IMG/VR virus record: IMGVR_UViG_2939127364_000002 | Length of the DNA: 42,479 bases | From: a virus | Lineage: Duplodnaviria > Heunggongvirae > Uroviricota > Caudoviricetes | Reading direction: 5' to 3' (one strand) | Part shown: piece after piece, positions 1-42,479 of the stretch | Position numbering within the stretch: position 1 is the stretch's first letter | Layout of the letters: each line of letters starts with the position of its first letter | The notes under the pieces: generated by a model | What the model was told of the DNA's origin: nothing | The model's database searches: none | Seen by the model: only the letters and a program-made list of their open reading frames with translations | Program-made: the position numbers and the translations under genes

Positions 1-201
1 TTACCCATTGGCGCGGCTTAAGAGCTTATTTTTGAATTCACAATGGTCACGATATAACCATCTTGCTCGCCCGTGGATAACTTTGGCTTTTGGCAGGTCG
101 CCGGACTTAATCCGGTCGTAGATGAAGGTTTTACCGAAGCCAGTATCGGCCATGATGAATTTCAAATCAACCAGGGAATCAGGCTGTAGTTCGTGTTGCA
201 T
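1..201 (-). CDS. torI: Excisionase / recombination directionality factor, TorI-like (66 aa, winged-helix Xis/AlpA type)
   Basis: Complete 66-aa ORF MQHELQPDSLVDLKFIMADTGFGK...; recognised as TorI of the KplE1/CPS-53 prophage; GGAG 9 nt upstream of ATG at 199..201; its stop codon is bases 1..3 of the window. Confidence 0.8.
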   Translation of the reverse strand: MQHELQPDSLVDLKFIMADTGFGKTFIYDRIKSGDLPKAKVIHGRARWLYRDHCEFKNKLLSRANG

Positions 202-220
202 GAGTGCTATCTCCGAATAG

Positions 221-236
221 GGAATCGAACCTGCAA
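221..236. repeat. 16-bp exact copy (ggaatcgaacctgcaa) of the argW T-arm sequence; candidate att core copy
   Basis: Identical 16-mer at 41411..41426 inside the tRNA; flanks diverge immediately on both sides. Confidence 0.6.
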
Positions 237-244
237 ATCAGGTA

Positions 245-267
245 ATAAAAAACCGCCATCAGGCGGC
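245..267 (-). terminator. Rho-independent terminator at the end of the early-left operon
   Basis: Minus-strand hairpin ccgcc-(4 nt loop)-ggcgg followed by T-tract (A-run 245..252 on plus strand). Confidence 0.6.
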
Positions 268-426
268 TTGGTGTTCTTTCAGTTCTTCAATTCGAATATT
301 GGTTACGTCTGCATGTGCTATCTGCGCCCATAGCATCCAGTGGTTATAGCAGTCGTTGATGTTCTCTGCTTCGATAACTCTGTTGAATGGTTCTCCATTC
401 CATTCACCTGTGACTCGGAAGTGCAT
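259..426 (-). CDS. Hypothetical small protein (55 aa)
   Basis: ORF MHFRVTGEWNGEPFNRVIEAENINDCYNHWMLWAQ... not in the track (under 60 aa); GGAG 8 nt upstream of ATG; stop lies in the terminator loop. Confidence 0.3.
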   Translation of the reverse strand: MHFRVTGEWNGEPFNRVIEAENINDCYNHWMLWAQIAHADVTNIRIEELKEHQAA

Positions 427-526
427 TTATCATCTCCATAAAACAAAACTCGCCGTAGCGAGTTCAGATAAAAGAAATCCCCGCGAGTTCGAGGATTGTT
501 ATTCACCTTTGACGGCAAGTTGCAGG

Positions 527-1159
527 TTAGCCACGGTTCACCTCCTGCGGCGGTTCTGGTAGCGGCGTCCAGAACAAGGCGTTCCCTAACCACGATAAAG
601 TGCCGTCGCTCAACTCCACGTATTCCCCTTGCACCTGGCCTGCCATATACTCACCGTGCTTTGAATAAATTAAAATCCAATCATCTTGAGCGGGCATTCG
701 CGCACTACAGCTTATCCAAGCATCCGGAGTTACCGGATAGTTGCGCATTGCGACCTTTAATGCCTCATAGAAGCAACCTTTCAGATTGCTGAACTGACGC
801 CCATTTAGCGGGCCGTGTTCAGTCAGCATGTTGTGTAATTTCCATGCCGCGTCGTTTACTTCGCTGGATGGCAGGGAAGGCAACTTGTAAGTTTGGCTTA
901 CAGGTTCGGCTTCCAGTTCTGCTATGCGTTTTTTTGCTGCCTCCCGCTCAACACGCAGCTTCCCTACCGTTAGCGCAATATCCTCGTTCTCCTGGTCACG
1001 GCGTTTGATGTATTGCTGGTTCCTTTCCCGTTCATCCAGCAGCGCTAGCACAATCGATGGTGTTACCAGCTCATGGAAAAGGTCCGCGTCAAATCCCCAG
1101 TCGTCGTGCATTGCCTGCTCTGCCGCCTCACGCAGTGCCTGGTAATTAATTTCGCTCAC
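527..1159 (-). CDS. Phage protein with C-terminal DUF551-like domain
   Basis: C-terminus ...[18 protein letters not shown]...[10 protein letters not shown] matches the DUF551 signature; start placed at GTG 1159 with AGGAGG 6 nt upstream rather than track start 1180. Confidence 0.55.
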
Positions 1160-1323
1160 TGGTTGCCTCCTTTGCGCCACATCGCATTCAGATATTTGTT
1201 GTCATTAACAGAACCGAAACTATTTCTCTTAAGCAATTCCTCTCTCGATGGCATTGGCTTTACGCGTTGGCGAATAATCATTTCTGCCGGAAGAATGCCG
1301 GGATTGTATGCAAGTCCTCTCAT
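1159..1323 (-). CDS. Hypothetical small protein (54 aa)
   Basis: [34 protein letters not shown]... with AAGAGGAA RBS; its TGA overlaps the GTG start of the downstream gene (GTGA). Confidence 0.3.
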
Positions 1324-1339
1324 GGTAAATTCCTCTTTG

Positions 1340-1654
1340 TTAATTTATTCGTATGCCTGCTCTTTCTTCATCGAGTTTTTTTAGCTTGTATCGCATAGCT
1401 CTTACTGAATAAATTGAGCGGCAGGTTGCAATTGCTATTTCTTCTGCGGAGAACTTACCGAAAAGTGATACTTCGGCTCTTGTCCATCGTCTTCCACGAA
1501 GTCGGCTAACAATGTCAGCGCCAATCCTTGTTGCTTTCGCCATTACTGCTTTTTCAGTCCTTTCCAGTTTTTCAGCGATAACTTCAACTGGCATTGTCGC
1601 CGCTACTTCGCGCAAGAAATCGACTTCCCATTTCTCCCATGGAGTCTTTTTCAT
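1340..1654 (-). CDS. Hypothetical early protein (104 aa)
   Basis: Track ORF in the early-left gene string; no family recognised. Confidence 0.45.
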
Positions 1655-1665
1655 AGGCGATACCG

Positions 1666-2148
1666 TTATTTGATAAGAAGTGAAGGTTTCCCAACCTTGA
1701 GTTGAGCACCGGGGATATTTATTCCTGCTTTTAGTTGGTGTTTGATTGCCAGTTTGTCGGCTTTAATTGTCGTTTCAAACTCAACGTATTCAGGAGGAAG
1801 GGCGCTTGAGTCGATGATTTCTACAGTTTCTGACGGTTTGCGGATTGTTACCTGGTGAATACCTGCTCGAATCTTTTTCTTGCCAACCATTTCAAGCGAT
1901 GACGCTATATACGCCATAATGCTGTCAATCTTATTTTGAATTACTGCGGCTCTCTCATTTAGTGACTTTGCCTCTTCCTTGAGGCGTTCAGCATAACCAG
2001 ATTCATTTTTAATAATGGCGAGAAGTTGCTCTATTTTATCGGTAAATTCTCCTTCCATGCCTTCTATTGTGTCAGCAATCATCTCTGGCTCTAAATCTGA
2101 ATCCATCAATTTTGCGTATTCATTGGCTATTTCATATAGTTTGCTCAC
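1666..2148 (-). CDS. Recombination-associated protein, resembles Sipho_Gp157 family
   Basis: N-terminus VSKLYEIANEYAKLMD... and position immediately downstream of RecT; start moved to GTG 2148 with GGAGG 6 nt upstream. Confidence 0.45.
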   Translation of the reverse strand: MSKLYEIANEYAKLMDSDLEPEMIADTIEGMEGEFTDKIEQLLAIIKNESGYAERLKEEAKSLNERAAVIQNKIDSIMAYIASSLEMVGKKKIRAGIHQVTIRKPSETVEIIDSSALPPEYVEFETTIKADKLAIKHQLKAGINIPGAQLKVGKPSLLIK

Positions 2149-3043
2149 TGGCAACCTCCAGTTTCGCTTTGCATTCTATGTAAATGGCTTGTACGTTCTG
2201 CTGCAATTTCATTCCAGACGTCAGGCGATATGCTTCTGCAAAATATCGCTTCAAATCATCCATGTTTTCTGCCTGAGCCATTTCATCGCAAAGAAGTTGT
2301 ACTTTATCCATTATTTCCTGCTGGCGTTTCCGTTCATCTTCGCGGATATCTTCCTCTGATTTGTGCGGCATAACTGGTTCAGTCCACACACCTTCTTCTT
2401 CGTTTAGTACGTGAATAGCACTATCAAGACGTGATGCCTTAGGCCAATACTTGCTTGCACGCTTTACGACCGTCTTTCGCGCCATCTCATTCCAGTGATT
2501 TACCCATGGTCCTTTATCGCTGAATGCTGCCTTGCTTGTTTTCCTTACAGCCTCAATTTCAGCCAGACTCATCTCTTCCGTTAGATAATCACCTGCTGGC
2601 ATCTTAACTGTGCAGTAAACGCCAACGATATCACCACGATCACCGAAGGCGTTGTATTTATGGGTTGGTGCTTTATCAAGCCCGTTTGACTCATAGGTAT
2701 CGTTAGCATGAACAAGTTTTGCCTGACCCCATGAGATAACACCAGACTCCATTGCAATATGGAGCAATCCCATATAACTGATATCAAGGCACACCATGCC
2801 GTCGCGCGGAACCAGATAAGCCAGTTTGCTAGCTGGGTTTAAGGTGATGCCGATCGCCGCAACATTGATGATGGCGTTCTGTGCGCTGGTTGGATTTGCC
2901 AGTGCTGTTTTAGCCAGGTAATCGTTTTTCTGGAAATACTGAATTGCAAACTGGCTTTCCTTAGCCCATGTCACCGTCTGTTCAGTCAATGCTCCGCAGA
3001 ATAACTGCTCCTGCTGTTTAACGAATTCAACGATATTGCTCAT
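2132..3043 (-). CDS. recT: RecT-family single-strand annealing recombinase
   Basis: 303-aa ORF of typical RecT size and sequence character; GGAGAA RBS; sits in the recombination slot of the early-left operon. Confidence 0.7.
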   Translation of the reverse strand: MSNIVEFVKQQEQLFCGALTEQTVTWAKESQFAIQYFQKNDYLAKTALANPTSAQNAIINVAAIGITLNPASKLAYLVPRDGMVCLDISYMGLLHIAMESGVISWGQAKLVHANDTYESNGLDKAPTHKYNAFGDRGDIVGVYCTVKMPAGDYLTEEMSLAEIEAVRKTSKAAFSDKGPWVNHWNEMARKTVVKRASKYWPKASRLDSAIHVLNEEEGVWTEPVMPHKSEEDIREDERKRQQEIMDKVQLLCDEMAQAENMDDLKRYFAEAYRLTSGMKLQQNVQAIYIECKAKLEVASEQTI

Positions 3044-3351
3044 GCAGCTTCTCCAAAAATGTGTCTGCGTTTGAATATTGCGAAGGCATATTCAGCCTTA
3101 ACTCTTTCAGTTATTGCATCCCAGAACCATTCAGCGGCTTTTTCCTGATAGTTACAGTCATCATCTTCCAGCCAGTCGATAGCGTCCTTAGTGTGTTCAT
3201 CTGGTTTATATGAGCGAAGCATTTCGCTTATTGGGTCGCAACGTTTGCAGAGGCGATCAACTTCACTGTTGATTCGCTCGTAATCTTCATCAGTAAAACT
3301 TGCGATTATTTGCGATATTTCACGCTTATCATTCAGAGTCAGAATCATCAT
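3040..3351 (-). CDS. Hypothetical early protein (103 aa)
   Basis: Track ORF with AGGAG RBS 5 nt upstream of ATG; no family recognised. Confidence 0.5.
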   Translation of the reverse strand: MMILTLNDKREISQIIASFTDEDYERINSEVDRLCKRCDPISEMLRSYKPDEHTKDAIDWLEDDDCNYQEKAAEWFWDAITERVKAEYAFAIFKRRHIFGEAA

Positions 3352-3569
3352 CTTTCTCCTGTTCTTTGTGCTGATTGAGAATTTTGTTCATCTGACGAAT
3401 GAATTCTTCGTCTGACCAGTTATCTGTAAAACTCATTTCCTGCGATACCATGGAAGGTTGATAGCTGATTTCATCGCTTTATTTGCTTCAAGCCACATTT
3501 TGGAATCACCAATAAATCTGGCTATTACTGCTTTGTTTTGTGCTGCACGAAGCACCTGGTGATTGATGG

Positions 3570-3704
3570 CTATTTCATTGCGCATAACGCCTCCAGTTGT
3601 TTCTTTGCTGCTCTGATTAATTGTTTAACTCGGCGTGATAATTCAGATTCGTGCGGGTAGAAAGCGGACATGACGCCGCTACCCGCGAACTGAAAGTGCA
3701 TCAT
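3570..3704 (-). CDS. Hypothetical small protein (44 aa)
   Basis: MMHFQFAGSGVMSAFYPHESELSRRVKQ... with AAGGAG 7 nt upstream; the longer track ORF 3570..3809 would run through a terminator hairpin. Confidence 0.3.
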   Translation of the reverse strand: MMHFQFAGSGVMSAFYPHESELSRRVKQLIRAAKKQLEALCAMK

Positions 3705-3770
3705 GGGTAACTCCTTCTGTTTGATTACATAACGAAAACGCCTCAAGTGAAGCGTTATTGTTATGCATAT

Positions 3771-3794
3771 AAAAAAGCCCTCACACTGGAGGGC
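3771..3794 (-). terminator. Terminator-like hairpin within the early-left operon
   Basis: Minus-strand stem gccctc/gagggc with 6-nt loop followed by TTTTTT. Confidence 0.5.
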
Positions 3795-3912
3795 AAAGAA
3801 GATTTCCAATAATCAGAACAAGTCGGCTCCTGTTTAGTTACGAGCGACATTGCTCCGTGTATTCACTCGTTGGAATGAATACACAGTGCAGTGTTTATTC
3901 TGTTGTTTATGC

Positions 3913-3938
3913 CAAAAATAAAGGCCGACTATGCGGCC
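3913..3938 (-). terminator. Terminator-like hairpin directly after the 3939..4121 gene
   Basis: Minus-strand stem ggccg/cggcc with 6-nt loop followed by TTTATTTTTG. Confidence 0.5.
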
Positions 3939-4121
3939 TCAGAATGGTTTGTATCCATGTTTAAAGGCGAAATCGTATGCCTCATCATTAGTGCTGAAGT
4001 ATTCATAATCAGCAAATCCATCACGATAAAACTTGCAGCACCAATGAGGCGGAATGCCATCCTCATGACCATAGTCTTGATGGAACACATCCTCGACGAT
4101 GATATTTTCATCTTTTCCCAT
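3939..4121 (-). CDS. Hypothetical small acidic protein (60 aa)
   Basis: MGKDENIIVEDVFHQDYGHEDGIPPHWCCKFYRDGFADYEYF...; GAGGTGA RBS 4 nt upstream of ATG; rich in Asp/Glu and aromatics. Confidence 0.55.
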   Translation of the reverse strand: MGKDENIIVEDVFHQDYGHEDGIPPHWCCKFYRDGFADYEYFSTNDEAYDFAFKHGYKPF

Positions 4122-4183
4122 ATATCACCTCAAATAAGTGGTTTGCTGCCAAAACAATGAACCATCCGGAAATTCCAGATAGT

Positions 4184-4411
4184 TCATAATTCACTCTTCA
4201 ATACTTCCAGCTTACTAATCGCCGAAAGATATCCGCGCTGATAGGGCATCATCATTCCTTCGAGCTTGCCACTTCTTAACTCCTCCCTGAGCAATTGTAT
4301 TGCTTGATCAATAACCTCTGCCTTAGCGTCCTTTATGGCTTGCTTGCGGGGCTTTGCTTTCTGCTTTGGCAGATTTCTCAAGCATGATGGAATGTATGTC
4401 TGATTCATCAC
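4184..4411 (-). CDS. Hypothetical early protein (75 aa) immediately downstream of N
   Basis: Track ORF abutting the N stop codon; no family recognised. Confidence 0.5.
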   Translation of the reverse strand: MMNQTYIPSCLRNLPKQKAKPRKQAIKDAKAEVIDQAIQLLREELRSGKLEGMMMPYQRGYLSAISKLEVLKSEL

Positions 4412-4774
4412 TTACCTGGCTGTCAGTTGTTTTGATTTCCGGTATCCTGCCGCGTAAATGGCTACGTTTGGAAGACATACACCAGTTTCTGGTTGCTTAT
4501 GTCCAAACTCATTCGCGTACACAATGGCTGCTCTCTCCAGATTGCGTCTGTATTCTTTCTGTTGCCAGATCACGTCCTGTGCCATGAACTTAATTGGCTT
4601 AGCGTCTTCTATGCGCTCAGGCGTTTCGTGAGTACCTTTAGCCTGAATCTGCGCTCTGCTTAGAGTAGGGCGGTGTAATACTTCTGAGCTTGCCGTAATC
4701 TCATTCTGGAGCGCTGCACGACGCTCACGACGACGACCTGATGCTGAGCCATTGAAAGCTGTTCTGCGTGTCAT
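4412..4774 (-). CDS. N: N-like transcription antiterminator
   Basis: Arginine-rich N-terminus ...GRRRERRAALQ... resembles the lambda N arginine-rich motif; first gene left of the oL region; AGGAGG 7 nt upstream of ATG. Confidence 0.65.
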   Translation of the reverse strand: MTRRTAFNGSASGRRRERRAALQNEITASSEVLHRPTLSRAQIQAKGTHETPERIEDAKPIKFMAQDVIWQQKEYRRNLERAAIVYANEFGHKQPETGVCLPNVAIYAAGYRKSKQLTAR

Positions 4775-4877
4775 AGTGACCTCCTGATGAACTTTGGTGA
4801 TGCAATGGCCGGTGCTTATCTTCGGCTTGCCTCAACGGGCTGCATTTCATCGCATCCCAAAGTTCACTTTGGTTATT

Positions 4878-4891
4878 AGGCTTTTCAGCCT
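4878..4891 (-). promoter_or_regulatory. Candidate nutL boxB-like hairpin
   Basis: On the leftward transcript: CTACG then AGGCU-GAAA-AGCCU; same design as the hairpin at 7461..7474. Confidence 0.4.
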
Positions 4892-4961
4892 CGTAGATTC
4901 ATCTCTGAATCGTTGTATATTCACCGCCCTGGTGAGTAGTGCGTCCTGCTGATGGGTAAAC

Positions 4962-5005
4962 TTTATCGAAATGATAAATCAATGGCAATAGCAAAATGAT
5001 AAATT
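4962..5005. promoter_or_regulatory. oL/pL operator region
   Basis: Two copies of ATGATAAAT (4972..4980, 4996..5004) plus TTTATCG at 4962..4968; the same motif recurs at oR. Confidence 0.5.
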
Positions 5006-5181
5006 CCTTTGGTTTTCAAATATCGTATTGATTCTTATGGTGTTTTATTTTGTTGTAGGAATCCGACAGGATAAATAAAGAGATTTGAGGGAGATCTGGA
5101 TTGCGTGGTTTAGTGAGTTGTATCTGTTTATTTTTCAACAAATACAATTGGTTATGTGTTTTTAGGTGGGGGGATCGTGAG

Positions 5182-5209
5182 GCAAAGAAAACCCGGCTCT
5201 GTGGCCGGG
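5182..5209 (-). terminator. Rho-independent terminator closing the cI operon
   Basis: Minus-strand hairpin cccggc-(6 nt loop)-gccggg followed by TTTTCTTTG, directly after the stop at 5218. Confidence 0.6.
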
Positions 5210-5217
5210 TTAATGCG

Positions 5218-5838
5218 TTAATGCTGGGGAGTGATTTTTTTGTTGTCTGTTGGCTGGGTATTTTGTGGCGGCGCTTGCAAAGTGGAAGGCTGTTGCAAAG
5301 GTGCGTGGTCTGACTTTAAAGCTGATACCAGCCCGGGAATCGCAACTATTACAGCGATAATGACACTAAAAATGGCTAATCGTATAGAAATACCCGACTG
5401 AACACCACTAATTGCGGTATTAACCCCTGTTATTTGTCCTTGAATTCCTTCGAATCTCCCATTAATTGCTTTTATATCGCCAGCAGCGCTATCCATCTTT
5501 CCATCGATCTTGGACGATAGAGAGTTTATGGCTGCATTAAGTGATGCAAATTGGACATTAACGCTTTCACGAGATAGAGCCATGTCAGCCCTAATGGAAG
5601 AAGCAATAGACTCCATCTCTGCTTTATTAGCAGCTAAGCGAGCATCAAGTTCCTCTCTGCTGATCGTTCCCACTTCTTCCTCCGTTTGTGGCGGTTTTAT
5701 GTAATTATTTTGCACCTTGGTGGGAGAATTATCAAATTCAGCCTCAAAATAGGAACCGCCAACAACCTTCAACCTCCGGCTTTCAGATATGTTGGTGTCT
5801 TGCTTTCCATGATTATTTAAATTGCTGTCGTCACTCAT
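5218..5838 (-). CDS. Membrane-anchored coiled-coil protein of unknown function (206 aa), distal gene of the cI operon
   Basis: Polar N-terminus, heptad-like central region, single hydrophobic segment IRLAIFSVIIAVIVAIPGLVSAL near the C-terminus, Pro/Gln-rich tail; ATGA overlap with the upstream gene. Confidence 0.6.
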   Translation of the reverse strand: MSDDSNLNNHGKQDTNISESRRLKVVGGSYFEAEFDNSPTKVQNNYIKPPQTEEEVGTISREELDARLAANKAEMESIASSIRADMALSRESVNVQFASLNAAINSLSSKIDGKMDSAAGDIKAINGRFEGIQGQITGVNTAISGVQSGISIRLAIFSVIIAVIVAIPGLVSALKSDHAPLQQPSTLQAPPQNTQPTDNKKITPQH

Positions 5839-6269
5839 AATAGCTCTACGGTGAAAAATGATTCATTTTTATGAAGTTCATTTTTAGGGTCTTCATTATC
5901 CTGCAATATCCCTATAACACTATACAGCCCTTTAGCTGGGACCCTAATTTCTTTCAATGTTACTATTACCTGTCCGCCAACCCCTGTTTCAAAATGGCTA
6001 TCTTTCGTATCGATGAAAAGTGAAACTGATTCCGAAGAGCCGTCAGGGAATTGAATTTCCTCACCTTTTTTTATAATTAGGTGCGCGGGGATTACCATAA
6101 TACCCAAATTATATCTTGAATTTGGTTTCAACCCGATCATACCAACCCTGAAATCAATTGATAGCCGCGCAGGAAATTCATTGCATGTAAAATTAAGCGT
6201 CGGTTGGTTGGGTTCTTCGCTGCTATCAAATGGGGTTATAAAAGATATTCTTTCTAAATTAAGTGCCAT
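5835..6269 (-). CDS. Hypothetical soluble protein (about 144 aa) between cI and the membrane protein
   Basis: Start placed at ATG 6269 (MALNLERISF...) with AGGAG 5 nt upstream; track start 6323 has no good RBS; no family recognised. Confidence 0.55.
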   Translation of the reverse strand: MALNLERISFITPFDSSEEPNQPTLNFTCNEFPARLSIDFRVGMIGLKPNSRYNLGIMVIPAHLIIKKGEEIQFPDGSSESVSLFIDTKDSHFETGVGGQVIVTLKEIRVPAKGLYSVIGILQDNEDPKNELHKNESFFTVELL

Positions 6270-6370
6270 AAATTCTCCTGCATCGCTGTATGCTCTACGA
6301 GCATCTCGGCGACTTATCATCACCCAAACGTCTCTTCAGGCCACTGGCTACCAGCTATGTGACGATGAAG

Positions 6371-7075
6371 TCACGAATTTTTCAGCCACTCCCTTGCCTC
6401 GATGTCATCCAGATGGCGAGATTGCTTCAGAATACCAGCCACATACTCCACCTTTGCTACTTGATGATAAGGCAACGTTATAGGCCTGTGGTCCTGGTTA
6501 ATGCTTGTAAATTGGTATTCTCCATCTCTGTCATAGCCAAGAACCTTAATCATGTTGTGTCCTTCAACGGTTCTGACAAACACCTCATCACCCGGGAATA
6601 CTTTGGTGTTAGGCTCAATGAGTACATATTCTCCTGATTTTATTCTGGGCCACATGCTGTCTCCTTTCACACGAAGACCAAAGGCATCTGGATCATCGCT
6701 ATAAATTTTGAGCCACCCATCGCGCTCTTCGGTCATCTCGATGGCACCATCAACACCAAGAATTGCCTCACCAACCACGCGCACTAACCCTTTTCTTACC
6801 TGACCGACAAAAGTTAAAGAATCTGAGCATGATGCAATTGGTGTTACATCATGCACCAAATCAAGCCACCCATTAGGTAACCCAAGTGCGGCTTCAAATT
6901 TTCTTGCTAGTTTATCCCCTATGTTTCGAGTGCTTTTTTCACCGGAGACTTGCGTGAGTTGAGAAGGGCTAACCCCAAGCTTATCGGCAAAGCTTGCATT
7001 AGTGTTACCCGCGATTTTTTTATGCTCATCTAGCAAAAACGCTAGATTTGATTTGCGAATATCTTTGTTTTCCAT
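6371..7075 (-). CDS. cI: CI-type prophage repressor (HTH plus S24 LexA-like autopeptidase domain)
   Basis: N-terminal HTH ...SFADKLGVSPSQLTQV...; C-terminal ...GDSMWP... serine-lysine dyad signature; divergent from cro across the operator region. Confidence 0.9.
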   Translation of the reverse strand: MENKDIRKSNLAFLLDEHKKIAGNTNASFADKLGVSPSQLTQVSGEKSTRNIGDKLARKFEAALGLPNGWLDLVHDVTPIASCSDSLTFVGQVRKGLVRVVGEAILGVDGAIEMTEERDGWLKIYSDDPDAFGLRVKGDSMWPRIKSGEYVLIEPNTKVFPGDEVFVRTVEGHNMIKVLGYDRDGEYQFTSINQDHRPITLPYHQVAKVEYVAGILKQSRHLDDIEAREWLKNS

Positions 7076-7100
7076 CCCACAATTTTCCCTCTATTTAGCA

Positions 7101-7180
7101 AATGGATAAATACGCAATATGATAAATTTACATTGCGGTTGATTTATCAAAATGGTAAAGTTATTCTGTATGATAAACGG
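7101..7180. promoter_or_regulatory. oR/pRM/pR operator region
   Basis: TGATAAA at 7120..7126 and 7171..7177, inverted TTTATCA at 7143..7149, GGATAAA at 7104..7110; lies between divergent cI and cro. Confidence 0.55.
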
Positions 7181-7188
7181 AGGCACTA

Positions 7189-7422
7189 ATGAGTAATGAA
7201 CTACTACGCTGGCGAAAAGAGGCTTCTAGTGAGGAATGGAAGCGACTCGCCGCATTAGCGAAAACTTCAGTTGGCTATCTTGACCAGATTGCATATGGAT
7301 TTCGAAGAGCTTCCCCTGATAAAGCGAATGCAATCGAAGAAGCTACTCGTAATTTCACGGGTTATAAACCTGTGAAAAAGGAAAACCTGGTGTTCGTATC
7401 GCGTAGAGCATCGGCAGCATAA
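7189..7422 (+). CDS. cro: Cro-like repressor (77 aa)
   Basis: Small basic protein, first rightward gene after the operators; GGAGG 6 nt upstream of ATG. Confidence 0.75.
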   Translation: MSNELLRWRKEASSEEWKRLAALAKTSVGYLDQIAYGFRRASPDKANAIEEATRNFTGYKPVKKENLVFVSRRASAA

Positions 7423-7460
7423 GTAACACCGCTATTTTCACAATGGACATTCGTCCTACG

Positions 7461-7474
7461 TCGCTGAAAAGCGA
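7461..7474 (+). promoter_or_regulatory. Candidate nutR boxB-like hairpin
   Basis: CTACG then UCGCU-GAAA-AGCGA between cro and cII; a second hairpin atgcgt/acgcat follows at 7505..7520. Confidence 0.4.
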
Positions 7475-7558
7475 GCCCCAAGATATCTGACCAACTAAGG
7501 CCATATGCGTTTCCACGCATACCTTTCAACTAACTATTCACTATTGGAAAATTAACAA

Positions 7559-7855
7559 ATGACACAAGCAAGTTACAGCAAGCCAACACAGCGAGAAATT
7601 GATCGCGCTGAAACTGATTTACTCATCAACCTGTCAACGCTTACCCAGCGCGGTCTGGCAAAGATGATTGGCTGTCATGAATCGAAGATAAGCAGAACGG
7701 ACTGGAGATTTATTGCTTCGGTCTTGTGTGCTTTCGGAATGGCATCAGACATCAGTCCGATTAGCAGGGCTTTTAAGTATGCGCTTGATGAAATCACAAA
7801 GAAAAAATCCCCGGCCGCCACCGAGGATTTTAAGCAAATTGATATGCAATTCTGA
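7559..7855 (+). CDS. cII: CII-like transcriptional activator
   Basis: HTH ...LTQRGLAKMIGCHESKISR...; C-terminus KKKSPAATEDFKQIDMQF parallels lambda CII KKRPAATERSEQIQMEF. Confidence 0.8.
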   Translation: MTQASYSKPTQREIDRAETDLLINLSTLTQRGLAKMIGCHESKISRTDWRFIASVLCAFGMASDISPISRAFKYALDEITKKKSPAATEDFKQIDMQF

Positions 7856-7887
7856 GGGAATTACTGGATCAATCCACAGGAGTAATT

Positions 7888-8049
7888 ATGACAAAACGTC
7901 GTAAGAAATACCAGGAAAAAGAAGAGATTCGACACCCTGATTCACCTGAGGGATTAGTGGTAGCCGCAGCAAATAACAGGGCGTTCGCAGAGCGCCTTGT
8001 TGGTGTTTACAGACTAGCCAAAGCAGGAGTGAAACATGGGCGTCGTTAA
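7888..8049 (+). CDS. Hypothetical small basic protein (53 aa)
   Basis: MTKRRKKYQEKEEIRHPDSPEGLVVAAANN... with AGGAG 6 nt upstream; not in the track. Confidence 0.3.
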   Translation: MTKRRKKYQEKEEIRHPDSPEGLVVAAANNRAFAERLVGVYRLAKAGVKHGRR

Positions 8050-8098
8050 ATTAGCTGATTACAGGCATAACCCTGTACAACATCAGGAGGCATCCAGT

Positions 8099-8926
8099 AT
8101 GGGGTATGTCTCTATACACCGCCAGTTTATGGACAGCAGGCTCTATAAGGACTCTCAGGCAGTACATCTTTGGCTTCACTTAATCCTCAAGGCTAATCAC
8201 GAATCTACTGTCGTCAATACGGATATCGGTCCGATAACTGTTGATCGCGGTCAGATGATAACTGGACGCCCGTCGCTGGTCAGAGAAACATTCATCCCCG
8301 ACAACAAAGTTCGGAGCTTATTACGGACTTTTGAGTCGAAAGGTATGCTTAATATTTGCTCGATGGGGAAGAAATTTAGCCTGTTTACAATCGTTAAATA
8401 TGACGATTTTCAGGCAAAAAATTGTCCAACGGTTGTCCAACGGTTGTCCAACGCAAACACCAGTAATGGCGCGGCTCTCAGCGGAGATTGTCCAACGGTT
8501 GTCCAACGGTTGTCCATAAACAATAATATAAATAATATCTCTAATACTGACGTATTAGAGAGTGCCACAGCAGACAAAAAGTCTGACAAGAAAAAACCTT
8601 CCGTTAGCTGTCAGGATGTTGTCGATGCTTACCACGAAATCCTTCCTGAAGCGCCAAGAATCCGCGCACTGAATGACAAGCGTAAAAACCAGATCCGAAC
8701 GTTCTGGCGCAAAGCCGGAGTGATAACCCGCCAGCTTGACGGGCATGGGTTCACGATGCAGGACTGGAGAAATTATTTGAGCTACGTTGGCGAAAATTGC
8801 CGATGGATGTTCGAAGAGCGCCCAAACCATCAACGCGGAACCGTCTGGCACAAAAAGGGATTTGATTTCCTGCTTAACGATAATACCTACCTGAAAGTTC
8901 GTGAGGGTGAACACGATGACCGATAA
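8099..8926 (+). CDS. Replication initiator, O-like
   Basis: Start placed at ATG 8099 (MGYVSIHRQF...) with AGGAGG RBS instead of track start 8036; ori-like iterons lie inside the gene; followed by the helicase gene. Confidence 0.7.
   Translation: MGYVSIHRQFMDSRLYKDSQAVHLWLHLILKANHESTVVNTDIGPITVDRGQMITGRPSLVRETFIPDNKVRSLLRTFESKGMLNICSMGKKFSLFTIVKYDDFQAKNCPTVVQRLSNANTSNGAALSGDCPTVVQRLSINNNINNISNTDVLESATADKKSDKKKPSVSCQDVVDAYHEILPEAPRIRALNDKRKNQIRTFWRKAGVITRQLDGHGFTMQDWRNYLSYVGENCRWMFEERPNHQRGTVWHKKGFDFLLNDNTYLKVREGEHDDR
8422..8517. repeat. Replication origin iterons: two clusters of three tandem 11-bp repeats (TTGTCCAACGG)
   Basis: Copies at 8422..8454 and 8488..8517 (last copy partial), then AT-rich stretch 8515..8560; all inside the O-like gene. 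Confidence 0.7.
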
Positions 8927-10352
8927 TTTTTATGCGCCGCCCCATAGCATCGAGGCAGAGCAGGCGGTGATTGGTGGATTGCTTCTGGATGATGACAGCA
9001 GTGAGCGCGTCCAGAAAGTTCTGGCGATGCTGAAGCCCGATTCATTTTACAGCCGACCACACAAAATCCTTTTCGAAGAAATAACCAGAATGCACCGTGA
9101 GCAAAAGCCAGTAGATGGCCTGACGCTTTTCGATGAACTGGAGCGTAAATCGTTAACGGTGTCTGTTGGCGGTTTTGCTTATATCGCTGAGATCGCAAAG
9201 AACACGCCAAGCGCAGCAAACATCGTTGCCTATGCAATGCAGGTTCGTGAAACCGCAATGGAACGCTACGCCATCAACCGCATGACTGAAGCGACGGAAT
9301 TGCTCTATTCCCGCAACGGAATGACTGCAACGCAGAAGTACGAAGCTATTCAGTCGATTTTCACGCAACTGACAGACCATGCAAAAACCGGATCGCGTCG
9401 CGGCCTTCGCTCATTTGGTGAGGTCATGGAAGACTGGGTTAGCGACCTTGAGAAGCGATTTGACCCGTCAGGCGAACAACGAGGAATGAGCACAGGGATC
9501 CCATCGCTGGACAGGATGCTGTCACCGAAAGGCCTGGTGAAAGGCTCTCTGTTTGTCATTGGCGCTCGCCCTAAGATGGGGAAAACGACGCTATACAGCC
9601 AGATGGCAATCAACTGCGCAGTGCATGAGAAAAAGCCCGCTCTGATGTTCAGCCTTGAAATGCCCGGTGACCAGATACTGGAAAAACTGGTAGGACAGAA
9701 GTCAGGTGTTAACCCGAATATTTTTTACCTTCCGGCGACAAATGACGCTGATGACGGCTATCAGGGTGATTACGATGGTGACTTCAACAGGGCGATCGAA
9801 ACAGCCAATCGCTTGAGTGAAATCGACCTGCTTTACATCGACGACACGCCGGGATTATCTCTGGCTCAAATCGTCAGCGAAAGCCGTCGAATCAAGCGAG
9901 AAAAAGGATGTGTTGGCATGATTCTGGTCGATTACCTGACACTAATGACCGCTGAGAAGGCCGATCGCAACGACCTTGCTTACGGCATGATCACCAAAGG
10001 ACTGAAGAACCTTGCCAAAGAGCTTGATTGCGTTGTTGTGCTTCTGACACAGCTTAACCGCGCACTGGAAAGCCGAACCAATAAACGCCCATTACCAAGT
10101 GACTCACGAGATACAGGGCAGATTGAACAGGATTGCGATTATTGGGTGGGGATCCATCGTGAAGGCGCTTTTGATGACAGTGTTCCACCTGGTGAAACCG
10201 AACTAATCCTTCGTCTCAATCGTCATGGCAATACCGGCACGGTGTATTGCATTCAGGCAAATGGCGCTATTTATGACACAGACCAACAGTCTGCTGAAAT
10301 GCGCCGACGTGAACGCGAGGAACCGCAGTCCAAGAAGAAAGGAGGATTCTGA
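8916..10352 (+). CDS. DnaB-type replicative DNA helicase
   Basis: N-terminus ...FYAPPHSIEAEQAVIGGLLLD...; Walker A GARPKMGKTT; start at ATG 8916 (GAGGGTG RBS) overlapping the O-like gene end. Confidence 0.9.
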   Translation: MTDNFYAPPHSIEAEQAVIGGLLLDDDSSERVQKVLAMLKPDSFYSRPHKILFEEITRMHREQKPVDGLTLFDELERKSLTVSVGGFAYIAEIAKNTPSAANIVAYAMQVRETAMERYAINRMTEATELLYSRNGMTATQKYEAIQSIFTQLTDHAKTGSRRGLRSFGEVMEDWVSDLEKRFDPSGEQRGMSTGIPSLDRMLSPKGLVKGSLFVIGARPKMGKTTLYSQMAINCAVHEKKPALMFSLEMPGDQILEKLVGQKSGVNPNIFYLPATNDADDGYQGDYDGDFNRAIETANRLSEIDLLYIDDTPGLSLAQIVSESRRIKREKGCVGMILVDYLTLMTAEKADRNDLAYGMITKGLKNLAKELDCVVVLLTQLNRALESRTNKRPLPSDSRDTGQIEQDCDYWVGIHREGAFDDSVPPGETELILRLNRHGNTGTVYCIQANGAIYDTDQQSAEMRRREREEPQSKKKGGF

Positions 10353-10455
10353 TGACCATCTACATCACTGAGCTGATAACAGGGTTATCGTTACTAATGG
10401 TTCTTACTGTATATATTATTAAGTATATTCTTTATGCGAATAAAAAAACTAATTG
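10351..10455 (+). CDS. Possible 34-aa hydrophobic peptide
   Basis: MTIYITELITGLSLLMVLTVYIIKYILYANKKTN; AAAGGAGGA 6 nt upstream; ATG overlaps the helicase stop (TGATGA); speculative. Confidence 0.3.
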
Positions 10456-11045
10456 ATCACGATGAGCTTCTGTCAACATTATCATATGACTCAGAAACAG
10501 GAATATTTAAATGGCTAAAAACAAATTCAGTAGTAAGAGTAAAAGGTAGTATTGCTGGAGGTGTTAGTGGTGGTTATATATGCATTAGCATAAATAATGT
10601 TTTGTATTATGCGCATAGACTTGCTTGGTTCTATGTATACAAAAAATGGCCTCCTAAGTTTATTGATCATGTAAATGGGAACAGACTTGACAATAGGATT
10701 TCAAATCTAAGACTGGCAACAGAAGAGCAGAATGCAAGAAACATTGTAGGGAATAGATTAAACACATCCGGTGCAATTGGAGTGTCTTGGTATAAGCCAA
10801 CTGGCAGGTGGAAGTCTTATGTTGGTTATAAAAATAAGACAATATCGTTAGGGTATTTCGACAGCAAAGAAGATGCAGCATTCATAGCAGCACTAGCAAG
10901 AAAGAAACTATATGGAACTTATGCGAGTAAAGCACTTAATTGCGAGCATGAGCTTTTATCTCAATTTAATAATGATGAGGATAAACTTGCGGAATATCTT
11001 AAGGAAAAATCTAAAAGGACTCGAAAGCGTGTTAAAAACAGATAA
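10434..11045 (+). CDS. HNH endonuclease with AP2 DNA-binding domain (homing-endonuclease-like)
   Basis: ...YAHRLAWFYVYKKWPPKFIDHVNGNRLDNRISNLRLATEEQNARN... (HNH) and ...GVSWYKPTGRWKSYVGYKNKTISLGYF... (AP2-like); gene is visibly AT-rich. Confidence 0.75.
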   Translation: MRIKKLIDHDELLSTLSYDSETGIFKWLKTNSVVRVKGSIAGGVSGGYICISINNVLYYAHRLAWFYVYKKWPPKFIDHVNGNRLDNRISNLRLATEEQNARNIVGNRLNTSGAIGVSWYKPTGRWKSYVGYKNKTISLGYFDSKEDAAFIAALARKKLYGTYASKALNCEHELLSQFNNDEDKLAEYLKEKSKRTRKRVKNR

Positions 11046-11076
11046 AGGCCTGCTGGTAATCGCAGGCCTTTTTATT
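11046..11076 (+). terminator. Rho-independent terminator after the HNH-AP2 gene
   Basis: Stem aggcctgc/gcaggcct with 8-nt loop followed by TTTTTATTT. Confidence 0.6.
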
Positions 11077-11105
11077 TGGGGGAGAGTAATTGGAGGCTTT
11101 AAGAA

Positions 11106-11333
11106 ATGAGTTCGATGACTGAGCTTGTCTGCGCCGACTTTCAGGAGAACATTGGTCGTGCAAAGCGGTACTGGTCTGCTTCCAGACTTCCGACTGGCGA
11201 GAGACAGAAAAACGCCCCTAAGCCACGGATCTATCCGCGCGACCGCGTTCTTCGCCGGTTGGTTAAAATCGATACTGATTTTCAGTGTGACAGAATTATC
11301 CAGCAATTAGATTTGATGACTGATGATGAATGA
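11106..11333 (+). CDS. Hypothetical nin-region protein (75 aa)
   Basis: Track ORF with GGAGG-type RBS; no family recognised. Confidence 0.5.
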   Translation: MSSMTELVCADFQENIGRAKRYWSASRLPTGERQKNAPKPRIYPRDRVLRRLVKIDTDFQCDRIIQQLDLMTDDE

Positions 11334-11748
11334 TTTCATTCTGCACGAAACCAATAAATCACAATTCTGGTTAGTTCTGAAACAAATCCTCTCTACCGGC
11401 AAACGCTGGCGAATCAAAATATCTGAGTACCGTGAGAAGCGTACATTGTCACAAAACAATCTGCTGTGGATGTGGAATGCAGAAATAGCCGCACAGTTAT
11501 CTGCTGCTTCTGCTGAAAACTTCACGCCTGAAGAGGTTCATGAGTGGCTGAAAGATATATTTTGTCCGGCTAAAAGGGTGACGATTTTTAATATTACACG
11601 ATGCGTTAAATCAACACGTCAGCTTGATATTGGAGATATGCACAAATATCTGACCGATATTGACCAGTGGGCGCATCAGAAGGGATTACGACTAACCATT
11701 CCTGATAATTGCGAGTACCGGGATCTAAAGGAGAGGCAAGTAGAGTGA
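11323..11748 (+). CDS. ninB: NinB-like recombination protein
   Basis: ...RTLSQNNLLWMWNAEIA... parallels lambda NinB ...RSLDQNRKLWACLGDVS...; position at the start of the nin region. Confidence 0.75.
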   Translation: MMNDFILHETNKSQFWLVLKQILSTGKRWRIKISEYREKRTLSQNNLLWMWNAEIAAQLSAASAENFTPEEVHEWLKDIFCPAKRVTIFNITRCVKSTRQLDIGDMHKYLTDIDQWAHQKGLRLTIPDNCEYRDLKERQVE

Positions 11749-12272
11749 CTATCAAATCAAATACGCCAGCACACGACAAGGACTGCTGGCAAACGCCGCT
11801 CTGGCTTTTTGATGCACTGGATATTGAGTTTGGATTCTGGCTGGATTCGGCAGCGAGCGACAAAAATGCTCTGTGTGCTCACTGGCTAACTGAGGCCGAC
11901 GACGCGCTCAATTCTGAGTGGGTAAGCCACGGTGCAATCTGGAATAACCCGCCGTACAGCAATATCAGGCCGTGGGTGGAAAAAGCCGCTGAGCAGTGCA
12001 TACAACAGCGACAGACGGTAGTTATGCTTGTGCCAGAGGATATGTCAGTCGGATGGTTCAGCAAGGCTCTGGAGAGTGTTGACGAAGTTCGCATCATCAC
12101 TGATGGACGGATTAATTTTATCGAACCATCGACAGGGCTGGAGAAGAAGGGAAACAGCAAAGGCTCCATGCTGCTGATTTGGCGACCGTTCATCAGTCCT
12201 CGACGGATGTTTACTACCGTATCCAAAGCGGCATTGATGGCGATCGGGCAGGGCGTCAGGAGGGCGGCATGA
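11745..12272 (+). CDS. Phage Dam-like DNA N6-adenine methyltransferase
   Basis: NPPY catalytic motif (...[12 protein letters not shown]...); start placed at GTG 11745 (AAGGAG RBS) overlapping the ninB stop. Confidence 0.8.
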
Positions 12273-12451
12273 GGCGACAGCGACGAAGTATCACCGACAT
12301 CATCTGCGAAAACTGCAAATACCTTCCAACGAAACGCTCCAGAAATAAACGCAAGCCAATCCCAAAAGAATCTGACGTAAAAACCTTCAATTACACGGCT
12401 CACCTGTGGGATATCCGGTGGCTAAGAGAACGTGCGAGGAAAACAAGGTGA
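12269..12451 (+). CDS. Hypothetical small basic protein (60 aa)
   Basis: [30 protein letters not shown]...; AGGAGGG RBS; ATGA overlap with the methyltransferase stop. Confidence 0.4.
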
Positions 12452-12618
12452 TTGACCCAAATCGAAGTTACGAACAAGAAAGCGTCGAGCGGGCTTTAAC
12501 TTGCGCTAACTGCGGTCAGAAGCTGCATATGCTGGAAGTTCACGTGTGCTCCGATTGCTGCGCAGAGCTGATGAGCGATCCGAATAGCTCAATGTACGAG
12601 GAAGAAGACGATGAATGA
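12448..12618 (+). CDS. Hypothetical Cys-rich (zinc-ribbon-like) protein (56 aa)
   Basis: ...[20 protein letters not shown]...; GTG start overlapping the previous stop; acidic C-terminus. Confidence 0.4.
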
Positions 12619-13336
12619 GTTAATAAATGGCAACGCCATCAAAATGACAAGCATTGAAATCGCTGAGTTGGTAGAAAGCCGCCATAGCAATGTAAAAGTA
12701 TCCATAGATAGATTGGTGAAACGTGGCGTTATCAAGCCTCCTGCATTGCAGCACACTAACATAATCAATGATTTAGGTGTTATTACCGGGAAGCGTTATT
12801 TCTACGTCTTCGAGGGCGAACAAGGAAAGCGAGACAGCATTATTGTCGTCGCCCAATTGTCGCCAGAGTTCACCGCTCGCCTTGTTGACCGCTGGCGAGA
12901 GCTTGAAGAAACTGCGGTTAATATCCCCAAAACGCTACCAGAAGCGTTGCGCCTTGCTGCTGATCTTGCTGAGCAGAAAATGCAACTGGAAAACCAGCTC
13001 GCAATTGCCGCACCTAAAGTTGAGTTTGCCGATCGCGTTGGCGAGGCCAGCGGAATTTTGATTGGAAACTTTGCAAAGGTTGTTGGAATTGGTCCAAACA
13101 AACTGTTTGCGTGGATGCGCGATCACAAAATCCTTATTGCTTCAGGTTCCCGGCGCAATGTGCCAATGCAGGAATATATGGATCGCGGCTATTTCACAGT
13201 GAAAGAAACAGCGGTCAGTACAAATCACGGAATACAGATATCGTTCACTACAAAAATCACCGGACGTGGCCAACAGTGGCTGACCAGAAAGCTGCTCGAT
13301 AACGGAATGCTGAAAGTAACAGGGGAGGCTGCTTAA
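12611..13336 (+). CDS. Rha-family regulator with C-terminal KilAC antirepressor domain
   Basis: N-terminus ...MTSIEIAELVESRHSNVKVSIDRLVKRG... (Rha-like); C-terminal ...GNFAKVVGIGPNKLFAWMRDHKIL... (KilAC-like). Confidence 0.7.
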   Translation: MNELINGNAIKMTSIEIAELVESRHSNVKVSIDRLVKRGVIKPPALQHTNIINDLGVITGKRYFYVFEGEQGKRDSIIVVAQLSPEFTARLVDRWRELEETAVNIPKTLPEALRLAADLAEQKMQLENQLAIAAPKVEFADRVGEASGILIGNFAKVVGIGPNKLFAWMRDHKILIASGSRRNVPMQEYMDRGYFTVKETAVSTNHGIQISFTTKITGRGQQWLTRKLLDNGMLKVTGEAA

Positions 13337-13626
13337 TGGCTAACCTACGCAAAGAAGCGCGCGGAAGAGAATGCCAGGTACGTATTTACGGCGTATGCAA
13401 TGGCAACCCTGAAACTACAGTTCTGGCACATTACCGGATGGCTGGAATTTGCGGAACGGGGATGAAGCCTGACGACCTGATCGGCGCATGGGCTTGTAGC
13501 GCGTGTCACGATGAAATCGACCGACGCACCCATAACCTCGACAACAAAGACGCCAGACTTTACCACCTCGAAGGCGTGATCAGGACGCAGGCGATACTGC
13601 TGAAGGAGGGGAAGATTAAGTCATGA
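13336..13626 (+). CDS. YbcO-like DUF1364 protein (putative nuclease)
   Basis: MANLRKEARGRECQVRIYGVCNGNPETTVLAH...ACSACHDEIDRR resembles E. coli prophage YbcO. Confidence 0.7.
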   Translation: MANLRKEARGRECQVRIYGVCNGNPETTVLAHYRMAGICGTGMKPDDLIGAWACSACHDEIDRRTHNLDNKDARLYHLEGVIRTQAILLKEGKIKS

Positions 13627-13985
13627 ACGAATATCAGTTTGTGCTTCCTTACCCGCCGTCGGTGAATACCTACTGGCGAAGACGGGGAAGCAAATACTAC
13701 ATCAGCGATAAAGGCCAGAAATACCGAAAAGACGTTCAGCAAATCATCCGCCGACTCAAGTTAGACATTTTCACCAAATCACGACTCCGCATCAAAGTCA
13801 TCGCAGACGTTCCAGACTCCCGCCGCCGCGACCTCGATAACATCCTGAAAGGTTTACTCGATTCCCTTATCCACGCCGGATTTGCGGAAGACGACGAGCA
13901 ATTCGATGACATTCGCGTAATTCGTGGTGTGAAAGTACCAGGCGGACGGCTTGGAATAAAAATCACCGAACTGGAGAACGTATGA
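13623..13985 (+). CDS. rusA: RusA Holliday-junction resolvase
   Basis: ...LPYPPSVNTYWRR...PDSRRRDLDNILKGLLDSL... matches RusA; ATGA overlap with the upstream gene. Confidence 0.85.
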   Translation: MNEYQFVLPYPPSVNTYWRRRGSKYYISDKGQKYRKDVQQIIRRLKLDIFTKSRLRIKVIADVPDSRRRDLDNILKGLLDSLIHAGFAEDDEQFDDIRVIRGVKVPGGRLGIKITELENV

Positions 13986-14170
13986 ACGCCACAATTCAAA
14001 CGATACCAGAGCTTCTTATCCAGACACGAGGCAATCAGACCGAAGTGGCGAGGATGCTTTCCTGTGCAAGAGGAACAGTGCTCAAGTACAACCGAGACAG
14101 CAAAGGTGAGCGTCACGTAATAGTTAACGGCGTCCTGATGGTCAAACAGGGCAAGAGGGGAAGACCATGA
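13982..14170 (+). CDS. ninH: NinH-like protein
   Basis: ...GNQTEVARMLSCARGTVLKY... parallels lambda NinH ...GNQTEVARRLKCSRGTVRKY... Confidence 0.7.
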   Translation: MNATIQTIPELLIQTRGNQTEVARMLSCARGTVLKYNRDSKGERHVIVNGVLMVKQGKRGRP

Positions 14171-14790
14171 GACTCGAAAGCGTAGCTAAATTTCATTCGC
14201 CAAAAAGCCCGATGATGAGCGACTCACCACGGGCTACGGCTTCTGACTCTCTTTCCGGTACCGATGTGATGGCTGCTATGGGGATGGCGCAATCACAAGC
14301 AGGATTCGGAATGGCTGCATTCTGCGGTAAGCACGAACTCAGCCAGAACGACAAACAAAAGGCTATCAACTATCTGATGCAATTTGCACACAAGGTGTCG
14401 GGGAAATACCGTGGTGTGGCAAAGCTCGAAGGAAATACTAAGGCAAAGGTACTGCAAGTGCTCGCAACATTCGCTTATGCGGATTATTGCCGTAGTGCCG
14501 CGACGCCGGGTGCAAGATGCAGAGATTGCCACGGTACTGGCCGGGCCGTTGATATTACCAAAACAGAGCAGTGGGGGAGAGTTGTTGAGAAAGAATGCGG
14601 AAGATGCAAAGGTGTCGGCTATTCAAGAATGCCAGCAAGCGCCGCATATCGCGCTGTAACGATGCTAATCCCAAACCTTACCCAACCCACCTGGTCACGC
14701 ACTGTTAAGCCGCTGTATGACGCTCTGGTGGTGCAATGCCACAAGGAAGAGTCAATTGCAGACAACATTTTGAACGCGGTCACACGTTAG
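14167..14790 (+). CDS. Q: Late-gene antiterminator Q
   Basis: Zinc-finger segment CRDCHGTGRAVDI...CGRCKGVGY typical of Q family; last gene before the late promoter region. Confidence 0.8.
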   Translation: MRLESVAKFHSPKSPMMSDSPRATASDSLSGTDVMAAMGMAQSQAGFGMAAFCGKHELSQNDKQKAINYLMQFAHKVSGKYRGVAKLEGNTKAKVLQVLATFAYADYCRSAATPGARCRDCHGTGRAVDITKTEQWGRVVEKECGRCKGVGYSRMPASAAYRAVTMLIPNLTQPTWSRTVKPLYDALVVQCHKEESIADNILNAVTR

Positions 14791-14832
14791 CAGCATGATT
14801 GCCACGGATGGCAACATATTAACGGCATGATA

Positions 14833-14861
14833 TTGACTTTTTGAATAAAGTTGGGTAAATT
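14833..14861 (+). promoter_or_regulatory. Candidate late promoter pR-prime
   Basis: TTGACT (14833..14838), 17-bp spacer, TAAATT (14856..14861), about 40 nt after the Q stop. Confidence 0.4.
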
Positions 14862-14896
14862 TGACGTCAACGATGGATAAATGCACTCGTTAAGTA

Positions 14897-14930
14897 AAGC
14901 CCTGAGTTAATAGCTCAGGGCTTTTTGCGT
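14897..14930 (+). terminator. Rho-independent terminator (tR-prime equivalent)
   Basis: Stem agccctgag/ctcagggct with 7-nt loop followed by TTTTTGCGTTTT. Confidence 0.6.
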
Positions 14931-15224
14931 TTTAAGCGCGGCCTTTCTGAAAGCACATCAAACCAAATACCAGACAGACAAAAATAATCACCTTATCCGC
15001 TGTGGCTACGGTGCGGTGTGCTTTGCATAAAAGAAAACCAGCGCAATGGCTGGCTTCGTGAAAGCGGGTGGCATGAGGTTGCGCTAACAACCTCCTGCCG
15101 TTTTGCCCGTGCATATCGGTCACGAACAAATCTGATTACTAAACACAGTAGCCTGGATTTGTTCTATCAGTAATCGACCTTATTCCTAATTAAATAGAGC
15201 AAATCCCCTTATTGGGGCTAAGAC

Positions 15225-15548
15225 ATGAAGATGCCAGAAAAAAATGACCTGTTAGCCGCCATTCTCGCGGCAAAGGAACAAGGCATCGGGGCAATCCTTG
15301 CGTTTGCAATGGCGTACCTTCGCGGCAGATATAATGGCGGTGCGTTTACAAAAACAGTAATCGACGCAACGATGTGCGCCATTATCGCCTGGTTCATTCG
15401 TGATCTTCTCGACCTCGCCGGACTAAGTAGCAATCTCGCTTATATAACGAGCGTGTTCATCGGCTACATCGGTACTGACTCGATTGGTTCGCTTATCAAA
15501 CGCTTCGCTGCTAAAAAAGCCGGAGTAGAAGATGGTGGAAATCAATAA
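15225..15548 (+). CDS. S: Holin, lambda S type, with dual-start motif
   Basis: [34 protein letters not shown]... nearly identical to lambda S; Met1-Lys2-Met3 start; upstream cccc-ttatt-gggg hairpin as in lambda. Confidence 0.9.
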
Positions 15549-16008
15549 TCAACGTAAGGCGTTCCTCGATATGCTGGCGTGGTCGGAGGGAACTGATAAC
15601 GGACGTCAGAAAACCAGAAATCATGGTTATGACGTCATTGTTGGCGGAGAGCTATTCACTGATTACTCCGATCACCCTCGCAAACTTGTCACGCTAAACC
15701 CCAAACTCAAATCAACAGCCGCCGGACGCTACCAGCTTCTTTCCCGTTGGTGGGATGCCTACCGCAAGCAGCTTGGCCTGAAAGACTTCTCTCCCAAAAG
15801 CCAGGACGCTGTGGCACTGCAGCAGATTAAAGAGCGTGGCGCTTTGCCGATGATTGATCGCGGTGATATCCGTCAGGCAATCGACCGTTGCAGCAATATT
15901 TGGGCTTCATTGCCCGGTGCTGGCTACGGTCAGTATGAACACAAGATCGATAGTCTGATTGCCAAATTCAAAGAAGCTGGCGGGGTGGTTAATGAAACTT
16001 CGCTATAA
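15532..16008 (+). CDS. R: Endolysin, lambda R-type lytic transglycosylase
   Basis: [39 protein letters not shown]... nearly identical to lambda R. Confidence 0.9.
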
Positions 16009-16453
16009 GCTGGTTATTTCTGCTTTCCTCCTGACTTTATTCGGTTCTCTCGTCTGGTCAGCTAACCACTACCACAATAAAGCCATTGAATACAAAAAAC
16101 AGCGCGACGAAAACGCTATGGCATTAGATTCGGCTATGGCGACGATCTCTGATATGCAGAAGCGTCAACGTGACGTAGCAGAACTCGATGCCAGATATAC
16201 AAAGGAGCTTGCTGATGCTAACGCGACTATCGAAAGTCTCCGTGCTGATGTTTCTGCTGGTCGTAAGCGCCTGCAAGTCGCCGCCACCTGTGCAAAGTCA
16301 ACGACCGGAGCCAGCGGCATGGGCGATGGAGAAAGCCCAGGACTTACAGCAGATGCTGAACTCAATTATTACCGTCTCCGAAGTGGAATCGACAAGATAA
16401 CCGCGCAGGTTAACTACCTGCAGGAATACATCAGGACGCAATGCCTGAAATAA
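15992..16453 (+). CDS. Rz: Rz i-spanin
   Basis: N-terminal transmembrane segment then ...ANHYHNKAIEYKKQRDENA...RQRDVAELDARYTKELADA... parallel to lambda Rz; start placed at ATG 15992. Confidence 0.8.
   Translation: MKLRYKLVISAFLLTLFGSLVWSANHYHNKAIEYKKQRDENAMALDSAMATISDMQKRQRDVAELDARYTKELADANATIESLRADVSAGRKRLQVAATCAKSTTGASGMGDGESPGLTADAELNYYRLRSGIDKITAQVNYLQEYIRTQCLK
16215..16400 (+). CDS. Rz1: Rz1 o-spanin lipoprotein, embedded in Rz in another frame
   Basis: MLTRLSKVSVLMFLLVVSAC with lipobox Cys, proline-rich mature part; AAGGAG 7 nt upstream of ATG. Confidence 0.7.
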   Translation: MLTRLSKVSVLMFLLVVSACKSPPPVQSQRPEPAAWAMEKAQDLQQMLNSIITVSEVESTR

Positions 16454-16495
16454 TTTTTTTGCAAATCACAAAGTCCATTTAATGAGCCTCGCGAT

Positions 16496-16518
16496 GCGGG
16501 GCTTTTTTATGTCCGCAG
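16496..16518 (+). terminator. Terminator-like hairpin after the lysis cassette
   Basis: Stem gcctcgc/gcggggc (one G-U pair) with 3-nt loop followed by TTTTTT. Confidence 0.45.
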
Positions 16519-16651
16519 TAAACGCGCATCTCACGCGCATATTAACGAGAGCCTTTCAGTAAGCGAGCCTGAGAAATGCCGTTATAGGTGGCGACCTCTC
16601 TCGGGCGGCTTTTCTGTGAGACAGGCTCACTTTCTAAAAGGTAAAGACGCT

Positions 16652-17170
16652 ATGAATCATCAATTGGCTAATCTCGATTTCCGGGACATGGTGGTTGTTT
16701 CTGGTGATCGCGTGATCACAACCTCCCGCAAGGTAGCAGCTTACTTCGACAAGCAGCATCACCACATCATTCAGAAAATCGAAAAGCTAGACTGTTCGGA
16801 TGAATTTCTAACCAGCAACTTTTCGCGGGTTACCTATGAACACAAGGGTAATCAGTATGTTGAATATGAAATTTCCAAAGACGGCGCGATGTACATCATC
16901 ATGTCGTTTACCGGCAAAAAAGCTGCCGCCATCAAAGAGGCGTTTATCAAAGCATTTAATTGGATGCGTGACAGGCTGATGGAGATGGCTCACTCATACC
17001 AAAGAGAGCACAACGAGTTAATGCTGGAGTTCATGAAGGAAAAGGATGTTGCCAGTATGTCAGGACGCTTGCTGAACCGCTGGGGCAGGATCAAAAAACC
17101 GCAACTCATAGCAAGAATCGAAAGGCTTGAGCAGCAGGCGCAAATATCGATCCCCGGACTGCCAAAGTGA
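16652..17170 (+). CDS. Rha-family phage regulatory protein
   Basis: ...DFRDMVVVSGDRVITTSRKVAAYFDKQHHHIIQKIEKL... Rha-like; start placed at ATG 16652. Confidence 0.65.
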   Translation: MNHQLANLDFRDMVVVSGDRVITTSRKVAAYFDKQHHHIIQKIEKLDCSDEFLTSNFSRVTYEHKGNQYVEYEISKDGAMYIIMSFTGKKAAAIKEAFIKAFNWMRDRLMEMAHSYQREHNELMLEFMKEKDVASMSGRLLNRWGRIKKPQLIARIERLEQQAQISIPGLPK

Positions 17171-17583
17171 CCATTCCAAAGCCCATCTACTGGTGGGCTT
17201 GATAATGAAACCGTGATTTACATCCCTCACAATCCAGGTATGTAAAAGCTGGATCATGCGAGAACGGATTTAACTAAATCTGTGCGCCACCAGTTAACGG
17301 CAGTACCACGAAACAACCCAAGCCAGTAAGTGGGGAAATAACACTGGCAGCCACTGAAAGATGAACCTCCTGCCTTATGGCAAAAAAGATTCTTTGTGGT
17401 GGCGGACTGATGGAAAGACATCGGTTATTGCAGAGGCCATTCAATGAGTGGTCTCGACAATGGCTTATACCCTACACGGGATAACTTAACTGATATCCCT
17501 TTTAACGGATAAACGGAGCCAATAATGGCAGAGAATGTCGGCATTATGGCAGTGAAATTTGGATAAATCGGAGATTAGTACAT

Positions 17584-17934
17584 ATGCCGCCACGAACCCC
17601 AAAAGCCTGCCGTGTTCGCGGTTGCCGCCATACCACAACTGACCCGTCAGGCTATTGCGAAAGCCACAAAAGTGAAGGCTGGAAGCAATACAAGCCAGGA
17701 CAATCCCGTCATCAGCGCGGTTATGGTTCGAAGTGGGACAGTATCCGCGCGGGTGTCCTGAAGCGTGACAAAGGCCTGTGTCAGTTATGTCTGCGTGCTG
17801 GTGTGGTGCGTGAGGCGAAAACCGTTGACCACATCATCCCTAAAGCGCATGGCGGCACTGATGCAGACTGCAATCTGCAGAGCCTGTGCTGGCCGTGTCA
17901 TAAGGCGAAGACGGCCCGTGAACGGCTAAAGTGA
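17584..17934 (+). CDS. HNH endonuclease, packaging-associated
   Basis: Cys-rich N-terminus and ...VDHIIPKAHGGTDADCNLQSLCWPCHKAKT... HNH motif; immediately upstream of the terminase genes. Confidence 0.85.
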   Translation: MPPRTPKACRVRGCRHTTTDPSGYCESHKSEGWKQYKPGQSRHQRGYGSKWDSIRAGVLKRDKGLCQLCLRAGVVREAKTVDHIIPKAHGGTDADCNLQSLCWPCHKAKTARERLK

Positions 17935-17958
17935 TAATAATTCTCAACTGCATGAGGG

Positions 17959-18009
17959 GAGGGGCGGGTCAAATCCCTGCAGCCTGACATCTTCCGGACT
18001 GCCCGCCCC
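17959..18009. other. Candidate cos region: G/C-rich inverted repeat
   Basis: GGGGCGGG (17961..17968) and CCCGCCCC (18002..18009) between the HNH gene and the terminase small subunit. Confidence 0.3.
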
Positions 18010-18059
18010 ATCGTTTTTTTATACCCGCGAAAAATGAAATTTAACCAGGAGTGCCGCAT

Positions 18060-18554
18060 ATGGCTGGAACGGCGGGGCGTTCCGGGCGTCGCCCCAAGCC
18101 AACGGCGCGCAAGGCGCTGGCCGGAAACCCCGGCAAGCGAGCCCTGAACAAAGATGAACCTGTTTTTACGCCCATCAAAGGTGTTGAGCCACCGGAGTGG
18201 TTCGCTGAAGAAGATCTCCCTCTCGCTACAATCATGTGGCAACTGACAACTAAAGAACTCTGCGGTCAGGGCCTGCTGTGCGTGACTGACCTCGCGGTGC
18301 TTGAGCGGTGGTGCGTGGCCTATGAGTTCTGGCGACGTGCCGTGAAAAATATTGCCAGACAGGGCAACACCATCACCGGTGCAATGGGCGGCATGGTCAA
18401 AAATCCGGAGCTGACCGCCAAGAAAGAACAGGAGTCCGAGATGAGCAGCACGGGGGCAATGCTCGGACTCGACCCCAGCAGCCGCCAGCGTCTGATTGGC
18501 CTGGCGGGGAAGAAGAAAGCCACTAACCCGTTTCTGAAAATCATCGAATCATGA
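18060..18554 (+). CDS. Terminase small subunit (P27-like)
   Basis: [34 protein letters not shown]... typical P27-family N-terminus; AGGAG RBS; ATGA overlap with the large subunit. Confidence 0.8.
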
Positions 18555-20284
18555 GCCGGAAATCTTACCCCAACGTAAATGCTGCCAATCAGTATGCCCG
18601 TGATGTCGTGCGCGGAAAGATTGTGGCCTGCCAGTTTGTGATTCAGGCCTGCCAGCGCCATCTTGATGACCTGATGGAGGAAAAAAGTAAGTCGTTTCGT
18701 TACCGCTTCGACAAGGACCTGGCTGAACGGGCCGCGAAATTTATTCAGCTGTTGCCGCACACCAAGGGTGAGTGGGCATTTAAACGGATGCCCATCACGC
18801 TGGAGCCGTGGCAGCTCTTTGTGATCTGCTGTGCGTTTGGCTGGGTCAATAAAGGTACCCGGCTGCGCCGCTTCCGGGAGGTGTATACCGAAATCCCCCG
18901 TAAGAACGGCAAATCGGCAATCTCTGCCGGTGTCGCCCTGTATTGTTTTGCCTGTGATAACGAGTTTGGCGCGGAAGTGTATTCCGGTGCCACGACAGAG
19001 AAACAGGCGTGGGAAGTCTTTCGCCCGGCGCGACTGATGTGTAAACGCACGCCCATGCTGACGGAAGCGTTCGGGATTGAGGTTAACGCCTCAAACATGA
19101 ACCGTCCGGAGGATGGCGCGCGGTTTGAACCGCTGATCGGTAACCCCGGTGATGGTTCATCACCCCACTGTGCGGTGGTGGATGAATATCACGAGCATGC
19201 CACCGATGCACTTTACACCACGATGCTTACCGGGATGGGGGCGCGACGTCAGCCACTGATGTGGGCCATCACCACCGCCGGGTACAACATTGAGGGGCCG
19301 TGCTACGACAAACGGCGGGAAGTCATCGAGATGCTCAACGGCTCGGTGCCTAACGATGAACTGTTCGGGATCATCTATACCGTTGATGAAGGTGACGACT
19401 GGACCGACCCGCAGGTGCTGGAAAAAGCCAATCCAAATATTGGCGTGTCGGTTTATCGCGAATTTTTGTTAAGTCAGCAGCAGCGTGCGAAAAATAACGC
19501 CCGTCTGGCAAACGTCTTTAAAACAAAACACCTCAATATCTGGGTGTCGGCGCGTTCGGCGTATTTCAACCTGGTGAGCTGGCAGAGCTGCGAGGATAAA
19601 TCACTGACCCTTGAGCAGTTCGAGGGGCAGCCGTGCATTCTGGCCTTTGACCTGGCGCGTAAGCTGGATATGAACAGTATGGCGCGACTTTATACCCGCG
19701 AGATTGACGGTAAAACGCATTACTACAGTGTGGCTCCGCGCTTCTGGGTACCGTATGACACGGTGTACAGCGTCGAGAAAAATGAAGATCGCCGGACAGC
19801 CGAGCGCTTTCAGAAATGGGTGGAAATGGGCGTTCTGACCGTTACCGATGGTGCGGAGGTGGATTATCGCTACATCCTCGAAGAGGCCAAAGCGGCGAAC
19901 AAAATCAGCCCGGTCAGCGAGTCACCCATCGACCCCTTCGGGGCGACCGGGTTGTCACATGACCTTGCTGATGAAGACCTGAACCCCGTCACCATCATTC
20001 AGAACTACACCAACATGTCCGACCCGATGAAAGAGCTGGAAGCGGCAATTGAATCGGGGCGCTTTCATCATGATGGCAATCCCATCATGACCTGGTGTAT
20101 CGGCAACGTGGTCGGAAAAACCATTCCGGGTAACGATGATGTGGTGAAACCTGTCAAAGAGCAGGCGGAAAACAAAATTGACGGTGCAGTTGCGCTGATT
20201 ATGGCGGTTGGCAGAGCCATGCTGTACGAGAAAGAAGACACGCTGTCTGACCACATTGAGTCCTATGGGATCCGCTCGCTTTAA
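18551..20284 (+). CDS. Terminase large subunit
   Basis: 577-aa ORF directly after the small subunit with typical terminase length and ATPase-like central region. Confidence 0.85.
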
Positions 20285-20295
20285 CTGAGGTAATT

Positions 20296-20478
20296 ATGAT
20301 CATGCTGATTCTCGCGCCTCTGGTGGGCGTGCTGGGGGCGCTTTTGCTGGCGTATGGTGCCTGGCTGATTTATCCCCCGGCGGGGTTTGTTGTTGCCGGG
20401 GCGTTGTGCCTGTTCTGGTCGTGGCTGGTGGCGCGATATCTCGACCGTACACAGTCGTCTGCCGGCGGAGGTAAATAG
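20296..20478 (+). CDS. Hypothetical small membrane protein (60 aa)
   Basis: Two hydrophobic segments ([26 protein letters not shown]...); GAGGT RBS; stop overlaps the portal GTG start. Confidence 0.45.
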
Positions 20479-21719
20479 TGTTCTTTTCGGGATTATTTCA
20501 ACGAAAAAGTGACGCACCGGTGACCACGCCAGCAGAGCTGGCGGATGCTATCGGGTTGTCCTACGACACCTATACCGGAAAGCAGATCAGCAGCCAGCGG
20601 GCCATGCGACTGACGGCGGTTTTTTCCTGTGTCAGGGTGCTGGCGGAGTCGGTCGGGATGTTGCCCTGCAACCTGTATCACCTGAACGGCAGCCTGAAGC
20701 AGAGAGCCACTGGCGAACGTCTGCATAAACTGATCTCCACGCATCCCAATGGCTATATGACGCCGCAGGAGTTCTGGGAGCTGGTGGTCACCTGTCTGTG
20801 CCTGCGGGGAAACTTTTACGCCTACAAAGTGAAAGCATTTGGCGAAGTGGCTGAACTGCTGCCCGTCGATCCCGGCTGTGTGGTACCGAAGCTTAACAGT
20901 AGCTGGGAGCCGGTTTACCAGGTCACATTTCCGGACGGCTCCACGGATGTACTGAGCCAGGAAGATATCTGGCATGTGCGCACGCTGACGCTGGACGGTC
21001 TGGTGGGGCTGAATCCCATCGCCTATGCCCGCGAGGCAATATCGCTGGCGGCAGCGACCGAAGAGCACGGGGCCAGACTGTTCAGCAATGGCGCGGTGAC
21101 GTCGGGTGTGTTGCGTACAGAGCAGACGCTGTCAGATCAGGCTTATGAGCGCCTGAAGAAAGATTTTGAGGAGCGTCACACCGGGCTTGGCAATGCTCAC
21201 CGCCCGATGATCCTTGAGATGGGGCTGGACTGGAAGTCGATGGCGCTGAACGCCGAGGACAGCCAGTTCCTGGAAACCCGCAAGTTTCAGCTTGAAGAAA
21301 TCTGTCGTCTGTTCCGTGTGCCCTTGCACATGGTGCAGAACACCGATCGTGCCACCTTCAACAATATCGAAGAGCTGGGGCTGGGATTTATCAACTATTC
21401 ACTGGTGCCGTATCTGACCCGCATCGAACAGCGGATCAACACCGGACTGGTACGAAAAAGTAAGCAGGGCGTTTATTACGCCAAATTTAACGCCGGGGCG
21501 TTACTGCGCGGGGATATGAAGTCCCGTTTTGAAGCCTACGCCACCGGGATCAACTGGGGAATTTACTCTCCCAATGACTGCCGCGACCTGGAAGATATGA
21601 ATCCGCGTCCCGGTGGTGATGTCTATCTCACACCGATGAACATGACCACGAAACCCTCCGATGGCAGTAAAGCCGGTAAGCAGAAGGATAACGCCAATGC
21701 AGACGAAACAACGTCTTGA
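20478..21719 (+). CDS. Portal protein (HK97-type)
   Basis: 413-aa ORF after the terminase; GGAGGT RBS before GTG; size and order fit an HK97-type portal. Confidence 0.85.
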   Translation: MFFSGLFQRKSDAPVTTPAELADAIGLSYDTYTGKQISSQRAMRLTAVFSCVRVLAESVGMLPCNLYHLNGSLKQRATGERLHKLISTHPNGYMTPQEFWELVVTCLCLRGNFYAYKVKAFGEVAELLPVDPGCVVPKLNSSWEPVYQVTFPDGSTDVLSQEDIWHVRTLTLDGLVGLNPIAYAREAISLAAATEEHGARLFSNGAVTSGVLRTEQTLSDQAYERLKKDFEERHTGLGNAHRPMILEMGLDWKSMALNAEDSQFLETRKFQLEEICRLFRVPLHMVQNTDRATFNNIEELGLGFINYSLVPYLTRIEQRINTGLVRKSKQGVYYAKFNAGALLRGDMKSRFEAYATGINWGIYSPNDCRDLEDMNPRPGGDVYLTPMNMTTKPSDGSKAGKQKDNANADETTS

Positions 21720-22347
21720 TGTACCGCTGAGTCTGAAATCTGTCAGTGACTCCGGTGAGTTTGAAGGGTATGGCTCCGTCTTTGGTGTAAAGGACAGCCA
21801 CGATGATGTGGTGATGTCCGGGGCATTTGCTGCTTCCCTACGGGCGTGGAGTGACAGAAAAGCGTTACCTGCGCTGCTCTGGCAGCACCGCATGGATGAA
21901 CCCATCGGTGTTTACACCGAAATGAAGGAAGACGATGTCGGGCTTTACGTCAGGGGACGGTTGCTTATTGATGATGATCCCCTCGCAAAACGCGCACATG
22001 CACACATGAAGGCCGGTTCGTTAACCGGCCTTTCTATTGGGTACGTCCTGAAAGACTGGGAATACGACCGGAGCAAAGAAGCCTTTCTGCTGAAAGAAAT
22101 CGACCTCTGGGAAGTCAGCCTGGTGACGTTCCCGTCTAACGACGAGGCGCGGATCAGCGACGTCAAGAACGCACTGGCCCGCGGGGAAATCCCCGAACAG
22201 AAAAAAATCGAAAGAGTCCTGCGTGATGTCGGACTCTCCCGTACCCAGGCCAAAGCATTCATGGCCGGGGGCTATGGCGCACTGTCCCTGCGCGACGCTG
22301 AGGATGTGGGCTCTGCACTGAATGCACTGAAAAATCTGAACTTCTAA
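21697..22347 (+). CDS. Prohead maturation protease (HK97-type)
   Basis: Start placed at ATG 21697 with AAGGA RBS; position between portal and capsid genes. Confidence 0.8.
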   Translation: MQTKQRLDVPLSLKSVSDSGEFEGYGSVFGVKDSHDDVVMSGAFAASLRAWSDRKALPALLWQHRMDEPIGVYTEMKEDDVGLYVRGRLLIDDDPLAKRAHAHMKAGSLTGLSIGYVLKDWEYDRSKEAFLLKEIDLWEVSLVTFPSNDEARISDVKNALARGEIPEQKKIERVLRDVGLSRTQAKAFMAGGYGALSLRDAEDVGSALNALKNLNF

Positions 22348-22361
22348 TCAGGAGAAATACG

Positions 22362-23567
22362 ATGGCGGTTGATATTAAAGATGTCGAACAGGTCGCGCAG
22401 GAGCTGCAGCAGAAGTTTGACGACTTCAAAGCAAAGAACGACAAGCGCGTTGAGGCGATTGAGCAGGAAAAAGGCAAACTTGCCGGGCAGGTGGAAACCC
22501 TGAACGGGAAACTCAGCGAGCTGGAAAATCTCAAAAGCGACCTTGAAAAAGAGCTGCTTGAGCTGAAACGTCCGGCAGGTGGTGCGCAAAATAAACTGGC
22601 CACAGAGCACAAAGAGGCGTTTGTGGGCTTTCTGCGTAAAGGCCGTGAAGACGGTCTGCGCGATCTGGAGCGCAAGGCATTGCAGGTGGGCACCAATGAA
22701 GACGGCGGCTATGCCGTGCCGGAAGAACTGGATCGCAACATTCTCAATCTGCTGAAAGATGAAGTGGTGATGCGCCAGGAAGCCACGGTGATCACCGTTG
22801 GCGGTTCCGACTACAAAAAACTGGTGAATCTGGGCGGCACGGCTTCCGGATGGGTTGGCGAGACTGACGCGCGCTCCCAGACTGCCACCTCAAAACTGGG
22901 ACTGATTGAACCTTTCATGGGGGAAATCTACGGTAACCCGCAGGCCACCCAGAAAATGCTGGATGATGCTTTCTTCAACGTGGAGGCCTGGATCAACAGC
23001 GAGCTGGCAACCGAATTTGCCGAACAGGAAGAAATTGCCTTTACCACCGGCGATGGTGCCAAGAAGCCGAAAGGGTTCCTGGCGTATGAGTCCACTGCTG
23101 AAACCGATAAGGTTCGTGCGTTCGGTAAACTTCAGCATATTGTATCCGGTGAAGCGACGACGGTGACCGCAGACGCCATTATCAAACTGATTTACACGCT
23201 GCGTAAGGCACACCGCACTGGCGCGAAGTTCATGATGAACAACAACAGCCTGTTTGCCATCCGTCTGCTGAAAGACACCGAGGGTAACTATCTGTGGCGT
23301 CCGGGGCTGGAGCTGGGGCAACCGTCCTCTCTGGCGGGTTACGGTATCGCTGAAAACGAACAGATGCCGGATATCGCCGCTGATGCGAAAGCTATTGCAT
23401 TTGGTAACTTCAAACGGGGTTACACCATCGTTGACCGTATCGGTACCCGCATTCTGCGTGATCCGTACACCAATAAACCGTTTGTCGGTTTTTATACCAC
23501 CAAGCGCACCGGCGGCATGCTGGTCGATTCGCAGGCCATCAAACTGCTGAAGATTGCAGCGGCGTAA
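22362..23567 (+). CDS. Major capsid protein (HK97 fold) with N-terminal scaffolding-like coiled-coil domain
   Basis: 401 aa; coiled-coil N-terminus (...KLAGQVETLNGKLSELENLKSDLEKELLELK...) then capsid core; AGGAG RBS. Confidence 0.9.
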   Translation: MAVDIKDVEQVAQELQQKFDDFKAKNDKRVEAIEQEKGKLAGQVETLNGKLSELENLKSDLEKELLELKRPAGGAQNKLATEHKEAFVGFLRKGREDGLRDLERKALQVGTNEDGGYAVPEELDRNILNLLKDEVVMRQEATVITVGGSDYKKLVNLGGTASGWVGETDARSQTATSKLGLIEPFMGEIYGNPQATQKMLDDAFFNVEAWINSELATEFAEQEEIAFTTGDGAKKPKGFLAYESTAETDKVRAFGKLQHIVSGEATTVTADAIIKLIYTLRKAHRTGAKFMMNNNSLFAIRLLKDTEGNYLWRPGLELGQPSSLAGYGIAENEQMPDIAADAKAIAFGNFKRGYTIVDRIGTRILRDPYTNKPFVGFYTTKRTGGMLVDSQAIKLLKIAAA

Positions 23568-23574
23568 TCACTCA

Positions 23575-23594
23575 GGGGCGCTGAATTGCGCCCC
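23575..23594 (+). terminator. Stable hairpin after the capsid gene (possible attenuator)
   Basis: Stem ggggcgc/gcgcccc with 6-nt loop; downstream tract is only weakly U-rich. Confidence 0.35.
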
Positions 23595-23617
23595 CTGTTC
23601 TGACAGGTGAAAGAATC

Positions 23618-23806
23618 ATGATCCTGAAACAAGATCTGAAATGGTCACCGGACGGTATGCGCGTTGAGATCATTCGTGCTGGTGAGTATGAAGATAAAGA
23701 ATTACCCGAACGGGTACGTGAAATTGCCACTGCAGCAGGGATTGTTTCTGATAAGAGAACACCTGTTGCACGGGTATCTGATAAGGCTAAAAAACAGCAT
23801 TCATAG
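23618..23806 (+). CDS. Hypothetical head-region protein (62 aa)
   Basis: Track ORF with plausible RBS; no family recognised. Confidence 0.4.
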   Translation: MILKQDLKWSPDGMRVEIIRAGEYEDKELPERVREIATAAGIVSDKRTPVARVSDKAKKQHS

Positions 23807-23817
23807 AGGTAGCCCAA

Positions 23818-24123
23818 ATGATGCCTACTCTGGAAGAGCTTCGTGTTCAGTGCCGGATTGATGATGACAATGAACAGGAGAATGCACTTCTTATGATGTA
23901 TCTGGCAGCAGCCAGAGAAGAGGCTGAAAAGTTTTTAAACCGGACACTTCACGATGAAACTGTTCCTGATCAGGATACGACCGGGCTTGTAATAACACCG
24001 CTGATAAAGTTGCGTCTTATGCAACTGGTTGGCTACTGGTACGAGAACAGGGAAATGCAGGATGCTGTACCTGATTTTTTCTATACCGGACTCCGAATGT
24101 ATCGGTTTCATCCCGGAACGTAG
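23818..24123 (+). CDS. Head-tail connector protein (gp6-like)
   Basis: About 100 aa, MMPTLEELRVQCRIDDDNEQENALLMMYLAAAREEAEKFLNR... typical of gp6-like connectors. Confidence 0.7.
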   Translation: MMPTLEELRVQCRIDDDNEQENALLMMYLAAAREEAEKFLNRTLHDETVPDQDTTGLVITPLIKLRLMQLVGYWYENREMQDAVPDFFYTGLRMYRFHPGT

Positions 24124-24132
24124 GAGGATTTC

Positions 24133-24471
24133 ATGCAGGCAGGAAGATTACGTGATCGCGTGGTTATTCTGAATATTACGACCTCCCGTACCCCTTCAGG
24201 TCACCCGGAGGAAACCCTGAAAGAGGGGGCTACGGTATGGGCAGAGGTTAAGGGGATCAGTGGGCGGGAACGTATATCGGGCGGTGCGGAAACCGCGCAG
24301 ACAACAGTAAGAGTCTGGATGCGATTTCGGCGCGATGTGACGGCCGCCTCACGTCTGAAAGTGCTGACCGGGGCATTCAAGGGAGCCATTCTGAATATCG
24401 ACGGGCCGCCGATCCCGGACGCACGATCCTCCAGGCTTGAAATACTTTGCAGCCAGAGAGGTGGAATGTGA
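24133..24471 (+). CDS. Head-tail adaptor / head closure protein
   Basis: MQAGRLRDRVVILN... N-terminus typical of head-tail adaptor family; AGGAGG RBS. Confidence 0.7.
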   Translation: MQAGRLRDRVVILNITTSRTPSGHPEETLKEGATVWAEVKGISGRERISGGAETAQTTVRVWMRFRRDVTAASRLKVLTGAFKGAILNIDGPPIPDARSSRLEILCSQRGGM

Positions 24472-24917
24472 CGGATTTTAGTCTGGATTTTTCTGGCCTG
24501 GCGGATATTGCAAGAGATCTGGAACTTCTCAGCAGAGCAGAGAGTAATAAGGTGCTTCGCGATGCCTCCCGTGCCGGTGCAGAGGTTATCCGGGGGGCGG
24601 TTATTGACCATGCGCCAGAGCGAACCGGAAAACTGAAGAAAAATGTGGTTATTCTGACTCAGCGTTCAAAGCGTCGGGGGGAAATTATCTCGGGTGTCCA
24701 CATTCGTGGACGGAACCTGCGGACCGGAAACAGTGATAACAGCATGAAAGCCAGTGATCCCCGAAATGCGTTTTACTGGCGCTTTGTGGAGCTGGGAACG
24801 ATAAACATGCCCGCGCATCCGTTCATTCGCCCGGCTTTCGATACGACAGAGGAACTGGCAGCACAGATTGCCATACAGCGAATGAATCAGGCTATTGATG
24901 AGGTCTTAAGTAAATGA
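24468..24917 (+). CDS. Neck/tail-completion protein (HK97 gp10-like)
   Basis: Start at GTG 24468 overlapping the upstream stop (GTGA); family call from order and sequence character. Confidence 0.6.
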   Translation: MTDFSLDFSGLADIARDLELLSRAESNKVLRDASRAGAEVIRGAVIDHAPERTGKLKKNVVILTQRSKRRGEIISGVHIRGRNLRTGNSDNSMKASDPRNAFYWRFVELGTINMPAHPFIRPAFDTTEELAAQIAIQRMNQAIDEVLSK

Positions 24918-25258
24918 GAGAGACCACACTGTATTCCCTGCTGTCTCAACTGGCCGGAGGACAGGTTTATCCTTATGTGGTCCCGCTGACGGAGGGAAAG
25001 CCTGCGGTATCTCCGCCATGGCTGGTATTTTCTGTGGTGTCTGACACTGCGTCTGATGTGCTTGATGGTCAGGCTGAATCCAGAATTACCGTGCAGATCG
25101 ATGTCTGGGCAACAGTACCTGATGACGCAGATGATATCCGTGAGCAGGCGCTTGATGCGGTAAGGCAACTTGCACCCTCCGTTATTTCTAAAACTCAGGG
25201 TTATGATCCTGATTCCCGTCTGAGCAGAGCCACGCTTGAATTTCAGGTAATAGCCTGA
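24914..25258 (+). CDS. Tail terminator-like protein (DUF3168-like)
   Basis: 114 aa, last gene before the major tail protein; ATGA overlap with the upstream gene. Confidence 0.6.
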   Translation: MRETTLYSLLSQLAGGQVYPYVVPLTEGKPAVSPPWLVFSVVSDTASDVLDGQAESRITVQIDVWATVPDDADDIREQALDAVRQLAPSVISKTQGYDPDSRLSRATLEFQVIA

Positions 25259-25279
25259 GGTCGTTAATGATTTTACCCA

Positions 25280-25300
25280 CCCGCCGCTGGCGGGTTTTTT
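25280..25300 (+). terminator. Intrinsic terminator-like hairpin upstream of the major tail gene
   Basis: Stem cccgcc/ggcggg with 3-nt loop followed by TTTTTTATTTT. Confidence 0.5.
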
Positions 25301-25317
25301 ATTTTCAGGAGACGAGT

Positions 25318-26022
25318 ATGTCCTCTAATTTTGAACGTTCTCAGCAGACCAAAGTCATGATCTCGTCTGCACCGGTAACGGCAGAAACGCTGAGTTCTGC
25401 CAGTTTTCTTGAACTGAGCTGTACGATTAAAGAGGTTCAGTTTACCGCCGGGCAGAAACAGGATATTGATGTCACTACGCTGTGTTCTACCGAGCAGGAG
25501 AATATCAACGGTTTTGGGGCTGCTTCAGAGATTTCCATGTCAGGAAACTTTTATCTCAACGCTGCCCAGAACGCGTTGCGTAGTGCTTATGACAACGACA
25601 CCACATACGGTTTCAAAGTTATTTTCCCGTCAGGAAATGGATTTACCTTTATGGCAGAAGTTCGCCAGCATACCTGGTCTGTGGGAACCAACGGTGTTGT
25701 TGCTGCCACATTTTCCCTGCGCCTGAAAGGAAAGCCCTCTCTGACCACTGAACCTTTGAAACTCCTCTCTGATTTGAAAAGTACACTACAGGTTTCTGCC
25801 AGTGAAACGCTGAATATGTCTGTTGAGGCATCAGGTGGTGTGCCTCCTTATTCATATGTCTGGAAGAAAGGCAGCTCTCCAGTTTCCGGGCAGACATCGG
25901 CAACTTTCAACAAGGCCTCCGTGACATCCGGTGATGCCGGTGCGTATACCTGCGAGATTTCTGATTCAGCAAGCCCTGTTAACAAGGTGACCTCCACTTC
26001 CTGCACTGTTACCGTCAGTTAA
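25318..26022 (+). CDS. Major tail protein with C-terminal Ig-like domain
   Basis: Start placed at ATG 25318 (AGGAG RBS) because the track start 25267 runs through the terminator hairpin; C-terminal ...PPYSYVWKKGSSPVSGQ... Ig-like segment. Confidence 0.85.
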   Translation: MSSNFERSQQTKVMISSAPVTAETLSSASFLELSCTIKEVQFTAGQKQDIDVTTLCSTEQENINGFGAASEISMSGNFYLNAAQNALRSAYDNDTTYGFKVIFPSGNGFTFMAEVRQHTWSVGTNGVVAATFSLRLKGKPSLTTEPLKLLSDLKSTLQVSASETLNMSVEASGGVPPYSYVWKKGSSPVSGQTSATFNKASVTSGDAGAYTCEISDSASPVNKVTSTSCTVTVS

Positions 26023-36555: not shown

Positions 36556-37578
36556 ATGGCAGTAAAAATTTCAGGTGTACTGAAAGACGGCACAGGAAAA
36601 CCGGTACAGAACTGCACAATCCAGCTGAAAGCAAAACGTAACAGCACCACGGTGGTGGTGAACACGCTGGCCTCAGAAAATCCGGATGAAGCCGGGCGTT
36701 ACAGCATGGACGTTGAGTACGGTCAGTACAGCGTTATTCTGTTGGTGGAAGGATTCCCGCCGTCACATGCCGGGACCATCACCGTGTATGAAGATTCCCG
36801 ACCCGGTACGCTGAATGATTTTCTCGGTGCCATGACGGAGGATGATGCCCGTCCGGAGGCTCTGCGGCGTTTTGAGGCGATGGTGGAAGAAGTTGCCCGC
36901 CAGGCATCGGAGGCATCGCGGAATGCCACCGCCGCATGGCAGGCATCTGAACAGGCGCAGACATCAGCAGGTCAGGCATCGGAAAGCGCCACGGCAGCAG
37001 TGAATGCAGCCGGAGCGGCAGAAGCATCAGCCACACAGGCAGCCTCATCCGCAGCATCTGCAACCAATGCGGCAAATAGCGCTTCTGCTGCAAATACTGC
37101 AAAAACCGGCGCAGAAGCTGCAAGAGATGCTGCAAATACTGCAAAAACCGGCGCAGAAGCTGCAAGAGATGCTGCAAATACTGCAAAAACCGGCGCAGAA
37201 GCTGCAAGAGATGCAGCTCTGGATGCCCAAACTGCTGCTGAATTAGCTGAAGCAAATGCAAAAATTTCTGAAACAAATGCAGCTGAGAGTAAGCGATTAG
37301 CAGAAGCAGCGATAGATGTGGCAAACTCATCTGCAGGAATATATCAGGACACCACATCTGGTTTGGCGGGAACGGCAACCGGAGGTTATTTTTCGGTGCC
37401 GTCACCCCTGGATGACGAGGTGCTGATTTTGTATCGGAATGACGCCGGAATTGCTACTGAAGTTAAGAGATACCCGAGCGCGGCGGGGGTTGAAAACACG
37501 CGCGTATCGATGATAGGGGTGGCGGCCAGTCTGGTGCTGACACAATCAATTATTGCGGCGCATCACGCGTTTCTATGA
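36556..37578 (+). CDS. stf: Side tail fibre protein, proximal part (lambda Stf N-terminal domain)
   Basis: MAVKISGVLKDGTGKPVQNCTIQLKAKRNSTTVVVNT... matches the lambda Stf N-terminus; contains three perfect 42-bp tandem repeats. Confidence 0.8.
   Translation: MAVKISGVLKDGTGKPVQNCTIQLKAKRNSTTVVVNTLASENPDEAGRYSMDVEYGQYSVILLVEGFPPSHAGTITVYEDSRPGTLNDFLGAMTEDDARPEALRRFEAMVEEVARQASEASRNATAAWQASEQAQTSAGQASESATAAVNAAGAAEASATQAASSAASATNAANSASAANTAKTGAEAARDAANTAKTGAEAARDAANTAKTGAEAARDAALDAQTAAELAEANAKISETNAAESKRLAEAAIDVANSSAGIYQDTTSGLAGTATGGYFSVPSPLDDEVLILYRNDAGIATEVKRYPSAAGVENTRVSMIGVAASLVLTQSIIAAHHAFL
37087..37212 (+). repeat. Three perfect tandem 42-bp repeats inside stf (14-aa unit AANTAKTGAEAARD)
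   Basis: Identical units starting at 37087, 37129 and 37171. Confidence 0.9.
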
Positions 37579-37594
37579 CAATGAGGAAACTGAA

Positions 37595-38914
37595 ATGAGC
37601 GTAGAAACAGAACTAGCAAAACTGACGACAGCAACAGCCGCGCTACTGGAGTCGGTGAATGTAAACAAAGCGGCGCTGGATGCAGCAGTCATAGCGGCAA
37701 ATGCAGCAGAAGCAAAGGCCACCGAACAGGCTGGCGTGTCAACAACCAAAGCGGCCGAGGCAGTAGCCGCCGCGCAAGATGCGTTAAATCGGGCTCAAGC
37801 TGCGTTGGATTCAGCGGCCACGGCAGCAGCGCAAGCTGCCGCAGCCACAGCGGTTGCGACAGCGAATTTAGAAACCGCACTACCAGCCAGCGCATACATT
37901 AAAGATGCTAACCGTTACGCCGTCGAGCGCGCGTCAGGCGGGCGTCAAACCGTGCTGTATGATGATCTAGGCAATCCAAGCGTGATGAATATCATCCCAA
38001 TTTTTCGTTACGAGGATCTCGGCTACAGCGAGGACATGGGAACCGGGGTAGTCAGCTGCTTTGATGTTGGCACTGGCACCAACAAAAGCGAGATTTTTAT
38101 CGGTGCATTTCAGTCATCATTGGTCGGCAGTCGCGCAGTGTCATTGCCGCGTACAGGCCCGGCGACATTCGTAAACTTCGATACAGCAAAAGGCTACTGC
38201 GCAAACAAAGGAGCTGGCTGGCATCTGATGACAATGCACGAGTGGGCAGCAATTTCGCTGTGGTGCATGGCTAATGGCTTCGAGCCGCGCGGAAACACGA
38301 ACTTCGGACGCGCACATGATCGCTACGTAGAGCGAGGTCGCCGCATGGATGGCGGACTGCCGGGCGATACCGCCGGAACACCGCGCGTGCATGCGGGATC
38401 AGGGCCGGATGCGTGGCGGCACAATAATTCGCCGTGGGGAATTAGTGATTTAGTCGGCAACGTATGGGAATGGCTAGACGGATTCAAGTTGCAAGATGGA
38501 CAAATCATTGCCAGTACATTTAACACGCAAGCTGAAGCAAGTTGGGCTGCACAAGCCGCCTATTTCGATGCAACGCAGACCACCGGCGGTGCGCCGCGCC
38601 TGTCTGATGCAGTAGTCAATCGCCTGGGAGCAATCGGCGATAACACGACCGACGGATACTCAGCAAGCGGAAATTTCGACGTTATGGAAAAAACAGGCAC
38701 ATATGTCAGCAATCAGCTGCTGAAGCGTCTATTGGTCGAGCCATCGACAGTGCTGCCGAAAGGTCGCGTATATATGCGAAATTTTGGCGAGCGGCTCCCG
38801 TATCGTGGCGGCGCTTGGGACTACGGCATCAATGCCGGCCTCGCCGCGCTCGCTTGCATCGCTTCGCGCGACTTTGCGCGCACCAGCATCGGGTTCCGCC
38901 TCGCTTTTGCGTGA
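37595..38914 (+). CDS. Distal tail fibre protein with C-terminal FGE-sulfatase (SUMF1)-like domain
   Basis: Ala-rich N-terminal region; C-terminal ...GWHLMTMHEWAAI...GNVWEWLDGF...RGGAWDYG...SIGFRLAFA matches formylglycine-generating-enzyme family motifs; GAGGA RBS before ATG 37595. Confidence 0.65.
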   Translation: MSVETELAKLTTATAALLESVNVNKAALDAAVIAANAAEAKATEQAGVSTTKAAEAVAAAQDALNRAQAALDSAATAAAQAAAATAVATANLETALPASAYIKDANRYAVERASGGRQTVLYDDLGNPSVMNIIPIFRYEDLGYSEDMGTGVVSCFDVGTGTNKSEIFIGAFQSSLVGSRAVSLPRTGPATFVNFDTAKGYCANKGAGWHLMTMHEWAAISLWCMANGFEPRGNTNFGRAHDRYVERGRRMDGGLPGDTAGTPRVHAGSGPDAWRHNNSPWGISDLVGNVWEWLDGFKLQDGQIIASTFNTQAEASWAAQAAYFDATQTTGGAPRLSDAVVNRLGAIGDNTTDGYSASGNFDVMEKTGTYVSNQLLKRLLVEPSTVLPKGRVYMRNFGERLPYRGGAWDYGINAGLAALACIASRDFARTSIGFRLAFA

Positions 38915-38958
38915 CCTGATGTTGTGTTTTCTGATGGCGCCACGACAGTGGCGCTTTG

Positions 38959-39081
38959 CCTGGAGGCTGTCGCATGAATGAGTTAATCATCGAGCAAAAA
39001 GTAAGGGAGATGATCTTGTATGGCTACATCGCACTGCGGCAACTGCCAAGAGCTAACACATACAGACTGAGAAATCATTAT
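38959..39081 (+). CDS. Possible small protein (40 aa)
   Basis: MNELIIEQKVREMILYGYIALRQLPRANTYRLRNHYSQNP with GGAGG 8 nt upstream; not in the track. Confidence 0.25.
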
Positions 39082-39111
39082 TCTCAGAACCCATGACCAA
39101 AGGAGCTAAAA

Positions 39112-39492
39112 ATGACAAAAACATATCTGCACGCCGGCATCGCGCACGCTGATACATCAGAAGAATACATGATGGAGCTAGGCATCGACGCCGACACCAG
39201 AGCAGCAATCATGAGCCAAATTGACTTTGAAACAGCGCAGGATGCAGTAGCAGCAAAAAAACTGCGTGATGCCGCCGTAGCTGCCATCAAAGTAACTGTA
39301 AGTGGCAAAGTTTTCGATGGAGACGAGGTCGCGCAGGGGCGCATGGCGAGAGCGGTGGCAGCAGCTGAAAGCGCGACCATCACCACATATCAATGGAAAC
39401 TTGCAGACAACAGCGTCGCTACAGTGTCGCTGGATGAGCTAAAGCAGGCGCTGGCGTTGGCATTCCAAGCTCAAAGCGAATTATGGGTATAG
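39112..39492 (+). CDS. Hypothetical protein downstream of the tail fibres (possible fibre accessory protein)
   Basis: 126-aa track ORF with AAAGGAG RBS; family not confidently recognised. Confidence 0.45.
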   Translation: MTKTYLHAGIAHADTSEEYMMELGIDADTRAAIMSQIDFETAQDAVAAKKLRDAAVAAIKVTVSGKVFDGDEVAQGRMARAVAAAESATITTYQWKLADNSVATVSLDELKQALALAFQAQSELWV

Positions 39493-40077
39493 GCGATCTG
39501 CAACTGATTGCACCCATTGGGGAGATAATAAATGATATACAGAACCATGTAAACGGCGCTCGCAACATTTTAGCGGCGGGGCACGCCGTACTTGCCTGTG
39601 GAGGGACGGTGCAGTCAGACCGCCCGTTGAAGCAGGAACCAGACGCTGAGCAATCAGCCGTCACCCACTAATGGGAATCCCCCTCCTGAGTCACGAAGTG
39701 CGAAGGTGGGGGAGGATGTCAATCTGGTGCTGCTGTATCAACTCGCATCAGCAGTATCCGGTATTTCTTTCACTCGCTTAGAGCGGTGGTTTCTTCCTCC
39801 GTCGCAATACCTGCATCAACAGCATCCTGACGCCGGTCAATCTCTGAGTCTGCCTGCGCTCGTAAATGAACGTTTACGAAAATGAATATCCTCCACAGCG
39901 TAATCAAGACGTAACTGTGGCGGGCATTGAAAATCTTTACTCACTCACTAACCAGAATTCAGCCTCTTCAAACATTTCCTGAACAGTACGGCTTATCTGT
40001 TCTTTCTCATGCTTGCTGGCGTCAGTGTTGATCGCCGGCAGTGTCATCATCGGTTTGCAAGGCTTTGCGCTGCTTTT

Positions 40078-41235
40078 CTATGACACCTTCTCATCAAGCC
40101 AATCCGCCCACCACTGCATCATTTCTCTGCGCTTATCGAGATACTGAGCATGGTTGTAAATTCCACGTACAGATCCGCCGTTGGCATGTGCCAGTTGCAC
40201 TTCAATGGCGTCGGCAGGCCATTCGTGCTCGTTCATAATCGTGCTGAATTCATGCCTGAATCCGTGACCGCTTTCCAGACCTTCATAGCCGATTTGTTTG
40301 ATCACAAGCAATACCGCGTTCTCGCAGATTGGCTTCTTCTTATCGTTGCGCCCGGCAAAAACAAACTCTGAGACTGGTTTGGTGATTGAGCTTAGCGTAG
40401 TGAGAAGTTCAACCACCTGGTCTGACATCGGGACCACATGAATTTTGCGTCCCTTCATCACACTGGCGTCGATGGTGATAATCCTGTTTTCAAAATCGAC
40501 GTTCTTCCATAGCATGGAACGAAGCTCTTTCGTTCTTAGGGCTGTATAACGTAAAACTTTTGTCGCAATGAGCGATACGATACTTCCTGAAAATGTTGCC
40601 AGTGCTTTGTTGAATGCAGGGATCTGGTCTGCTGGAAGGAACGGGAAGTTCTTCTTGCGGTATCCCTTCATGGCGTCAGCAAGGTCAGGTGCCGGGTTAT
40701 ATTTAGCCCTACCAGTGACAATAGCGTAACGGAAAACCTCGCCGCATCTTCTGCGGGCTTTGTTGGCTCGCTCCATTGCACCGCGATCTTCAAATCTGCG
40801 GATTACTTCCAGCAGTTGCATCGGCTCAATATCCTGAATTTCAAGGCCGCCGATGATGGGTAAAATGTCGTCATCAAACATTTTTGCAAGTTCATTTGCA
40901 TAGCCTACTGACCAGACTTGCTTCTTGTGCTCGTACCATTCCTTGTAAATGGCGCTAAAGGAATTGTTGTTAGACGAAGTCTTTTTCGCTTTTACCGGAT
41001 CGATACCAACCGAGATGTCTTTCCTCGCGGTCCATGCTTTATCCCTTGCCTCCTGCAAAGTCATAAGCGGATATTTTCCGACGGTCAGGATTTTCTCCTT
41101 ACCGTCAATCTTGTAGCGAAGCTGCCATACCTTTTTCCCGGATACAGGAACATAAAGGTACAGGCCATTACCATCGAGAAGGCGGTATGGTTTTTCTTTC
41201 GGCTTTGCTGCTTCAATCTGCTTAACGGTGAGCAT
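40078..41235 (-). CDS. intS: Tyrosine integrase, IntS-like
   Basis: MLTVKQIEAAKPKEKPYRLLDGNGLYLYV... recognised as the CPS-53/KplE1 integrase; start placed at ATG 41235 rather than track start 41271; adjacent to argW. Confidence 0.9.
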   Translation of the reverse strand: MLTVKQIEAAKPKEKPYRLLDGNGLYLYVPVSGKKVWQLRYKIDGKEKILTVGKYPLMTLQEARDKAWTARKDISVGIDPVKAKKTSSNNNSFSAIYKEWYEHKKQVWSVGYANELAKMFDDDILPIIGGLEIQDIEPMQLLEVIRRFEDRGAMERANKARRRCGEVFRYAIVTGRAKYNPAPDLADAMKGYRKKNFPFLPADQIPAFNKALATFSGSIVSLIATKVLRYTALRTKELRSMLWKNVDFENRIITIDASVMKGRKIHVVPMSDQVVELLTTLSSITKPVSEFVFAGRNDKKKPICENAVLLVIKQIGYEGLESGHGFRHEFSTIMNEHEWPADAIEVQLAHANGGSVRGIYNHAQYLDKRREMMQWWADWLDEKVS

Positions 41236-41281
41236 GGGTAAAAATCCGGTGGGTAAAATTATTTTATCCACTTTTTACCCG
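41236..41281. promoter_or_regulatory. Cluster of GGGTAAAA / TTTTACCC 8-mers upstream of intS (candidate recombination-protein binding sites)
   Basis: GGGTAAAA at 41236..41243 and 41251..41258, inverted TTTTACCC at 41273..41280. Confidence 0.35.
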
Positions 41282-41396
41282 TCATGGAGTGCGGCTGTCA
41301 ACGATCTGACGCGAACCATGACGAACCGTGAATATACGGAAGGCTTGATATTCAGGGGATTTTGCGGACTGGTACGGATGGGAGCGAACTGATAAA

Positions 41397-41471
41397 TGGT
41401 GTCCCCTGCAGGAATCGAACCTGCAATTAGCCCTTAGGAGGGGCTCGTTATATCCATTTAACTAAGAGGAC
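41397..41471 (-). tRNA. argW: tRNA-Arg (anticodon CCU)
   Basis: 75-nt cloverleaf GTCCTCTTAGTTAAATGGATATAACGAGCCCCTCCTAAGGGCTAATTGCAGGTTCGATTCCTGCAGGGGACACCA with anticodon CCT and encoded CCA. Confidence 0.9.
41411..41426. repeat. att core copy within the argW T-arm
   Basis: Exact 16-bp match to 221..236. Confidence 0.6.
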
Positions 41472-41546
41472 AATGCGGCATGAGTATACCCGCTAATGGA
41501 GTGCGGGGTAAGTACGCTGCCGCTCGATTGCTTAAACCCTCGCCAT

Positions 41547-42479
41547 TTATGCCGGGTTTTTATAATTTTTCTTAATGTTTTCCGCACGTTCTGCTTTTTG
41601 GCGTGCTTCTGCTTTACGCTTATTGCTCATGTCGTTACGAATCTGTGCATGACTCATTAACGCGAAGATAAAGGTGCCGCCGCAGATGTTCCCCGCTAAA
41701 GTAGGTAGTGCGAAGGGCCAGATGAAATCGCTCCAGTGCAGCGTACCGTTAAACACCAGATAGAGGATTTCAACAGAACCGACCACGATATGGGTGGTGT
41801 CACCCAGGGCAATAAGCCAGGTCATCAATATAATCACCACAATCTTTGCCGCACCCGCTGCAGGAAACATCCAAACCATAGTGGCGATCAGCCAGCCGGA
41901 AATGATCGCGTTGGCAAACATCTCGCTGGGGGTGTTTTTCATCACATCCATGCCGATTTTGACAAATGCATCGCGAGTTTCTTCATTGAAGATAGGCATA
42001 TATTCAAATGCCCACGCCGCAATACCTGTCCCGAGAATATTACCCAGCAGCACGACGCCCCATAACCGTATAAGTAAGCCGACGTTGCTCATTGTCGGTT
42101 TTTGCATGACGGGTAGTACCGCAGTCACGGTATTTTCGGTAAATAATTGCTGGCGGGCCATAATGACGATAATAAAACCAAAGGTATAACCGAGATTCTC
42201 CAGCAAGAAGCTGCCCGGCACACCTTCCAGTTCGACTTGAAATATCCCTTTTGCCAGTAACGAAGCGCCCATCGACAGACCCGCCGCAATGGCTGACCAC
42301 AGTAGCGCCACTGCGTCGCGTTCCAGCTCTTTTTCACCATCCTGGCGGATATGCTCATGAATTGCCATCGCCCGGGAGGGGAGTCGGTCTTCATCTATTT
42401 CTATTTTTTTGCCGCGCTCTTTTTCTTCGCTCTCAACTTCAATTTCGTCGCTGTGTTGATCAATTTTGTCGTTGTCCAT
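41547..42479 (-). CDS. yfdC: Inner-membrane formate/nitrite-transporter-family protein
   Basis: 310-aa ORF MDNDKIDQHSDEIEVESEEKERGKKIEIDEDR... recognised as YfdC, the gene next to argW in E. coli; its start codon is the last 3 bases of the window. Confidence 0.85.
   Translation of the reverse strand: MDNDKIDQHSDEIEVESEEKERGKKIEIDEDRLPSRAMAIHEHIRQDGEKELERDAVALLWSAIAAGLSMGASLLAKGIFQVELEGVPGSFLLENLGYTFGFIIVIMARQQLFTENTVTAVLPVMQKPTMSNVGLLIRLWGVVLLGNILGTGIAAWAFEYMPIFNEETRDAFVKIGMDVMKNTPSEMFANAIISGWLIATMVWMFPAAGAAKIVVIILMTWLIALGDTTHIVVGSVEILYLVFNGTLHWSDFIWPFALPTLAGNICGGTFIFALMSHAQIRNDMSNKRKAEARQKAERAENIKKNYKNPA

What the first reader, a model, noticed from the sequence alone, without database searches (positions are those of the whole stretch)
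8422..8560. Origin-like iterons with 11-bp periodicity inside the O-like gene
Two clusters of three tandem TTGTCCAACGG units followed by an AT-rich tract match the logic of a phage origin embedded in the initiator gene, with the protein linker encoded by the repeats. An 11-bp unit puts the sites on one face of the helix.
Basis: partly seen in the sequence, partly recalled or inferred. Interest (0 to 1): 0.45.

Follow-up and report, generated by a model that had tools for sequence, protein, structure and literature searches.

The report
Known lambdoid phage replication origin
The repeats are real and are almost certainly the replication origin of a lambdoid E. coli phage, sitting inside its own initiator gene, but the same feature is already annotated or described as a putative origin in phages Sf6, HK620 and L, so it is ordinary.

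Summary
Two clusters of the 11-bp unit TTGTCCAACGG lie at 8422-8454 and 8488-8516, exactly 66 bp apart. They are followed by a 21-bp AT-rich tract (8517-8537) and a perfect 10-bp palindrome (8538-8561). All of this lies inside the 296-aa initiator gene (8036-8926), directly upstream of a phage DnaB-family helicase gene.

The origin reading is supported by comparison, not by experiment:
- 28 of the 30 related sequences compared (window included) keep the 3+3 / 66-bp layout; two keep 3+3 units at 12 bp. All 30 keep the AT tract and the palindrome.
- The iteron sequence changes with the initiator's N-terminal domain, not with its C-terminal domain.
- Iteron cores, the AT tract and the palindrome are nearly invariant even at synonymous sites, while the spacer between clusters evolves freely.
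- The palindrome arms change only by compensatory changes.

None of this is new. The Sf6 GenBank record annotates these coordinates as a putative rep_origin, HK620 carries an unqualified rep_origin at the matching place, and a 2020 paper describes the same 11-bp repeat in phage L gene 18.

The protein shows no detectable homology to lambda O; its N-terminal domain weakly resembles 'DnaD-like / replisome organizer' proteins. The third unit of cluster 2 is truncated.

Novelty: already known. Interest is low.

The parts
8036..8926 (+). Replication initiator gene (296 aa), called 'O-like' by position and role. It is 99.4% identical in DNA to Sf6 gene 43.
   Evidence: ORF list. PHROG 345 'replication initiation O-like', E 5.8e-85. 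99.4% DNA identity to Sf6 gene 43 and 99.7% to phage mEp506. No Pfam Phage_rep_O match.
8036..8413 (+). Coding region of the N-terminal domain, the presumed iteron-binding domain, ending in the conserved KYDDFQ motif (8396-8413).
   Evidence: N-domain sequence type tracks iteron type. Distant matches to 'DnaD-like helicase loader' and 'replisome organizer' proteins. The AlphaFold model is low-confidence here, with a helix/strand order compatible with a winged helix. Binding itself is inferred.
8422..8454 (+). Iteron cluster 1: three contiguous 11-bp units, TTGTCCAACGG x2 plus TTGTCCAACGC.
   Evidence: The core TGTCCAAC is invariant across all six type-A sequences compared and nearly invariant in 83 near-identical loci.
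8455..8487 (+). 33-bp spacer between the clusters. Its length is fixed and its sequence is free. It encodes part of the interdomain linker.
   Evidence: Length is constant in 28 of the 30 sequences compared (window included), while the sequence diverges at all three codon positions (0.15-0.42). It is the most polymorphic segment in 83 near-identical loci.
8488..8516 (+). Iteron cluster 2: TTGTCCAACGG x2 plus the truncated third unit TTGTCCA.
8517..8537 (.). AT-rich tract (TAAACAATAATATAAATAATA), the presumed DNA-unwinding element together with the AT-rich palindrome.
   Evidence: GC 0.20 over 8515-8559; one of two such places in 42 kb. Zero polymorphism in 83 loci. Present in all relatives. 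Unwinding is inferred by analogy with lambda.
8538..8561 (.). Perfect palindrome TCTCTAATAC-TGAC-GTATTAGAGA (10-bp arms, 4-nt spacer).
   Evidence: Folds as single-stranded DNA at -9.7 kcal/mol, z -4.1. Present at the same position in all 30 sequences compared (window included), with 11 different arm sequences. All 10 pairs show changes on both sides, 97.7% of cells are paired, there are no one-sided (G-U type) changes, and 0 of 500 shuffles reach the observed values.
8600..8923 (+). Coding region of the C-terminal domain (about aa 189-296), the presumed helicase-recruiting domain.
   Evidence: Confident AlphaFold segment, block pLDDT 67-91, mostly above 75. 100% identical to HK022 O although the N-domain is only 50% identical. 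The role is inferred from position and from lambda O and SPP1 gp38.
8916..10352 (+). Phage-encoded DnaB-family replicative helicase gene. Its start overlaps the end of the initiator gene.
   Evidence: TIGR03600 phage_DnaB, E 4.8e-175; Pfam DnaB and DnaB_C. The ATG at 8916 corresponds to the start of Sf6 gene 44. The mechanical ORF begins at GTG 8901.

Best explanation
This is the vegetative (theta) replication origin of a mosaic lambdoid E. coli phage or prophage. It is embedded in the phage's own initiator gene at the boundary between the gene's two domains.

Proposed mechanism; every step is inferred except where marked as shown.
1. Transcription from the early-right promoter produces the initiator.
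2. Its N-terminal domain binds the six non-palindromic 11-bp direct repeats, probably one protomer per unit, head to tail, about one per helical turn. The repeats form two groups of three held 66 bp apart.
3. The resulting nucleoprotein array stresses the adjoining AT-rich tract and AT-rich palindrome, the least stable DNA in the region, and opens them.
4. The C-terminal domain brings in the phage's own DnaB-family helicase, encoded immediately downstream. No lambda-P-type or DnaC-type loader gene lies between the two genes.
5. The palindrome is a conserved DNA-level element. It may act as a hairpin or cruciform, or as a dyad-symmetric site, used at unwinding or helicase entry.

Shown here:
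- the anatomy of the region;
- conservation of that anatomy across relatives;
- DNA-level purifying selection on the iteron cores, AT tract and palindrome;
- co-inheritance of iteron type with the N-terminal domain;
- linker-like behaviour of the peptide encoded by the repeats.

Not shown: binding, unwinding, helicase recruitment and origin firing.
For: Anatomy.

Conservation. 28 of the 30 sequences compared (window included; 40-100% protein identity; Escherichia, Salmonella, Klebsiella, Enterobacter, Erwinia, Yersinia and others) have 3+3 units of 11 bp with the second cluster exactly 66 bp after the first. All 30 then have an AT tract and a 9-10-bp palindrome with a 4-nt spacer.

Specificity cassette. 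There are six iteron core types: TGTCCAAC, TTACCAGC, TGCCAAC, TGTCCAGC, ATCCAA, and a 12-bp TTACCAA type. N-domain identity has a median of 0.84 within a type and 0.53 between types. The window and HK022 share a 100% identical C-domain but have 50% N-domain identity and different iterons.

DNA-level selection. Third-codon diversity in the cores is 0.00-0.04, against 0.30-0.55 in the neighbouring coding sequence. In 83 near-identical loci, minor-allele copies per position are 0.12 in cores, 0 in the AT tract and 0.04 in the palindrome. The figures are 0.64-0.83 in flanking coding sequence and 1.15 in the spacer.

Palindrome covariation: 10 of 10 pairs with compensatory change, and no wobble intermediates.

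Same order of parts as lambda ori: iterons, AT-rich tract, then a palindrome with a 4-nt spacer.

Partner helicase.

Prior annotation as a (putative) origin: Sf6 rep_origin at the coordinates equivalent to window 8421-8516; HK620 rep_origin; the phage L gene 18 repeat 'TGTCCAACGGA ... likely the origin' (PMC8022706).

Distant relatives of the N-domain in Staphylococcus phage PVL, a Vibrio phage and a Bacillus SPP1-like phage also carry 11-bp-period repeats right after that domain. SPP1 gp38 is experimentally known to bind an origin inside its own gene (PMC6316719).
Against: - I found no experimental test of origin activity or initiator binding for this family. Every public statement is 'putative' or 'likely', or is an unqualified feature.
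- The co-inheritance of iterons with the N-domain is partly confounded by physical adjacency.
- The N-terminal domain could not be modelled confidently, and no solved structure or Pfam DNA-binding family matches it. Its DNA-binding role therefore rests on analogy and weak homology.
- The AT tract proper is only 21 bp, shorter than lambda's roughly 40 bp.
- One lineage (L020, L021) has a 12-bp period and a 68-bp cluster distance, so the exact 11/66 geometry is not obligatory.
Confidence: 0.8

Rival explanations
1. The repeats bind the initiator, but their main job is regulatory rather than origin firing. Candidates are autoregulation or a roadblock of early-right transcription through the initiator's own gene, origin 'handcuffing', or a fork-arrest site like SPP1 oriR. 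The real start site would then be elsewhere.
For: The sites lie inside the initiator's own transcription unit. SPP1 gp38 bound at a second site is proposed to stall forks (PMC6316719). Forms with 1, 2 or 3 clusters exist, which a dosage or regulatory element might tolerate.
Against: The iterons are always joined to an exceptionally AT-rich tract and a conserved palindrome, which is the full origin anatomy, as in lambda. No second cluster of iteron cores exists anywhere in the 42-kb window. The only other equally AT-rich 45-bp stretch (10385-10460) has no iterons.
Confidence: 0.08
2. The repeats are only a protein-level feature, a duplicated peptide (CPTVVQRLS twice) in a flexible linker generated by slippage, with no DNA function.
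For: The two clusters do encode the same nonapeptide. The region varies in length in 22-aa steps.
Against: The repeat unit is 11 bp, not a multiple of 3, so each unit in a cluster is read in a different frame. The cores are invariant at synonymous positions, while the peptide between them is unconstrained. Relatives keep the DNA geometry while the encoded peptide changes completely, for example VPADYQQIT and VPTECQQSA. One database variant reads the spacer in another frame (P0039).
Confidence: 0.03
3. The units are binding sites for a host protein, such as DnaA (the unit loosely resembles a DnaA box) or another host factor, rather than for the phage initiator.
For: By my own comparison with the textbook DnaA box TTATCCACA, TTGTCCAAC shares 6 of 9 positions. 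No tool test was run.
Against: Phages of the same hosts carry different units: TGTCCAAC in Sf6 and the window, TTACCAGC in HK022, HK620 and VT2-Sakai. These track the phage's own N-terminal domain, not the host. A host-factor site should be constant within a host.
Confidence: 0.03
4. The palindrome plus the adjoining AT tract is an intrinsic terminator for a leftward (antisense) transcript, or an mRNA hairpin, and not part of an origin.
For: The consensus scan lists 8561-8538 on the minus strand as terminator-like: a 10-pair stem followed by TATTATTTAT.
Against: The stem has only 3 G-C pairs. The scan found 7 such sites where 3.5 are expected. Across 13 distinct sequences no pair is ever G-U; every change is a full Watson-Crick swap. 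That fits a double-stranded or DNA-hairpin palindrome better than an RNA stem. No Rfam family matches. Lambda ori has a palindrome of the same geometry at the same place.
Confidence: 0.03

Closest known systems
Putative origins of phages Sf6 (gene 43), HK620 / HK022 / VT2-Sakai (gene O) and Salmonella phage L (gene 18)
   Same: Sf6 gene 43 is 99.4% identical in DNA, and its record annotates a putative rep_origin at the coordinates equivalent to window 8421-8516. The phage L paper describes six imprecise 11-bp repeats, TGTCCAACGGA, in gene 18 as the likely origin; this is the same core. HK620 carries a rep_origin feature at the homologous place. The downstream DnaB-type helicase is the same.
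   Different: The window differs from Sf6 at two edge positions of the units. HK022, HK620 and VT2-Sakai carry a different iteron (TTACCAGC) and an N-domain only 50% identical, although their C-domain is 97-100% identical. None of these origins has, to my knowledge, been tested experimentally.
Bacteriophage lambda ori / O / P
   Same: The origin lies inside the initiator gene at the junction of the two domains. The order of parts is iterons, AT-rich tract, then a palindrome with a 4-nt spacer. The N-terminal half plus the iterons form an exchangeable specificity cassette. The gene sits at the same position after cII in the early-right operon.
   Different: No detectable sequence homology to O: Pfam PF04492 is absent and the hhalign probability is 0.3%. 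Lambda has four 18-19-bp sites, each an inverted repeat and spaced 20-24 bp apart. Here there are six contiguous 11-bp direct repeats without dyad symmetry, in two triplets. The partner is a phage DnaB-family helicase, not a P protein that captures host DnaB.
Bacillus phage SPP1 gp38 'replisome organizer' with oriL inside gene 38, and related 'DnaD-like / replisome organizer' initiators of Gram-positive phages
   Same: These are initiators whose origin (direct repeats plus an AT-rich unwinding element) lies inside their own gene and which work with a phage DnaB-family helicase (PMC6316719). The window's N-domain gives PHROG matches to 'DnaD-like helicase loader' families (E 1e-23 to 8e-10) and tblastn matches to Staphylococcus and Bacillus phage replisome organizers. 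Those relatives also carry 11-bp-period repeats right after the N-domain.
   Different: Homology is weak: 23-34% identity, and Pfam PF09681 reaches only E 0.17, for the HK022 homologue. SPP1-type modules have a separate helicase loader gene (gp39; locus L115), which is absent here. The C-terminal domains differ.
P22 gene 18 / gene 12 replication module
   Same: The gene order is the same: an initiator followed by a DnaB-type helicase that replaces host DnaB. Database records label the relatives 'Gp18 / Gp12'.
   Different: According to PMC8022706, P22 gp18 is only 25% identical to the L-type protein and carries four repeats of about 20 bp with a different sequence. P22 itself did not appear among the matches listed.
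Iteron plasmids (Rep monomers on 17-22-bp direct repeats next to an AT-rich region)
   Same: Direct, non-palindromic repeats phased with the helix next to an unwinding element. This is a comparison of how it works only, made from general knowledge.
   Different: The units here are half as long (11 bp), contiguous, and lie inside the coding sequence. No Rep_3/RepA-type family match was found.

Membership tests
Sf6 / L / HK620-type lambdoid origin (11-bp iterons inside the initiator gene, DnaB-helicase partner) | Near-identity to an annotated member at the annotated origin coordinates | tested here: met
   99.4% identity to Sf6 gene 43. The Sf6 rep_origin at locus 2886-2981 maps to window 8421-8516.
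Sf6 / L / HK620-type lambdoid origin (11-bp iterons inside the initiator gene, DnaB-helicase partner) | Six 11-bp repeats with the core TGTCCAACG | tested here: met
   The phage L description is in PMC8022706.
Sf6 / L / HK620-type lambdoid origin (11-bp iterons inside the initiator gene, DnaB-helicase partner) | Downstream phage DnaB-family helicase | tested here: met
   TIGR03600, E 4.8e-175.
Sf6 / L / HK620-type lambdoid origin (11-bp iterons inside the initiator gene, DnaB-helicase partner) | Demonstrated origin activity or initiator binding | not testable with these tools
   No experimental report was found. All records say 'putative' or 'likely', or carry an unqualified feature.
Lambda O / ori-lambda family | Initiator homologous to lambda O (Pfam PF04492, Phage_rep_O) | tested here: not met
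   No PF04492 match even at E <= 10. Lambda O itself scores 5.7e-36. hhalign probability is 0.3%.
Lambda O / ori-lambda family | Iterons of about 19 bp with internal dyad symmetry, four copies | tested here: not met
   Here the units are 11-bp direct repeats without internal symmetry, arranged 3+3. The lambda iterons are seen.
Lambda O / ori-lambda family | Origin inside the initiator gene: iterons, then an AT-rich tract, then a palindrome | tested here: met
   Window. Lambda.
Lambda O / ori-lambda family | Partner P protein (PF06992) that recruits host DnaB | tested here: not met
   The downstream gene is a DnaB-family helicase. Lambda P scores as PF06992.
Replisome-organizer / DnaD-like phage initiators (SPP1 gp38 type) | N-terminal domain homologous to Phage_rep_org_N (PF09681) or to DnaD-like families | tested here: inconclusive
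   PHROG 'DnaD-like helicase loader' families at E 1.1e-23 to 7.6e-10. tblastn to Staphylococcus and Bacillus phage proteins at E about 1e-9. But Pfam PF09681 reaches only E 0.17, in the HK022 homologue, and gives no match for the window protein.
Replisome-organizer / DnaD-like phage initiators (SPP1 gp38 type) | Origin repeats plus an AT-rich element inside the organizer gene | tested here: met
   Window. Relatives PVL, Vibrio 1.135.O and Bacillus 049ML001. SPP1: PMC6316719.
Replisome-organizer / DnaD-like phage initiators (SPP1 gp38 type) | Separate helicase-loader gene between the organizer and the helicase | tested here: not met
   The helicase start (8916) overlaps the initiator stop (8924-8926). 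Bacillus phage 049ML001 does have the loader gene.

The most novel reading that the evidence does not exclude
Initiators with this N-terminal domain, from enterobacterial lambdoid phages to Vibrio, Staphylococcus and Bacillus phages, may share a distinct origin grammar that has not been described as such. In this grammar, contiguous head-to-tail 11-bp units each bind one protomer per slightly underwound helical turn. The bound protomers form a short filament that drives opening of the neighbouring AT tract. A covarying perfect palindrome would then act as an obligatory DNA hairpin or cruciform for direct loading of the phage DnaB helicase without a loader protein.
Probability: 0.25. Interest if true: 0.45.

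Novelty: already known. Interest (0 to 1): 0.2.

Why it matters
Little rides on the finding itself. It re-identifies an origin already annotated in Sf6 and HK620 and discussed for phage L.

Its practical value is threefold:
- It marks where replication most likely starts in this phage.
- It defines the exchangeable 'N-domain plus iterons' specificity cassette, and a mosaic junction in the AT tract. Both matter for reading lambdoid and Stx-phage mosaicism and replication incompatibility.
- The family still lacks any experimental proof, and the comparative data assembled here show which bases to mutate: the core TGTCCAAC, the 66-bp phasing and the palindrome symmetry.

Tried and rejected
- Literal search of the paper library for TTGTCCAACGG found no paper. 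Phage L's description uses another register of the repeat and was found through keyword search.
- Pfam and NCBIfam scans of the initiator found nothing significant: only DUF7376 at E 0.0075, below the cut-off.
- A profile search of PDB sequences gave 0 matches.
- AlphaFold2 with a shallow 16-sequence alignment gave mean pLDDT 54. Only the C-terminal domain is confident, so the N-domain fold could not be settled.
- Foldseek of that model against the PDB gave no match at E <= 0.001. The weak list is rich in winged-helix proteins, but I do not count it as evidence.
- hhalign against lambda O showed no relationship.
- Rfam on 6500-10500 gave nothing.
- The promoter scan flagged weak sigma-70-like matches inside the iterons at the rate expected by chance (5 found, 5.3 expected), so I dismissed them.
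- Shewanella phage 3/49, a distant N-domain relative, showed no clear iterons.
- Readings as a DnaA box, a phase-variable slippage tract or a pac site were considered and rejected. The units vary with the phage's own N-domain. No 11-bp copy-number variants occur among the 84 loci examined, only one 66-bp duplication. The region also lies in the replication module.
Full report
OBSERVATION

The reported repeats are present as described.
- Tandem Repeats Finder gives TTGTCCAACGG at 8422-8453 (period 11, 2.9 copies, 100% matches) and at 8488-8516 (2.6 copies, 100%).
- Read directly, cluster 1 is two perfect units plus TTGTCCAACGC. Cluster 2 is two perfect units plus a truncated TTGTCCA that runs into the AT tract.
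- The clusters start 66 bp apart, which is 6 x 11.
- The five matches to the 11-mer at 0-1 mismatch in the 42.5-kb window are all here. So are all five copies of the 8-bp core TGTCCAAC; 1.4 are expected anywhere in the window.
- Downstream, 8517-8537 is TAAACAATAATATAAATAATA.
- Over 8515-8559 the GC content is 0.20, against 0.50 for the window. It is one of only two such 45-bp stretches in the window and ranks 13th least stable of 42,435.

CONTEXT

The feature lies inside a 296-aa ORF (8036-8926). This ORF follows a CI-like repressor (6371-7075, minus strand), a cII homologue (7559-7855) and a 53-aa ORF (7888-8049). A DnaB-family helicase gene overlaps its end.
- The ORF matches PHROG 345 'replication initiation O-like'.
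- It has no Pfam or NCBIfam family.
- The window is a mosaic lambdoid phage or prophage. No deposited phage covers more than 41% of its first 25 kb.
- The replication gene is 99-99.7% identical to that of mEp506, HK106, mEp234, Sf6 and others.

ALREADY DESCRIBED
Its coordinates map to window 8421-8516.
- HK620 has a rep_origin feature at the homologous place.
- I found no experimental test of any of these.

COMPARATIVE TESTS

I collected a graded series of relatives:
- Sf6, ST160, HK022, VT2-Sakai, HK620 and two Klebsiella phages;
- 23 prophage loci from other species in the genome collection;
- 80 near-identical viral contigs.

I anchored all comparisons on the conserved KYD[DE][FY]Q motif that ends the N-terminal domain.

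Layout. Of the 30 sequences compared (window included), 28 have three plus three 11-bp units with the second cluster exactly 66 nt after the first. All 30 then have an AT-rich tract and a 9-10-bp palindrome with a 4-nt spacer. The other two (L020, L021) have three plus three units at a 12-bp period, with the clusters 68 bp apart.

Iteron types. The unit sequence falls into six types:
- TGTCCAAC: window, Sf6, ST160 and others;
- TTACCAGC: HK022, HK620, VT2-Sakai;
- TGCCAAC;
- TGTCCAGC;
- ATCCAA;
- the 12-bp TTACCAA type.

Coupling to the N-domain. Type tracks the N-terminal domain: median identity is 0.84 within a type and 0.53 between types. Type is uncoupled from the C-terminal domain. The window and HK022 are 100% identical in the C-domain and 50% identical in the N-domain, and they carry different iterons. 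The mosaic junction therefore falls between the last iteron and the palindrome. The palindrome travels with the C-terminal half: the same arms occur with iteron types A and B, and another set of arms occurs with types B, C and F. Physical linkage explains part of this co-inheritance, so it is supporting evidence rather than proof.

SELECTION ACTS ON THE DNA

Three 11-bp units make 33 bp, so each unit in a cluster is read in a different frame. That alone argues against a protein-level repeat.

Within three iteron types, mean pairwise difference at third codon positions compares as follows:

| Segment | Mean pairwise difference |
|---|---|
| Iteron cores, third codon position | 0.00-0.04 |
| Last 50 codons of the N-domain, third codon position | 0.30-0.55 |
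| 33-bp spacer, all three codon positions | 0.15-0.42 |

The spacer is what an unconstrained linker peptide of fixed length would look like.

In 83 near-identical loci, minor-allele copies per position are:

| Segment | Minor-allele copies per position |
|---|---|
| Iteron cores | 0.12 (singletons only) |
| AT tract | 0 |
| Palindrome | 0.04 |
| Flanking coding sequence | 0.64-0.83 |
| Unit edges | 1.14 |
| Spacer | 1.15 |

Across 13 distinct palindrome sequences, all 10 pairs show changes on both sides and 97.7% of cells are paired. No pair is changed on one side only, so there is no G-U type intermediate. None of 500 shuffles reaches the observed values, and sliding the partner by 1-3 columns collapses pairing to 29-51%. 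The absence of wobble pairs fits a DNA palindrome (a hairpin, a cruciform or a dyad-symmetric site) better than an RNA stem.

THE LINKER CLAIM

Database homologues come in 274-, 296- and 318-aa forms. They differ by exactly 22 aa (66 bp), which corresponds to one, two or three clusters (locus L109). One single-contig variant (P0039) reads the inter-cluster spacer in another frame.

The AlphaFold2 model is confident only for residues about 189-291. Residues 120-188 score 30-43, but the N-domain is also poorly modelled, so the model adds little.

RELATION TO LAMBDA

Lambda ori shows the same order of parts. Its four iterons lie at gene positions about 349-433. They are followed by an AT-rich tract and then a 12-bp-arm palindrome with a 4-nt spacer.

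The proteins, however, are not detectably related:
- PF04492 is absent here even at E <= 10, while lambda O scores 5.7e-36.
- The hhalign probability is 0.3%.

Other differences from lambda:
- The lambda sites are 18-19-bp inverted repeats. The units here are contiguous 11-bp direct repeats without dyad symmetry.
- The partner here is a DnaB-family helicase rather than a P protein.

So this origin works like ori-lambda but is not a member of the O/P family.

RELATION TO REPLISOME ORGANIZERS

The N-domain matches PHROG 'DnaD-like helicase loader' families (E 1e-23 to 8e-10). It also matches, at 23-34% identity, initiators of Staphylococcus, Bacillus, Lactobacillus and Vibrio phages. Pfam PF09681 is only a faint hint (E 0.17 for the HK022 homologue).

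In three of the four distant relatives I inspected, tandem units with an 11-bp period begin right after the N-domain and are followed by AT-rich sequence:
- Staphylococcus phage PVL orf46: about eight units with core ACATCAA;
- Vibrio phage 1.135.O: GGCAAGC;
- an SPP1-like Bacillus phage: AAACGACAG.

SPP1 gp38 is experimentally known to bind an origin inside its own gene and to work with a loader and a DnaB-type helicase (PMC6316719). The 11-bp period therefore looks like a deep trait of this initiator class. That supports the 'one protomer per helical turn' idea as an inference. The 12-bp lineage shows that the number is not absolute.

MECHANISM (INFERRED)
1. The N-domain binds six head-to-tail units in two triplets.
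2. The bound array stresses and opens the AT tract and the palindrome.
3. The C-domain recruits the phage helicase, whose gene is translationally coupled to the initiator gene. No separate loader is involved.

I put the probability that this is the functional origin at about 0.8.

RIVALS
- A mainly regulatory initiator-binding array: 0.08.
- A purely protein-level repeat: 0.03.
- Host-factor (DnaA) sites: 0.03. This is contradicted by the units varying with the phage N-domain within one host.
- A leftward terminator: 0.03. It was flagged weakly and is contradicted.

VERDICT

The feature is already known as a putative origin and still awaits experimental proof. Interest is low, about 0.2. The modest additions from this analysis are:
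- the family-wide 3+3 / 66-bp rule;
- the mapping of N-domain types to iteron types;
- the wobble-free covariation of the palindrome;
- the natural one-, two- and three-cluster forms;
- the recurrence of the 11-bp period in distant relatives.

Noticed in passing
window 8538-8561; loci L001-L030 at the homologous place: A perfect 9-10-bp palindrome with a 4-nt spacer (TGAC, TAAC or TAAA) follows the AT tract in all 30 sequences compared (window included), with 11 different arm sequences. All changes are compensatory and there are no G-U type intermediates. Lambda ori has a palindrome of the same geometry. Its function is unknown.
   Followed up: yes
P0001 (318 aa), P0036 (274 aa), L109:1861-2050: Natural variants of the same initiator carry three clusters (an in-frame 66-bp duplication; many E. 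coli genomes) or only one cluster (Shigella and E. coli; P0036 is seen on 33 contigs). Whether one-cluster prophages can still replicate is unknown.
   Followed up: partly
L020 and L021 (Leclercia / Silvania prophages), about 1912-2015: One lineage has 3+3 units with a 12-bp period (TTACCAACCAAA TTACCAGGAGGA TTACCAAGCC ...) and 68 bp between clusters, instead of 11 and 66 bp. The AT tract and palindrome are kept.
   Followed up: partly
P0039 (292 aa, a single Logan contig): This variant reads the inter-cluster spacer in a different frame (IVQRLSNGCPTQTPVMARLSAEIVQRLS), which matches the window's +2-frame ORF 8331-8519. It is either an assembly error or evidence that the linker peptide sequence is dispensable.
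   Followed up: no
L114:1838-1946 (Staphylococcus phage PVL orf46); L113:1804-1862 (Vibrio phage 1.135.O); L115:1859-1932 (Bacillus phage 049ML001 replisome organizer): Distant relatives of the N-terminal domain also have tandem units with an 11-bp period immediately after that domain, followed by AT-rich sequence. This suggests the 11-bp grammar is a deep trait of this initiator class.
   Followed up: partly
window residues 93-94 of the initiator (about 8312-8317) versus unit position 4: In the putative recognition helix, S94 goes with iterons reading xTCC (types A, D, E) and Y goes with xACC or xGCC (types B, C, F). This is a candidate specificity determinant, but it rests on only six types and is confounded by phylogeny.
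   Followed up: no
window 7888-8049 (+): A conserved 53-aa basic ORF (PHROG 1331, unknown function; homologue of Sf6 gene 42 / HK97 gp53) overlaps the initiator start. Its equivalent is present upstream of the initiator in Sf6, ST160, HK620 and both Klebsiella phages. It may belong to the replication module.
   Followed up: no
window 7804-7831 (-): A strong terminator-like hairpin (12 pairs, followed by a T run) lies on the minus strand at the 3' end of cII, in the position of the lambda oop terminator. No Rfam match was found.
   Followed up: partly
window 10385-10460 and ORF 10434-11045 (+): The only other stretch as AT-rich as the origin tract lies just after the helicase gene, at the start of a 203-aa HNH_3 + AP2 protein. 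This looks like a homing-endonuclease insertion between the replication and nin regions.
   Followed up: partly
window 37086-37214: A perfect 42-bp tandem repeat (3.1 copies, 100% matches) lies inside ORF 36550-37578, whose N-terminus matches Pfam 'Prophage tail fibre N-terminal'. It is an in-frame 14-aa repeat in a tail-fibre protein.
   Followed up: partly
window 11709-12272 (+): A phage Dam-type N6-adenine methyltransferase (PF05869, E 8e-65) lies in the nin region.
   Followed up: no

Follow-up and report, generated by a model that had tools for sequence, protein, structure and literature searches.

Organization of the locus

The helicase gene is separated from the nin region by a 662-bp island in the window, by which we mean the whole 42.5-kb stretch of DNA that was analysed. 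The island interrupts ninA and encodes a predicted HNH-AP2 endonuclease. The features of the locus are as follows.

8901..10352, + strand: helicase ORF, with its stop codon TGA at 10350-10352
10338..10346, + strand: Shine-Dalgarno sequence AAAGGAGGA of the ninA head, within the last helicase codons; resident, outside the island
10352..10383, + strand: ninA head of 32 nt (ATG, codons 1-11, MTIYITELITG); resident; left homology arm and left half of the presumed target
10352..10456, + strand: chimeric 34-codon micro-ORF, MTIYITELITGLSLLMVLTVYIIKYILYANKKTN, in which ninA codons 1-11 are in frame with 23 island-leader codons
10384..11045, + strand: inserted island of 662 bp, made up of a 50-nt T-rich leader and the nuclease ORF including its TAA; junctions mapped against HK75
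10434..11045, + strand: HNH-AP2 homing endonuclease gene (203 aa), assigned by Pfam, PHROG and PDB profiles and an AF2 model; activity predicted
11046..11078, + strand: intrinsic terminator tR2, with the hairpin AGGCCTGC-loop-GCAGGCCT followed by a T-run; resident; right half of the presumed target
11046..11109, + strand: orphaned 3' part of ninA, ending in LLVIAGLFIWGRVIGGFKK and a stop codon; the end of the frame at 11109 is taken from the ORF listing, and the part was compared with empty alleles

An AT-rich segment between the helicase gene and the nin region had been noticed from the letters alone, and the composition bears this out. At 0.337, the GC content of the island is the lowest of all 662-nt stretches along the 42.5 kb (mean 0.504, sd 0.052), and GC3 is 0.25 in the nuclease gene, as against 0.43-0.57 in the neighbouring genes; by both measures the island is foreign rather than native. 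Alignment with relatives yielded an insertion-free allele in HK75, lambda and Sf6 and defined the junctions to the nucleotide. The insertion point lies 3' of ninA codon 11 and immediately 5' of the tR2 hairpin, and the island ends with its own TAA; since both junctions carry AGG, the boundaries can be shifted by 3 nt. The island is 662 bp long in 26 of the 27 occupied loci, and its 10 alleles differ at no more than 15 positions.

The cassette is minimal, with no promoter match, Shine-Dalgarno sequence or terminator of its own. No match to the sigma-70 consensus was found on the + strand of the island, and the three promoter-like sites that the scan returned all lie on the - strand and are not above chance. 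The only terminator detected in the island region was tR2, and a search of Rfam gave no RNA family in the region and no intron match throughout the window.

The resident linker and the chimeric micro-ORF

In lambda-like phages, a ninA/tR2 linker of roughly 70 bp connects the replication module with the nin region. Insertion-free phages carry there, after the replication genes, a 27-codon ninA that reads through the tR2 hairpin; in lambda, tR2 lies between ren and ninB. The Sf6 record labels the equivalent ORF ‘similar to phage 21 NinA’ and ‘bsq6 boundary sequence’, and the hairpin ‘terminator; homology to phage lambda; tR2’. The ninA head of the window corresponds to the empty-site alleles of HK75, lambda and Sf6 except for SNPs, and from the hairpin through to the G-run, AGGCCTGCTGGTAATCGCAGGCCTTTTTATTTGGGGGAGAG, the window does not differ from these three phages by a single base. 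The hairpin (11044-11071) with its T-run has a fold energy of -20.7 kcal/mol (z -3.6). The sequence-only reading took it to be the island's own terminator, which is incorrect, as the same hairpin is present in the island-free lambda, Sf6 and HK75 and is the resident tR2 of lambda. Further downstream, the TGA of the orphaned ninA part (11107-11109) overlaps the ATG of the next gene (11106), a remnant of the ancestral coupling of ninA to the nin gene.

On the left side, the micro-ORF follows the helicase gene in a TGATG arrangement, a classic coupling geometry, and its ATG is preceded by GGAGG at a spacing of 6 nt. A 34-codon hydrophobic ORF that has a strong ribosome-binding site and overlaps the stop codon of the helicase gene as well as the start of the nuclease gene had been called from the sequence, and it is indeed there. 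Its attribution to the island holds only for codons 12-34; the ribosome-binding site, the start codon and codons 1-11 belong to the resident ninA (PHROG 5907). The Shine-Dalgarno bases are also found in the insertion-free HK75, and a GGAG-type motif is located 6-8 nt 5' of the ninA ATG in all seven unrelated upstream contexts. The 27-residue NinA profile of PHROG 5907 aligns with the window peptide over positions 1-12 only (E 8.8e-5), with no full-length match, as against positions 1-26 (E 1.3e-18) with the intact NinA of HK75.

The chimeric product is hydrophobic and TM-like, with a Kyte-Doolittle maximum over 15 residues of 2.34, as against 2.31 for NinA. Its frame is uninterrupted in 27/27 occupied loci that retain the ninA head beside the island; the IS-interrupted copies of the island lack that head. 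The micro-ORF is annotated as HK022_56 in the HK022 record (AF069308), and tblastn matches to the 34-aa peptide were limited to island-bearing phages. An open and equally hydrophobic frame would occur by chance at a frequency of ~3e-4 given the overall composition of the island (~1e-3 if the frame is taken as open), and of only ~0.02 relative to shuffles at the 53%-T composition of the leader; the hydrophobicity of the island-encoded half is suggestive of selection but not decisive. The leader and the micro-ORF are devoid of informative variation, because no copy falls below 98% identity; the only leader SNPs, at 10449 and 10450, are found in few loci.

The nuclease

The nuclease ORF is free-standing, with its own ATG and TAA, outside any intron or intein, and it is 99.8% identical to an annotated gene of phage HK022 (HK022_57 / NP_597900, ‘putative endonuclease’). 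The protein is made up of an N-terminal beta domain, an HNH_3 nuclease domain, an AP2 domain (~residues 112-163) and a lineage-specific basic helical tail (165-203). The HNH_3 profile (PF13392) is matched over its full length by residues 58-102 (E 8.2e-16; 57.8 bits for a cut-off of 24.8 bits), and the protein matches PHROG 99 with an E value of 7e-72; no NCBIfam model matched it. All seven invariant columns of a 60-sequence family alignment are kept (H61, R62, D78, H79, N87, N91 and N103), and the predicted catalytic motif, D78-H79, N87/N91 and N103, is intact.

As a single sequence, the AP2 domain scores below the 33.3-bit gathering cut-off of Pfam (28.7 bits, E 1.6e-6). Many homologues carry a precomputed PF00847 (AP2) assignment, and the family profile retrieves AP2 domains of the PDB, namely those of WRI1 (3.5e-10), TEM1 (3.5e-6) and AtERF1 (0.04). 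In the AF2 model (pLDDT 89.5), the predicted fold, a three-stranded sheet plus a helix, superimposes on TEM1 with an rmsd of 1.1-1.2 Å over 48 columns, and on AtERF1 with 1.3 Å over 51 columns (TM 0.69). Family profile and modelled fold confirm the predicted identity of the domain despite the sub-threshold Pfam score. The initial assignment of the gene as an HNH nuclease with an AP2-type domain, of the free-standing homing endonuclease type, was well founded. The family profile also matches I-HmuI in the PDB (E 4.2e-7), and a Foldseek comparison of the AF2 model with 1u3e_M gave a probability of 1.00 over 106 columns (rmsd 3.9 Å, E 0.025).

HNH-AP2 proteins are a described family of homing endonucleases, according to one report (PMC10448857, citing Magnani et al., 2004). 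In our searches, 1255 phage records contained members of the family, often more than one per record, and homing endonuclease is a frequent annotation among them. Substitutions among the island copies comprise 10 synonymous and 9 nonsynonymous changes (dN/dS about 0.25), and this apparent purifying selection, together with the intact catalytic residues, argues for a working protein.

Distribution and mobility

The gene is far from universal at this position. Among phage records, the island was found in 19 and the intact 70-bp site in 385; among 5426 complete E. coli genomes, the island was found in 126 and the intact site in 1885, i.e., in about 35%. The insertion-free allele is present in about 95% of related phages (occupancy ~5%), among them close relatives in which the helicase and nin genes are the same. 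The species representatives of GTDB yielded a single E. coli contig. Outside the cluster of copies with 98-100% identity, the nearest proteins are below 60%, at about 50% identity or less, except for one recombinant (P0004/L008; 62% identity), in which the leader and the first 58 codons match those of the island exactly.

Terminases of HK97-like phages have HNH proteins as helpers. The gene might on that model be a domesticated one that serves the phage, either as a packaging-type HNH protein comparable to the terminase helper gp74 of HK97 or as an AP2-type repressor; AP2-containing repressors do occur among other phage proteins, the CasPRs (bioRxiv 10.64898/2026.02.23.707548). This we regard as very improbable. 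The CasPRs combine CapR with AP2 and have no HNH domain, about 95% of phages that are similar in other respects do not have the gene, its composition is foreign, and broken copies of it persist. The island is also distant from the packaging genes, and its location together with the presence/absence pattern led us to reject a packaging HNH of the gp74 type.

The 27 occupied loci share their junctions, and the sequences around them represent seven unrelated upstream contexts and 15 combinations of upstream and downstream contexts. For several 662-nt alleles, copies without a single base difference were found in two to four different contexts per allele. In addition, a SNP that lies 5 nt outside the junction, GCA at ninA codon 10, is present in 26/28 occupied loci and in 7/125 empty ones (Fisher p 9e-21, for loci that are phylogenetically non-independent). 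The identical alleles and the linked SNP form a pattern consistent with homing and co-conversion. The island also shows the decay typical of homing endonuclease genes, as copies in phage and prophage DNA have been split or, on three independent occasions, disrupted by an IS.

The same distribution might have arisen without any contribution of the nuclease, if a single illegitimate or microhomology-mediated entry had been followed by lambdoid module shuffling at the linker, the nuclease being inactive or irrelevant. The linker is of a known type of recombination boundary, as the ‘bsq6’ annotation indicates, and the ninA/tR2 linker itself has been proposed as such a boundary sequence (PMC3233612, PMC2327257, citing Clark et al., 2001). 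The contexts of intact sites, upstream as well as downstream, cover the same range, and occupancy is only about 5%. Moreover, HK97 and HK544 have a different hairpin that starts exactly at the ..ACAGG junction, and the position after ..ACAGG is also a natural allele boundary. Nevertheless, the arms have shrunk to 32 and ~40 nt, yet identical alleles are found in up to four contexts, and the SNP next to the junction remains associated with the island over seven upstream contexts. Break-stimulated conversion of short tracts fits both observations better than random crossovers would, and the intact catalytic residues and the dN/dS value argue against a dead passenger. On balance, a passive origin seems unlikely to us, although it keeps some weight.

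Proposed mechanism of spread

The region 10384-11045 is in our opinion probably a free-standing homing endonuclease cassette in the ninA/tR2 linker that would spread by cut and repair, with its expression linked to that of its surroundings. The mechanism that we infer, in terms of cleavage, target and translation, would be as follows. The cassette would be transcribed within the early rightward operon, and transcription would be terminated at the resident tR2 directly after the TAA. When the carrier grows lytically together with a lambdoid phage or prophage whose linker is intact, the nuclease would nick or cut that linker, the HNH domain being responsible for cutting and the AP2 and N-terminal beta domains for DNA binding; the latter two might contact the arms of the GC-rich hairpin or the G-run. 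The linker would then be repaired with the carrier genome as template, by way of the 32-nt left arm and a right arm of roughly 40 nt, and the cassette would be copied into it. The carrier itself would be immune, because the insertion splits the target site. Since free-standing homing endonucleases often cut away from their insertion point, the linker is only the presumed target.

This homing reading is weakened by the left arm, as 32 nt is short for efficient repair. Ordinary or Red-mediated recombination within the short arms, by which flanking modules are exchanged around a passive insert, could give the same pattern.

A nuclease of this kind might also serve as a weapon in competition or exclusion, damaging co-infecting or resident lambdoid competitors that have an intact linker to the benefit of its carrier, with gene conversion as a by-product. 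Its mechanism would be identical to that of homing, such that the two are indistinguishable by sequence alone. About 35% of E. coli genomes would carry the target, the gene is under purifying selection, and PADLOC returned a match to ‘HEase’, albeit a weak one (E 7.6e-4) and the only one. On the other hand, no partner genes of defence systems were found nearby, and an island with no promoter-like site of its own would be silent in a repressed lysogen and give the lysogen no protection. We consider this role improbable, and homing is the interpretation that we retain.

Expression of the nuclease

That the nuclease start lacks a Shine-Dalgarno sequence, as noted at the outset, is apparent from positions -15 to -1, which read TTAAGTATATTCTTT. 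The nuclease ORF is in the +1 frame relative to the micro-ORF and is not an in-frame fusion with it; the two overlap by 23 nt. In the proposed mechanism, ribosomes would be loaded at the strong resident ninA start, translate the 23 codons of the leader and reach the stop 20 nt beyond the ATG of the nuclease. Translation of the nuclease would probably rely on the ninA start, through either reinitiation or SD-independent initiation on the unstructured, U-rich leader, and both modes would result in a low level of the nuclease. Coupling to the micro-ORF appears plausible because the island has neither a promoter consensus match nor a Shine-Dalgarno sequence, though the geometry is atypical, since the micro-ORF stop is located 3' of the nuclease ATG. 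The predicted folding of the leader is not more stable than that of its shuffled versions (z +0.85 and +0.62), and on this ground we reject the idea that an RNA structure masks the nuclease start and is opened by translation of the micro-ORF.

More tentatively, the cassette might exploit a conserved ribosome relay, a proposal that we consider rather unlikely. In insertion-free phages, ribosomes would pass from the last replication gene to ninA, across tR2, and on to the first nin gene, into which overlapping stop and start codons would carry them; this passage through ninA could render tR2 sensitive to translation. In occupied phages, the T-rich leader would preserve the open hydrophobic frame of ninA, such that a NinA-like single-helix micro-protein would still be produced. 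Terminating ribosomes would at the same time be delivered beside the SD-less start, which would keep a toxic nuclease at a low level and make it dependent on the early operon. The cassette would then both retain a NinA-like product and gate its nuclease; it would, in other words, bring along a surrogate half of the gene that it interrupts.

Significance

The island gene in itself is a matter of routine annotation, as existing annotations (HK022, Stx phages, PGAP) already call it an HNH or homing endonuclease; a literature search found no paper on the target, cleavage or homing of the island nuclease. A modest contribution lies in the presumed target, the ninA/tR2 linker, which is among the most conserved short sequences of the mosaic lambdoid phages and in which the insertion site is defined to the nucleotide. 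With such a defined site, homing in temperate phages becomes directly testable with HK022 and lambda. The locus also bears on the old question of what nucleases do at the module boundaries of lambdoid phages, whether they maintain or exploit them. For annotation, it calls for caution, as a ribosome-binding site, a micro-ORF start or a terminator beside an insert may derive from the host element that was interrupted and not from the insert itself.

Comparison with known systems

The closest relatives of the island are those of HK022 and of the Stx phages PA28 and 1717, which are 99-100% identical to it, with few SNPs, and occupy the same site. In PA28 (KP682381) the gene is labelled ‘homing endonuclease’, and the RefSeq/PGAP label is ‘HNH endonuclease’. 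The window differs from these phages in ninA codon 10, which is ACA instead of GCA, and in its downstream gene (DUF7301). The intact counterpart of the locus is the ninA/tR2 boundary sequence of lambda (bsq6 of Sf6; PHROG 5907), which supplies the ribosome-binding site, start codon, codons 1-11 and terminator of the window. Unlike in lambda, ninA is split in the window, and its tail and the hairpin lie 662 bp downstream, untranslated from the ninA start.

Within the HNH-AP2 family, the ‘IPA-HNH’ genes of ICP1-like phages, described in the same report (PMC10448857), likewise encode an N-terminal HNH and a C-terminal AP2 domain, are free-standing and phage-borne, and are located at boundaries of genetic exchange. 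Their HNH domains are too divergent for Pfam HNH_3, whereas the island protein has a canonical HNH_3 domain and a basic helical tail (165-203). The island is further set apart from the genes of that account by its temperate lambdoid carrier and by its location in a terminator/micro-ORF linker rather than beside an essential gene.

I-HmuI of the Bacillus phage SPO1 (PDB 1u3e) shares with the island protein a beta-sheet DNA-binding domain and the beta-beta-alpha-metal HNH core. It differs in being encoded by a group I intron, in having a C-terminal helix-turn-helix instead of AP2 and in being a nicking enzyme, and the identity is ~20%. The seg and mob homing genes of T-even phages are small AT-rich inserts between conserved genes, present or absent among relatives; many of them have no promoter of their own, and flanking markers are co-converted with them. 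They encode GIY-YIG enzymes, or HNH enzymes without AP2, in lytic phages, and their homing has been demonstrated experimentally. The island resembles them in being small, AT-rich and polymorphic, and differs from them in its HNH-AP2 architecture and its temperate carrier.

Composition and Gene Content of the Island

The window is an HK022/mEp506/HK542-like lambdoid prophage. The sequence-only reading had placed after its helicase gene an AT-rich segment encoding an HNH nuclease fused to an AP2 domain, a description borne out in both content and position. The features concerned are the following.

Features around the island in the window
8901-10352, + strand: helicase ORF (Pfam DnaB and DnaB_C), with its TGA stop at 10350-10352
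10338-10346, + strand: AAAGGAGGA, the ribosome-binding site ahead of the micro-ORF ATG, seen in the sequence
10352-10456, + strand: micro-ORF of 34 codons, MTIYITELITGLSLLMVLTVYIIKYILYANKKTN, whose ATG shares one base with the helicase stop
10434-11045, + strand: nuclease ORF of 203 codons, starting 23 nt before the micro-ORF stop; TAA at 11043-11045
11044-11078, + strand: hairpin and T-run, directly after the nuclease TAA

The GC content of the island (10384-11045) is 0.337, the minimum among all 662-nt windows of the 42.5-kb sequence (mean 0.504, sd 0.052), and GC3 is 0.25 in the nuclease gene vs. 0.43-0.57 in neighboring genes. As had been noted, the nuclease start lacks a Shine-Dalgarno sequence, no purine-rich motif being found in the preceding 15 nt.

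Elsewhere in the window, a tRNA-Arg (CCT) gene near the end (41397-41471, minus strand) is probably the attachment-site tRNA that marks the prophage edge. Two genes of unknown function (5218-6323, minus strand), 206 and 162 aa long and with a GC content of about 0.39, are flanked by a cI-like repressor gene (6371-7075) and an N-like antiterminator gene (4412-4774), the position of rexAB in lambda. PADLOC gave no match for this pair and Pfam none above threshold, and the two are candidates for exclusion genes expressed by the prophage.

The Interrupted ninA/tR2 Element

Megablast of the segment against phage genomes returned two kinds of relative. HK022 and Stx phages such as PA28, 1717, and WGPS4/6 carry the segment at 98-100% identity, and in many others, including HK75, mEp235, and HK629/630, its flanks are contiguous. 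The insertion-free allele that the earlier reading had called for thus exists, and direct comparison of the window with HK75 defined its junctions to the nucleotide. In HK75, ATGACCATCTACATCACTGAGCTAATAACAGG is joined to CCTGCTGGTAATCGCAGGCCTTTTTATTTGGGGGAGAG; in the window, ATAACAGG is followed by 662 bp (GTTATCG...CAGATAA) and then by AGGCCTGCTGG. AGG is duplicated at both island ends, so that the boundaries can slide by 3 nt. Given these junctions, a 50-nt leader and the nuclease ORF make up the whole insert, whose last bases are those of the nuclease stop.

In the empty allele, an ORF of 27 codons, MTIYITELITGLLVIAGLFIWGRVNRG, begins with the ATG at the helicase stop and continues across the hairpin. 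Three annotations cover this stretch in the Sf6 record: gene 45, "similar to phage 21 NinA"; "bsq6; boundary sequence"; and "terminator; homology to phage lambda; tR2." An identical stretch lies between ren and ninB in lambda. ninA is a named, non-essential gene of the nin region (PMC8022706). Judged from these alignments, the terminator previously credited to the island is the resident lambda tR2, also present in island-free alleles, and not island cargo. Its hairpin is intact after insertion and slightly lengthened by the terminal A's of the island (-20.7 kcal/mol vs. -16.8 kcal/mol in the empty allele). The ninA tail and stop are stranded downstream at 11046-11109, where the stop and the start codon of the following gene overlap as ATGA (11106-11109). 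A 65-codon ORF (10912-11109, + strand), out of the nuclease frame, crosses tR2 in the old ninA frame and stops at a TGA that overlaps the DUF7301 gene start (11106); in all likelihood it is a fortuitous by-product of the orphaned ninA tail.

By the same comparison the micro-ORF is a chimera, with its ribosome-binding site, ATG, and codons 1-11 from ninA and codons 12-34 from the island leader. It is present as described, overlapping the helicase stop, but its start is not an island feature. PHROG 5907 (the NinA family) covers only residues 1-12 of the window peptide vs. 1-26 of HK75 NinA. The leader frame matches NinA in hydrophobicity (Kyte-Doolittle 2.34 vs. 2.31). By chance it would stay open with a probability of about 0.22-0.28. 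The chance that it is both open and as hydrophobic comes to about 3e-4 with island composition as the background (about 1e-3 if the frame is taken to be open), but only to about 0.02 with the T-rich composition of the leader itself, so the idea that the island provides a surrogate for the NinA tail is a lead rather than a finding. The leader is invariant except for SNPs at 10449 and 10450. The micro-ORF and the nuclease gene, which is in the +1 frame, overlap by 23 nt, and this overlap contains a run of seven A's (10442-10448), extended to eight in one island allele (10449 C>A); hypothetical slippage there would join the hydrophobic peptide to the nuclease.

HK97/HK544-type phages share the 32-nt ninA head (locus L171, phage HK544, 1501-1599; compare window 10352-10383). 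From the exact island insertion point (after ..ACAGG) they carry another hairpin, GGGGCUA..UAGCCCC (-14.8 kcal/mol), and their ORF reads through this replacement too, ending in AIYTVALFYWIKNEGNPDGHR and a stop. The ninA head and the layout of an ORF across a terminator are conserved between these phages and the window while the hairpin is replaceable, a hint of a translation-terminator relay and not of peptide conservation.

Distribution and Mobility

The intact linker, the 70-bp ninA/tR2 stretch, is found in 385 phage records (coverage 80% or more) and in 1885 of 5426 complete E. coli genomes, and the island in 19 and 126, respectively, for a site occupancy of roughly 5%. To 31 island loci from IMG/VR, more than 120 empty loci were added by exact-pattern scans; the left junction was readable in 27 occupied loci, or 28 with the E. 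coli CP53 copy. Among the 27, the island measures 662 bp in all but one, is preceded by seven unrelated sequences (a DnaB-type helicase gene in the window and HK022, ren, a Toprim primase-helicase gene, and others) and followed by at least six different genes, in 15 distinct combinations. The 10 island alleles differ at 15 positions at most, and several of them recur, unchanged over the full 662 nt, in 2-4 different contexts apiece.

A SNP 5 nt beyond the left junction, which makes ninA codon 10 GCA in place of ACA, is found in 26 of 28 occupied loci vs. 7 of 125 sampled empty ones (Fisher p 9e-21, for loci that are not phylogenetically independent), and this linkage is maintained over all upstream contexts. 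ACA accompanies the island only in the window and the matching CP53 copy, probably one prophage. To the right of the G-run, no island-linked flank variation was seen among the sampled occupied and empty loci. What moves is thus the island together with between a few and about 30 nt of the ninA head on one side and at most about 40 nt of tR2 on the other, a pattern consistent with the expected trace of break-stimulated short-tract gene conversion. As the main rival explanation, the same pattern could arise from crossovers in a recombination-prone "boundary sequence" (PMC3233612, PMC2327257).

Three independent IS insertions lie within the first 120 nt or so of the island, each of which disrupts the nuclease gene or separates it from ninA translation.

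IS insertions in island copies (coordinates of the comparison loci)
L004 (phage 1717), 51-66 and 2490-2510: ISEc8, with an 8-bp duplication, GGTTATCG, at island nt 1-8
L028, about 2700: second IS, in the leader
L042, about 3056: IS21-like element, at about nuclease codon 22

Split nuclease genes also occur in some E. coli genomes. A Logan contig (SRR10380363; L008, 3919-4516) carries a recombinant nuclease gene of 171 aa (62% overall identity), whose leader and first 58 codons are near-identical to the island and whose HNH-AP2 part comes from a GC-richer, different family member; tR2 is absent and the 3' end of the gene overlaps rusA. This arrangement suggests domain-level exchange among homing endonuclease genes.

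The Nuclease Protein

The HNH-AP2 fusion is upheld by a Pfam HNH_3 match (E 8e-16) and a weaker, sub-threshold AP2 match (28.7 bits vs. a cut-off of 33.3). The family profile matches solved AP2 domains (WRI1, 3.5e-10; TEM1, 3.5e-6) and the structure of the HNH homing endonuclease I-HmuI (4.2e-7), and the AF2 model (pLDDT 89.5) superposes on the TEM1 and AtERF1 AP2 domains at 1.1-1.3 A and aligns with I-HmuI across 106 columns. Because of these profile and predicted-fold matches, the AP2 assignment is sound despite the single-sequence score. Homologs number 1607 at E 1e-5 or better, mostly of 160-175 aa with HNH_3 and AP2 assignments; the family occurs in 1255 phage records, often in multiple copies per genome, and many members, including T5-like hegE, are annotated as homing endonucleases. 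H61, R62, D78, H79, N87, N91, and N103, invariant in a 60-sequence alignment, are all kept in the window protein, which by alignment and AF2 model ends in a basic helical tail (residues 165-203) absent from most relatives. The island alleles differ by 10 synonymous and nine nonsynonymous changes (dN/dS about 0.25), which suggests present or recent constraint on the protein.

Expression

A promoter/terminator scan of the island detected no + strand promoter-like site, and tR2 as the sole terminator. By this prediction the island must be transcribed with the early rightward operon; the nuclease gene should be silent in a repressed lysogen. Seven unrelated genes end directly before the ninA ATG (window 10338-10354; loci L003, L008, L012-L041, L050-L129). 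A GGAG-type motif is found 6-8 nt ahead of that ATG in all seven contexts, good comparative evidence for translation of the ninA head. Lambda has overlapping stop and start codons both from ren to ninA and from ninA to ninB, a chain because of which ninA looks like a translational bridge across tR2.

In the occupied allele, ribosomes starting at 10352 would traverse 23 leader codons, cross the nuclease ATG, and terminate 20 nt past it. Nuclease translation might then occur by reinitiation, with post-termination ribosomes moving back to the ATG, or by Shine-Dalgarno-independent initiation on the 53%-U leader, for which no RNA structure above chance was found (z +0.85 and +0.62). Both routes fit the facts.

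Relation to Known Systems

The island region is 100% identical to the E. coli CP53 chromosome, where PGAP labels the gene "HNH endonuclease"; the HK022 GenBank record lists both ORFs (HK022_56 and HK022_57), and the PA28 record labels the nuclease gene a homing endonuclease. No published account of a target or activity for this gene was found in the literature. Mildly new are the mapping of its putative target to the nucleotide, namely the conserved linker that joins the replication module to the nin module, and the comparative evidence that the island moved recently. The features first read as a coupled micro-ORF and an "own" terminator are mostly those of the interrupted resident ninA/tR2 element. 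The gene itself was correctly recognized as a homing endonuclease gene, though an ordinary one. PMC10448857, citing Magnani et al. (2004), describes HNH-AP2 proteins as a class of homing endonucleases, which are also noted in bioRxiv 10.64898/2026.02.23.707548.

Follow-up and report, generated by a model that had tools for sequence, protein, structure and literature searches.

A lambdoid prophage nin region encodes an orphan DNA adenine methyltransferase identical to the reported GATC methyltransferase M.EcoVT2Dam

The Dam enzymes of the lytic phage T1 (M.T1), of the P2-like Haemophilus phage HP1 (Orf13) and of VT2-Sakai belong to a single family of phage N6-adenine methyltransferases (Pfam PF05869, NCBIfam TIGR01712), and all are orphan phage enzymes. 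The VT2-Sakai member, M.EcoVT2Dam, was reportedly cloned by Radlinska and Bujnicki in 2001. A later paper, citing Radlinska and Bujnicki 2001, gives GATC as its known target (PMC6602927), and another counts it among the phage Dam enzymes, whose role "is still not well understood" (PMC7556043). In a STEC strain with two extra M.EcoVT2Dam homologues, GATC alone was predicted as their target, and the specific CRARCAG motif of the same strain was assigned to a different enzyme (PMC6602927). Further copies have been reported in Phi24B, Min27 and the 933W-group phages. PamA, a comparable orphan enzyme from the S. aureus prophage mPhi11, has NPPY as its active site and methylates GATC (PMC12435837); the gene described here has the same motif and the same reported target.

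We analyzed a 42,479-nt stretch of DNA over its full length (hereafter the window) and asked how its own phage dam gene compares with these systems. The initial annotation had placed an N6-adenine methyltransferase with an NPPY motif at 11745–12272, and we found an intact, full-length reading frame at exactly these coordinates. The gene and its main elements are listed below; conservation refers to an alignment of 38 homologues.

11745–12272, plus strand: dam, phage N6-adenine DNA methyltransferase (528 nt, 175 codons plus stop, GTG start)
11729–11736, plus strand: Shine-Dalgarno-like AGGAGAGG, 8 nt 5' of the GTG and within the end of ninB, as read from the sequence
11781–11798, plus strand: D-x-W-Q-T-P, residues 13–18 (T17 and P18 invariant; D13, W15 and Q16 at least 90% conserved)
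11835–11852, plus strand: F-x-L-D-x-A, residues 31–36 (FWLDSA), first Rossmann beta-strand
11946–11957, plus strand: catalytic motif IV, NPPY, residues 68–71 (N68, P69, P70 and Y71 invariant)

A 528-nt CDS is annotated at the same position in HK97 and VT2-Sakai, and VT2-Sakai has ATG where the window has GTG; a longer TTG-initiated ORF from 11709 is therefore unlikely to be the gene. The GTG in place of the VT2-Sakai ATG may lower translation. The dam start lies within the ninB stop codon (a GTGA overlap), and the dam stop overlaps the ATG of ninE at 12269 (an ATGA overlap); both overlaps suggest that dam is translationally coupled to its neighbors. An antisense ORF of 174 aa (11879–12403, minus strand) runs over almost all of dam but had no Pfam or PADLOC match, and we treated it as a shadow ORF. 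One GATC (11722) lies a few bases 5' of the Shine-Dalgarno-like run.

The protein matched PF05869 ("DNA N-6-adenine-methyltransferase (Dam)") with an E value of 6.4e-65 and 218 bits (cutoff 28.1), across profile positions 1–167 of 169, and the NCBIfam equivalog TIGR01712 ("phage N-6-adenine-methyltransferase") with 266 bits (cutoff 97.05), across the complete profile (1–165 of 165). These full-length matches above the curated cutoffs assign it to the T1/HP1/VT2 phage Dam family, far beyond chance as judged by sequence, and together with NPPY at residues 68–71 they agree with the earlier description of the enzyme. It was also matched by PHROG phrog_111 ("DNA methyltransferase"; E 8.6e-88) and by the PADLOC orphan-methyltransferase (oMTase) models (E 3.6e-19). 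All 45 positions that are invariant in the 38-homologue alignment are intact in the window protein; within them and around them, WQTP (15–18), FWLDSA (31–36) and NPPY are unbroken, with each position either invariant or at least 90% conserved. F-x-L-D-x-A is probably the equivalent of AdoMet-binding motif I.

Next, we compared the gene with its closest described relatives. The protein is identical, at the same length, to VT2-Sakai Dam (BAA94133.1, M.EcoVT2Dam), and the two genes differ at 6 of 528 nt, namely at the start codon (GTG versus ATG) and at five synonymous third-position sites. Because the proteins are identical, the window enzyme would be expected to produce m6A at GATC, as reported for M.EcoVT2Dam. 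The ninB-dam-ninE arrangement is also the same in VT2-Sakai, whereas the prophages differ: the one in the window is an HK97/HK022/mEp-like mosaic without stx and is not a Sakai-type Stx phage. The HK97 DNA methyltransferase (HK97p49, NP_037744.1) differs at two residues (V60I and A162S) and occupies the same place between ninB and ninE, but HK97, unlike the window, has no HNH_3/AP2 gene 5' of ninB. T1 and HP1 Dam are distant in sequence and sit in other genomic contexts, and their likeness is known through the family and through record annotation; HP1 Orf13 and T1 M.T1 are named as similar in the annotation of VT2-Sakai. Across more than 90% of the window protein, T1-like phages were ∼31% identical by tblastn, and 37% identity was seen with the dam of Pasteurella phage F108; the dam gene of Staphylococcus phage 80 is 34% identical to the window protein. 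The gene is already known, a very common and experimentally characterized phage gene that an NCBI equivalog model assigns as a matter of routine.

We found no significant sequence match to the protein among solved structures, and therefore turned to a predicted model. The AlphaFold2 model (38 homologues) was confident (pLDDT 88.5, pTM 0.86) and was predicted to be a single alpha/beta Rossmann-type domain of the class I AdoMet-dependent methyltransferases, with NPPY following strand E64–68. Comparison of the model with known folds gave the following scores.

PCIF1/CAPAM, cap N6-adenosine methyltransferase: 10.5
M.TaqI: 9.8
M.BseCI: 9.3
MmeI: 9.0
CamA: 8.9
E. coli Dam: 8.1
DpnM: 7.4
T4 Dam: 7.4
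Type I HsdM subunits: 7.2–8.7

Foldseek agreed, with a PCIF1 match at E 6e-5. The predicted fold is that of a minimal N6-adenine methyltransferase of the Rossmann type, with PCIF1 and M.TaqI as its nearest counterparts. The strand bearing the invariant F31-x-L33-D34-x-A36 precedes NPPY, which is the gamma-class order. However, PCIF1/CAPAM and the gamma-class enzymes (M.TaqI, M.BseCI, CamA and Type I HsdM) share only 14–17% identity with phage Dam, and they carry large extra substrate-recognition domains that are all missing from it; the substrate of PCIF1 is, moreover, capped RNA. The 175-aa model has no separate target-recognition domain and is essentially the catalytic Rossmann domain alone. 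E. coli Dam, T4 Dam and DpnM (PF02086) have in common with phage Dam the reported GATC target, the m6A product, an xPPY motif and the Rossmann core, but these three host-type enzymes aligned with the model over only ∼107 residues, and the protein had no match to PF02086 (MethyltransfD12, alpha-class). The term "Dam-like" thus fits the reported target of the protein, but there is no homology to host Dam.

The surrounding DNA is a lambdoid prophage. Its landmarks are listed in order along the window.

2132–3043, minus strand: RecT
4412–4774, minus strand: N antiterminator (PF25694 N_peptide, E 3.5e-20; arginine-rich RRRERRAA motif)
6371–7075, minus strand: cI-like repressor
7095–7123, plus strand: candidate pR-like promoter in the cI-cro interval (TTAGCA-17-TATGAT, a consensus match)
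7189–7422: cro, followed by cII
8036–8926: O
8901–10352: P, DnaB-type
10434–11045: HNH_3+AP2 gene
11044–11071, both strands: candidate tR2-like terminator hairpin (perfect 10-bp stem, 6 GC pairs, T-runs on both strands)
11323–11748, plus strand: ninB/orf-like gene (18 bits to NinB Pfam, below the cutoff of 23.8; its relatives here are annotated NinB/Orf)
12269–12451, plus strand: ninE (PF05322 NinE, E 3.2e-43)
14167–14790: Q
14896–14924: strong terminator-like hairpin after Q
40078–41271, minus strand: intS integrase
41397–41471, minus strand: argW tRNA-Arg(CCT)
41547–42479, minus strand: yfdC-like formate/nitrite-transporter-family gene

The nin region runs in the order DUF7301 ORF, ninB, dam, ninE, ninF, roi/ANT, ybcO, rusA and Q, so that the earlier placement of the gene in a nin region holds: NinE and then NinF (E 3e-13) lie directly downstream, ahead of Roi/ANT, YbcO, RusA and Q. 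The ninB-like ORF is, from its sequence and the annotation of its relatives, a diverged NinB variant. The hairpin at 11044–11071, a candidate bidirectional terminator, separates the P/HNH genes from the nin genes, and transcription would presumably depend on N to pass it and enter the nin region. Its first two bases are the final two of the HNH stop codon, ∼250 nt 5' of ninB. Beyond Q follow lysis genes, head genes of the HK97 type and tail genes of the lambda type. In the early region, segments like those of HK97, HK022, mEp506 and HK140 are patched together, and because of this mosaicism no single annotated record covered at least 80% of the first 25 kb of the window. The right end (40078–42479) is E. 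coli chromosome, with intS, argW and yfdC, which puts the lambdoid prophage directly beside the argW/CPS-53 site. There, intS adjoins the tail-fiber end and not the Ea22/RecT end, which suggests that it belongs to a neighboring element or marks an unusual junction.

To look for a nuclease partner, we scanned 81 window ORFs with PADLOC (all those reaching 100 aa on either strand, together with three shorter genes of the nin region). At PADLOC sensitivity, no restriction enzyme partner was found among them. Beyond the methyltransferase itself, the matches trace to two proteins. The 116-aa HNH protein at 17584–17934, the sole window ORF to touch a PADLOC restriction-enzyme model, gave weak generic HNH matches to five unrelated defense models (best REase_II, E 1.8e-5); it lies directly 5' of the terminase small subunit gene (18051–18554), and we take it most likely to be the packaging-associated HNH protein typical of HK97-like phages. 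The other, the 203-aa product of the HNH_3+AP2 gene (10434–11045), matched a homing-endonuclease model only (E 7.6e-4), and we rejected it as a partner because it is absent from this site in HK97 and in the E. coli LZYWN_4 prophage, which carries the same dam. Lodged 3' of the DnaB-type P gene and ahead of the terminator hairpin, and present in HK140-like phages, this gene looks like a mobile insertion. The neighbors of dam are the well-known nin genes encoding NinB, NinE, NinF, Roi, YbcO and RusA. With generic HNH and homing-endonuclease matches as the only other hits, the initial view of an orphan enzyme with no adjacent restriction enzyme gene is upheld.

We then considered when the gene would be expressed. 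A consensus scan found no plus-strand promoter-like site between 8527 and 14833. Because dam has no promoter-like site of its own, lies behind a hairpin in a prophage that encodes N, and is coupled to its neighbors, it is probably a delayed-early lytic gene. Transcription would start at pR and run through the delayed-early genes (cro-cII-O-P-...-ninB-dam-ninE-...-Q), reaching dam when N overrides the hairpin 5' of ninB, so that the enzyme would appear after infection or prophage induction; in a stable, repressed lysogen the gene would be silent. The Phi24B dam (CM2), whose product is reported to match the VT2-Sakai protein at 100% identity, showed a significant change when norfloxacin was used for induction, and was one of four CMAT genes with a lytic-cycle-linked pattern (PMC3342100).

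As to what the enzyme would do, the window contains 132 GATC sites, with an observed/expected ratio between 0.61 (Markov) and 0.80 (base composition). Of the 4-nt palindromes there, only CTAG and GGCC are more depleted than GATC; this avoidance is mild and says little, and since GATC is not strongly avoided, there are plenty of sites to methylate. The host makes little Dam, and lambda DNA grown in Dam+ cells is methylated at only part of its GATC sites. During fast phage replication, the phage enzyme would most likely supplement this limited host Dam, so that the 132 sites would be fully methylated in progeny DNA, which would then resist MboI/DpnII-type GATC cutters and offer no substrate to MutH. 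Taken together, we consider it highly probable that dam encodes a lambdoid-phage GATC N6-adenine methyltransferase with no partner nuclease, expressed as a pR delayed-early gene, that tops up host Dam methylation. The GATC specificity and the induction-linked expression come from the literature, and the biological benefit is what we infer; the analysis itself established the gene, its motifs and fold class, the protein identity with VT2-Sakai Dam, the orphan status and the place in the operon. Clusters of three GATC sites in less than 120 bp were seen in head and tail genes, at 23620–23668, 24411–24516, 29885–29975 and 30349–30389.

A different benefit has been suggested for the lysogen, in which prophage Dam would alter host expression through extra methylation of GATC sites that are otherwise protected, or would back up host Dam and so stabilize lysogeny; Murphy et al. 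reportedly found in 2008 that stable 933W lysogeny requires host Dam. Of the two roles named in the initial annotation, a change of host expression in lysogens is the weaker candidate here; we regard action in the lysogen as decidedly unlikely. S. aureus is not known to have a Dam enzyme, so there methylated GATC introduces an epigenetic mark with a phenotypic effect, whereas in E. coli GATC is already methylated by the host and the mark would be redundant. PamA, a GATC-specific prophage enzyme with NPPY, does change the transcriptional program and the virulence of S. aureus (PMC12435837; PMC13076061), but even PamA gave minimal methylation in vitro from the uninduced prophage (PMC12435837). 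The Phi24B authors raised a possible supplementary role of phage Dam in lysogens, and the dam product was detected in Phi24B lysogen cultures by CMAT; however, the Phi24B qPCR pattern is lytic-linked (PMC3342100), and the CMAT detection would therefore be explained by spontaneous induction. The position of dam in a repressed pR operon, behind a hairpin and with no promoter-like site of its own, argues in the same direction. Because GATC is the host's own Dam motif and lysogens probably do not express the gene, a methylome comparison of lysogen and cured strain, as once proposed for this gene, would be expected to yield no new motif, and such an outcome would be no refutation. It is also conceivable, though unlikely, that dam is kept near the recombination genes ninB/orf, ybcO and rusA for mosaicism and not for anti-restriction. 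Full GATC methylation would deny MutH its nicking sites and turn off mismatch-repair anti-recombination, allowing homeologous exchange between diverged lambdoid phages, from which mosaic genomes such as the present one would arise; this idea draws on gene position, the reported GATC target and established MutH biology.

Two further accounts concern the enzyme itself. At phage-level expression it might also methylate non-GATC adenines and so shield the DNA against several restriction systems, as might be imagined for a 175-aa protein that is little more than a catalytic Rossmann domain where relatives such as M.TaqI carry large DNA-recognition domains. Other phage adenine methyltransferases are indeed non-specific (PMC3299994; PMC7556043), but they belong to other families. 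Hia5 and its relatives form a separate subfamily, which we set apart by its description (PMC3299994), and the group of PhiOS31_p25 and phiP27 L24 (Serratia, Aeromonas and phiP27 phages) was rejected as a match: the phiP27 enzyme (NP_543076.1) is an unrelated 352-aa protein that reached E 0.15 by BLASTP, with only xPPY aligned. The identical VT2-Sakai enzyme is reported as GATC-specific, and SMRT sequencing of strains with 99%-identical copies attributed no unassigned motif to them (PMC6602927), although the prophage gene was perhaps unexpressed in those cultures. A broader or different specificity is accordingly very improbable. We give almost no credence to the notion that dam is a decaying passenger gene with no current function. 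The GTG where VT2-Sakai has ATG, the truncated and fused versions of dam in the database and the embedding of the prophage in a chromosome could be read that way; yet GTG is a normal bacterial start and is preceded by the Shine-Dalgarno-like run 8 nt 5', the frame is full-length with all 45 invariant positions intact, all five differences from VT2-Sakai other than the start codon are synonymous, and dam retains its coupling overlap at both the ninB and the ninE junction. Topping up of host Dam methylation in the lytic cycle remains our preferred reading.

Lastly, we surveyed the distribution of the gene. Among 5426 complete E. coli genomes, 1565 (about 29%) carried dam at 95% DNA identity or more, and NinB and NinE flanked it in 14 of the best 15 E. 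coli matches. A tblastn search of 50,697 phage records returned a dam match in 1908, of which 201 were at least 99% identical; 244 phage records carried dam at 95% protein identity or more. Several matches were 100% identical, both VT2-Sakai records ("dam") among them. Protein clusters named "phage N-6-adenine-methyltransferase", with thousands of members, extend across Enterobacterales. The protein database also holds truncated versions of dam, as well as fusions of Dam with NinE, RusA, NinB and other phage domains at 95–100% identity (P0002, P0005, P0011, P0013 and P0022), which are probably frameshifts, recombination junctions or gene-calling artifacts in other prophages. The closest DNA match (99.6%) was in E. 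coli XH992 (NZ_CP019392.1, 4835767–4836294), where the copy adjoins a "phosphoadenosine phosphosulfate reductase family protein" gene rather than ninB and ninE.

Follow-up and report, generated by a model that had tools for sequence, protein, structure and literature searches.

A rha gene in a probable exchangeable accessory-gene slot between the lysis and packaging modules of a lambdoid Escherichia coli prophage

The DNA considered here (the whole 42,479-nt stretch, hereafter referred to as the window) represents a lambdoid prophage of E. coli, in which an ORF at 16652–17170 lies between the lysis and packaging modules. This ORF very probably represents an ordinary rha gene in a standard, exchangeable slot of the late operon, with cargo genes replaced by recombination in flanking arms, a conserved non-coding scaffold behind the cargo, and expression by late read-through. 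Hundreds of genomes already carry an annotation of this gene, under this family name and at this position, in agreement with the classical rha loci of phi80 and P22. For HK97-like and P22-like lambdoid phages, the interval between Rz and the packaging genes is, on this reading, a standard accessory slot rather than a seamless junction.

Identity and position of the gene at 16652–17170

The features delimiting the slot, and the lysis and packaging genes around it, are listed below.

14167–14790: Q-type antiterminator.
15225–16453: holin, endolysin and Rz.
15959–16453, plus strand: Rz (i-spanin), the last lysis gene and upstream boundary of the slot (Pfam Phage_lysis, 1e-38; PHROG 13, Rz-like spanin, 3.8e-69).
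16454–16651, plus strand: left cassette arm, consisting of the terminator and a leader of about 150 nt extending to the start codon, defined by homology across cargo types.
16484–16510, plus strand: intrinsic terminator, GAGCCTCGC-GAT-GCGGGGCTT followed by T6 (terminator scan; folding).
16652–17170, plus strand: rha, identified with family models; Rha domain at about 16718–16969, ORF11CD3 domain at about 16994–17155.
17584–17934, plus strand: HNH endonuclease (HK97 gp74-like), which opens the packaging module and bounds the slot on its downstream side (Pfam HNH, 5.3e-15; PHROG 144; annotation in ET5 and HK106).
18051–18554: small terminase, P27-family.

An Rz1-like ORF is nested within Rz at 16188–16400, and the small terminase gene is followed by genes for the large terminase, portal, protease and HK97-type capsid. 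The terminator in the left arm is a strong one, with a 9-bp stem containing six G-C pairs and a T6 tail (−14.1 kcal/mol, z −2.8). Annotators have placed a rho-independent terminator at the homologous sites of HK106 and phi80, the wording for phi80 being “putative rightward transcription terminator”. A preliminary description of this DNA had placed a Rha-family gene, preceded by a terminator-like hairpin, between Rz and the HNH and terminase genes; its account of the gene order and of the hairpin agrees with the features listed above, and its family assignment was borne out by Pfam, TIGR02681 and PHROG 518 alike.

The ORF encodes 172 amino acids if read from the ATG at 16652, and 184 from an in-frame GTG at 16616, the latter being the length given in the annotation of phi80 rha. 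Annotators have differed in their choice of start codon, with PGAP selecting the ATG and the annotators of phi80 the GTG equivalent to that at 16616. In P22, the Shine-Dalgarno sequence GAAGG lies 7 nt ahead of the corresponding ATG, which speaks for the ATG. The 172-aa protein matched Pfam Phage_pRha (PF09669; residues 23–106, E 1e-23, 84.1 bits for a cutoff of 29.9), Pfam ORF11CD3 (PF10549; residues 115–168, E 8.8e-24, 83.9 bits for a cutoff of 25), TIGR02681 (76 bits, cutoff 45.95) and PHROG 518, “Rha-like transcriptional regulator” (5.5e-80). A search of a large database recovered 334 homologs. Among the matches listed, the full-length homologs had the PF09669+PF10549 architecture and came from Enterobacterales, Shewanella and Gilliamella, and the named homologs were Rha family regulators. 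The exact DNA allele (at least 99% identity) was found in 209 of 5,426 complete E. coli genomes, in which it is always annotated as “Rha family transcriptional regulator”. The scores above both the Pfam and the TIGR02681 cutoffs, the homology to rha of phi80 and P22, and the location behind Rz/Rz1 and a terminator all assign the gene to the Rha family. Judged on its sequence, 16652–17170 is a genuine, intact and ordinary member of that family.

The protein was also modeled with AF2 (pLDDT 84.6, pTM 0.70). The model has a compact N-terminal domain of helices and a β-hairpin (residues 15–83) and a C-terminal part made up of two long helices (residues 89–128 and 138–163), with ORF11CD3 forming a long helical hairpin. 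A sequence search of solved structures gave a best E value of only 0.78, and only weak matches were obtained with Foldseek against the PDB. The N-terminal domain of Rha would bind DNA, and the C-terminal helical hairpin would probably serve for self-association, or for the binding of a partner.

The second Rha-type gene that the preliminary description had recorded in the nin region was confirmed at 12611–13336. Its product contains an ANT/KilAC domain (PF03374, 1.4e-32) and a Rha-like N-terminus, the match of which lies below the Pfam cutoff (25.1 versus 29.9 bits). The label “Rha/KilAC” is nevertheless fair, because a protein sharing 50% identity (7e-65) with the product has a Rha match that clears this cutoff. 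The Rha/ANT protein of the nin region and the Rha/ORF11CD3 protein encoded after Rz both belong to the “Bro network”, in which DNA-binding proteins of phages are shuffled (PMC10111431). The pair is not a duplication; the two proteins display no significant similarity beyond a patch of 29 residues.

In terms of gene order, rha canonically follows Rz in this slot, where phi80 and P22 also have it, and the site is not that of an unusual insertion. Phi80 is the phage in which rha and the Rha phenotype were defined, the primary paper on the gene being that of Henthorn and Friedman (1995). In phi80, rha (PHI80_62, JX871397 43739–44293, with the GenBank note “DNA synthesis inhibition in IHF- hosts”) follows Rz/Rz1 and an intrinsic terminator, in the same order as in the window, and over the roughly 200 nt that comprise the 3′ end of Rz, the terminator and the leader, a single mismatch separates it from the window. 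At the protein level, identity between the Rha of phi80 and that of the window is 38% (E 6e-35), with homology in the N-domain, and the two genes represent different alleles; the C-terminus of the phi80 protein aligns poorly with the ORF11CD3 domain of the window protein. The two phages also differ downstream, with other accessory genes and then cos after rha in phi80, whereas the window has a scaffold of the P22 type.

In P22, the order is gene 15 (Rz), rha (orf201), ORF25, pid, ORF80, ORF59C and gene 3, with rha in the same slot as in the window. The P22 and window proteins are 45% identical (E 1e-53), reaching about 85% in the C-terminal ORF11CD3 part, and the two genes share DNA over 17019–17160, whereas their N-terminal Rha domains are different alleles. 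P22 also carries the same conserved core downstream, but beyond it come pid, a moron of 642 bp, and the whole of ORF80 (DUF2560), in place of which the window has an empty pid site and 13 DUF2560 codons joined to an HK97-type HNH/terminase module.

Closer relatives were found in two different settings. The Rha protein of Escherichia phage Gally (Lederbergvirus) is 100% identical to that of the window, although Gally differs from the window in being a P22-like podovirus and in having additional DNA within its downstream block. A prophage of E. coli ET5 (Rha WP_024193020) contains the whole of 16400–17650 at 98.9% identity and has the same order as the window: Rz, Rha, HNH and P27-family TerS.

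Cargo of the slot and its flanking arms

The occupancy of the slot was surveyed in 120 IMG/VR loci retrieved by an exact match to 46 nt of conserved sequence downstream of rha (hereafter referred to as the marker), 107 of which had Rz no more than 4 kb upstream of the marker. All the counts given out of 107 below refer to this sample, which is not de-replicated and is conditioned on the marker. Cargo classes, assigned by clustering, Pfam and tblastn, were as follows.

Rha-type, 47/107 (44%): 22 of the P22 type, 21 of the window type, three of a third type and one Rha+ANT.
KilA-N, 28/107: some with ORF11CD3.
T5orf172/GIY-YIG, 6/107.
Tad2-like (Thoeris anti-defence 2 domain), 5/107.
101-aa membrane protein, 5/107.
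Small ORFs, 4/107.
Nothing, 12/107: for example, phage L.

The slot was thus occupied in 95 of the 107 loci (89%). Distances between the Rz stop codon and the marker (183–1,348 bp, n=107) clustered in discrete classes, the value for the window being 925 bp. Several named phages and protein families provide examples of alternative cargo with the same arms and in the same orientation: hkbK of HK620 (KilA-N), gp73 of HK97 (KilA-N + P63C), gp64 of HK106 (GIY-YIG/T5orf172) and the Tad2-like “Gp49 family” proteins. These proteins differ from the Rha of the window in the family of their N-terminal part or of the whole protein.

The preliminary description had held that, in lambda-type phages, the packaging genes usually come directly after the lysis genes, a view contradicted by phi80, by P22 and by the occupied loci. 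It had described the gene as inserted, which can be read as a recent, lineage-specific insertion breaking a normally contiguous lysis-to-packaging junction, and had proposed a comparative search for phages without it; the 12 empty loci, phage L included, are what such a search finds. These empty loci would be expected after a recent insertion, but rha is present at the same site in phi80 and P22, most of the surveyed loci are occupied, the flanking arms are conserved across all cargo, and the allele is carried by 209 E. coli genomes. We therefore consider an odd, recent insertion to be extremely improbable, its refutation coming from phi80, P22 and the slot survey. At the comparative level, rha is dispensable, as relatives have other genes, or none, in the slot; the gene would be non-essential in the window phage.

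In comparisons of loci differing in cargo, homology stops at 16656–16661, one to three codons past the ATG, and is picked up again across cargo types at 17165–17172, at the stop codon. Therefore, the cargo is swapped between a left and a right arm. The left arm precedes P22-type Rha, GIY-YIG and KilA-N cargo alike. In the exchange that we favor, lambdoid phages would swap the cargo of the slot by recombination in these two conserved arms, the left one comprising terminator, leader and ATG, and the right one a hairpin beginning at the stop codon.

Exchange has also occurred within genes. The DNA shared by the window-type and P22-type rha over 17019–17160 shows that the N-terminal, predicted DNA-binding domain has been replaced in place, while the ORF11CD3 domain stayed constant. 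Several KilA-N cargo proteins share this ORF11CD3 C-domain, with …IPGLP as its end, and display the same exchange of the N-domain.

The conserved block downstream of rha

The interval between the stop codon of rha and the HNH gene extends over 413 bp (17171–17583). It contains segments differing in their distribution among phages.

17171–17213, plus strand: segment A, the right cassette arm, with the hairpin AGCCCATCT-ACTG-GTGGGCTT at 17179–17200; found in HK97, HK620, HK106 and L.
17214–17287, plus strand: segment B, a non-coding spacer; present in HK620 and HK106, absent from HK97 and L.
17288–17483, plus strand: near-invariant non-coding core, common to P22-like and HK97-like phages.
17484–17524, plus strand: empty second accessory-gene site (the pid site of P22), then the Shine-Dalgarno sequence GGAG at 17515–17518.
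17525–17566, plus strand: 13-codon DUF2560 remnant (HK620 hkbM, P22 ORF80), starting ATGGCAGAG after GGAG.

The longest plus-strand ORF of the interval, at 17377–17484, has 35 codons. It was rejected as a gene on account of start-codon loss and premature stops in relatives: its ATG is replaced by AAG or GTG in nine of 127 relatives, and premature stops are present in many others. This ORF is annotated as the beginning of “orf118” in ST64T and L. Minus-strand ORFs of 55 to 65 aa were judged unconvincing by eye, having neither a start codon nor a Shine-Dalgarno sequence. Substitutions in the interval had no obvious three-base periodicity, and the PGAP annotation of the ET5 prophage, 98.9% identical, has no gene at the site of 17171–17583. 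The preliminary description had reported about 400 bp without a convincing ORF behind the gene, and this statement stands. From its reading frames and their decay in relatives, the interval is a conserved non-coding scaffold, rather than missed coding sequence.

The core is near-invariant in P22, L, HK97, HK106, HK620, Sf101 and about 100 IMG/VR loci, and both the podoviruses resembling P22 and the siphoviruses resembling HK97 have retained it, irrespective of their cargo. The core contains a plus-sense hairpin at 17432–17466 and a terminator-like hairpin on the minus strand at 17366–17387; at the site homologous to the latter, phage L has an annotated terminator, also on the minus strand. The homology to P22 is broken by pid between positions 313 and 341 of the block, corresponding to 17483–17511 of the window. 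The empty spacing of the pid site seen in the window was also present in 84 of the loci fetched. The gp66 of Sf6 and the extra DNA of Gally sit at a junction near the pid site.

The tail of the block reaches 17534, where the homology to P22-like phages stops, and the DUF2560 frame closes after 13 codons; a longer DUF2560 remnant is present in HK97 and HK106. This truncated start of DUF2560 is therefore the junction between an HK97-type HNH/terminase module and a segment in common with the late operons of P22-like phages.

We also considered the block at the RNA level. The plus strand of the 413-nt sequence folded at −132 kcal/mol, versus −105 ± 6 for shuffled sequences (z −4.5), and the minus strand had a z of −3.2. 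RNAalifold analysis of 111 sequences yielded no compensatory double changes, owing to the scant variation among them, and the changes that could be counted were one-sided ones preserving the pairing of a single hairpin. For this hairpin, at 17432–17466, all nine of the nine distinct transitions recorded in 105 sequences keep the pairing (G-U to A-U or G-C, C-G to U-G, etc.), and the few pair-breaking changes are transversions, with the exception of one double change. Two pairs of this hairpin are G-U, corresponding to A-C mismatches on the opposite strand, and its predicted energy is −15.0 kcal/mol in the plus sense, versus −9.4 kcal/mol in the minus version. These features are suggestive, albeit weakly, of a plus-sense RNA structure at 17432–17466. 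Searches against Rfam by E value over 16380–18100, covering the leader and the interval, gave only chance-level matches (best E 0.22), and the only hit at the gathering score in the whole window was a tRNA at 41400–41471.

The retention of the core (about 17288–17483, within the structured block 17171–17534) could reflect a function, as opposed to its being an inert leftover. It might be a cis element of the late mRNA, with a role in processing, stability or translational coupling, or else a platform for exchange, its homology driving swaps in both the rha-type and the pid-type slots. We regard a function of either kind as unlikely.

Expression and possible functions of rha

No sigma-70-like promoter was found on either strand between 15900 and 18200, where shuffled sequence yields about 2.2, in a crude consensus scan blind to weak and non-sigma-70 promoters. 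Because no promoter was predicted, we infer late, Q-dependent read-through: rha would have no promoter of its own and would be transcribed late by Q-modified RNA polymerase, from PR′ through the terminator at 16484–16510.

Expression as an autonomous unit was considered as an alternative. A moron, as reportedly defined by Juhala and coworkers in 2000, is an autonomous unit of promoter, gene and terminator found in only some relatives. As a moron, rha would be expressed in the prophage from a weak promoter in the leader, to the benefit of the lysogen through regulation of host genes or phage exclusion, as for pid of P22. The gene does have a terminator upstream and a hairpin downstream, its presence is polymorphic (12 of the 107 loci, in a marker-conditioned sample that is not de-replicated, are empty) and its G+C content (46%) is lower than that of the window (50%) and of the packaging genes (55–57%). 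Furthermore, pid occupies the adjoining slot of P22 and BTP1. Located in P22 between orf25 and orf80, it encodes an 86-aa product that derepresses the host dgo operon, and it is transcribed divergently and independently of the late operon, related phages having no insert or another one there (PMC3573128); its expression in BTP1 lysogens is high (PMC7067206). However, the consensus scan detected no promoter for rha; rha has the orientation of the late operon, unlike the divergent pid; the hairpin behind rha, at 17179–17200, is stable (−15.1 kcal/mol, z −3.95) but is followed by no T-run, and the terminator scan did not pick it up; and rha of P22 is treated, in a secondary source, as a gene of the late operon, detrimental to lytic growth without IHF (PMC4936722). 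An autonomous moron is, therefore, distinctly improbable, and late read-through remains our preferred reading.

By analogy with rha of phi80 and P22, overexpression of the gene would be harmful to phage growth in hosts lacking IHF. The Rha phenotype, in which the gene product prevents the phage from growing in IHF-defective hosts, is known from phi80 and P22 only. The window Rha is 38–45% identical to the two studied Rha proteins, and the IHF-related phenotype may not carry over. The exact IHF consensus WATCAANNNNTTR had no match in 16380–17650; two sites with one mismatch, about the chance rate, were located within rha, and neither was convincing as an IHF site.

Two other proposals concern the target of the protein. 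Rha could be an antirepressor or cross-talk factor, made at a late stage of infection or induction and inactivating the repressors of resident heteroimmune prophages or satellites in the manner of Ant-type proteins, with a protein, rather than DNA, as its target. This reading overlaps with that of an ordinary late-operon rha as regards expression, and differs from it in the target. Related PHROGs are labeled as anti-repressor (phrog_20738 at 6.1e-39, phrog_373 and phrog_63), the Bro network is shared with ANT, AntA and P22_AR domains (PMC10111431), and one relative (L097) has a Rha+ANT protein in the same slot. On the other hand, no ANT/KilAC, AntA or P22_AR domain was detected in the 16652–17170 protein at an E value of 0.1 or better, the PHROG labels are annotations, not tests, and the window already has a Rha/ANT protein in the nin region. 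We consider an antirepressor quite unlikely.

Finally, the slot could be an anti-defence hot spot, with Rha acting against host immunity or triggering it. Other phages have a Tad2-like protein (E 2.7e-25) in the same slot, and the slot region of phage Louie contains a gene annotated as anti-CRISPR. We nevertheless find such a role very improbable: no PADLOC model was matched (best E 0.0049), the literature searched yielded no experimental link between Rha and immunity, and 70% of the cargo genes encode DNA-binding proteins of the Bro network, rather than members of known anti-defence families.

Left arm of rha and exchange of domains

The left arm of rha, the gene in the post-Rz slot (the exchangeable accessory-gene site between Rz and the packaging genes), extends from the terminator (16484-16510) through the leader to the ATG at 16652. 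Window positions 16440-16651, from the 3' end of Rz through the terminator and the leader, were nearly identical to phi80 (JX871397; L130:3060-3260), with 1 mismatch in about 200 nt. Despite this near-identity of the leader DNA, the Rha proteins of phi80 and the window were only 38% identical. The leader also contains a long imperfect inverted repeat (approximately 16561-16630) spanning the alternative GTG start at 16616.

Domains have been shuffled in situ (comparison loci L126, L084 and L109), with one and the same ORF11CD3 C-terminal domain partnered at the N-terminus by either Rha or KilA-N. This shared domain ends in the residues IPGLP, and comparison of the window-type and P22-type Rha alleles over window 17019-17160 placed a joint near 17019 at the DNA level. 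The Rha/ANT protein encoded in the nin region (12611-13336) was 50% identical (7e-65) to the Rha+ANT protein occupying the post-Rz slot of a relative (L097), so one kind of gene moves between the nin region and the slot.

Other cargo was also found at this site. A Tad2-like (Thoeris anti-defence 2) protein, named "Gp49 family" by PGAP, lies in the slot of L106, L015, L039, L058 and L034, and phage Louie (PQ850616) carries an anti-CRISPR-annotated gene within the same region. The post-Rz slot may also serve as a hot spot for counter-defence genes.

Non-coding core and the joint with the packaging module

The core downstream of rha (17288-17483, inside 17171-17534) is non-coding and near-invariant, is common to P22-like podoviruses and HK97-like siphoviruses, and is kept regardless of the neighbouring cargo. 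As plus-strand RNA, the ORF-free block containing it (17171-17583) folded with a z score of -4.5. In the hairpin at 17432-17466, pairing was kept by all nine distinct transitions (9/9), and its G-U pairs are plus-strand-specific.

Further downstream, at 17525-17566, the DUF2560 gene (hkbM of HK620, ORF80 of P22) is reduced to a 13-codon remnant with its SD retained; the remnants in HK97 and HK106 are longer. The remnant in the window marks the recombination joint between a segment that P22-like late operons also carry and the HK97-type HNH and terminase module.

Other features of the window

10434-11045, plus strand: 203-aa ORF with HNH_3 (8e-16) and AP2 (1.6e-6) domains
16188-16400, plus strand: ORF inside Rz, in the +1 frame
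40078-41271, minus strand: 397-aa ORF adjoining the tRNA gene
41400-41471, minus strand: tRNA gene (63.4 bits in Rfam), close to the window's right end

The 203-aa ORF, flanked by a DnaB-type helicase on one side and nin-region genes on the other, looks like a free-standing homing endonuclease. The ORF inside Rz, in which inspection by eye picked out a signal of lipoprotein type (LLVVSAC) and a tail rich in proline, presumably encodes the Rz1 o-spanin. The region of the tRNA gene and the 397-aa ORF is probably the prophage integration site.

Follow-up and report, generated by a model that had tools for sequence, protein, structure and literature searches.

The region between an HNH endonuclease gene and the gene of the terminase small subunit (terS) is very probably the cos site of a lambdoid prophage whose packaging module is of the HK97 type and SfV/SfI-like. 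It lies in a stretch of viral DNA of 42,479 nucleotides, which we refer to as the window. Judging from its sequence, the site belongs to the known HK97/P27-type cos family, members of which are already mapped in SfI, phiP27, HK97, and phi644-2. A first-pass annotation had proposed a candidate cos in this gap, and that proposal is borne out by the mapped decamer of phage SfI, the cos annotation of phiP27, the ends of other relatives, and the flanking genes.

The cos region fills the 125-nt gap between the HNH stop codon (17934) and the terS ATG (18060). It heads the operon for terL, portal, protease, and capsid, as is characteristic of HK97/P27-type cos sites. The complete gene order is HNH, terS, terL, portal, S78 protease, and HK97-fold capsid, with full-length ORFs and strong Pfam matches. 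With its PF05119-type TerS, this arrangement also supports the earlier suggestion that an HNH-assisted terminase of the HK97 type cuts here.

In a megablast search against phage genomes, positions 17584-18700 showed 95-99% identity to the Shigella phages SfI, SfII, SfIV, and SfV and to several E. coli/Salmonella phages; in homologous records the HNH gene is annotated as either an HNH or a homing endonuclease. At the protein level, TerS is 98-100% identical to its counterparts in SfV, SfI, and SfIV. The similarity to HK97 is uneven. The HNH protein matches HK97 gp74 (43% identity over 42 aa, E = 2e-9, BLASTP), TerL matches gp2 (26% identity, E = 5e-30), and the portal protein matches the HK97 portal (E = 2e-58), whereas BLASTP detected no similarity between TerS and HK97 gp1, and gp1 has no Pfam match, PF05119 included.

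Some features of the surrounding DNA deserve mention in their own right. The terS stop and the terL start overlap (ATGA) at 18551-18554, which suggests translational coupling of both terminase subunits. Upstream of the HNH gene, positions 17300-17534 are 98-99% identical to HK620, Sf101, and other E. coli/Salmonella phages, in which they correspond to a DUF2560 or hypothetical gene. The neighbouring HNH-terS region matches SfV-like phages instead, placing a second module boundary at about 17535-17583. The window as a whole is a prophage element and carries ORFs sized like the lambda tape-measure and J genes. ARAGORN predicted a single tRNA gene, a minus-strand tRNA-Arg with anticodon CCT (41397-41471). 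Next to it, on the same strand, is an integrase-sized ORF of 397 aa (40078-41271), and positions 40078-41471 look like the putative integrase/attachment end of the prophage.

Table 1. Features of the packaging region in window coordinates; signed offsets are counted from the predicted top-strand cut.
Feature	Sequence	Position	Strand	Remarks
HNH endonuclease gene		17584..17934	+	Pfam PF01844, E = 5e-15; packaging-module accessory nuclease, counterpart of HK97 gp74
G-box	GGGGAGGGGCGGG	17956..17968	+	-54 to -42; includes left arm of the repeat (17961-17968)
TCAAATC box	TCAAATC	17969..17975	+	-41 to -35
Variable spacer		17976..17995	+	Least conserved stretch in alignment A2; mosaic junction near 17990
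GGAC	GGAC	17996..17999	+	-14 to -11; adjoins the cohesive end on its 5' side
Cohesive-end sequence (cosN equivalent)	5'-TGCCCGCCCC-3'	18000..18009	+	Matches the mapped SfI decamer; holds right arm of the repeat (18002-18009)
Candidate TerS recognition site (cosB equivalent)	TTTTTATACCCGCGAAAAATGAAATTTAA	18016..18044	+	+7 to +35; from conservation and HK97 analogy
terS, terminase small subunit gene, P27 family		18060..18554	+	Pfam PF05119, E = 2e-21
terL, terminase large subunit gene (ATPase + nuclease)		18551..20284	+	Pfam PF03354 and PF20441

Headful (pac) packaging would give permuted, terminally redundant virion ends; for relatives of this element, unique ends have been reported, namely for SfI (PMC3636060) and in the paper on SfIV (PMC3851460). 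According to the latter, the cos site is the same in SfI, SfII, SfV, and SfIV. The termini of SfI virion DNA were sequenced directly, the primers being placed in the HNH gene and in terS. Run-off reads from both ends lacked the same 10 nt that the prophage contains, 5'-TGCCCGCCCC-3', and the authors concluded that packaging is of the cos type (PMC3636060). In the window, positions 18000-18009 are identical to this missing decamer, which comprises the right arm of the inverted repeat and the two bases preceding it.

Sequence records of other relatives mark the same place. The SfI GenBank record ends with TGCCCGCCCC, and its first base is equivalent to 18010. The phiP27 record carries an annotated 10-nt cos-site feature, CGCCCGCCCC, at the homologous position. 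The record of the Edwardsiella phage EPP-1 ends in ...CTGCCCGCCTC, that of HK97 in ...TGACCGCCGCCAAA, and that of the Burkholderia phage phi644-2 ends in ...GGGACCGCCCGCTTC and restarts with GTCAAATTTTCACGCCCGCG. When aligned, the record ends of SfI, HK97, phi644-2, and EPP-1 and the phiP27 cos annotation share one column, and the cohesive-end sequence of the window aligns with them. The SfV record (U82619.2 / NC_003444.1) differs from the marks of these other relatives: its position 1 corresponds to window position 17993, 17 nt upstream of the SfI-mapped end (start TCCGGACTGCCCGCCCC..., end ...CCTGACGTCT). This indicates that the break in the SfV record is not the physical genome end.

The polarity of the overhang is stated explicitly only for HK97 and phi644-2. 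In phi644-2, the virion DNA has 10-base 3' extensions, the right one being 5'-CGCCCGCTTC-3' (PMC2920897), which occupies the same aligned columns as window positions 18000-18009. In HK97 the overhangs are 10 nt long and likewise 3', and TerL cuts cos with stimulation by the HNH protein gp74 (PMC9410871; the discussion of that paper is inconsistent, giving '12-nt' once and '10-nt' elsewhere). For SfI, 3' polarity is suggested by the run-off reads, since the lack of the decamer at both ends implies recessed 5' ends. By homology, the top-strand nick of the window would fall at 18009/18010, and the 10-nt 3' overhang of the relatives would place the bottom-strand nick at 17999/18000. The GGAC motif immediately precedes the latter. 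Its A at 17998 is invariant and its C at 17999 is at least 90% conserved among 77 relatives (alignment A2, see below), and a [G/T]AC[C/T]GC motif starts at -13 in all seven reference phages that we compared after aligning them on their ends or cos features.

These comparisons suggest a sequence of events, in which we infer, for this element, the nick positions, the 3' polarity, the TerS site, and any role of the G-box. TerS would bind the conserved block just downstream of the cut, at approximately 18016-18044, and position TerL, which would be helped by the HNH protein encoded immediately upstream. TerL and HNH would then introduce the two nicks, 10 nt apart, leaving 10-nt 3' cohesive ends, with 5'-TGCCCGCCCC-3' as the extension on the HNH (right) side. 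Packaging would proceed rightwards from terS and end at the next cos in the concatemer. The right arm of the repeat would thereby contribute 8 of the 10 overhang bases. The left arm is part of the separately conserved G-box/TCAAATC element, which lies on the upstream side, 36-54 bp from the top-strand cut, at the end that would be packaged last.

The HNH, terS, terL, portal, protease, and capsid ORFs are all full length, and both the cohesive end and the downstream block are preserved exactly as in SfI and SfV, which are viable phages. It is therefore unlikely that the site is a relic in a defective prophage and no longer cut. What keeps this reading in consideration is that the window is a prophage, with a tRNA-Arg gene and an integrase-sized ORF at one end, that many E. 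coli prophages are cryptic, and that the same cos region is found in 1102 of 5426 complete E. coli genomes.

To describe the conservation of the cos region we used two sets of loci. The first comprised 80 IMG/VR loci whose TerS is 99-100% identical to that of the window; a scan with this single protein gave no more distant copies, so that the set served to reveal natural variants of the left arm and not deep conservation. The second comprised 80 loci from contigs of one genome per species, found with a TerS alignment and ranging from 99% down to 49% TerS identity; they come from Enterobacterales, Pseudomonas, Burkholderia, and Comamonas. Regions of the second set were anchored on CCCGCG, which we chose ourselves, and these eight or nine columns owe part of their conservation to that choice. 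A CCGCG[A/T]AA motif was present upstream of terS in 79 of the 80 loci, which had been selected by TerS protein homology. Alignment A2 was made with MAFFT from 77 distinct relatives, and a gap-free anchored alignment was also counted in Python.

In the 77 diverse relatives, three boxes stand at fixed spacing in a nearly gap-free alignment: the G-box followed by TCAAAT, the GGAC with the C-rich decamer (-14 to -1), and the CCCGCGAAA block. In the second set, the first box takes the form GGGGAGGGG(C/G)(G/A)GG, then T(C)AAA(T), spanning -54 to -36. The G at 17963 is invariant and positions 17962, 17964, and 17967 are at least 90% conserved among the 77 relatives; in the adjoining box the A at 17972 is invariant and the A at 17973 is at least 90% conserved (A2). 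The G-run and TCAAATC occupy identical aligned columns in the window, SfI, SfV, phiP27, and HK97. In the HK97 lineage the G-box is conserved as a poly-G run of variable length, and GATCAAATCTTC is nearly invariant in almost all of 52 variants.

Among the HK97-lineage loci (L175-L254), cos regions that are almost the same in other respects have poly-G runs of about G7 to G11, while GATCAAATCTTC and its distance to the cut are constant in nearly all of these loci. This means either that changes in length are tolerated at the left edge of the G-box or that the assemblies contain homopolymer errors. With regard to other functions of this segment, the G-box of the window has only three G-runs when considered as a G-quadruplex, and TCAAATC is, by eye, a poor match to the IHF consensus WATCAANNNNTTR.

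The block at +7 to +35 is the most conserved stretch among relatives with 49-99% TerS identity. Its consensus is TTTTTxAxxCCCGCGAAAAATGAAATTTAA, and in the second set it reads TTTTTA.ACCCGCGAAA(A/T)AT.AAATTTAA. The minimal TerS site of HK97 extends from +15 to +29; in it, the C:G pair at +21 and the A-tract beside this pair are both essential (PMC11331095). The +7 to +35 block is probably the TerS site of this family as well, by analogy with HK97; the transfer of the HK97 model is an analogy because the TerS of the window has no detectable similarity to gp1. As far as conservation can indicate, then, the window has the candidate TerS block downstream of the cut that characterises HK97/P27-type cos sites.

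Three loci from Phytopseudomonas and Pseudomonas (L143-L145) deviate from the common pattern. The distance between their GACCGCCCG motif and the CCCGCG anchor is greater by about 9 nt, and the C-rich end has given way to a G6 run (GACGGGGGGA); the distance from the G-box to the anchor is as usual. In these elements the position of the cut may differ.

The first set is informative about variation at a finer scale. To the right of TTCCGGAC (at about 17990) its 80 loci are essentially invariant, whereas the left side varies by haplotype. Several haplotypes of the HNH 3' end, the G-box, and the spacer occur among these loci despite TerS proteins that are 99-100% identical. Such a pattern suggests that the HNH/lysis module and the head module meet at a recombination boundary in the cos region.

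The feature that had drawn attention to this gap is the inverted repeat itself. The earlier description of its two arms, of their separation by about 33 bp, and of their location between HNH and terS was correct, but the start given for it, 17959, is 2 nt to the left of the arm. The left arm, GGGGCGGG, occupies 17961-17968 and the right arm, CCCGCCCC, 18002-18009; they are 100% complementary and separated by exactly 33 nt. This exact repeat pattern occurs once in the window and in none of 100 shuffles. Perfect 8-bp inverted repeats with spacers of 3-50 nt are, on the other hand, common: the window contains 65 of them, or approximately 1.5 per kb, and about 0.19 would be expected in a gap the size of the cos region. 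Among the 65, only this repeat has arms made entirely of G and C. The repeat exceeds chance only modestly, and the weight of the site comes from homology to mapped cos sites rather than from repeat statistics.

We considered whether the repeat could nevertheless be a functional recognition element, with a symmetric terminase/HNH dimer on both arms or a cruciform or hairpin that marks the cut. The arms match perfectly (8/8) in the window, SfI, SfV, and phiP27, and most members of the family have both a G-rich box upstream and a C-rich cut site. The pairing between the arms is not maintained, however. In the 77 relatives, 67.6% of positions pair in the register of the repeat, against 69.9% in column shuffles (498 of 500 shuffles were equal or higher) and 56-72% in slid registers. 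The central pair is unpaired in 58 of these 77 sequences. In a separate count on the anchored alignment, all 8 pairs were kept in only 5 of 78 sequences. Even where TerS is 99-100% identical, the left arm takes the form of GGGGGAGG, GGGACGGG, GGGGCGAG, or others opposite an unchanged CCCGCCCC, and in the HK97 lineage (52 variants) poly-G stands opposite CGCCGCCAAA, so that no repeat exists. Covariation between the arms was found neither in the 77 relatives of A2 nor in the anchored alignment. The predicted fold of 17945-18030 is no more stable than that of shuffled sequences, either as RNA (z = +0.19) or as DNA (z = -0.19).

On this evidence we regard recognition of the repeat as improbable. 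Its symmetry is not the conserved or recognised feature, and a conserved hairpin or symmetric inverted repeat with pairing above controls was not found among the relatives. The arms belong instead to two separately conserved boxes, the left to the G-box and the right to the C-rich cut site. The lack of covariation and the disruption of the repeat in natural variants indicate that its perfect complementarity is incidental, the C-rich cut site having a G-rich box opposite it, and does not reflect selection for a hairpin or a symmetric site.

A Rho-independent terminator that ends the lysis/HNH transcription unit is the least credible explanation: a run of seven T (18014-18020) does begin 4 nt after the G/C-rich stem, but the loop would be 33 nt long, the T-run is set 4 nt off the stem, the RNA fold is no better than shuffles, the arms do not covary, and a terminator scan reported nothing at the repeat. 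The stable stem, short loop, and adjacent U-tract of such terminators are thus not found here. Moreover, the T-run is kept whether or not the arms pair, as part of the downstream block conserved from E. coli to Burkholderia. Termination at this place would also conflict with late transcription in lambdoid phages, which has to continue across cos to reach the head genes. As for other RNA elements, GGGTCAAATCCC resembles a tRNA T-arm, but ARAGORN and Rfam searches were negative for a tRNA-like or known RNA at this place, the latter returning no match at E <= 1 within 17000-19000.

The G-box and TCAAATC together span 17956-17975 (-54 to -35). They are conserved at fixed spacing in the P27-type cos sites of Enterobacterales, Pseudomonas, Burkholderia, and Comamonas, and they are conserved in HK97 as well. 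The papers that we consulted assign no role to them, and those on HK97 describe just the TerS site (+15 to +29). The upstream half of cos is shared with HK97, whose TerS is unrelated in sequence and whose TerL, portal, and HNH proteins are homologous to those of the window; this suggests that TerL, HNH, or portal reads the upstream half and TerS the downstream half. We tentatively propose, as a possibility that we hold with considerable doubt, that G-box/TCAAATC might form a third, so far uncharacterised subsite of cos, recognised not by TerS but by TerL, HNH, or the portal. Such a subsite would be required for the second nick or for termination and would be a positional analogue of lambda cosQ.

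Such a role for the G-box and TCAAATC in HK97-type packaging would be the one point that is not already known. The position of cos has practical value too, as it would establish where the genome physically ends, and in which direction it is packaged, for a prophage type that about 20% of complete E. coli genomes carry. Annotators can also take from it the point at which such genomes should be linearised; the SfV reference record, for instance, is broken 17 nt from the mapped end. In a survey of 5426 complete E. coli genomes, the segment 17935-18060 (126 nt) was present at a coverage of at least 80% in 1099 and gave matches in 1102. A genome may hold up to 4 copies of it, and 13 copies are located on plasmids.

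Compared with known systems, the site has the same general layout as lambda cos (cosQ-cosN-cosB), in which an element close to the end, a site for nicking, and a region bound by TerS beside the terS gene are likewise combined. The lambda cosQ lies on the last-packaged side of the cut, and G-box/TCAAATC is in a like position. Lambda, though, has 12-nt 5' overhangs and a Nu1/gpA terminase that works with R-sites and IHF and has no HNH partner. The site in the window is not of the lambda type: its TerS belongs to PF05119, an HNH gene is adjacent, and HK97 and phi644-2 have 10-nt 3' extensions. The lambda overhang is given as 10 nt in one of the papers cited above (PMC9410871).

HK97 is like the window in that its cos lies between HNH and terS, in that a G-run with ATCAAATC and GAC[C/T]GCC occupy identical aligned columns, and in that ACCCG and then an A/T tract follow the cut. 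It differs in its overhang, CGCCGCCAAA, in arms that form no inverted repeat, and in the position of ACCCG, which lies 4 bp further from the cut (+18 vs +14). The upstream half of its cos (G-box, TCAAATC, GAC, and C-rich end) is thus shared at identical spacing, whereas the downstream half differs.

In the Burkholderia phages phi644-2, phiE125, and phi1026b, which have the 10-base 3' extensions described above, the downstream block, TTTTCACGCCCGCGAAAAATGAAATTTAA, is almost identical to that of the window, TerS is of the P27 family, and an HNH gene is located upstream. They differ in having a beta-proteobacterial host, a TerS that is about 55% identical, and a G-box followed by GTGAAAAAGTC rather than GTCAAATCCC. 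Burkholderia members (phi644-2, L090 511-551; L149 from B. pseudomultivorans) also have a perfect 12-bp hairpin, GCCCGCCCGGCG-(4 nt)-CGCCGGGCGGGG, overlapping the 5' part of the G-box, which enterobacterial members do not have.

In phiP27, the Stx2e phage that is the prototype of P27 TerS, the cos-site CGCCCGCCCC lies between the HNH-like gene L34 and L35 (terS), as in the window, and the G-box GGGGAGGGGCGGGTCAAATCCCTG and ACCCGCGAAA have the same spacing. Its first overhang base is C instead of T, the spacer and the distal A/T block differ, and DNA identity is about 79%.

The closest correspondence is with SfI, SfV, SfII, and SfIV, which share with the window the same TGCCCGCCCC, G-box, TCAAATC, GGAC, and downstream block and the same HNH-terS-terL order. 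The window differs by four substitutions in the variable spacer and by an A at +1, where SfI has a G, and it is apparently integrated beside tRNA-Arg (CCT) and not at thrW.

Follow-up and report, generated by a model that had tools for sequence, protein, structure and literature searches.

The fibre locus and the junction between its genes

The window (the whole 42,479-nt stretch of viral DNA analysed here) carries two tail-fibre genes in tandem on the + strand. They follow J (32343-35825) and lom (35892-36491), and a terminator-like hairpin at 36518..36539 (+ strand; 8-bp stem with seven GC pairs, then a T run) lies 3' of lom and just 5' of the fibre operon. The proximal gene (36556..37578, +) encodes 340 aa, with an anchor of the lambda Stf type at the N-terminus, an Ala-rich shaft in the middle and an adaptor domain at the C-terminus, and ATG 36556 (MAVKISG...) is a more likely start than the GTG at 36550 chosen by the ORF tool. 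Residues 3-136 match Pfam PF08400 (phage_tail_N, E=1.9e-72), the protein as a whole matches PHROG tail fibre families, and residues 1-118 are 91% identical to lambda orf-401. An earlier note on this DNA had called the protein lambda-Stf-like, a description that fits those 118 residues and fails beyond them, where the likeness ends. The shaft includes a perfect tandem repeat (37086..37214, +; 42 nt x 3.1, 100% matches) with the 14-aa unit ANTAKTGAEAARDA, present in one copy in the relative from E. coli ET5 and in three in that from E. coli EC6.

The proximal protein closes with an adaptor domain of putative docking role (residues 254-340; 37315..37575, +), modelled by AlphaFold as a small unit of one helix and three strands (YFSVPSP...LILYRN...KRYPS) followed by a terminal helix, ...SIIAAHHAFL (mean pLDDT 71; 84-93 in the strands and 56-72 in the last helix). 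A Foldseek search of the PDB with this model returned nothing significant, the best matches being generic SH2-like alpha/beta folds (best E=0.15), and neither the adaptor nor the N-terminal module of the distal protein has a family in Pfam or NCBIfam. The end ...IIAAHHAF(V/L/A) recurs, at the same residue, in short adaptor proteins (86-162 aa) whose N-termini are of four unrelated kinds, and ...IIAAHHAF(L/V/A)* is the native C-terminus of the proximal protein. The NCBI pipeline PGAP labels the EC6 orthologue 'incomplete; missing C-terminus'; this ORF is nevertheless complete, and the pseudogene label is misleading.

The proximal ORF stops at TGA 37576-37578. In the distal frame, which is +1 to it, the last upstream stop is TGA 37538-37540, which leaves this frame open from 37541 onwards, so that 38 nt (37541..37578, +) belong to both open frames, exactly where the earlier note had placed them. 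The note described this stretch as an overlap of the two frames. The distal gene, however, starts at ATG 37595, the note's end coordinate, 16 nt past the proximal stop, behind its own Shine-Dalgarno (SD) sequence, GAGGA at 37583-37587, which lies 7 nt before that ATG within the 16-nt intergenic spacer CAATGAGGAAACTGAA (37579..37594, +). TTG 37553 is merely the first possible distal start in the ORF tool's list: the distal N-terminus MSVETELA... is kept in every relative, and what precedes it is the end of the proximal coding sequence in the wrong frame. Since runs of 18 stop-free +1 codons begin at 43% of positions in the window's long + strand ORFs, an open stretch of this kind is expected by chance; the 38 nt are a stretch that happens to be open ahead of a normal start. 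Translation of the distal gene does not include them, and they are not a coding overlap. A sequence scan found neither a terminator-like nor a strong promoter-like site between the two fibre genes, which are presumably co-transcribed.

The distal gene (37595..38914, +) encodes 439 aa, with a long N-terminal helix (about residues 3-88, pLDDT 73-87) followed by a C-type-lectin domain of FGE type (CLec). The protein matches phrog_2889 (E=9e-119) and PF03781 (E=1.5e-6; 28.6 bits, cut-off 23.3), and residues 102-438 match TaqVP, the variable protein of a diversity-generating retroelement (DGR) (PDB 5VF4, E=2e-59). Because the AlphaFold model of the CLec part, built with 26 homologues, is unusable (pLDDT about 25), the fold is assigned from sequence matches only. 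The homologues retrieved include 69 stand-alone proteins of 439 aa. Public annotation lists the gene under 'SUMF1/EgtB/PvdO family nonheme iron enzyme', a label that misleads. The product is a hypervariable receptor-binding protein and the outer piece of the fibre. Nor does it correspond to the C-terminal half of an Stf of lambda type, as had been supposed: BLASTP against lambda orf-314 yields just a 40-aa low-complexity match (E=0.004), and with no meaningful likeness between the two, the agreement of the combined length with an intact lambda Stf, to which the earlier note had drawn attention, is a coincidence.

A diversified tip and the remains of its retroelement

The last 40 residues of the CLec domain are encoded by the variable region (VR) of a DGR target (38790..38909, +), which ends in an IMH-like conserved sequence, GGGTTCCGCCTCGCT, common to the 3' ends of VR and template repeat (TR). 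The TR of the window's own lineage being lost, the VR was scored against that of ET5 (L001 7969-8088), to which it is 83% identical; 15 of the 20 mismatches fall on template adenines, in a template where only 26 of 120 bases are A. ET5's own VR shows the same bias against this TR (11/12 mismatches on adenines), and the five non-adenine differences in the window presumably mean that the lost template differed from that of ET5. Across the 69 homologues, high entropy is limited to positions with AAY or A-containing template codons. About 27 nt 3' of the VR lies a target-recognition hairpin, GCGCCAC-GACA-GTGGCGC (38937..38954, +), with a 7-bp GC stem and a 4-nt GRNA loop (GACA), kept in five loci including ET5, EC6, L003 and L006. 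For DGR targets in phages, GC-rich stems of 7-10 bp with 4-nt GRNA loops have been reported at distances of 4-34 bp to the VR (PMC3240598), and the hairpin in the window agrees with this description. The distal gene combines, as a DGR target does, an adenine-biased VR, an IMH-type end with its hairpin, and a fold that is, by homology, CLec. More distant CLec homologues are nearly all followed by Avd and a reverse transcriptase (RT). Contig scans recovered three distant loci in genome contigs and 24, mostly distant, in viral contigs; these loci illustrate the linkage of CLec with Avd and RT, and none of them carries the adaptor domain.

In ET5 the retroelement is intact, with avd, TR and RT after the distal gene; its Avd scores 100.6 bits against NCBIfam NF033474 (cut-off 80), and its RT is 353 aa long with the motifs LGNLTSQ and YMDD. 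In the window, tblastn with the ET5 proteins finds the first 32 codons of avd (38974..39069, +; aa 1-32, 87.5% identity) and the last 26 codons of RT (39072..39149, +; aa 328-353, 92% identity). Comparison with ET5 places the deletion junction at 39052..39055, where about 1.48 kb of the ET5 sequence (L001 7693-9175) is missing, and with it the rest of avd, the entire TR and most of RT. Beyond the two stubs the window holds no further RT or Avd match, and no second VR-like copy that could serve as a TR in cis was found in it; the window therefore does not contain a complete autonomous DGR, with RT, Avd and a TR in cis. With avd, TR and RT gone save for these stubs, the tip of the fibre stays fixed as diversification last left it, and the acceptor signals, the IMH-like end and the GC hairpin, persist. 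The prophage as a whole could be defective, given that intS lies right next to the tail-fibre end and is unusually oriented.

A single deletion inherited in common by the window and EC6 was considered and rejected, because on either side the endpoints of the two are offset by about 8-10 nt. Given this difference, independent deletions after diversification suffice as an explanation, and diversification in trans after RT loss is not implied. Several independent losses of avd, TR and RT suggest that host range has been fixed repeatedly through loss of the mutator. Downstream of the remnants lies a DUF4376 gene (39112..39492, +; 126 aa; PF14301, E=1.9e-7, and PHROG tail families), with which the cassette ends and which is conserved at the same position in ET5, EC6 and L003; its product is a possible fibre assembly factor.

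The junction in relatives and its competing explanations

A DNA search of a phage collection with 36500-39000 matched no more than the initial 400-560 bp, which encode the Stf N-domain; E. coli genomes and the protein database supplied the relatives that proved informative. In ET5 and EC6 the junction is 100% identical to that of the window across more than 160 nt, spacer included. Being nearly identical, these two are not independent witnesses, and independent support comes from metagenomic contigs. In two SU10-like podophage contigs (L003 and L006), adaptor C-terminus, stop, spacer, SD and ATG precede a 439-aa FGE-sulfatase gene, and in two P2-like myophage contigs (L004 and L005) the same junction and a 439-aa FGE-sulfatase gene occupy the tail-fibre slot after gpI. 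The spacer in these contigs is CAACGAGGACACTGAA, duplicated in L003. The layout of stop, spacer, RBS and ATG is thus common to ET5, EC6 and both groups of contigs. Within this layout, the codon after TTT at the proximal end varies (CTA, GTA or GCA) and so does the proximal stop (TGA or TAA), and the SD and ATG of the distal gene are kept in all loci compared, L003 among them. In L003 a 31-nt duplication has moved the distal gene into the +2 frame; the equivalent frame is closed and the overlap is absent. In the window, ET5, L004, L005 and L006 the +1 frame has no stop over the final 12 codons of the proximal gene, which in the other contigs simply reflects the conserved proximal coding sequence.

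A further comparison comes from Klebsiella and Citrobacter prophages, in which the Stf N-domain and CLec are joined in one polypeptide of 548-679 aa (for example P0090, P0101 and P0104). These fibres share the N-domain family and a partly identical shaft with the window, and their CLec domains, 85-90% identical, likewise have a hypervariable VR. They differ in lacking about 175 aa around the junction, namely the ~85-aa adaptor together with roughly 88 residues at the start of the distal protein, so that ...AESKRLAE runs directly into ...VATANLETALP. That the Stf N-domain is fused to CLec in these relatives indicates that both halves belong to one fibre, and that fused and split forms differ by a block of this size shows that the difference is not a point frameshift. 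We infer that the block is a docking module.

Could the two frames be halves of one broken gene? A frameshift or nonsense mutation splitting a once continuous stf and leaving a defective fibre would have its precedent in lambda PaPa, laboratory lambda being annotated with orf-401 and orf-314, and both the lambda-like proximal N-terminus and the PGAP label on the EC6 orthologue seem to point that way. Yet the alignment with ET5 and EC6, a comparison of the kind in which the earlier note had proposed to look for an indel, contains none, and the EC6 ORF carrying the label is whole; the stop position is kept in adaptor proteins of unrelated phages, as befits a native C-terminus; the distal gene has a conserved SD and a conserved ATG; what sets the single-chain relatives apart is the ~175-aa block rather than one base, with no read-through of the junction; and orf-314 is no relative of the distal protein. 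Programmed +1 frameshifting within 37541-37578, making a fused long fibre beside a short one, would account for the +1 relation and for the open frame over the last 12 proximal codons in five loci, and it is conceivable in principle that tRNA-Phe slips from UUU onto UUC where the rare CUA codon and a UGA stop follow. Against it, the codon after TTT and the stop are not constant, the one +2 relation (L003) leaves zero overlap, the SD and ATG are constant throughout, and a stretch as open as this one has a probability of about 0.43 of arising by chance. The layout kept across phage types, together with the frame change in L003, rules out both a PaPa-type mutation and a programmed frameshift for practical purposes, and we give each of them very little credence.

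For a sequencing or assembly error that created the stop and the change of frame, nothing speaks beyond the general possibility, and the chance is negligible: two further complete E. coli genomes have an identical junction, independent metagenome assemblies keep it too, and a protein from an E. coli genome (P0001) is 100% identical to the distal ORF. It is also improbable, if less extremely so, that the distal protein stands outside the fibre as an independent DGR-diversified protein beside a naturally short Stf. TaqVP-like proteins can be stand-alone monomers (PMC6328139), and among distant relatives there are many proteins of 311-335 aa that consist of CLec alone; but the fused chains, running from Stf N-domain through shaft to CLec, place CLec at the fibre tip, the pair fills the tail-fibre slot in the P2-like contigs, and the adaptor co-occurs strictly with the distal N-terminal module, the two being found together in 7/7 loci and the adaptor being absent from all 27 loci that lack the module. 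Of the possibilities raised in the earlier note, the relatives bear out the genuine two-gene fibre: the same pair of ORFs with an independent RBS recurs in ET5 and in two other morphotypes, the very outcome that the note itself had named as an argument for a normal two-gene fibre. The site at 37541-37595 is neither a recoding event nor a broken gene but the junction of an ordinary two-gene fibre, and we consider it highly probable (about 0.85) that 36556-39492 encodes a lambdoid side tail fibre made of two separately translated proteins, with a DGR-variable tip orphaned by deletion.

Proposed assembly of the fibre and comparison with known systems

How would such a fibre be built? The lambda-Stf N-terminal domain of the proximal protein would attach to the tail tip, followed by the Ala-rich shaft, whose helices would be expected to trimerise, and by the conserved ~85-aa adaptor that completes this protein. 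The distal protein, translated from its own SD and ATG 16 nt past the proximal stop, would then dock non-covalently through its N-terminal helix onto the proximal adaptor, giving one fibre. The AlphaFold models are of single chains and the pairing of the two proteins is our inference; the docking interface may lie between the proximal helix ...SLVLTQSIIAAHHAFL and the distal MSVETELAKLTTATAALLESVNV.... In intact relatives the cassette continues with avd, template repeat, DGR RT and the DUF4376 gene, and adenine-specific mutagenic retrohoming rewrites the receptor-binding face. In the window the 1.48-kb deletion has stopped this process, leaving the tip as it stood.

More tentatively, and at somewhat less than even odds, adaptor and distal helix might form a portable plug and socket that mounts a DGR cassette on siphophage, myophage and podophage tails, with orphan targets rewritable in trans. 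Grafting the adaptor onto the resident fibre stub would be enough, whether in a siphophage with a lambda Stf base, a myophage with a P2-like baseplate or an SU10-like podophage, and the portable cassette would comprise the distal gene, avd, TR, RT and the DUF4376 gene. Since the IMH-like end and the hairpin are identical across these phages, a co-resident or superinfecting phage with an intact cassette could act on an orphan VR. If the adaptor pair is a transferable docking module, it would be of interest for engineering lambda-type particles with swapped or evolvable receptor-binding tips.

A close parallel is the DGR of Bordetella phage BPP-1, whose variable protein Mtd is likewise a DGR-diversified C-type-lectin receptor-binding protein encoded by its own gene and located at the tail-fibre tips. 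In both, the VR lies at the extreme C-terminus, and its IMH-type end precedes a hairpin that has a GC-rich stem and a GRNA loop of 4 nt (PMC3240598); the BPP-1 order of target, avd, TR and RT is that seen here in the intact relative ET5. By contrast, the distal protein belongs to a different sequence family, with no Mtd match and TaqVP as the nearest solved structure, the window phage is a lambdoid siphophage with a lambda Stf-like fibre base, and its avd, TR and RT are deleted. TaqVP, from a Thermus aquaticus prophage, is homologous over the whole CLec domain; it is a single-domain monomer, however, whereas the window protein has some 95 additional residues forming a helical module at its N-terminus, and the protein encoded before it supplies a dedicated adaptor as its partner. 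In the literature searched, on DGRs in connection with side tail fibres, lambdoid phages and Enterobacteriaceae, we found no account of this system, which does not prove that there is none. The locus offers a clear case, in an E. coli lambdoid prophage, of a side tail fibre tipped by a DGR variable protein, in a system where fused and split fibres, and intact and decayed retroelements, can be compared.

With lambda Stf the proximal gene shares its slot after J and lom, the PF08400 domain and the 118 N-terminal residues, and nothing past them. In lambda, stf is intact in Ur-lambda and divided into orf-401 and orf-314 in PaPa, whereas the division in the window is native and the second gene has its own RBS. 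The gene that comes next also differs, the window having a DUF4376 gene there and no Tfa-type chaperone gene. Only fragments of tfa occur, further downstream of the DUF4376 gene.

A border between two fibre genes

The window encodes a two-piece side tail fibre of which the distal piece was diversified by a diversity-generating retroelement (DGR), the retroelement itself having been deleted. The feature at 37541-37595 is an ordinary border of two genes. The earlier note placed it accurately: the proximal gene (36556-37578, + strand) ends in TGA at 37576-37578, and the +1 frame is open from 37541 because the nearest upstream stop in that frame is TGA at 37538-37540, so that 38 nt are common to both. 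The distal gene (37595-38914, + strand) starts outside this shared stretch, at ATG 37595, 16 nt past the proximal stop, with a Shine-Dalgarno sequence (SD; GAGGA, 37583-37587) 7 nt 5' of it. Eighteen stop-free codons precede this ATG in the distal frame. In the long plus-strand ORFs of the window, 43% of positions have a +1 frame free of stops for 18 codons, so the 38-nt overlap is no more than chance would give. As in lambda Stf, the proximal protein most likely starts at ATG 36556 (340 aa, MAVKISG...) and not at GTG 36550.

How Stf-like is the proximal protein? The description of this ORF as lambda-Stf-like is right for its first 118 residues, to which 91% identity with lambda orf-401 is limited, and for its match to the prophage tail fibre N-terminal family (PF08400, E=1.9e-72), and fails for everything beyond. 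After this N-domain comes an alanine-rich shaft with a perfect tandem repeat (37086-37214; 3.1 copies of a 42-nt unit encoding the 14 residues ANTAKTGAEAARDA). The E. coli ET5 locus has one copy, so shaft length varies with repeat number. The shaft is followed by an adaptor domain of ~85 aa, covered by no Pfam or NCBIfam model, whose AlphaFold model comprises a short helix, three confident strands (pLDDT 84-93) and a long, less confident helix at the C-terminus; Foldseek returned no significant structural neighbour for it. RefSeq lists the orthologue in E. coli EC6 (NZ_CP182398, L002 5057-6079) as a pseudogene ("incomplete; missing C-terminus") and ends its annotation at 5833, and the ORF translates to an intact 340 aa near-identical to that of the window; the label is probably an artefact of comparison with long Stf proteins.

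Origin of the split

Window, ET5 and EC6 share the junction at 100% identity, from proximal C-terminus through stop, spacer and SD to ATG; all three are close relatives, so this counts for little as independent evidence. More weight attaches to a search with the C-terminal 97 residues of the proximal protein, which retrieved homologues 86-162 aa long whose N-termini are of four unrelated types. Every one of these proteins ends ...SLVLTQSIIAAHHAF(V/L/A), and each is encoded directly 5' of a 439-aa FGE-sulfatase gene on its own contig. These contigs include SU10-like podophages (L003, L006) and P2-like myophages (L004, L005), the latter with the pair directly after gpI, at the tail-fibre position. 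Their junction DNA reads TTT GTA TGA or TTT GCA TAA, then CAACGAGGACACTGAA, then ATG. In L003 a 31-nt tandem duplication (8322-8368) over spacer, start codon and first distal codons widens the gap to 47 nt and shifts the distal gene to the +2 frame with no overlap; it also yields a decoy ATG and a 9-codon ORF before the true start.

Fused forms exist as well. Among the best 120 homologues, 15 carry PF08400; these are one-piece proteins of 547-679 aa, found in Klebsiella, Citrobacter and metagenomes. When three fused proteins (P0104, P0113, P0092) were aligned with the concatenated window proteins, their proximal shaft ran through ...NAAESKRLAE and then straight to ...VATANLETALPASAYIKD of the C-type-lectin (CLec) domain, without proximal residues ~257-340 and distal residues ~1-88. 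Because these relatives join shaft directly to CLec, the alignment places the CLec domain at the tip of the same fibre as the Stf-N shaft. The extra ~175-aa block of the split form consists of adaptor domain, stop, RBS and distal N-terminal helix. Adaptor and distal N-terminal module occur together in all seven loci having either, and neither occurs in 27 other loci; the adaptor pair is possibly portable. The same CLec domain with its variable region (VR), 85-90% identical, also sits on at least three non-Stf N-terminal fibre modules (P0082, P0114, P0099, P0088; 539-744 aa, e.g. N-terminal MIYTTGTIAINGNT...), and this fusion to several N-terminal modules implies extensive shuffling of DGR tips among enterobacterial phages.

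A genuine two-gene fibre, one of three explanations the earlier note had offered for the overlap, is thus borne out by the same layout in unrelated phages. Across loci the stop, SD and ATG are kept; what varies is which sense codon comes last, which stop codon follows it and how the two frames relate. This excludes a frameshift mutation of the lambda-PaPa type, and the proposal that such a mutation split stf also founders on the fused relatives, which differ by the whole ~175-aa block. The same variation argues strongly against programmed frameshifting at the junction, as does L003, with its +2 relation and no overlap. Assembly error is excluded by independent assemblies with the same junction.

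The distal protein and its lost retroelement

The distal ORF does not encode the second half of a lambda-type Stf: compared with lambda orf-314 by BLASTP, its product shows nothing beyond a low-complexity match of 40 residues. What the 439-aa protein does match is PF03781 (C-type-lectin fold, FGE-sulfatase subtype) and, over residues 102-438, PDB 5VF4 (E=2e-59). That structure is of TaqVP, the variable protein encoded by a DGR in a Thermus aquaticus prophage (PMC6328139). Against the ET5 template repeat (TR) the window VR (38790-38909) has 20 differences, 15 at template adenines; the figures are 17 and 14 for the EC6 VR, and 12 and 11 for the ET5 VR against its own TR. Among 69 stand-alone 439-aa homologues, entropy is high (up to 3.3 bits, with up to 15 different residues per position) only at codons whose template is AAY or has A in the first two positions, and the codons between are invariant. 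Downstream of the distal stop lies a hairpin (GCGCCAC-GACA-GTGGCGC, 38937-38954), kept in 5/5 aligned loci, whose form agrees with the target element reported for DGRs (GC-rich stem of 7-10 bp, 4-nt GRNA loop, distance of 4-34 bp to the VR; PMC3240598). Avd and reverse transcriptase (RT) homologues follow nearly all more distant CLec homologues in viral and genomic contigs. The TaqVP match, adenine-biased VR, hairpin and Avd/RT linkage together identify the distal gene, at the level of sequence, as a DGR variable-protein gene; it has the features of a DGR target.

The whole stretch is present in only two complete E. coli genomes. ET5 (L001) carries, in order, lom, Stf-N gene (386 aa), 16-nt gap, 439-aa gene, avd, non-coding gap, RT and DUF4376 gene. 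Its Avd exceeds the cut-off of the NCBIfam DGR Avd model and is already labelled a DGR protein by public annotation, its RT has LGNLTSQ and YMDD motifs, and its TR, which duplicates 120 nt from the 3' end of the 439-aa gene, lies in the avd-RT gap (7969-8088). The cassette is always closed by the DUF4376 gene (window 39112-39492, L001 9237-9617, L003 9841-10305), which in ET5 overlaps the RT gene 3' end. It matches PHROG tail families, and its product may be an assembly factor in place of Tfa for the DGR-tipped fibre.

Aligned with ET5, the window lacks the equivalent of L001 7693-9175, comprising the rest of avd, the entire TR and most of RT. Codons 1-32 of Avd (38974-39069) and 328-353 of RT (39072-39149) remain, with no further RT or Avd matches elsewhere in the window. 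Without a complete RT, TR or Avd, the locus is not a complete DGR. EC6 has a similar deletion (L002 7475-7641) with its junction offset by ~8-10 nt on either side; L003 (9722-9835) lacks avd wholly and keeps RT codons 302-339, and contig L030 (7003-7194) keeps RT codons 260-323. Because these endpoints differ, the avd-TR-RT core has been deleted independently at least three or four times, the target gene, its IMH-like conserved VR end and the hairpin persisting. Such recurrence suggests repeated mutator loss and fixation of one receptor specificity. In P0067 (485 aa, on a 1949-nt metagenomic contig) the VR matches the template translation (NSRVNTNSNIGFRLALEQRQKL...) exactly over its 3' half and then continues into what lies downstream of the TR, which looks like homologous recombination of VR with TR with avd deleted; if so, DGRs would have a second way to decay.

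Fibre assembly and prophage setting

The two genes have no terminator-like or promoter-like site between them, and a terminator-like hairpin lies 5' of the proximal gene, which suggests co-transcription. In its AlphaFold model the distal protein opens with a helix, residues 3-88, that is predicted with confidence. We infer that this helix would dock non-covalently with the adaptor domain, probably within a trimeric shaft; the Stf N-domain would anchor the proximal protein to the tail tip, and the proximal protein would carry the CLec tips. The arrangement, known here from sequence, is functionally reminiscent of BPP-1 Mtd, a DGR-diversified lectin-fold protein that is a separate polypeptide at the fibre tip, but the sequence kinship of the distal protein is with TaqVP rather than Mtd, and the fibre is built on a lambda Stf base with the mutator lost. 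It agrees with lambda Stf in N-terminal domain and position and departs from it in distal domain and Tfa. In the literature searched, we found no description of DGR-tipped Stf fibres in prophages of E. coli or other enterobacteria.

Fragments of tfa lie at 39739-39875. In lambda-like prophages the integrase is expected at the end opposite the tail fibres. Here intS (40078-41271, - strand) adjoins the tail-fibre end, so the prophage region at argW may be composite or rearranged. The tRNA-Arg(CCT) gene argW (41397-41471, - strand) lies near intS, with yfdC, within 39500-42479, and other E. coli intS regions are similar to the window from ~40048 on.

Follow-up and report, generated by a model that had tools for sequence, protein, structure and literature searches.

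A probable young expansion of a 42-bp, two-heptad unit in the side-tail-fibre shaft of a lambdoid Escherichia coli prophage

Three identical copies of a 42-bp unit stand in tandem in a side-tail-fibre-like gene of the viral DNA analysed here (42,479 nucleotides, IMG/VR record IMGVR_UViG_2939127364_000002, hereafter the window), and this raises the question of how recently the copies arose and whether their number still changes. Our reading, which we hold to be quite probable, is that the array is a young in-frame expansion, from one copy to three, of a 42-bp, 14-codon unit in the Ala-rich coiled-coil shaft of a fibre from a lambdoid E. coli prophage. An earlier note, made from the letters of the window, had described three perfect 42-bp tandem repeats at positions 37087-37212, and the coordinates obtained with Tandem Repeats Finder (TRF) and by exact matching agreed exactly with that description. 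The two repeats concerned are the following.

37087..37212, plus strand: 42-bp array of three perfect units, each AANTAKTGAEAARD (TRF and exact matching).
37241..37281, plus strand: imperfect 21-bp (one-heptad) tandem repeat, AEANAKI/SETNAAE (TRF period 21, 85% matches).

TRF reported the array as 37086..37214 with a period of 42, 3.1 copies, 100% matches, no indels and a score of 258, and exact matching placed the unit starts at 37086, 37128 and 37170. Perfect period-42 identity extends over 129 nt (37086-37214), which comprises the three units and a TGC overlap of 3 nt. Counted by codons, the units run over 37087-37128, 37129-37170 and 37171-37212; they lie in frame with the open reading frame (ORF) that starts at ATG 36556 (340 aa), and the peptide AANTAKTGAEAARD is encoded three times. 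When the window was searched for the unit with up to 3 mismatches, three matches were recovered, compared with 0.00 expected from 100 dinucleotide-preserving shuffles. TRF also detected an underlying 21-bp period inside the array, and the imperfect 21-bp repeat at 37241-37281 is older than the array and belongs to the same shaft. An assembly error of the window record was ruled out as the source of the array, because an identical one is present in the complete genome EC6 and in the drafts L022-L025.

The gene that carries the array and its parts can be laid out as follows.

36556..37578, plus strand: stf-like gene, 340 aa, proximal side-tail-fibre protein (P0038 = AYN89405.1; ORF list, PF08400, PHROG and exact-sequence look-up).
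36556..36837, plus strand: N-terminal collar/attachment domain, residues 1-94 (PDB 9E7M/9MGH; AF2 beta strands).
36856..37338, plus strand: Ala-rich alpha-helical shaft of the PCoil type, residues 101-261 (AF2 helices; periodicity; PMC3368898).
37055..37061, plus strand: mosaic crossover interval CATCTGC, 7 nt (sequence comparison).
37306..37575, plus strand: conserved C-terminal module, residues 251-340, with a small beta domain and a terminal helix.

The 340-aa protein matched PF08400 over residues 1-134 (E 1.9e-72) as well as tail-fibre PHROG families. Its residues 1-94 are ~91% identical to residues 1-94 of lambda gpStf (collar chain of PDB 9E7M/9MGH, E 1.7e-52). The gene also occupies the expected place, with J at 32343-35825 and lom at 35892-36491 (Ail_Lom, E 1.5e-119) followed by the stf-like gene at 36556. 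The genes for the tape measure, the terminase and a DnaB-like helicase lie further upstream. The prophage looks complete and lambdoid, with repressor, DnaB-like helicase, terminase and tape measure present, and it adjoins E. coli intS, argW and yfdC. The label stf used in the earlier note holds for the N-terminus and the position of the gene, and fails for the rest, which is that of a short, split-fibre variant. Like lambda gpStf, the protein has this collar, follows J and lom and continues into a proximal coiled coil; unlike it, the chain stops at residue 340 and has no distal receptor-binding region of its own. Lambda gpStf is a single 774-aa chain that ends in a gp37-like tip binding OmpC and needs Tfa, whereas the window protein hands over to a separate protein of FGE/CLec fold, encoded 17 nt downstream. 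The annotation pipeline PGAP treats the EC6 copy as a truncated pseudogene, with the remark 'missing C-terminus'. We rejected this call because the gene is one conserved half of a fibre made of two proteins, namely its intact proximal half.

Sequence comparison revealed that the gene is a three-part mosaic. Lambda-like sequence runs from 36556 to ~36861 and Gifsy-2-like sequence, with 1 mismatch, from 36862 to 37061; the third part, from 37055 to the stop codon, is identical or nearly identical to DGR-associated fibre genes from other prophages of E. coli and Klebsiella. A distance of 25 nt separates the crossover interval from the array downstream of it, and GC content falls across this interval from 0.61 to 0.47. 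The C-terminal module encoded in the third part recurs at the end of small proteins whose N-termini are different. It is found beside a 439-aa-type gene and a DUF4376 gene in an SU10-like podovirus contig, at the gpH position in a P2-like contig, and internally in many large fibre proteins (657 cluster representatives, E<=1e-3). Such recurrence is consistent with a module that docks the product of the next gene, a role which we infer.

The array encodes residues 178-219 and lies within the shaft helix. The AF2 monomer model, of moderate confidence (mean pLDDT 63.6), places beta strands over residues 3-77, helices over residues 101-179 and 183-261, a small beta domain at 278-307 and then the terminal helix; block values of pLDDT are ~57-77 over residues 111-240 and drop toward either helix end. 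Small and hydrophobic residues recur most strongly with a period of 3.5 residues, and in a layout of seven residues per row Ala fills heptad columns 2 and 5 along the array and further on. One unit of 14 codons is exactly two heptads, and therefore gain or loss of a copy keeps the coiled-coil register. Each unit would add ~2 nm, given the usual rise per residue of coiled coils.

An Ala/Ser-rich, helical and heptad-periodic region after PfN, as indicated here by the AF2 model and by periodicity, is what defines PCoil. In the E. coli (EHEC) prophage fibres EPclA-D, PfN (PF08400) is followed by PCoil (Ghosh et al. 2012, PMC3368898), and differences in PCoil length are multiples of seven residues (PMC3368898). 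The proximal coiled coil of gpStf in Ur-lambda is made up of residues 102-393 (PMC12617516). By homology with lambda Stf and EPclA, the shaft would be a trimeric coiled coil. The window fibre resembles EPclA-D in having the same N-terminal family followed by an Ala-rich low-complexity region of loose heptad periodicity, with the array in the equivalent region. It differs in lacking collagen and PfC domains, in ending in a different small C-terminal module with a separate DGR-type distal protein, and in that its length difference can be traced to a perfect 42-bp array with alleles of 1, 2 and 3 copies. Among close alleles of the window gene, four of five shaft indels were of 14, 14, 21 and 42 aa and the fifth was of 8 aa. 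Judged from these sequences, register-preserving steps appear to predominate, though not absolutely, and a strict rule that every indel be a multiple of the heptad was ruled out by the 8-aa case.

We then compared copy number among relatives. The allele is rare, the 3′ half of the gene being present in only 2 of 5,426 complete E. coli genomes, and both of these carry three copies. Three copies were found in the window, in the complete genome EC6 and in the drafts L022-L025, whose protein is exactly that of the window even though it sits in four different downstream contexts, and also in the proteins P0052 and P0053. A single copy with identical flanks was found in ET5, in a 13-member cluster of 386-aa proteins, in 344- and 407-aa variants and in a Klebsiella 392-aa allele; the ET5 unit carries two synonymous differences and the Klebsiella 392-aa unit is identical in nucleotides to that of the window. 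Two perfect or near-perfect copies, in proteins of 326 aa, were present in P0054, P0055 and P0056 on contigs L027-L030, and the backgrounds of these alleles are three haplotypes that were also found with three copies. Alleles with four or more copies were absent among those recovered. One further Klebsiella contig begins inside a duplication of ~168 bp that takes in the unit.

Searches with other queries returned less. A degenerate unit pattern gave 0 matches against species-representative genomes, the C-terminal half found no relatives among genome contigs and viral contigs, and in the phage collection only a Gifsy-like segment of 112 nt matched. The protein search with the repeat region yielded one partial protein only, and two part-query searches did not return the window's own protein, so that word-index searches are not exhaustive in this case. 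The protein P0033 was traced to no contig.

The ten full-length alleles differ at 24 sites outside the array, 23 of them within the first 306 nt. EC6, with three copies, and L027/L028, with two, are identical at 24 of these 24 sites. Within the array, L025 has the pattern [T][T][A]: its first two units share a synonymous GCA>GCT change at unit position 27, and its third unit has GCA; L029, with two copies, reads [T][A], GCT and then GCA. The same substitution in two adjacent units of L025 implies either duplication of a unit after the mutation or conversion between units, and this pattern, as read from the array sequence, indicates turnover in a direct way. Another lineage is represented by P0059, whose two copies are diverged (5 of 42 nt different) and which was recovered from two independent metagenome assemblies. 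Neither the P0059 state nor the L025 pattern depends on counting perfect copies.

These data bear on what had been proposed for the repeats. A recent duplication agrees with the single unit seen in relatives with identical flanks (ET5, the 386-aa cluster and the Klebsiella 392-aa allele), and the concerted evolution offered beside it agrees with the synonymous GCA>GCT that units 1 and 2 of L025 share and unit 3 lacks. The idea of a substrate for length variation gains from the existence of alleles with 1, 2 and 3 copies and from the identity of EC6 and L027/L028 at 24/24 sites. The earlier note had named one outcome that would argue against ongoing variation, divergent units at a fixed copy number in every relative, and the relatives do not show it. 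Unit identity alone would be weak evidence of recency at the sequence level, because the 3′ 700 nt of the gene are almost invariant among alleles.

In-frame VNTRs are known in surface proteins of bacteria and phages, where the presumed mechanism is slippage or unequal recombination. The window array is like them in its perfect units, in a unit length that is a multiple of three and in a copy number that differs among near-identical alleles, which is what makes it a VNTR, with the two-copy alleles coming from short-read assemblies. It is unlike them in that it contains no on/off switch, frameshift being impossible, and in that only three states were seen. For the same reasons, a 42-bp unit and every copy number in frame, it is not a phase-variable contingency locus.

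The copy counts have to be read against the behaviour of the assemblies. The perfect two-copy alleles were without exception read from short-read or metagenome assemblies, and assemblies break at the array: an N-run ends there in L019, the contigs of L020 and L021 end inside it, and the partial proteins P0001, P0032 and P0036 begin inside it and P0034 immediately after it. The array breaks short-read assemblies and may collapse in them, and copy numbers from draft genomes are consequently not to be trusted. The perfect two-copy alleles are possibly collapsed from three.

It could accordingly be argued that there was one past triplication, stably inherited and without ongoing change, and that the perfect two-copy alleles are short-read collapses. 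Three copies in both complete genomes, the agreement of at least six independent assemblies on three, the demonstrable failure of assemblies at the array and the short-read origin of L029, whose [T][A] could be a collapsed [T][T][A], all speak for such stability. It has to contend with the observation that L022/L025 (three copies) and L027/L028 (two copies) are neighbouring accessions, which suggests one batch or pipeline, and a shared pipeline resolved three copies in two of the cases. In addition, [T][T][A] in L025 needs a unit duplication or a conversion after the point mutation, and P0059 is a robust two-copy state with diverged units in another lineage. On balance, we regard inheritance without change as rather unlikely.

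The preferred reading, a young expansion from one copy to three, can be put in terms of a mechanism. Single-copy alleles carry TGC on either side of the unit, and misalignment at this 3-nt sequence probably gave rise to the first duplication, as a rare illegitimate event. With the 42 to 84 bp of perfect homology so created, units could then readily be gained or lost by replication slippage or unequal recombination. Slippage or unequal exchange of this kind would explain both the two- and three-copy alleles on identical haplotypes and the variant shared by two units of L025. Gain or loss of a unit would change only the length of the shaft and leave its register and the terminal domains intact, and such a change would most likely be neutral or adjust the reach of the fibre to a modest extent.

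The value of the locus is that of a clean, datable case of register-preserving steps in shaft length, in which ancestral one-copy, intermediate two-copy and three-copy alleles can be recovered. The biological stakes are modest, since lambda side fibres speed adsorption and are not essential. Variation of PCoil length in heptad steps was already reported in 2012 (PMC3368898), and the array is an ordinary new example of it.

The 14-residue unit itself has a wider distribution than the array. With a degenerate pattern at the peptide level, the exact peptide was found once in each of 16 phage or prophage contigs of high GC (0.63-0.66), where it lies just before the distal domain and is written in quite different codons. 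In IMG/VR and the JGI metagenomes, the degenerate pattern matched high-GC fibres only, and a tblastn search with a high-GC fibre gave no match among isolated phages. Retrieval of the high-GC family by way of its distal domain produced 41 loci, of which 8 have the exact peptide and 4 a one-residue variant; the remaining loci have other 14-residue units of the type '...AK..(A/S)EAARDA(S/A)...', which often stand three or four in a row as diverged tandem copies. Across the 41 loci, conservation comes up to 90% in the ARD core alone. Unbiased retrieval, with its 8 of 41 loci, weakened the impression that this family strongly conserves the exact 14-aa peptide. The window's unit is a member of an old two-heptad repeat type of fibre shafts, and only its copies are new.

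The recurrence of an exact peptide, single-copy and in very different codons, directly before the distal domain of distant high-GC fibres would fit a functional site, for instance a hinge or a site that binds a chaperone or partner, in which case multiplying it would change valency beyond mere length. Against this, the exact peptide occurs in only 8 of the 41 loci and only the ARD core is 90% conserved, and the unit has the same pattern of Ala at a and d positions as the surrounding shaft. We consider a functional site of this kind very unlikely.

The array is also crossed by other reading frames. On the antisense strand there are ORFs at 36779-37405 (208 aa) and 37045-37230 (61 aa), and another sense frame is open at 37004-37246 (80 aa). 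The earlier note held that the repeat generates spurious long antisense ORFs. That they are spurious is borne out by our results; that the repeat is their source is not, since the one-copy ET5 gene has a similar 117-aa antisense ORF as well as a 158-aa ORF in another sense-strand frame, and the array makes up 126 nt of the 627 nt of the 208-aa ORF. Neither the 208-aa antisense ORF nor the 80-aa sense ORF had family matches above noise. The overlapping ORFs are a by-product of GCN-rich alanine coding that the repeat merely lengthens.

A DNA- or RNA-level element, such as a regulatory site or an antisense gene, might nevertheless be sought in the repeat, given these overlapping ORFs and the weak terminator-like matches that each unit has on the minus strand. 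An antisense gene was ruled out by the lack of a family match and by the similar ORFs in one-copy ET5. The terminator-like hairpins have stems of 5 bp only, which is ordinary consensus noise, and were set aside as such. Moreover, the sole polymorphism within the array is synonymous in the stf frame, and the high-GC relatives conserve the peptide and not the DNA. Taken together, we give an element of this type next to no credence.

The gene that follows the array-bearing one, and what is left behind it, consist of the following features.

37595..38914, plus strand: distal fibre protein gene, 439 aa, FGE-type CLec fold, of the DGR variable-protein type (PF03781; 5VF4).
38790-38909: variable region (VR), 120 bp (VR/TR comparison).
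38974..39053, plus strand: avd 5′ stub (blastn against ET5, L021 and L023; ET5 annotation).
39112..39492, plus strand: DUF4376 protein gene, 126 aa, which travels with the fibre module.

The 439-aa protein matched TaqVP (PDB 5VF4) with E 2e-59. In relatives, namely ET5 (L002), Klebsiella L021 and L026, L023, L024 and L030, avd and a gene for a reverse transcriptase (RT) come after the 439-aa-type gene, and in the loci checked (ET5, L021 and L023) a 120-bp template repeat (TR) lies between avd and RT. Compared with the TR of these relatives, the window VR has 20 mismatches, 15 of them at TR adenines, and the VRs of nearly all loci differ from one another, mostly at TR adenines. The likeness to BPP-1 Mtd and TaqVP is evident in the FGE-type CLec fold, the 120-bp VR and the avd and RT of relatives; it concerns the neighbouring gene and not the repeat, and unlike in those systems the DGR core of the window has been deleted.

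These relatives allow a further explanation of the copy number, namely that it is positively selected, with shaft length tuned to the depth of O-antigen or capsule or to the geometry of a DGR-diversified tip. Adsorption is evidently under selection where the receptor-binding tip of relatives is DGR-diversified, indels of heptad multiples recur in the shaft, and high-GC phage fibres have diverged tandem 14-aa units of the EAARD type at the equivalent position. Comparison of copy number with VR sequence or prophage background, however, gave no association among the few alleles at hand. Lambda side fibres, moreover, are dispensable for plaque formation (PMC12617516), and neutral slippage predicts the pattern equally well. 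Selection for length is in our judgement unlikely. A more far-reaching version, in which the EAARD-type unit is a conserved, reusable length module that was re-expanded here, with rapid slippage of the perfect array giving adsorption in this E. coli prophage family a second axis, that of shaft length, alongside diversification of the tip by the DGR, is more speculative still and seems improbable.

Downstream of the young expansion that we favour, a deletion of 1,483 bp with its junction at 39052/39053 took out the template repeat, most of the reverse transcriptase and all of avd but its 5′ stub. The window does not hold a DGR, since the VR was kept without TR, RT and most of avd, and as a result of the loss the window VR is frozen. 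This split, DGR-linked fibre with its decayed DGR is more noteworthy than the array.

The array, three perfect 42-bp units at 37087-37212, proved to be a break point of short-read assemblies, which showed an N-gap, contig ends and partial proteins that begin in or just past the repeats. The breaks were located as follows:

Contig L019, 5950-6000: assembly break at the array
Contig L020, position 1: assembly break at the array
Contig L021, position 1: assembly break at the array
Proteins P0001, P0032, P0034 and P0036: assembly breaks at the array

Comparison of alleles revealed a synonymous GCA>GCT change as the sole polymorphism within the array. On contig L025 (972-1097), which carries three copies, this change is common to units 1 and 2 and absent from unit 3; the two copies of L029 (876-959) read GCT and then GCA. 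The Klebsiella pneumoniae contig L021 (1-200) starts within a longer duplication of the same shaft region, of ∼168 bp (56 amino acids), in which TGAEAARDAALDAQTAAELAEANAK occurs twice. This duplication is a second, distinct length variant that includes the unit. Tandem 14-residue units of the form '...AK..SEAARDAS...', diverged and one to four in number, were also found in high-GC phage fibres immediately 5′ of the distal domain (L037-L077), and they share their two-heptad repeat type with the unit of the window. A tblastn search of the high-GC fibre against isolated phages gave no match. Examples of these units lie at:

Locus L052, the 50 codons preceding position 1501
Locus L064, the 50 codons preceding position 1501

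The stf-like gene that carries the array is a mosaic of three parts. Window positions 36862-37061 differ from the stf of Salmonella phage Gifsy-2 by one base in 200 nt, and its junction with the DGR-type fibre gene falls in 7 nt of microhomology, CATCTGC (37055-37061), 25 nt 5′ of the array. Close to this junction, around residues 171-178, the heptad register of the alanines moves by one column. In EC6, a complete E. coli genome with the same array, PGAP labelled the twin of the gene a pseudogene 'missing C-terminus' (window 36556-37578; L001 6001-6777). The identical 340-aa protein is present in at least five assemblies, its C-terminal module is widespread (657 cluster representatives at E≤1e-3), and on an SU10-like podovirus contig this module adjoins the same tip gene. 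Despite the pseudogene call, the 340-aa gene looks like an intact half of a two-protein fibre.

The product of the gene 3′ of stf is a DGR variable protein of the FGE/CLec fold (match to 5VF4 TaqVP, E 2e-59). Its region comprises:

37595-39053: tip gene to deletion junction region
38790-38909: variable region (VR)
38974-39053: avd stub
39052/39053: deletion junction

In relatives the tip gene is followed by avd and a reverse transcriptase (RT), with the template repeat (TR) between the two in those checked. The window retains the VR, which differs from the relatives' TR mainly at adenines. TR, RT and most of avd were lost in a deletion of 1,483 bp, and the VR is therefore frozen.

At its tail-fibre end (window 39112-41471) the prophage adjoins intS, in opposite orientation, which neighbours tRNA-Arg(CCT) (41397-41471) and yfdC. 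Other strains carry the same fibre module at yodB/zinT, at dacD/sbmC and beside dinI with a different integrase, and E. coli assembly GCA_034535795.1 has it at two separate chromosomal sites.

Elsewhere in the window, an 11-bp unit, TTGTCCAACGG, forms two perfect arrays (8422-8453, 2.9 copies; 8488-8516, 2.6 copies), followed by an AT-rich stretch. The arrays lie within a 296-aa ORF, without a match in Pfam, directly 5′ of a DnaB-like helicase gene. This layout, arrays plus AT-rich stretch, resembles that of lambdoid origin iterons within the initiator gene.

Follow-up and report, generated by a model that had tools for sequence, protein, structure and literature searches.

Among the described variable proteins of DGR retroelements, TaqVP of Thermus aquaticus (PDB 5VF4) is a solved example with an FGE-type fold; it is a monomer and not a phage protein (PMC6328139). 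[quoted passage not shown] The target sites of DGRs carry hairpins with a GC-rich stem of 7-10 bp and a GRNA loop, located 4-34 bp from the variable region (VR), the end of which is treated under the concept of the IMH (PMC3240598). Vibrio phage VHML is among the phage DGRs depicted with such a GRNA hairpin, and in Bordetella phage BPP-1 the IMH together with the hairpin is enough to target a heterologous gene (PMC3240598).

The window, i.e., the whole stretch of 42,479 nucleotides of viral DNA that was analysed (IMG/VR record IMGVR_UViG_2939127364_000002), belongs to a prophage of E. coli CP53, which is integrated at tRNA-Arg(CCU)/intS/yfdC and has an apparently complete lambdoid late region in the window. 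Our reading, to which we assign a probability of roughly 85%, is that the distal subunit of the lambdoid side tail fibre, which binds the receptor, is encoded by a gene for a 439-aa protein in this region (Table 1), and that this gene represents a frozen DGR target. The gene follows J, lom and the gene for a 340-aa protein, in which an N-terminal domain of the lambda Stf type is succeeded by an Ala-rich helical shaft and a C-terminal part of ~80 aa. Its ATG (37595) is placed 16 nt past the stop of this preceding fibre gene, with a GAGGA sequence 7 nt upstream.

Table 1. Coordinates of the features in the side-tail-fibre region of the window
Feature	Position	Strand	Details
Proximal side-tail-fibre protein, 340 aa	36556..37578	+	phage_tail_N Pfam E = 1.9e-72; phrog tail fibre families
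Three perfect 42-nt repeats in the shaft of the 340-aa protein	37086..37211	+	
Distal fibre protein, DGR variable (target) protein (probable)	37595..38914	+	439 aa, intact ORF
Pfam FGE-sulfatase match	38153..38488	+	aa 187-298, partial: profile positions 90-194 of 255
Variable region (VR)	38790..38909	+	homologous to the 120-nt TR of related intact DGRs
A-free, GC-rich 3' end of the VR	38889..38905	+	TCGGGTTCCGCCTCGCT; identical in VR and TR
Hairpin/cruciform 3' of the VR	38937..38954	+	7-bp GC-rich stem GCGCCAC/GTGGCGC, 4-nt loop GACA
avd remnant, first ~26 codons, 80 nt	38974..39053	+	ET5 Avd residues 1-32, 87.5% (tblastn)
Deletion junction	39053..39054	.	1,483 bp missing relative to E. coli ET5
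3' remnant of the RT gene, ~100 nt	39054..39152	+	RT residues 328-354, 93% (tblastn), 39072-39152
DUF4376 gene, 126 aa	39112..39492	+	Pfam E = 1.9e-7; phrog tail families

Within the 439-aa protein, residues 1-95 form Ala-rich helices, and residues ~100-439 constitute a TaqVP-like module, which ends in the FGE-type C-type-lectin fold. The helical N-terminus presumably extends the shaft begun by the Stf-N protein. In several other sequences (P0069, P0079, P0090 and others) the phage_tail_N domain (PF08400) and a module of the 439-aa type are fused in a single chain; P0069 shares 48% identity with the 340-aa protein and 89% with residues 43-439 of the 439-aa protein. These fusions, together with the gene order, bear out the distal tail-fibre position that the initial annotation had proposed. 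The matches of the protein in the BFVD fold search carry tail fibre annotation, and its phage homologues are annotated as ‘antireceptor’ or ‘virion structural protein’, while no NCBIfam family was found for it. In VHML and L022, homologues come after baseplate genes of the P2 type. On gene order and homologue annotation the protein would be located in the virion, where it would presumably attach to the shaft as a trimer and bind a receptor. The C-terminal part occupies the distal end of the side tail fibre and is likely to be the portion that binds the receptor.

The VR corresponds to the last 41 codons of the gene, with hypervariable codons at 403-432 (38801-38890). No second copy of it (a TR) was found in the window or, at blastn sensitivity, in the CP53 genome. 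Since the window has no TR, RT or full avd, its relation to DGRs rests on orthologous loci, and the VR was tested against the TR of these loci (ET5, L007, L016 and others). Relative to the ET5-type TR, the VR of the window differs at 15 of 26 adenines and at 5 of the 94 other bases (Fisher p = 1.5e-8), which places it among the variable regions of DGRs. Given this p value and the annotated Avd and RT neighbours of the orthologous loci, it is very unlikely that the relation of VR and TR is an artefact of alignment. A set of 69 close homologues, each of 439 aa, displays the same pattern at the protein level. Entropy reaches ~3 bits at positions 407, 409, 410, 413, 420, 422, 423, 427, 429 and 431, compared with a mean of 0.20 for residues 101-398 in the same set, and the variation falls only on adenine-containing TR codons (AAY, TAT, AGC, ACG and ATC).

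In total, 15 TR codons are diversifiable, corresponding to 1.6e14 combinations, and the AAY codons are unable to become stops. The window carries Y403, A407, D409, Y410, I412, N413, A420, I422, A423, F427, A428, R429, T430, S431 and I432 at these codons. The number of mismatches outside adenines is 5 in the window and 3 each in the cassette-less EC6 and L010, versus 1-3 at intact loci; four of those in the window are internal to the VR, where VRs adjacent to an intact TR have 0-2. The non-adenine mismatches of the window show that the ET5-type TR was not exactly the last template of this lineage. The counts were not taken as a sign of drift in orphan VRs, since the residues present at codons 412, 423 and 430 suggest that the TR varies from one lineage to another.

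Both cis elements of a DGR target site, as recognized from the sequence, survive in the window. At the 3' end of the VR, the A-free stretch is considered IMH-like, because VR and TR part directly after it. The hairpin begins 27 nt past the VR, and its loop fits the GRNA consensus.

In prophages of E. coli and Klebsiella the intact module has the order target-avd-TR-RT-DUF4376. It is complete in E. coli ET5, with annotated Avd and reverse transcriptase, and VR and TR form a 120-nt repeat of 90% identity; L007-9, L013-16, L017, L019-20 and L022 are arranged in this way too, and give bAvd and RVT_1 matches in Pfam. By blastn, positions 37170-39053 of the window correspond to 4036-5919 of ET5, and positions 39052-39517 to 7403-7869. 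The complete TR falls within the deleted segment, together with the greater part of avd and RT codons 1 to ~320. Tblastn detected no further RT-like sequence in the window, and blastn no RT copy in the rest of the CP53 genome; a complete autonomous DGR is thus not present in the window, which has no RT gene, no TR and no full Avd. The DUF4376 gene, the final gene of the conserved module, was kept after the deletion, and its position is conserved in all of the enterobacterial relatives whose contig extends there (64-100% amino acid identity).

We infer past mutagenic homing in the lineage of the window. In the ancestral element, avd, TR and RT would have been located directly downstream of the target. 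The TR RNA would have been copied into cDNA with adenine-specific errors, and this cDNA would have replaced the VR in a reaction steered by the A-free VR end and the GRNA-loop hairpin, such that up to ~1.6e14 variants of the tip could arise. The TR was then lost, along with the greater part of avd and almost the entire RT gene, in a deletion between short imperfect repeats. With these 1,483 bp gone, a single VR allele is left frozen on this reading.

Loss of the cassette is not confined to CP53. The breakpoints of five cassette-less lineages lie no more than ~8 bp apart, in the imperfect repeat TGCCA-N4-CG, and a sixth lineage (L021) carries a different deletion in another phage backbone. A scan of IMG/VR for the deletion junction found nothing, and a metagenome scan yielded one further cassette-less contig. 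Each cassette-less lineage has its own VR; this holds even for EC6 and the metagenome contig L025, whose junctions are identical. These differences could be taken to mean that the VR is not frozen at all, the orphan target being diversified in trans by a co-resident DGR-positive phage, with loss of the cassette as a cheap ‘hitch-hiker’ state. The intact VR end and hairpin, the sufficiency of IMH and hairpin for a heterologous gene in BPP-1 (PMC3240598), and a TR that is identical in several lineages are all consistent with such a process. However, recurrent microhomology deletion in already diversified ancestors explains the differing VRs equally, as does patch recombination, and no cognate TR or RT was found in the CP53 genome by blastn. 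The window allele, moreover, has no special kinship to the other deleted alleles (it does not cluster with them in pairwise flank identities, and the locus recombines), and its VR shows extra non-adenine changes, as drift predicts. Diversification of this allele in trans is considered quite improbable. The broader suggestion that loss of the cassette is a recurrent and perhaps selected switch, which locks receptor specificity and leaves orphans that are re-diversified in trans by a co-resident DGR-positive relative, is speculative and rather unlikely.

It is very doubtful that the gene is merely decaying in a defective prophage and yields no functional fibre. The deleted cassette would fit such decay, as would the fragments of tail-fibre-assembly and DinI-like genes at 39.5-40.1 kb and the PGAP annotation of CP53, in which the upstream fibre gene is flagged as a partial pseudogene. 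Were the latter call right, the fibre would be without an anchor. The call is probably wrong: the upstream ORF is intact and stops at the same position as the intact ET5 gene, and the 340-aa gene is also called in L018 and L019. Further against decay, the 439-aa ORF is of full length with a good RBS, its scaffold (residues 100-398) has a dN/dS of 0.13-0.21 versus close relatives, and the late region appears complete.

The initial annotation described a lectin-like, glycan-recognising tip acquired by horizontal exchange. As for the exchange, just 3 complete E. coli genomes out of 5,426 carry the 439-aa gene; when positions 36550-39500 served as the query, matches in most of the 4,795 genomes with a hit were confined to the initial ~370 nt of the upstream fibre gene. 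The gene recurs at 82-84% nucleotide identity in two further settings, one of P2-like baseplate genes and one of a tail spike. As judged from this distribution, it belongs to a module moving between phage backbones, in agreement with the proposed mobility of the tip. Among species-representative genomes only three distant marine gammaproteobacterial loci were detected, two of them with avd and RT and one without. The deviating codon choice advanced for the same idea is weakly supported and not diagnostic of transfer: synonymous usage differs significantly from that of the pooled late genes (z = 9.1), yet several neighbouring genes deviate as much (tape-measure, 17.6; J, 7.4; upstream fibre gene, 6.8), and the GC3 of 0.547 falls inside the range of the window (0.25-0.69). 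The recognition of glycans could not be upheld, since sugar binding is not inferable from the fold subtype, CLec being a general ligand-binding fold (PMC6328139). A static tip of this kind, i.e., one without a history of hypermutation, is favoured by the FGE-sulfatase match and fold, by the rarity and mobility of the module, by the codon deviation and by the lack of RT in the window. The remnants of avd and RT directly downstream, the adenine-specific differences of the last 120 nt from an orthologous TR, and population variation on TR-adenine codons only all speak against it. Such a tip is highly improbable, and as a complete account it is already contradicted by these sequence comparisons. 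The DGR variable protein had gone unrecognised in the initial annotation, in which RGGAW was cited as a hallmark motif; its alanine (Ala407) corresponds to a diversified AAT codon of the TR, and 15 different residues occur there among the 69 homologues.

The FGE-like C-terminal domain itself was confirmed. The FGE-sulfatase profile (PF03781) matched with E = 1.5e-6 and 28.6 bits, above the curated cut-off of 23.3, and all three expected motifs are present: GNVWEW (aa 288-293, 38456-38473) within the match, and RGGAW (aa 404-408) and GFR (aa 433-435) in the variable region, which thus contains two of the three. Structural comparison gave a concordant result: the model of the 439-aa protein superposes at 1.7 A on TaqVP, itself an FGE-type C-type lectin. 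Homology to TaqVP is also evident from the sequence match (E = 2e-59), compared with E > 0.1 for FGE-type enzymes. On the basis of this superposition and of the published description (PMC6328139), the variable residues are predicted to be exposed to solvent, and the last 41 residues would constitute the ligand-binding surface.

Conservation of the FGE catalytic cysteines, a check proposed in the initial annotation, was not observed. The TaqVP residues D348, N351 and V354 align with A407, Y410 and N413 of the window protein, which are hypervariable positions. Because the catalytic equivalents are thus variable sites (Ala, Tyr and Asn), the protein is read from its sequence as a ligand binder and not an enzyme. 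An active enzyme of the FGE/EgtB/PvdO type, as the PGAP product name ‘SUMF1/EgtB/PvdO family nonheme iron enzyme’ and the Pfam match would have it, is hardly credible, since the match breaks off at position 194 of the 255-position profile and does not reach the catalytic end, the catalytic sites are hypervariable, none of the only four cysteines (155, 202, 224 and 421) lies at such a site, and the enzymes are far more remote in sequence than TaqVP. For these enterobacterial prophage proteins the database name is misleading; the proteins so named are tail-fibre tips, whose binding site was written by a retroelement.

We view the 439-aa gene as a DGR target orphaned on the side tail fibre of a lambdoid prophage; phage receptor-binding proteins of this hypermutable kind are already known. 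The determinants of host range would be about 15 residues within the last 41, fixed against hypermutation in CP53. Lambda-like phages of both E. coli and Klebsiella carry intact elements (ET5, L007, L013, L016, L017 and L019). According to one group, the recombination pathways of E. coli itself do not integrate the cDNA made by the Bordetella DGR (bioRxiv 10.1101/2025.03.24.644984). No description of a native DGR was found in the literature searched, whether for E. coli, for a lambdoid phage or for a side tail fibre. For both reasons a native lambdoid DGR would be a tractable model system, and possibly a tool as well. How DGRs decay can be seen in the window, and the cost of the cassette becomes a testable question in view of its repeated loss.

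In comparison with lambda, the Stf N-terminal domain is encoded by the upstream gene, after J and lom as in that phage. In contrast to lambda Stf/Tfa, the fibre of the window is split over two proteins, its distal part is unrelated to the C-terminus of Stf, and a DUF4376 gene stands in the place of tfa, which occurs only as fragments further downstream. The distal part resembles TaqVP as a solved DGR variable protein of FGE-type fold. TaqVP, however, is chromosomal and monomeric, is devoid of a fibre-type N-terminal extension and retains its DGR (PMC6328139), whereas the window protein starts with a helical segment of 95 residues, is encoded in a phage tail-fibre operon and is no longer accompanied by avd-TR-RT. 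In comparison with human FGE/SUMF1, SUMF2, EgtB and PvdO, the catalytic Ser-Cys-Cys positions are taken by hypervariable residues in the window protein, and the sequence relation is marginal (E > 0.1).

The phage relatives VHML ORF35, phiARM81mr p57 and the ‘antireceptor’ of Pseudoalteromonas ACA1 are 45-58% identical to the window protein over residues ~100-439. ORF35 is located behind tail or baseplate genes, and Avd-like and RT genes follow both ORF35 and p57. The N-terminal attachment parts of VHML ORF35 and its relatives differ from that of the window protein, and so do the phage backbones (P2-like myovirus versus lambdoid siphovirus). VHML and phiARM81mr have kept the DGR cassette and are devoid of the DUF4376 gene, while the reverse is true of the window. 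More distant are TvpA of Treponema denticola (PDB 2Y3C; ~20% identity), a bacterial surface lipoprotein and not a phage fibre, and Mtd of Bordetella phage BPP-1 (PDB 1YU0; 13% identity), whose DGR is intact and active in contrast to the deleted DGR of the window.

The gene at 37595-38914 encodes the variable protein of a diversity-generating retroelement (DGR), of the TaqVP / VHML-ORF35 type by function and descent. Exactly one intact ORF (+ strand, 439 aa) spans this interval, with an ATG start at 37595, a GAGGA ribosome-binding site (RBS) 7 nt 5' of it and the stop of the preceding gene 16 nt before. The initial annotation had described the C-terminus as resembling formylglycine-generating enzyme (FGE), and at the level of motif and profile this was borne out: GNVWEW (residues 288-293), RGGAW (404-408) and GFR (433-435) were all found, and the FGE-sulfatase profile PF03781 scored above its curated threshold (28.6 vs 23.3 bits, E = 1.5e-6), as a partial match restricted to residues 187-298 (profile positions 90-194 of 255). 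No NCBIfam model was found for the protein, and its PHROGs assignment is phrog_2889 (function unknown, E = 9e-119). In E. coli CP53, from pig faeces and 100% identical to the window, the gene is annotated as a 'SUMF1/EgtB/PvdO family nonheme iron enzyme'. Scaffold residues 100-398 are under purifying selection (dN/dS 0.13-0.21 vs close relatives).

Among solved structures, the sole strong sequence match (E = 2e-59) was 5VF4, i.e., TaqVP, the variable protein of the Thermus aquaticus DGR; FGE-family enzymes gave E > 0.1 by sequence. An AlphaFold model with 86 diverse homologues as input (mean pLDDT 92.8) comprised helical residues 1-95 and a globular domain at residues 110-439 (pLDDT ~96-99), and its fold matches in BFVD were mostly proteins annotated as phage tail fibres. 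The family is large, with 1,147 clusters (50% identity level) at E <= 1e-3. Ser333 and Cys336 of human FGE correspond to the variable residues D348 and N351 of TaqVP, and Cys341 lies near variable V354 (PMC6328139). Through the TaqVP alignment, the window counterparts of Ser333, Cys336 and Cys341 are A407, Y410 and N413, all three hypervariable, and the four cysteines of the protein are located at 155, 202, 224 and 421; the FGE catalytic cysteines are therefore not conserved. Since the catalytic residues are absent, identity as an FGE enzyme was rejected, and the protein, as judged from its residues, is not an enzyme.

Positions 38790-38909, the variable region (VR), align without gaps to the 120-nt template repeat (TR) of intact relatives, with 20 differences that fall on 15 of the 26 TR adenines vs 5 of the 94 other bases (Fisher p = 1.5e-8). 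VRs adjoining an intact TR carry 9-17 adenine mismatches and 1-3 others. Among 69 close homologues, all of the same length, Shannon entropy was ~3 bits at residues 407, 409, 410, 413, 420, 422, 423, 427, 429 and 431, lower at 403, 412, 428, 430 and 432, and averaged 0.20 over residues 101-398. The variable residues coincide exactly with the TR codons AAT/AAC, TAT, AGC, ACG and ATC. Diversification of the 15 codons could yield 1.6e14 protein variants, and no stop can arise by mutation of an AAY codon. Two of the three presumed FGE hallmark motifs lie within the VR: the Ala in RGGAW comes from a diversified AAT codon, and GFR is part of the VR's 3' end, which lacks adenine and is kept in every allele. 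The TR itself is polymorphic. Relative to that of L001 (L numbers denote contigs or loci of relatives; L001 is from E. coli strain ET5), the TR of L013-L015 (5736-5855) carries GGC for AAC at the residue 410 codon and TTC for AAC at the residue 431 codon, so that four adenines and two diversifiable positions are lost. In other lineages, residue patterns suggest extra TR adenines at 412, 423 and 430.

The 3' end of the VR is the A-free TCGGGTTCCGCCTCGCT (38889-38905), beyond which VR and TR diverge, like IMH and IMH*, and a hairpin follows. DGR hairpins have a GC-rich stem of 7-10 bp and a 4-nt GRNA loop and lie 4-34 bp past the VR; these features are conserved and functionally required, and the IMH plus hairpin is enough for targeting a heterologous gene (Guo et al., PMC3240598). 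As the A-free VR end and the hairpin survive, we infer that the window gene, an orphan, would yet be a formally competent target.

Among complete E. coli genomes, only 3 of 5,426 contained the gene. In ET5, one of the three, it belongs to an intact module of target, avd (accessory gene), TR, reverse transcriptase (RT) and DUF4376 gene. All five parts, with Pfam hits to bAvd and RVT_1, were also detected in eight further contig sets (E. coli, Klebsiella and metagenomes), some of which share the integration site of the window at intS/yfdC. The window-ET5 alignment extends to 39053 and resumes from 39052, and 1,483 bp (ET5 positions 5920-7402) are missing from the window. No further RT-like sequence was found across the window, and blastn of the rest of the CP53 genome detected neither a TR nor an RT copy. 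A complete DGR was rejected, because RT and TR are absent and avd is only truncated. The DUF4376 gene, with its RBS, is retained in every deletion. In intact loci it overlaps the end of the RT gene by 41 nt, and it is absent at the VHML, phiARM81mr and marine loci; its product may be a fibre assembly factor.

Features of the window, the intact ET5 locus (L001) and the deletion junctions (slashes mark the joins)
Feature	Position	Description
Upstream Stf-N gene	36556-37578	ORF intact, 340 aa
Hairpin	38937-38954	27 nt after VR; stem 7 bp, GC-rich; loop GACA
avd remnant	38974-39053	first ~26 codons
RT gene remnant	ends 39152	last ~27 codons, joined to avd remnant
DUF4376 gene	39112-39492	constant last member of target-avd-TR-RT module in enterobacterial relatives
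Prophage end	40078-42479	intS on - strand, tRNA-Arg(CCU) 41397-41471, host yfdC; argW attachment site
ET5 target gene	4461-5780	
ET5 avd	5840-6172	
ET5 TR	6196-6315	
ET5 RT	6443-7504	
ET5 DUF4376	7464-7844	
Junction, EC6 (E. coli strain) and metagenome contig L025		CTGCCA/GTCACGCAAACAC
Junction, L018		CTGCCAAGAGCG/CAAACAC
Junction, L010-12		CTGCCAAGAGCG/AACATATAC
Junction, window		CTGCCAAGAGC/T/AACACATAC

Loss of the avd-TR-RT cassette was also observed in lineages other than CP53. The intact flanks, ...CTGCCAAGAGCGGAGCG... on the left and ...CATGCCAGTCACGCAAACACATAC... on the right, jointly carry the imperfect repeat TGCCA-N4-CG. In five cassette-less lineages the breakpoints lie within ~8 bp of one another (window 39043-39063), with four distinct junctions, while L021 bears a separate deletion, in which the avd remnant is absent and the RT remnant short. 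The VR differs in every cassette-less lineage. The window gene body is ~93% identical to the other deleted alleles, with no special closeness, and its DUF4376 gene shows 95-96% identity to deleted alleles vs 97% to intact loci. The clustered breakpoints and differing VRs point to either recurrent loss or VR change after loss. The cassette-less alleles may be explained by recurrent deletion at microhomologies, by a small number of old deletions with later patch recombination, or by trans-diversification. In assembly GCA_034535795.1, three identical cassette-less modules (L010, L011 and L012), with the same VR and junction, occupy three genomic contexts, which suggests recent exchange among co-resident prophages.

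Within the lambdoid prophage, the gene is located at the end of the late operon, in the order J (1,160 aa), lom, a 340-aa fibre protein, the gene itself and the DUF4376 gene, followed by gene debris, intS, tRNA-Arg(CCU) and yfdC. The 340-aa protein contains a 'prophage tail fibre N-terminal' domain (E = 1.9e-72), and in other genomes such an Stf N-terminal domain is fused in one chain to a 439-aa-type protein. In one such homologue (P0069, 597 aa), the first 146 residues are 48% identical to the upstream protein, and the chain shows 89% identity to residues 43-439 of the distal one. Gene order and one-chain fusions make the predicted distal tail fibre placement well supported by context. The argW attachment site is also occupied by intact DGR-carrying relatives (L007, L013, L017 and L019). 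Between DUF4376 and intS (39500-40077) only fragments occur, annotated in CP53 as pseudogenes, one for tail-fibre assembly and the other DinI-like; these are scars left by earlier module replacements.

In both CP53 and EC6, PGAP treats the Stf-N gene upstream as a pseudogene, partial and 'missing C-terminus' (36556-37332). This is probably a mis-call, because the ORF is intact, its end coincides with that of the 386-aa ET5 gene, and a 340-aa gene is called in L018 and L019. The last 24 residues of its product (VSMIGVAASLVLTQSIIAAHHAFL) are unusually hydrophobic. In its Ala-rich shaft, a 42-nt unit (14 aa, AANTAKTGAEAARD) occurs three times in perfect tandem (37086-37211), flanked on both sides by degenerate copies, and the repeat number differs in the aligned ET5.

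The module is mobile. It was found behind P2-type baseplate genes in L022 and in a Tail_spike_N context in L021 (82-84% nucleotide and 86% amino-acid identity), and the initial annotation was right in proposing a swapped tip. Remoter homologues, which carry the annotation 'antireceptor', occur in VHML, phiARM81mr and Pseudoalteromonas phages. The distinctive codon choice proposed alongside held in part: usage in the gene differs from that of the late genes as a pool (z = 9.1), but the same holds for the tape-measure gene, J and the upstream fibre gene, and the GC3 of the gene (0.547) is unremarkable, making codon usage a weak argument for the swap. The tape-measure gene (26750-29956) shows the most deviant synonymous codon usage among the late genes (z = 17.6 vs pool), a further sign of mosaicism, unrelated to the distal fibre.

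Literature searches found no published account of a DGR native to E. coli or to lambdoid phages; RefSeq already auto-annotates the intact elements (ET5 locus). FGE-sulfatase-type proteins form the largest DGR target class (19% of 372 DGRs; Wu et al., PMC5758913). In Bordetella phage BPP-1, Mtd is carried at the tail-fibre tips (PMC5758913), and the window protein, judged from its gene context, is probably used in the same way. What is specific here is the vehicle, a lambda-like side tail fibre of E. coli split in two proteins, together with the accompanying DUF4376 gene and the orphaned state of the DGR target.
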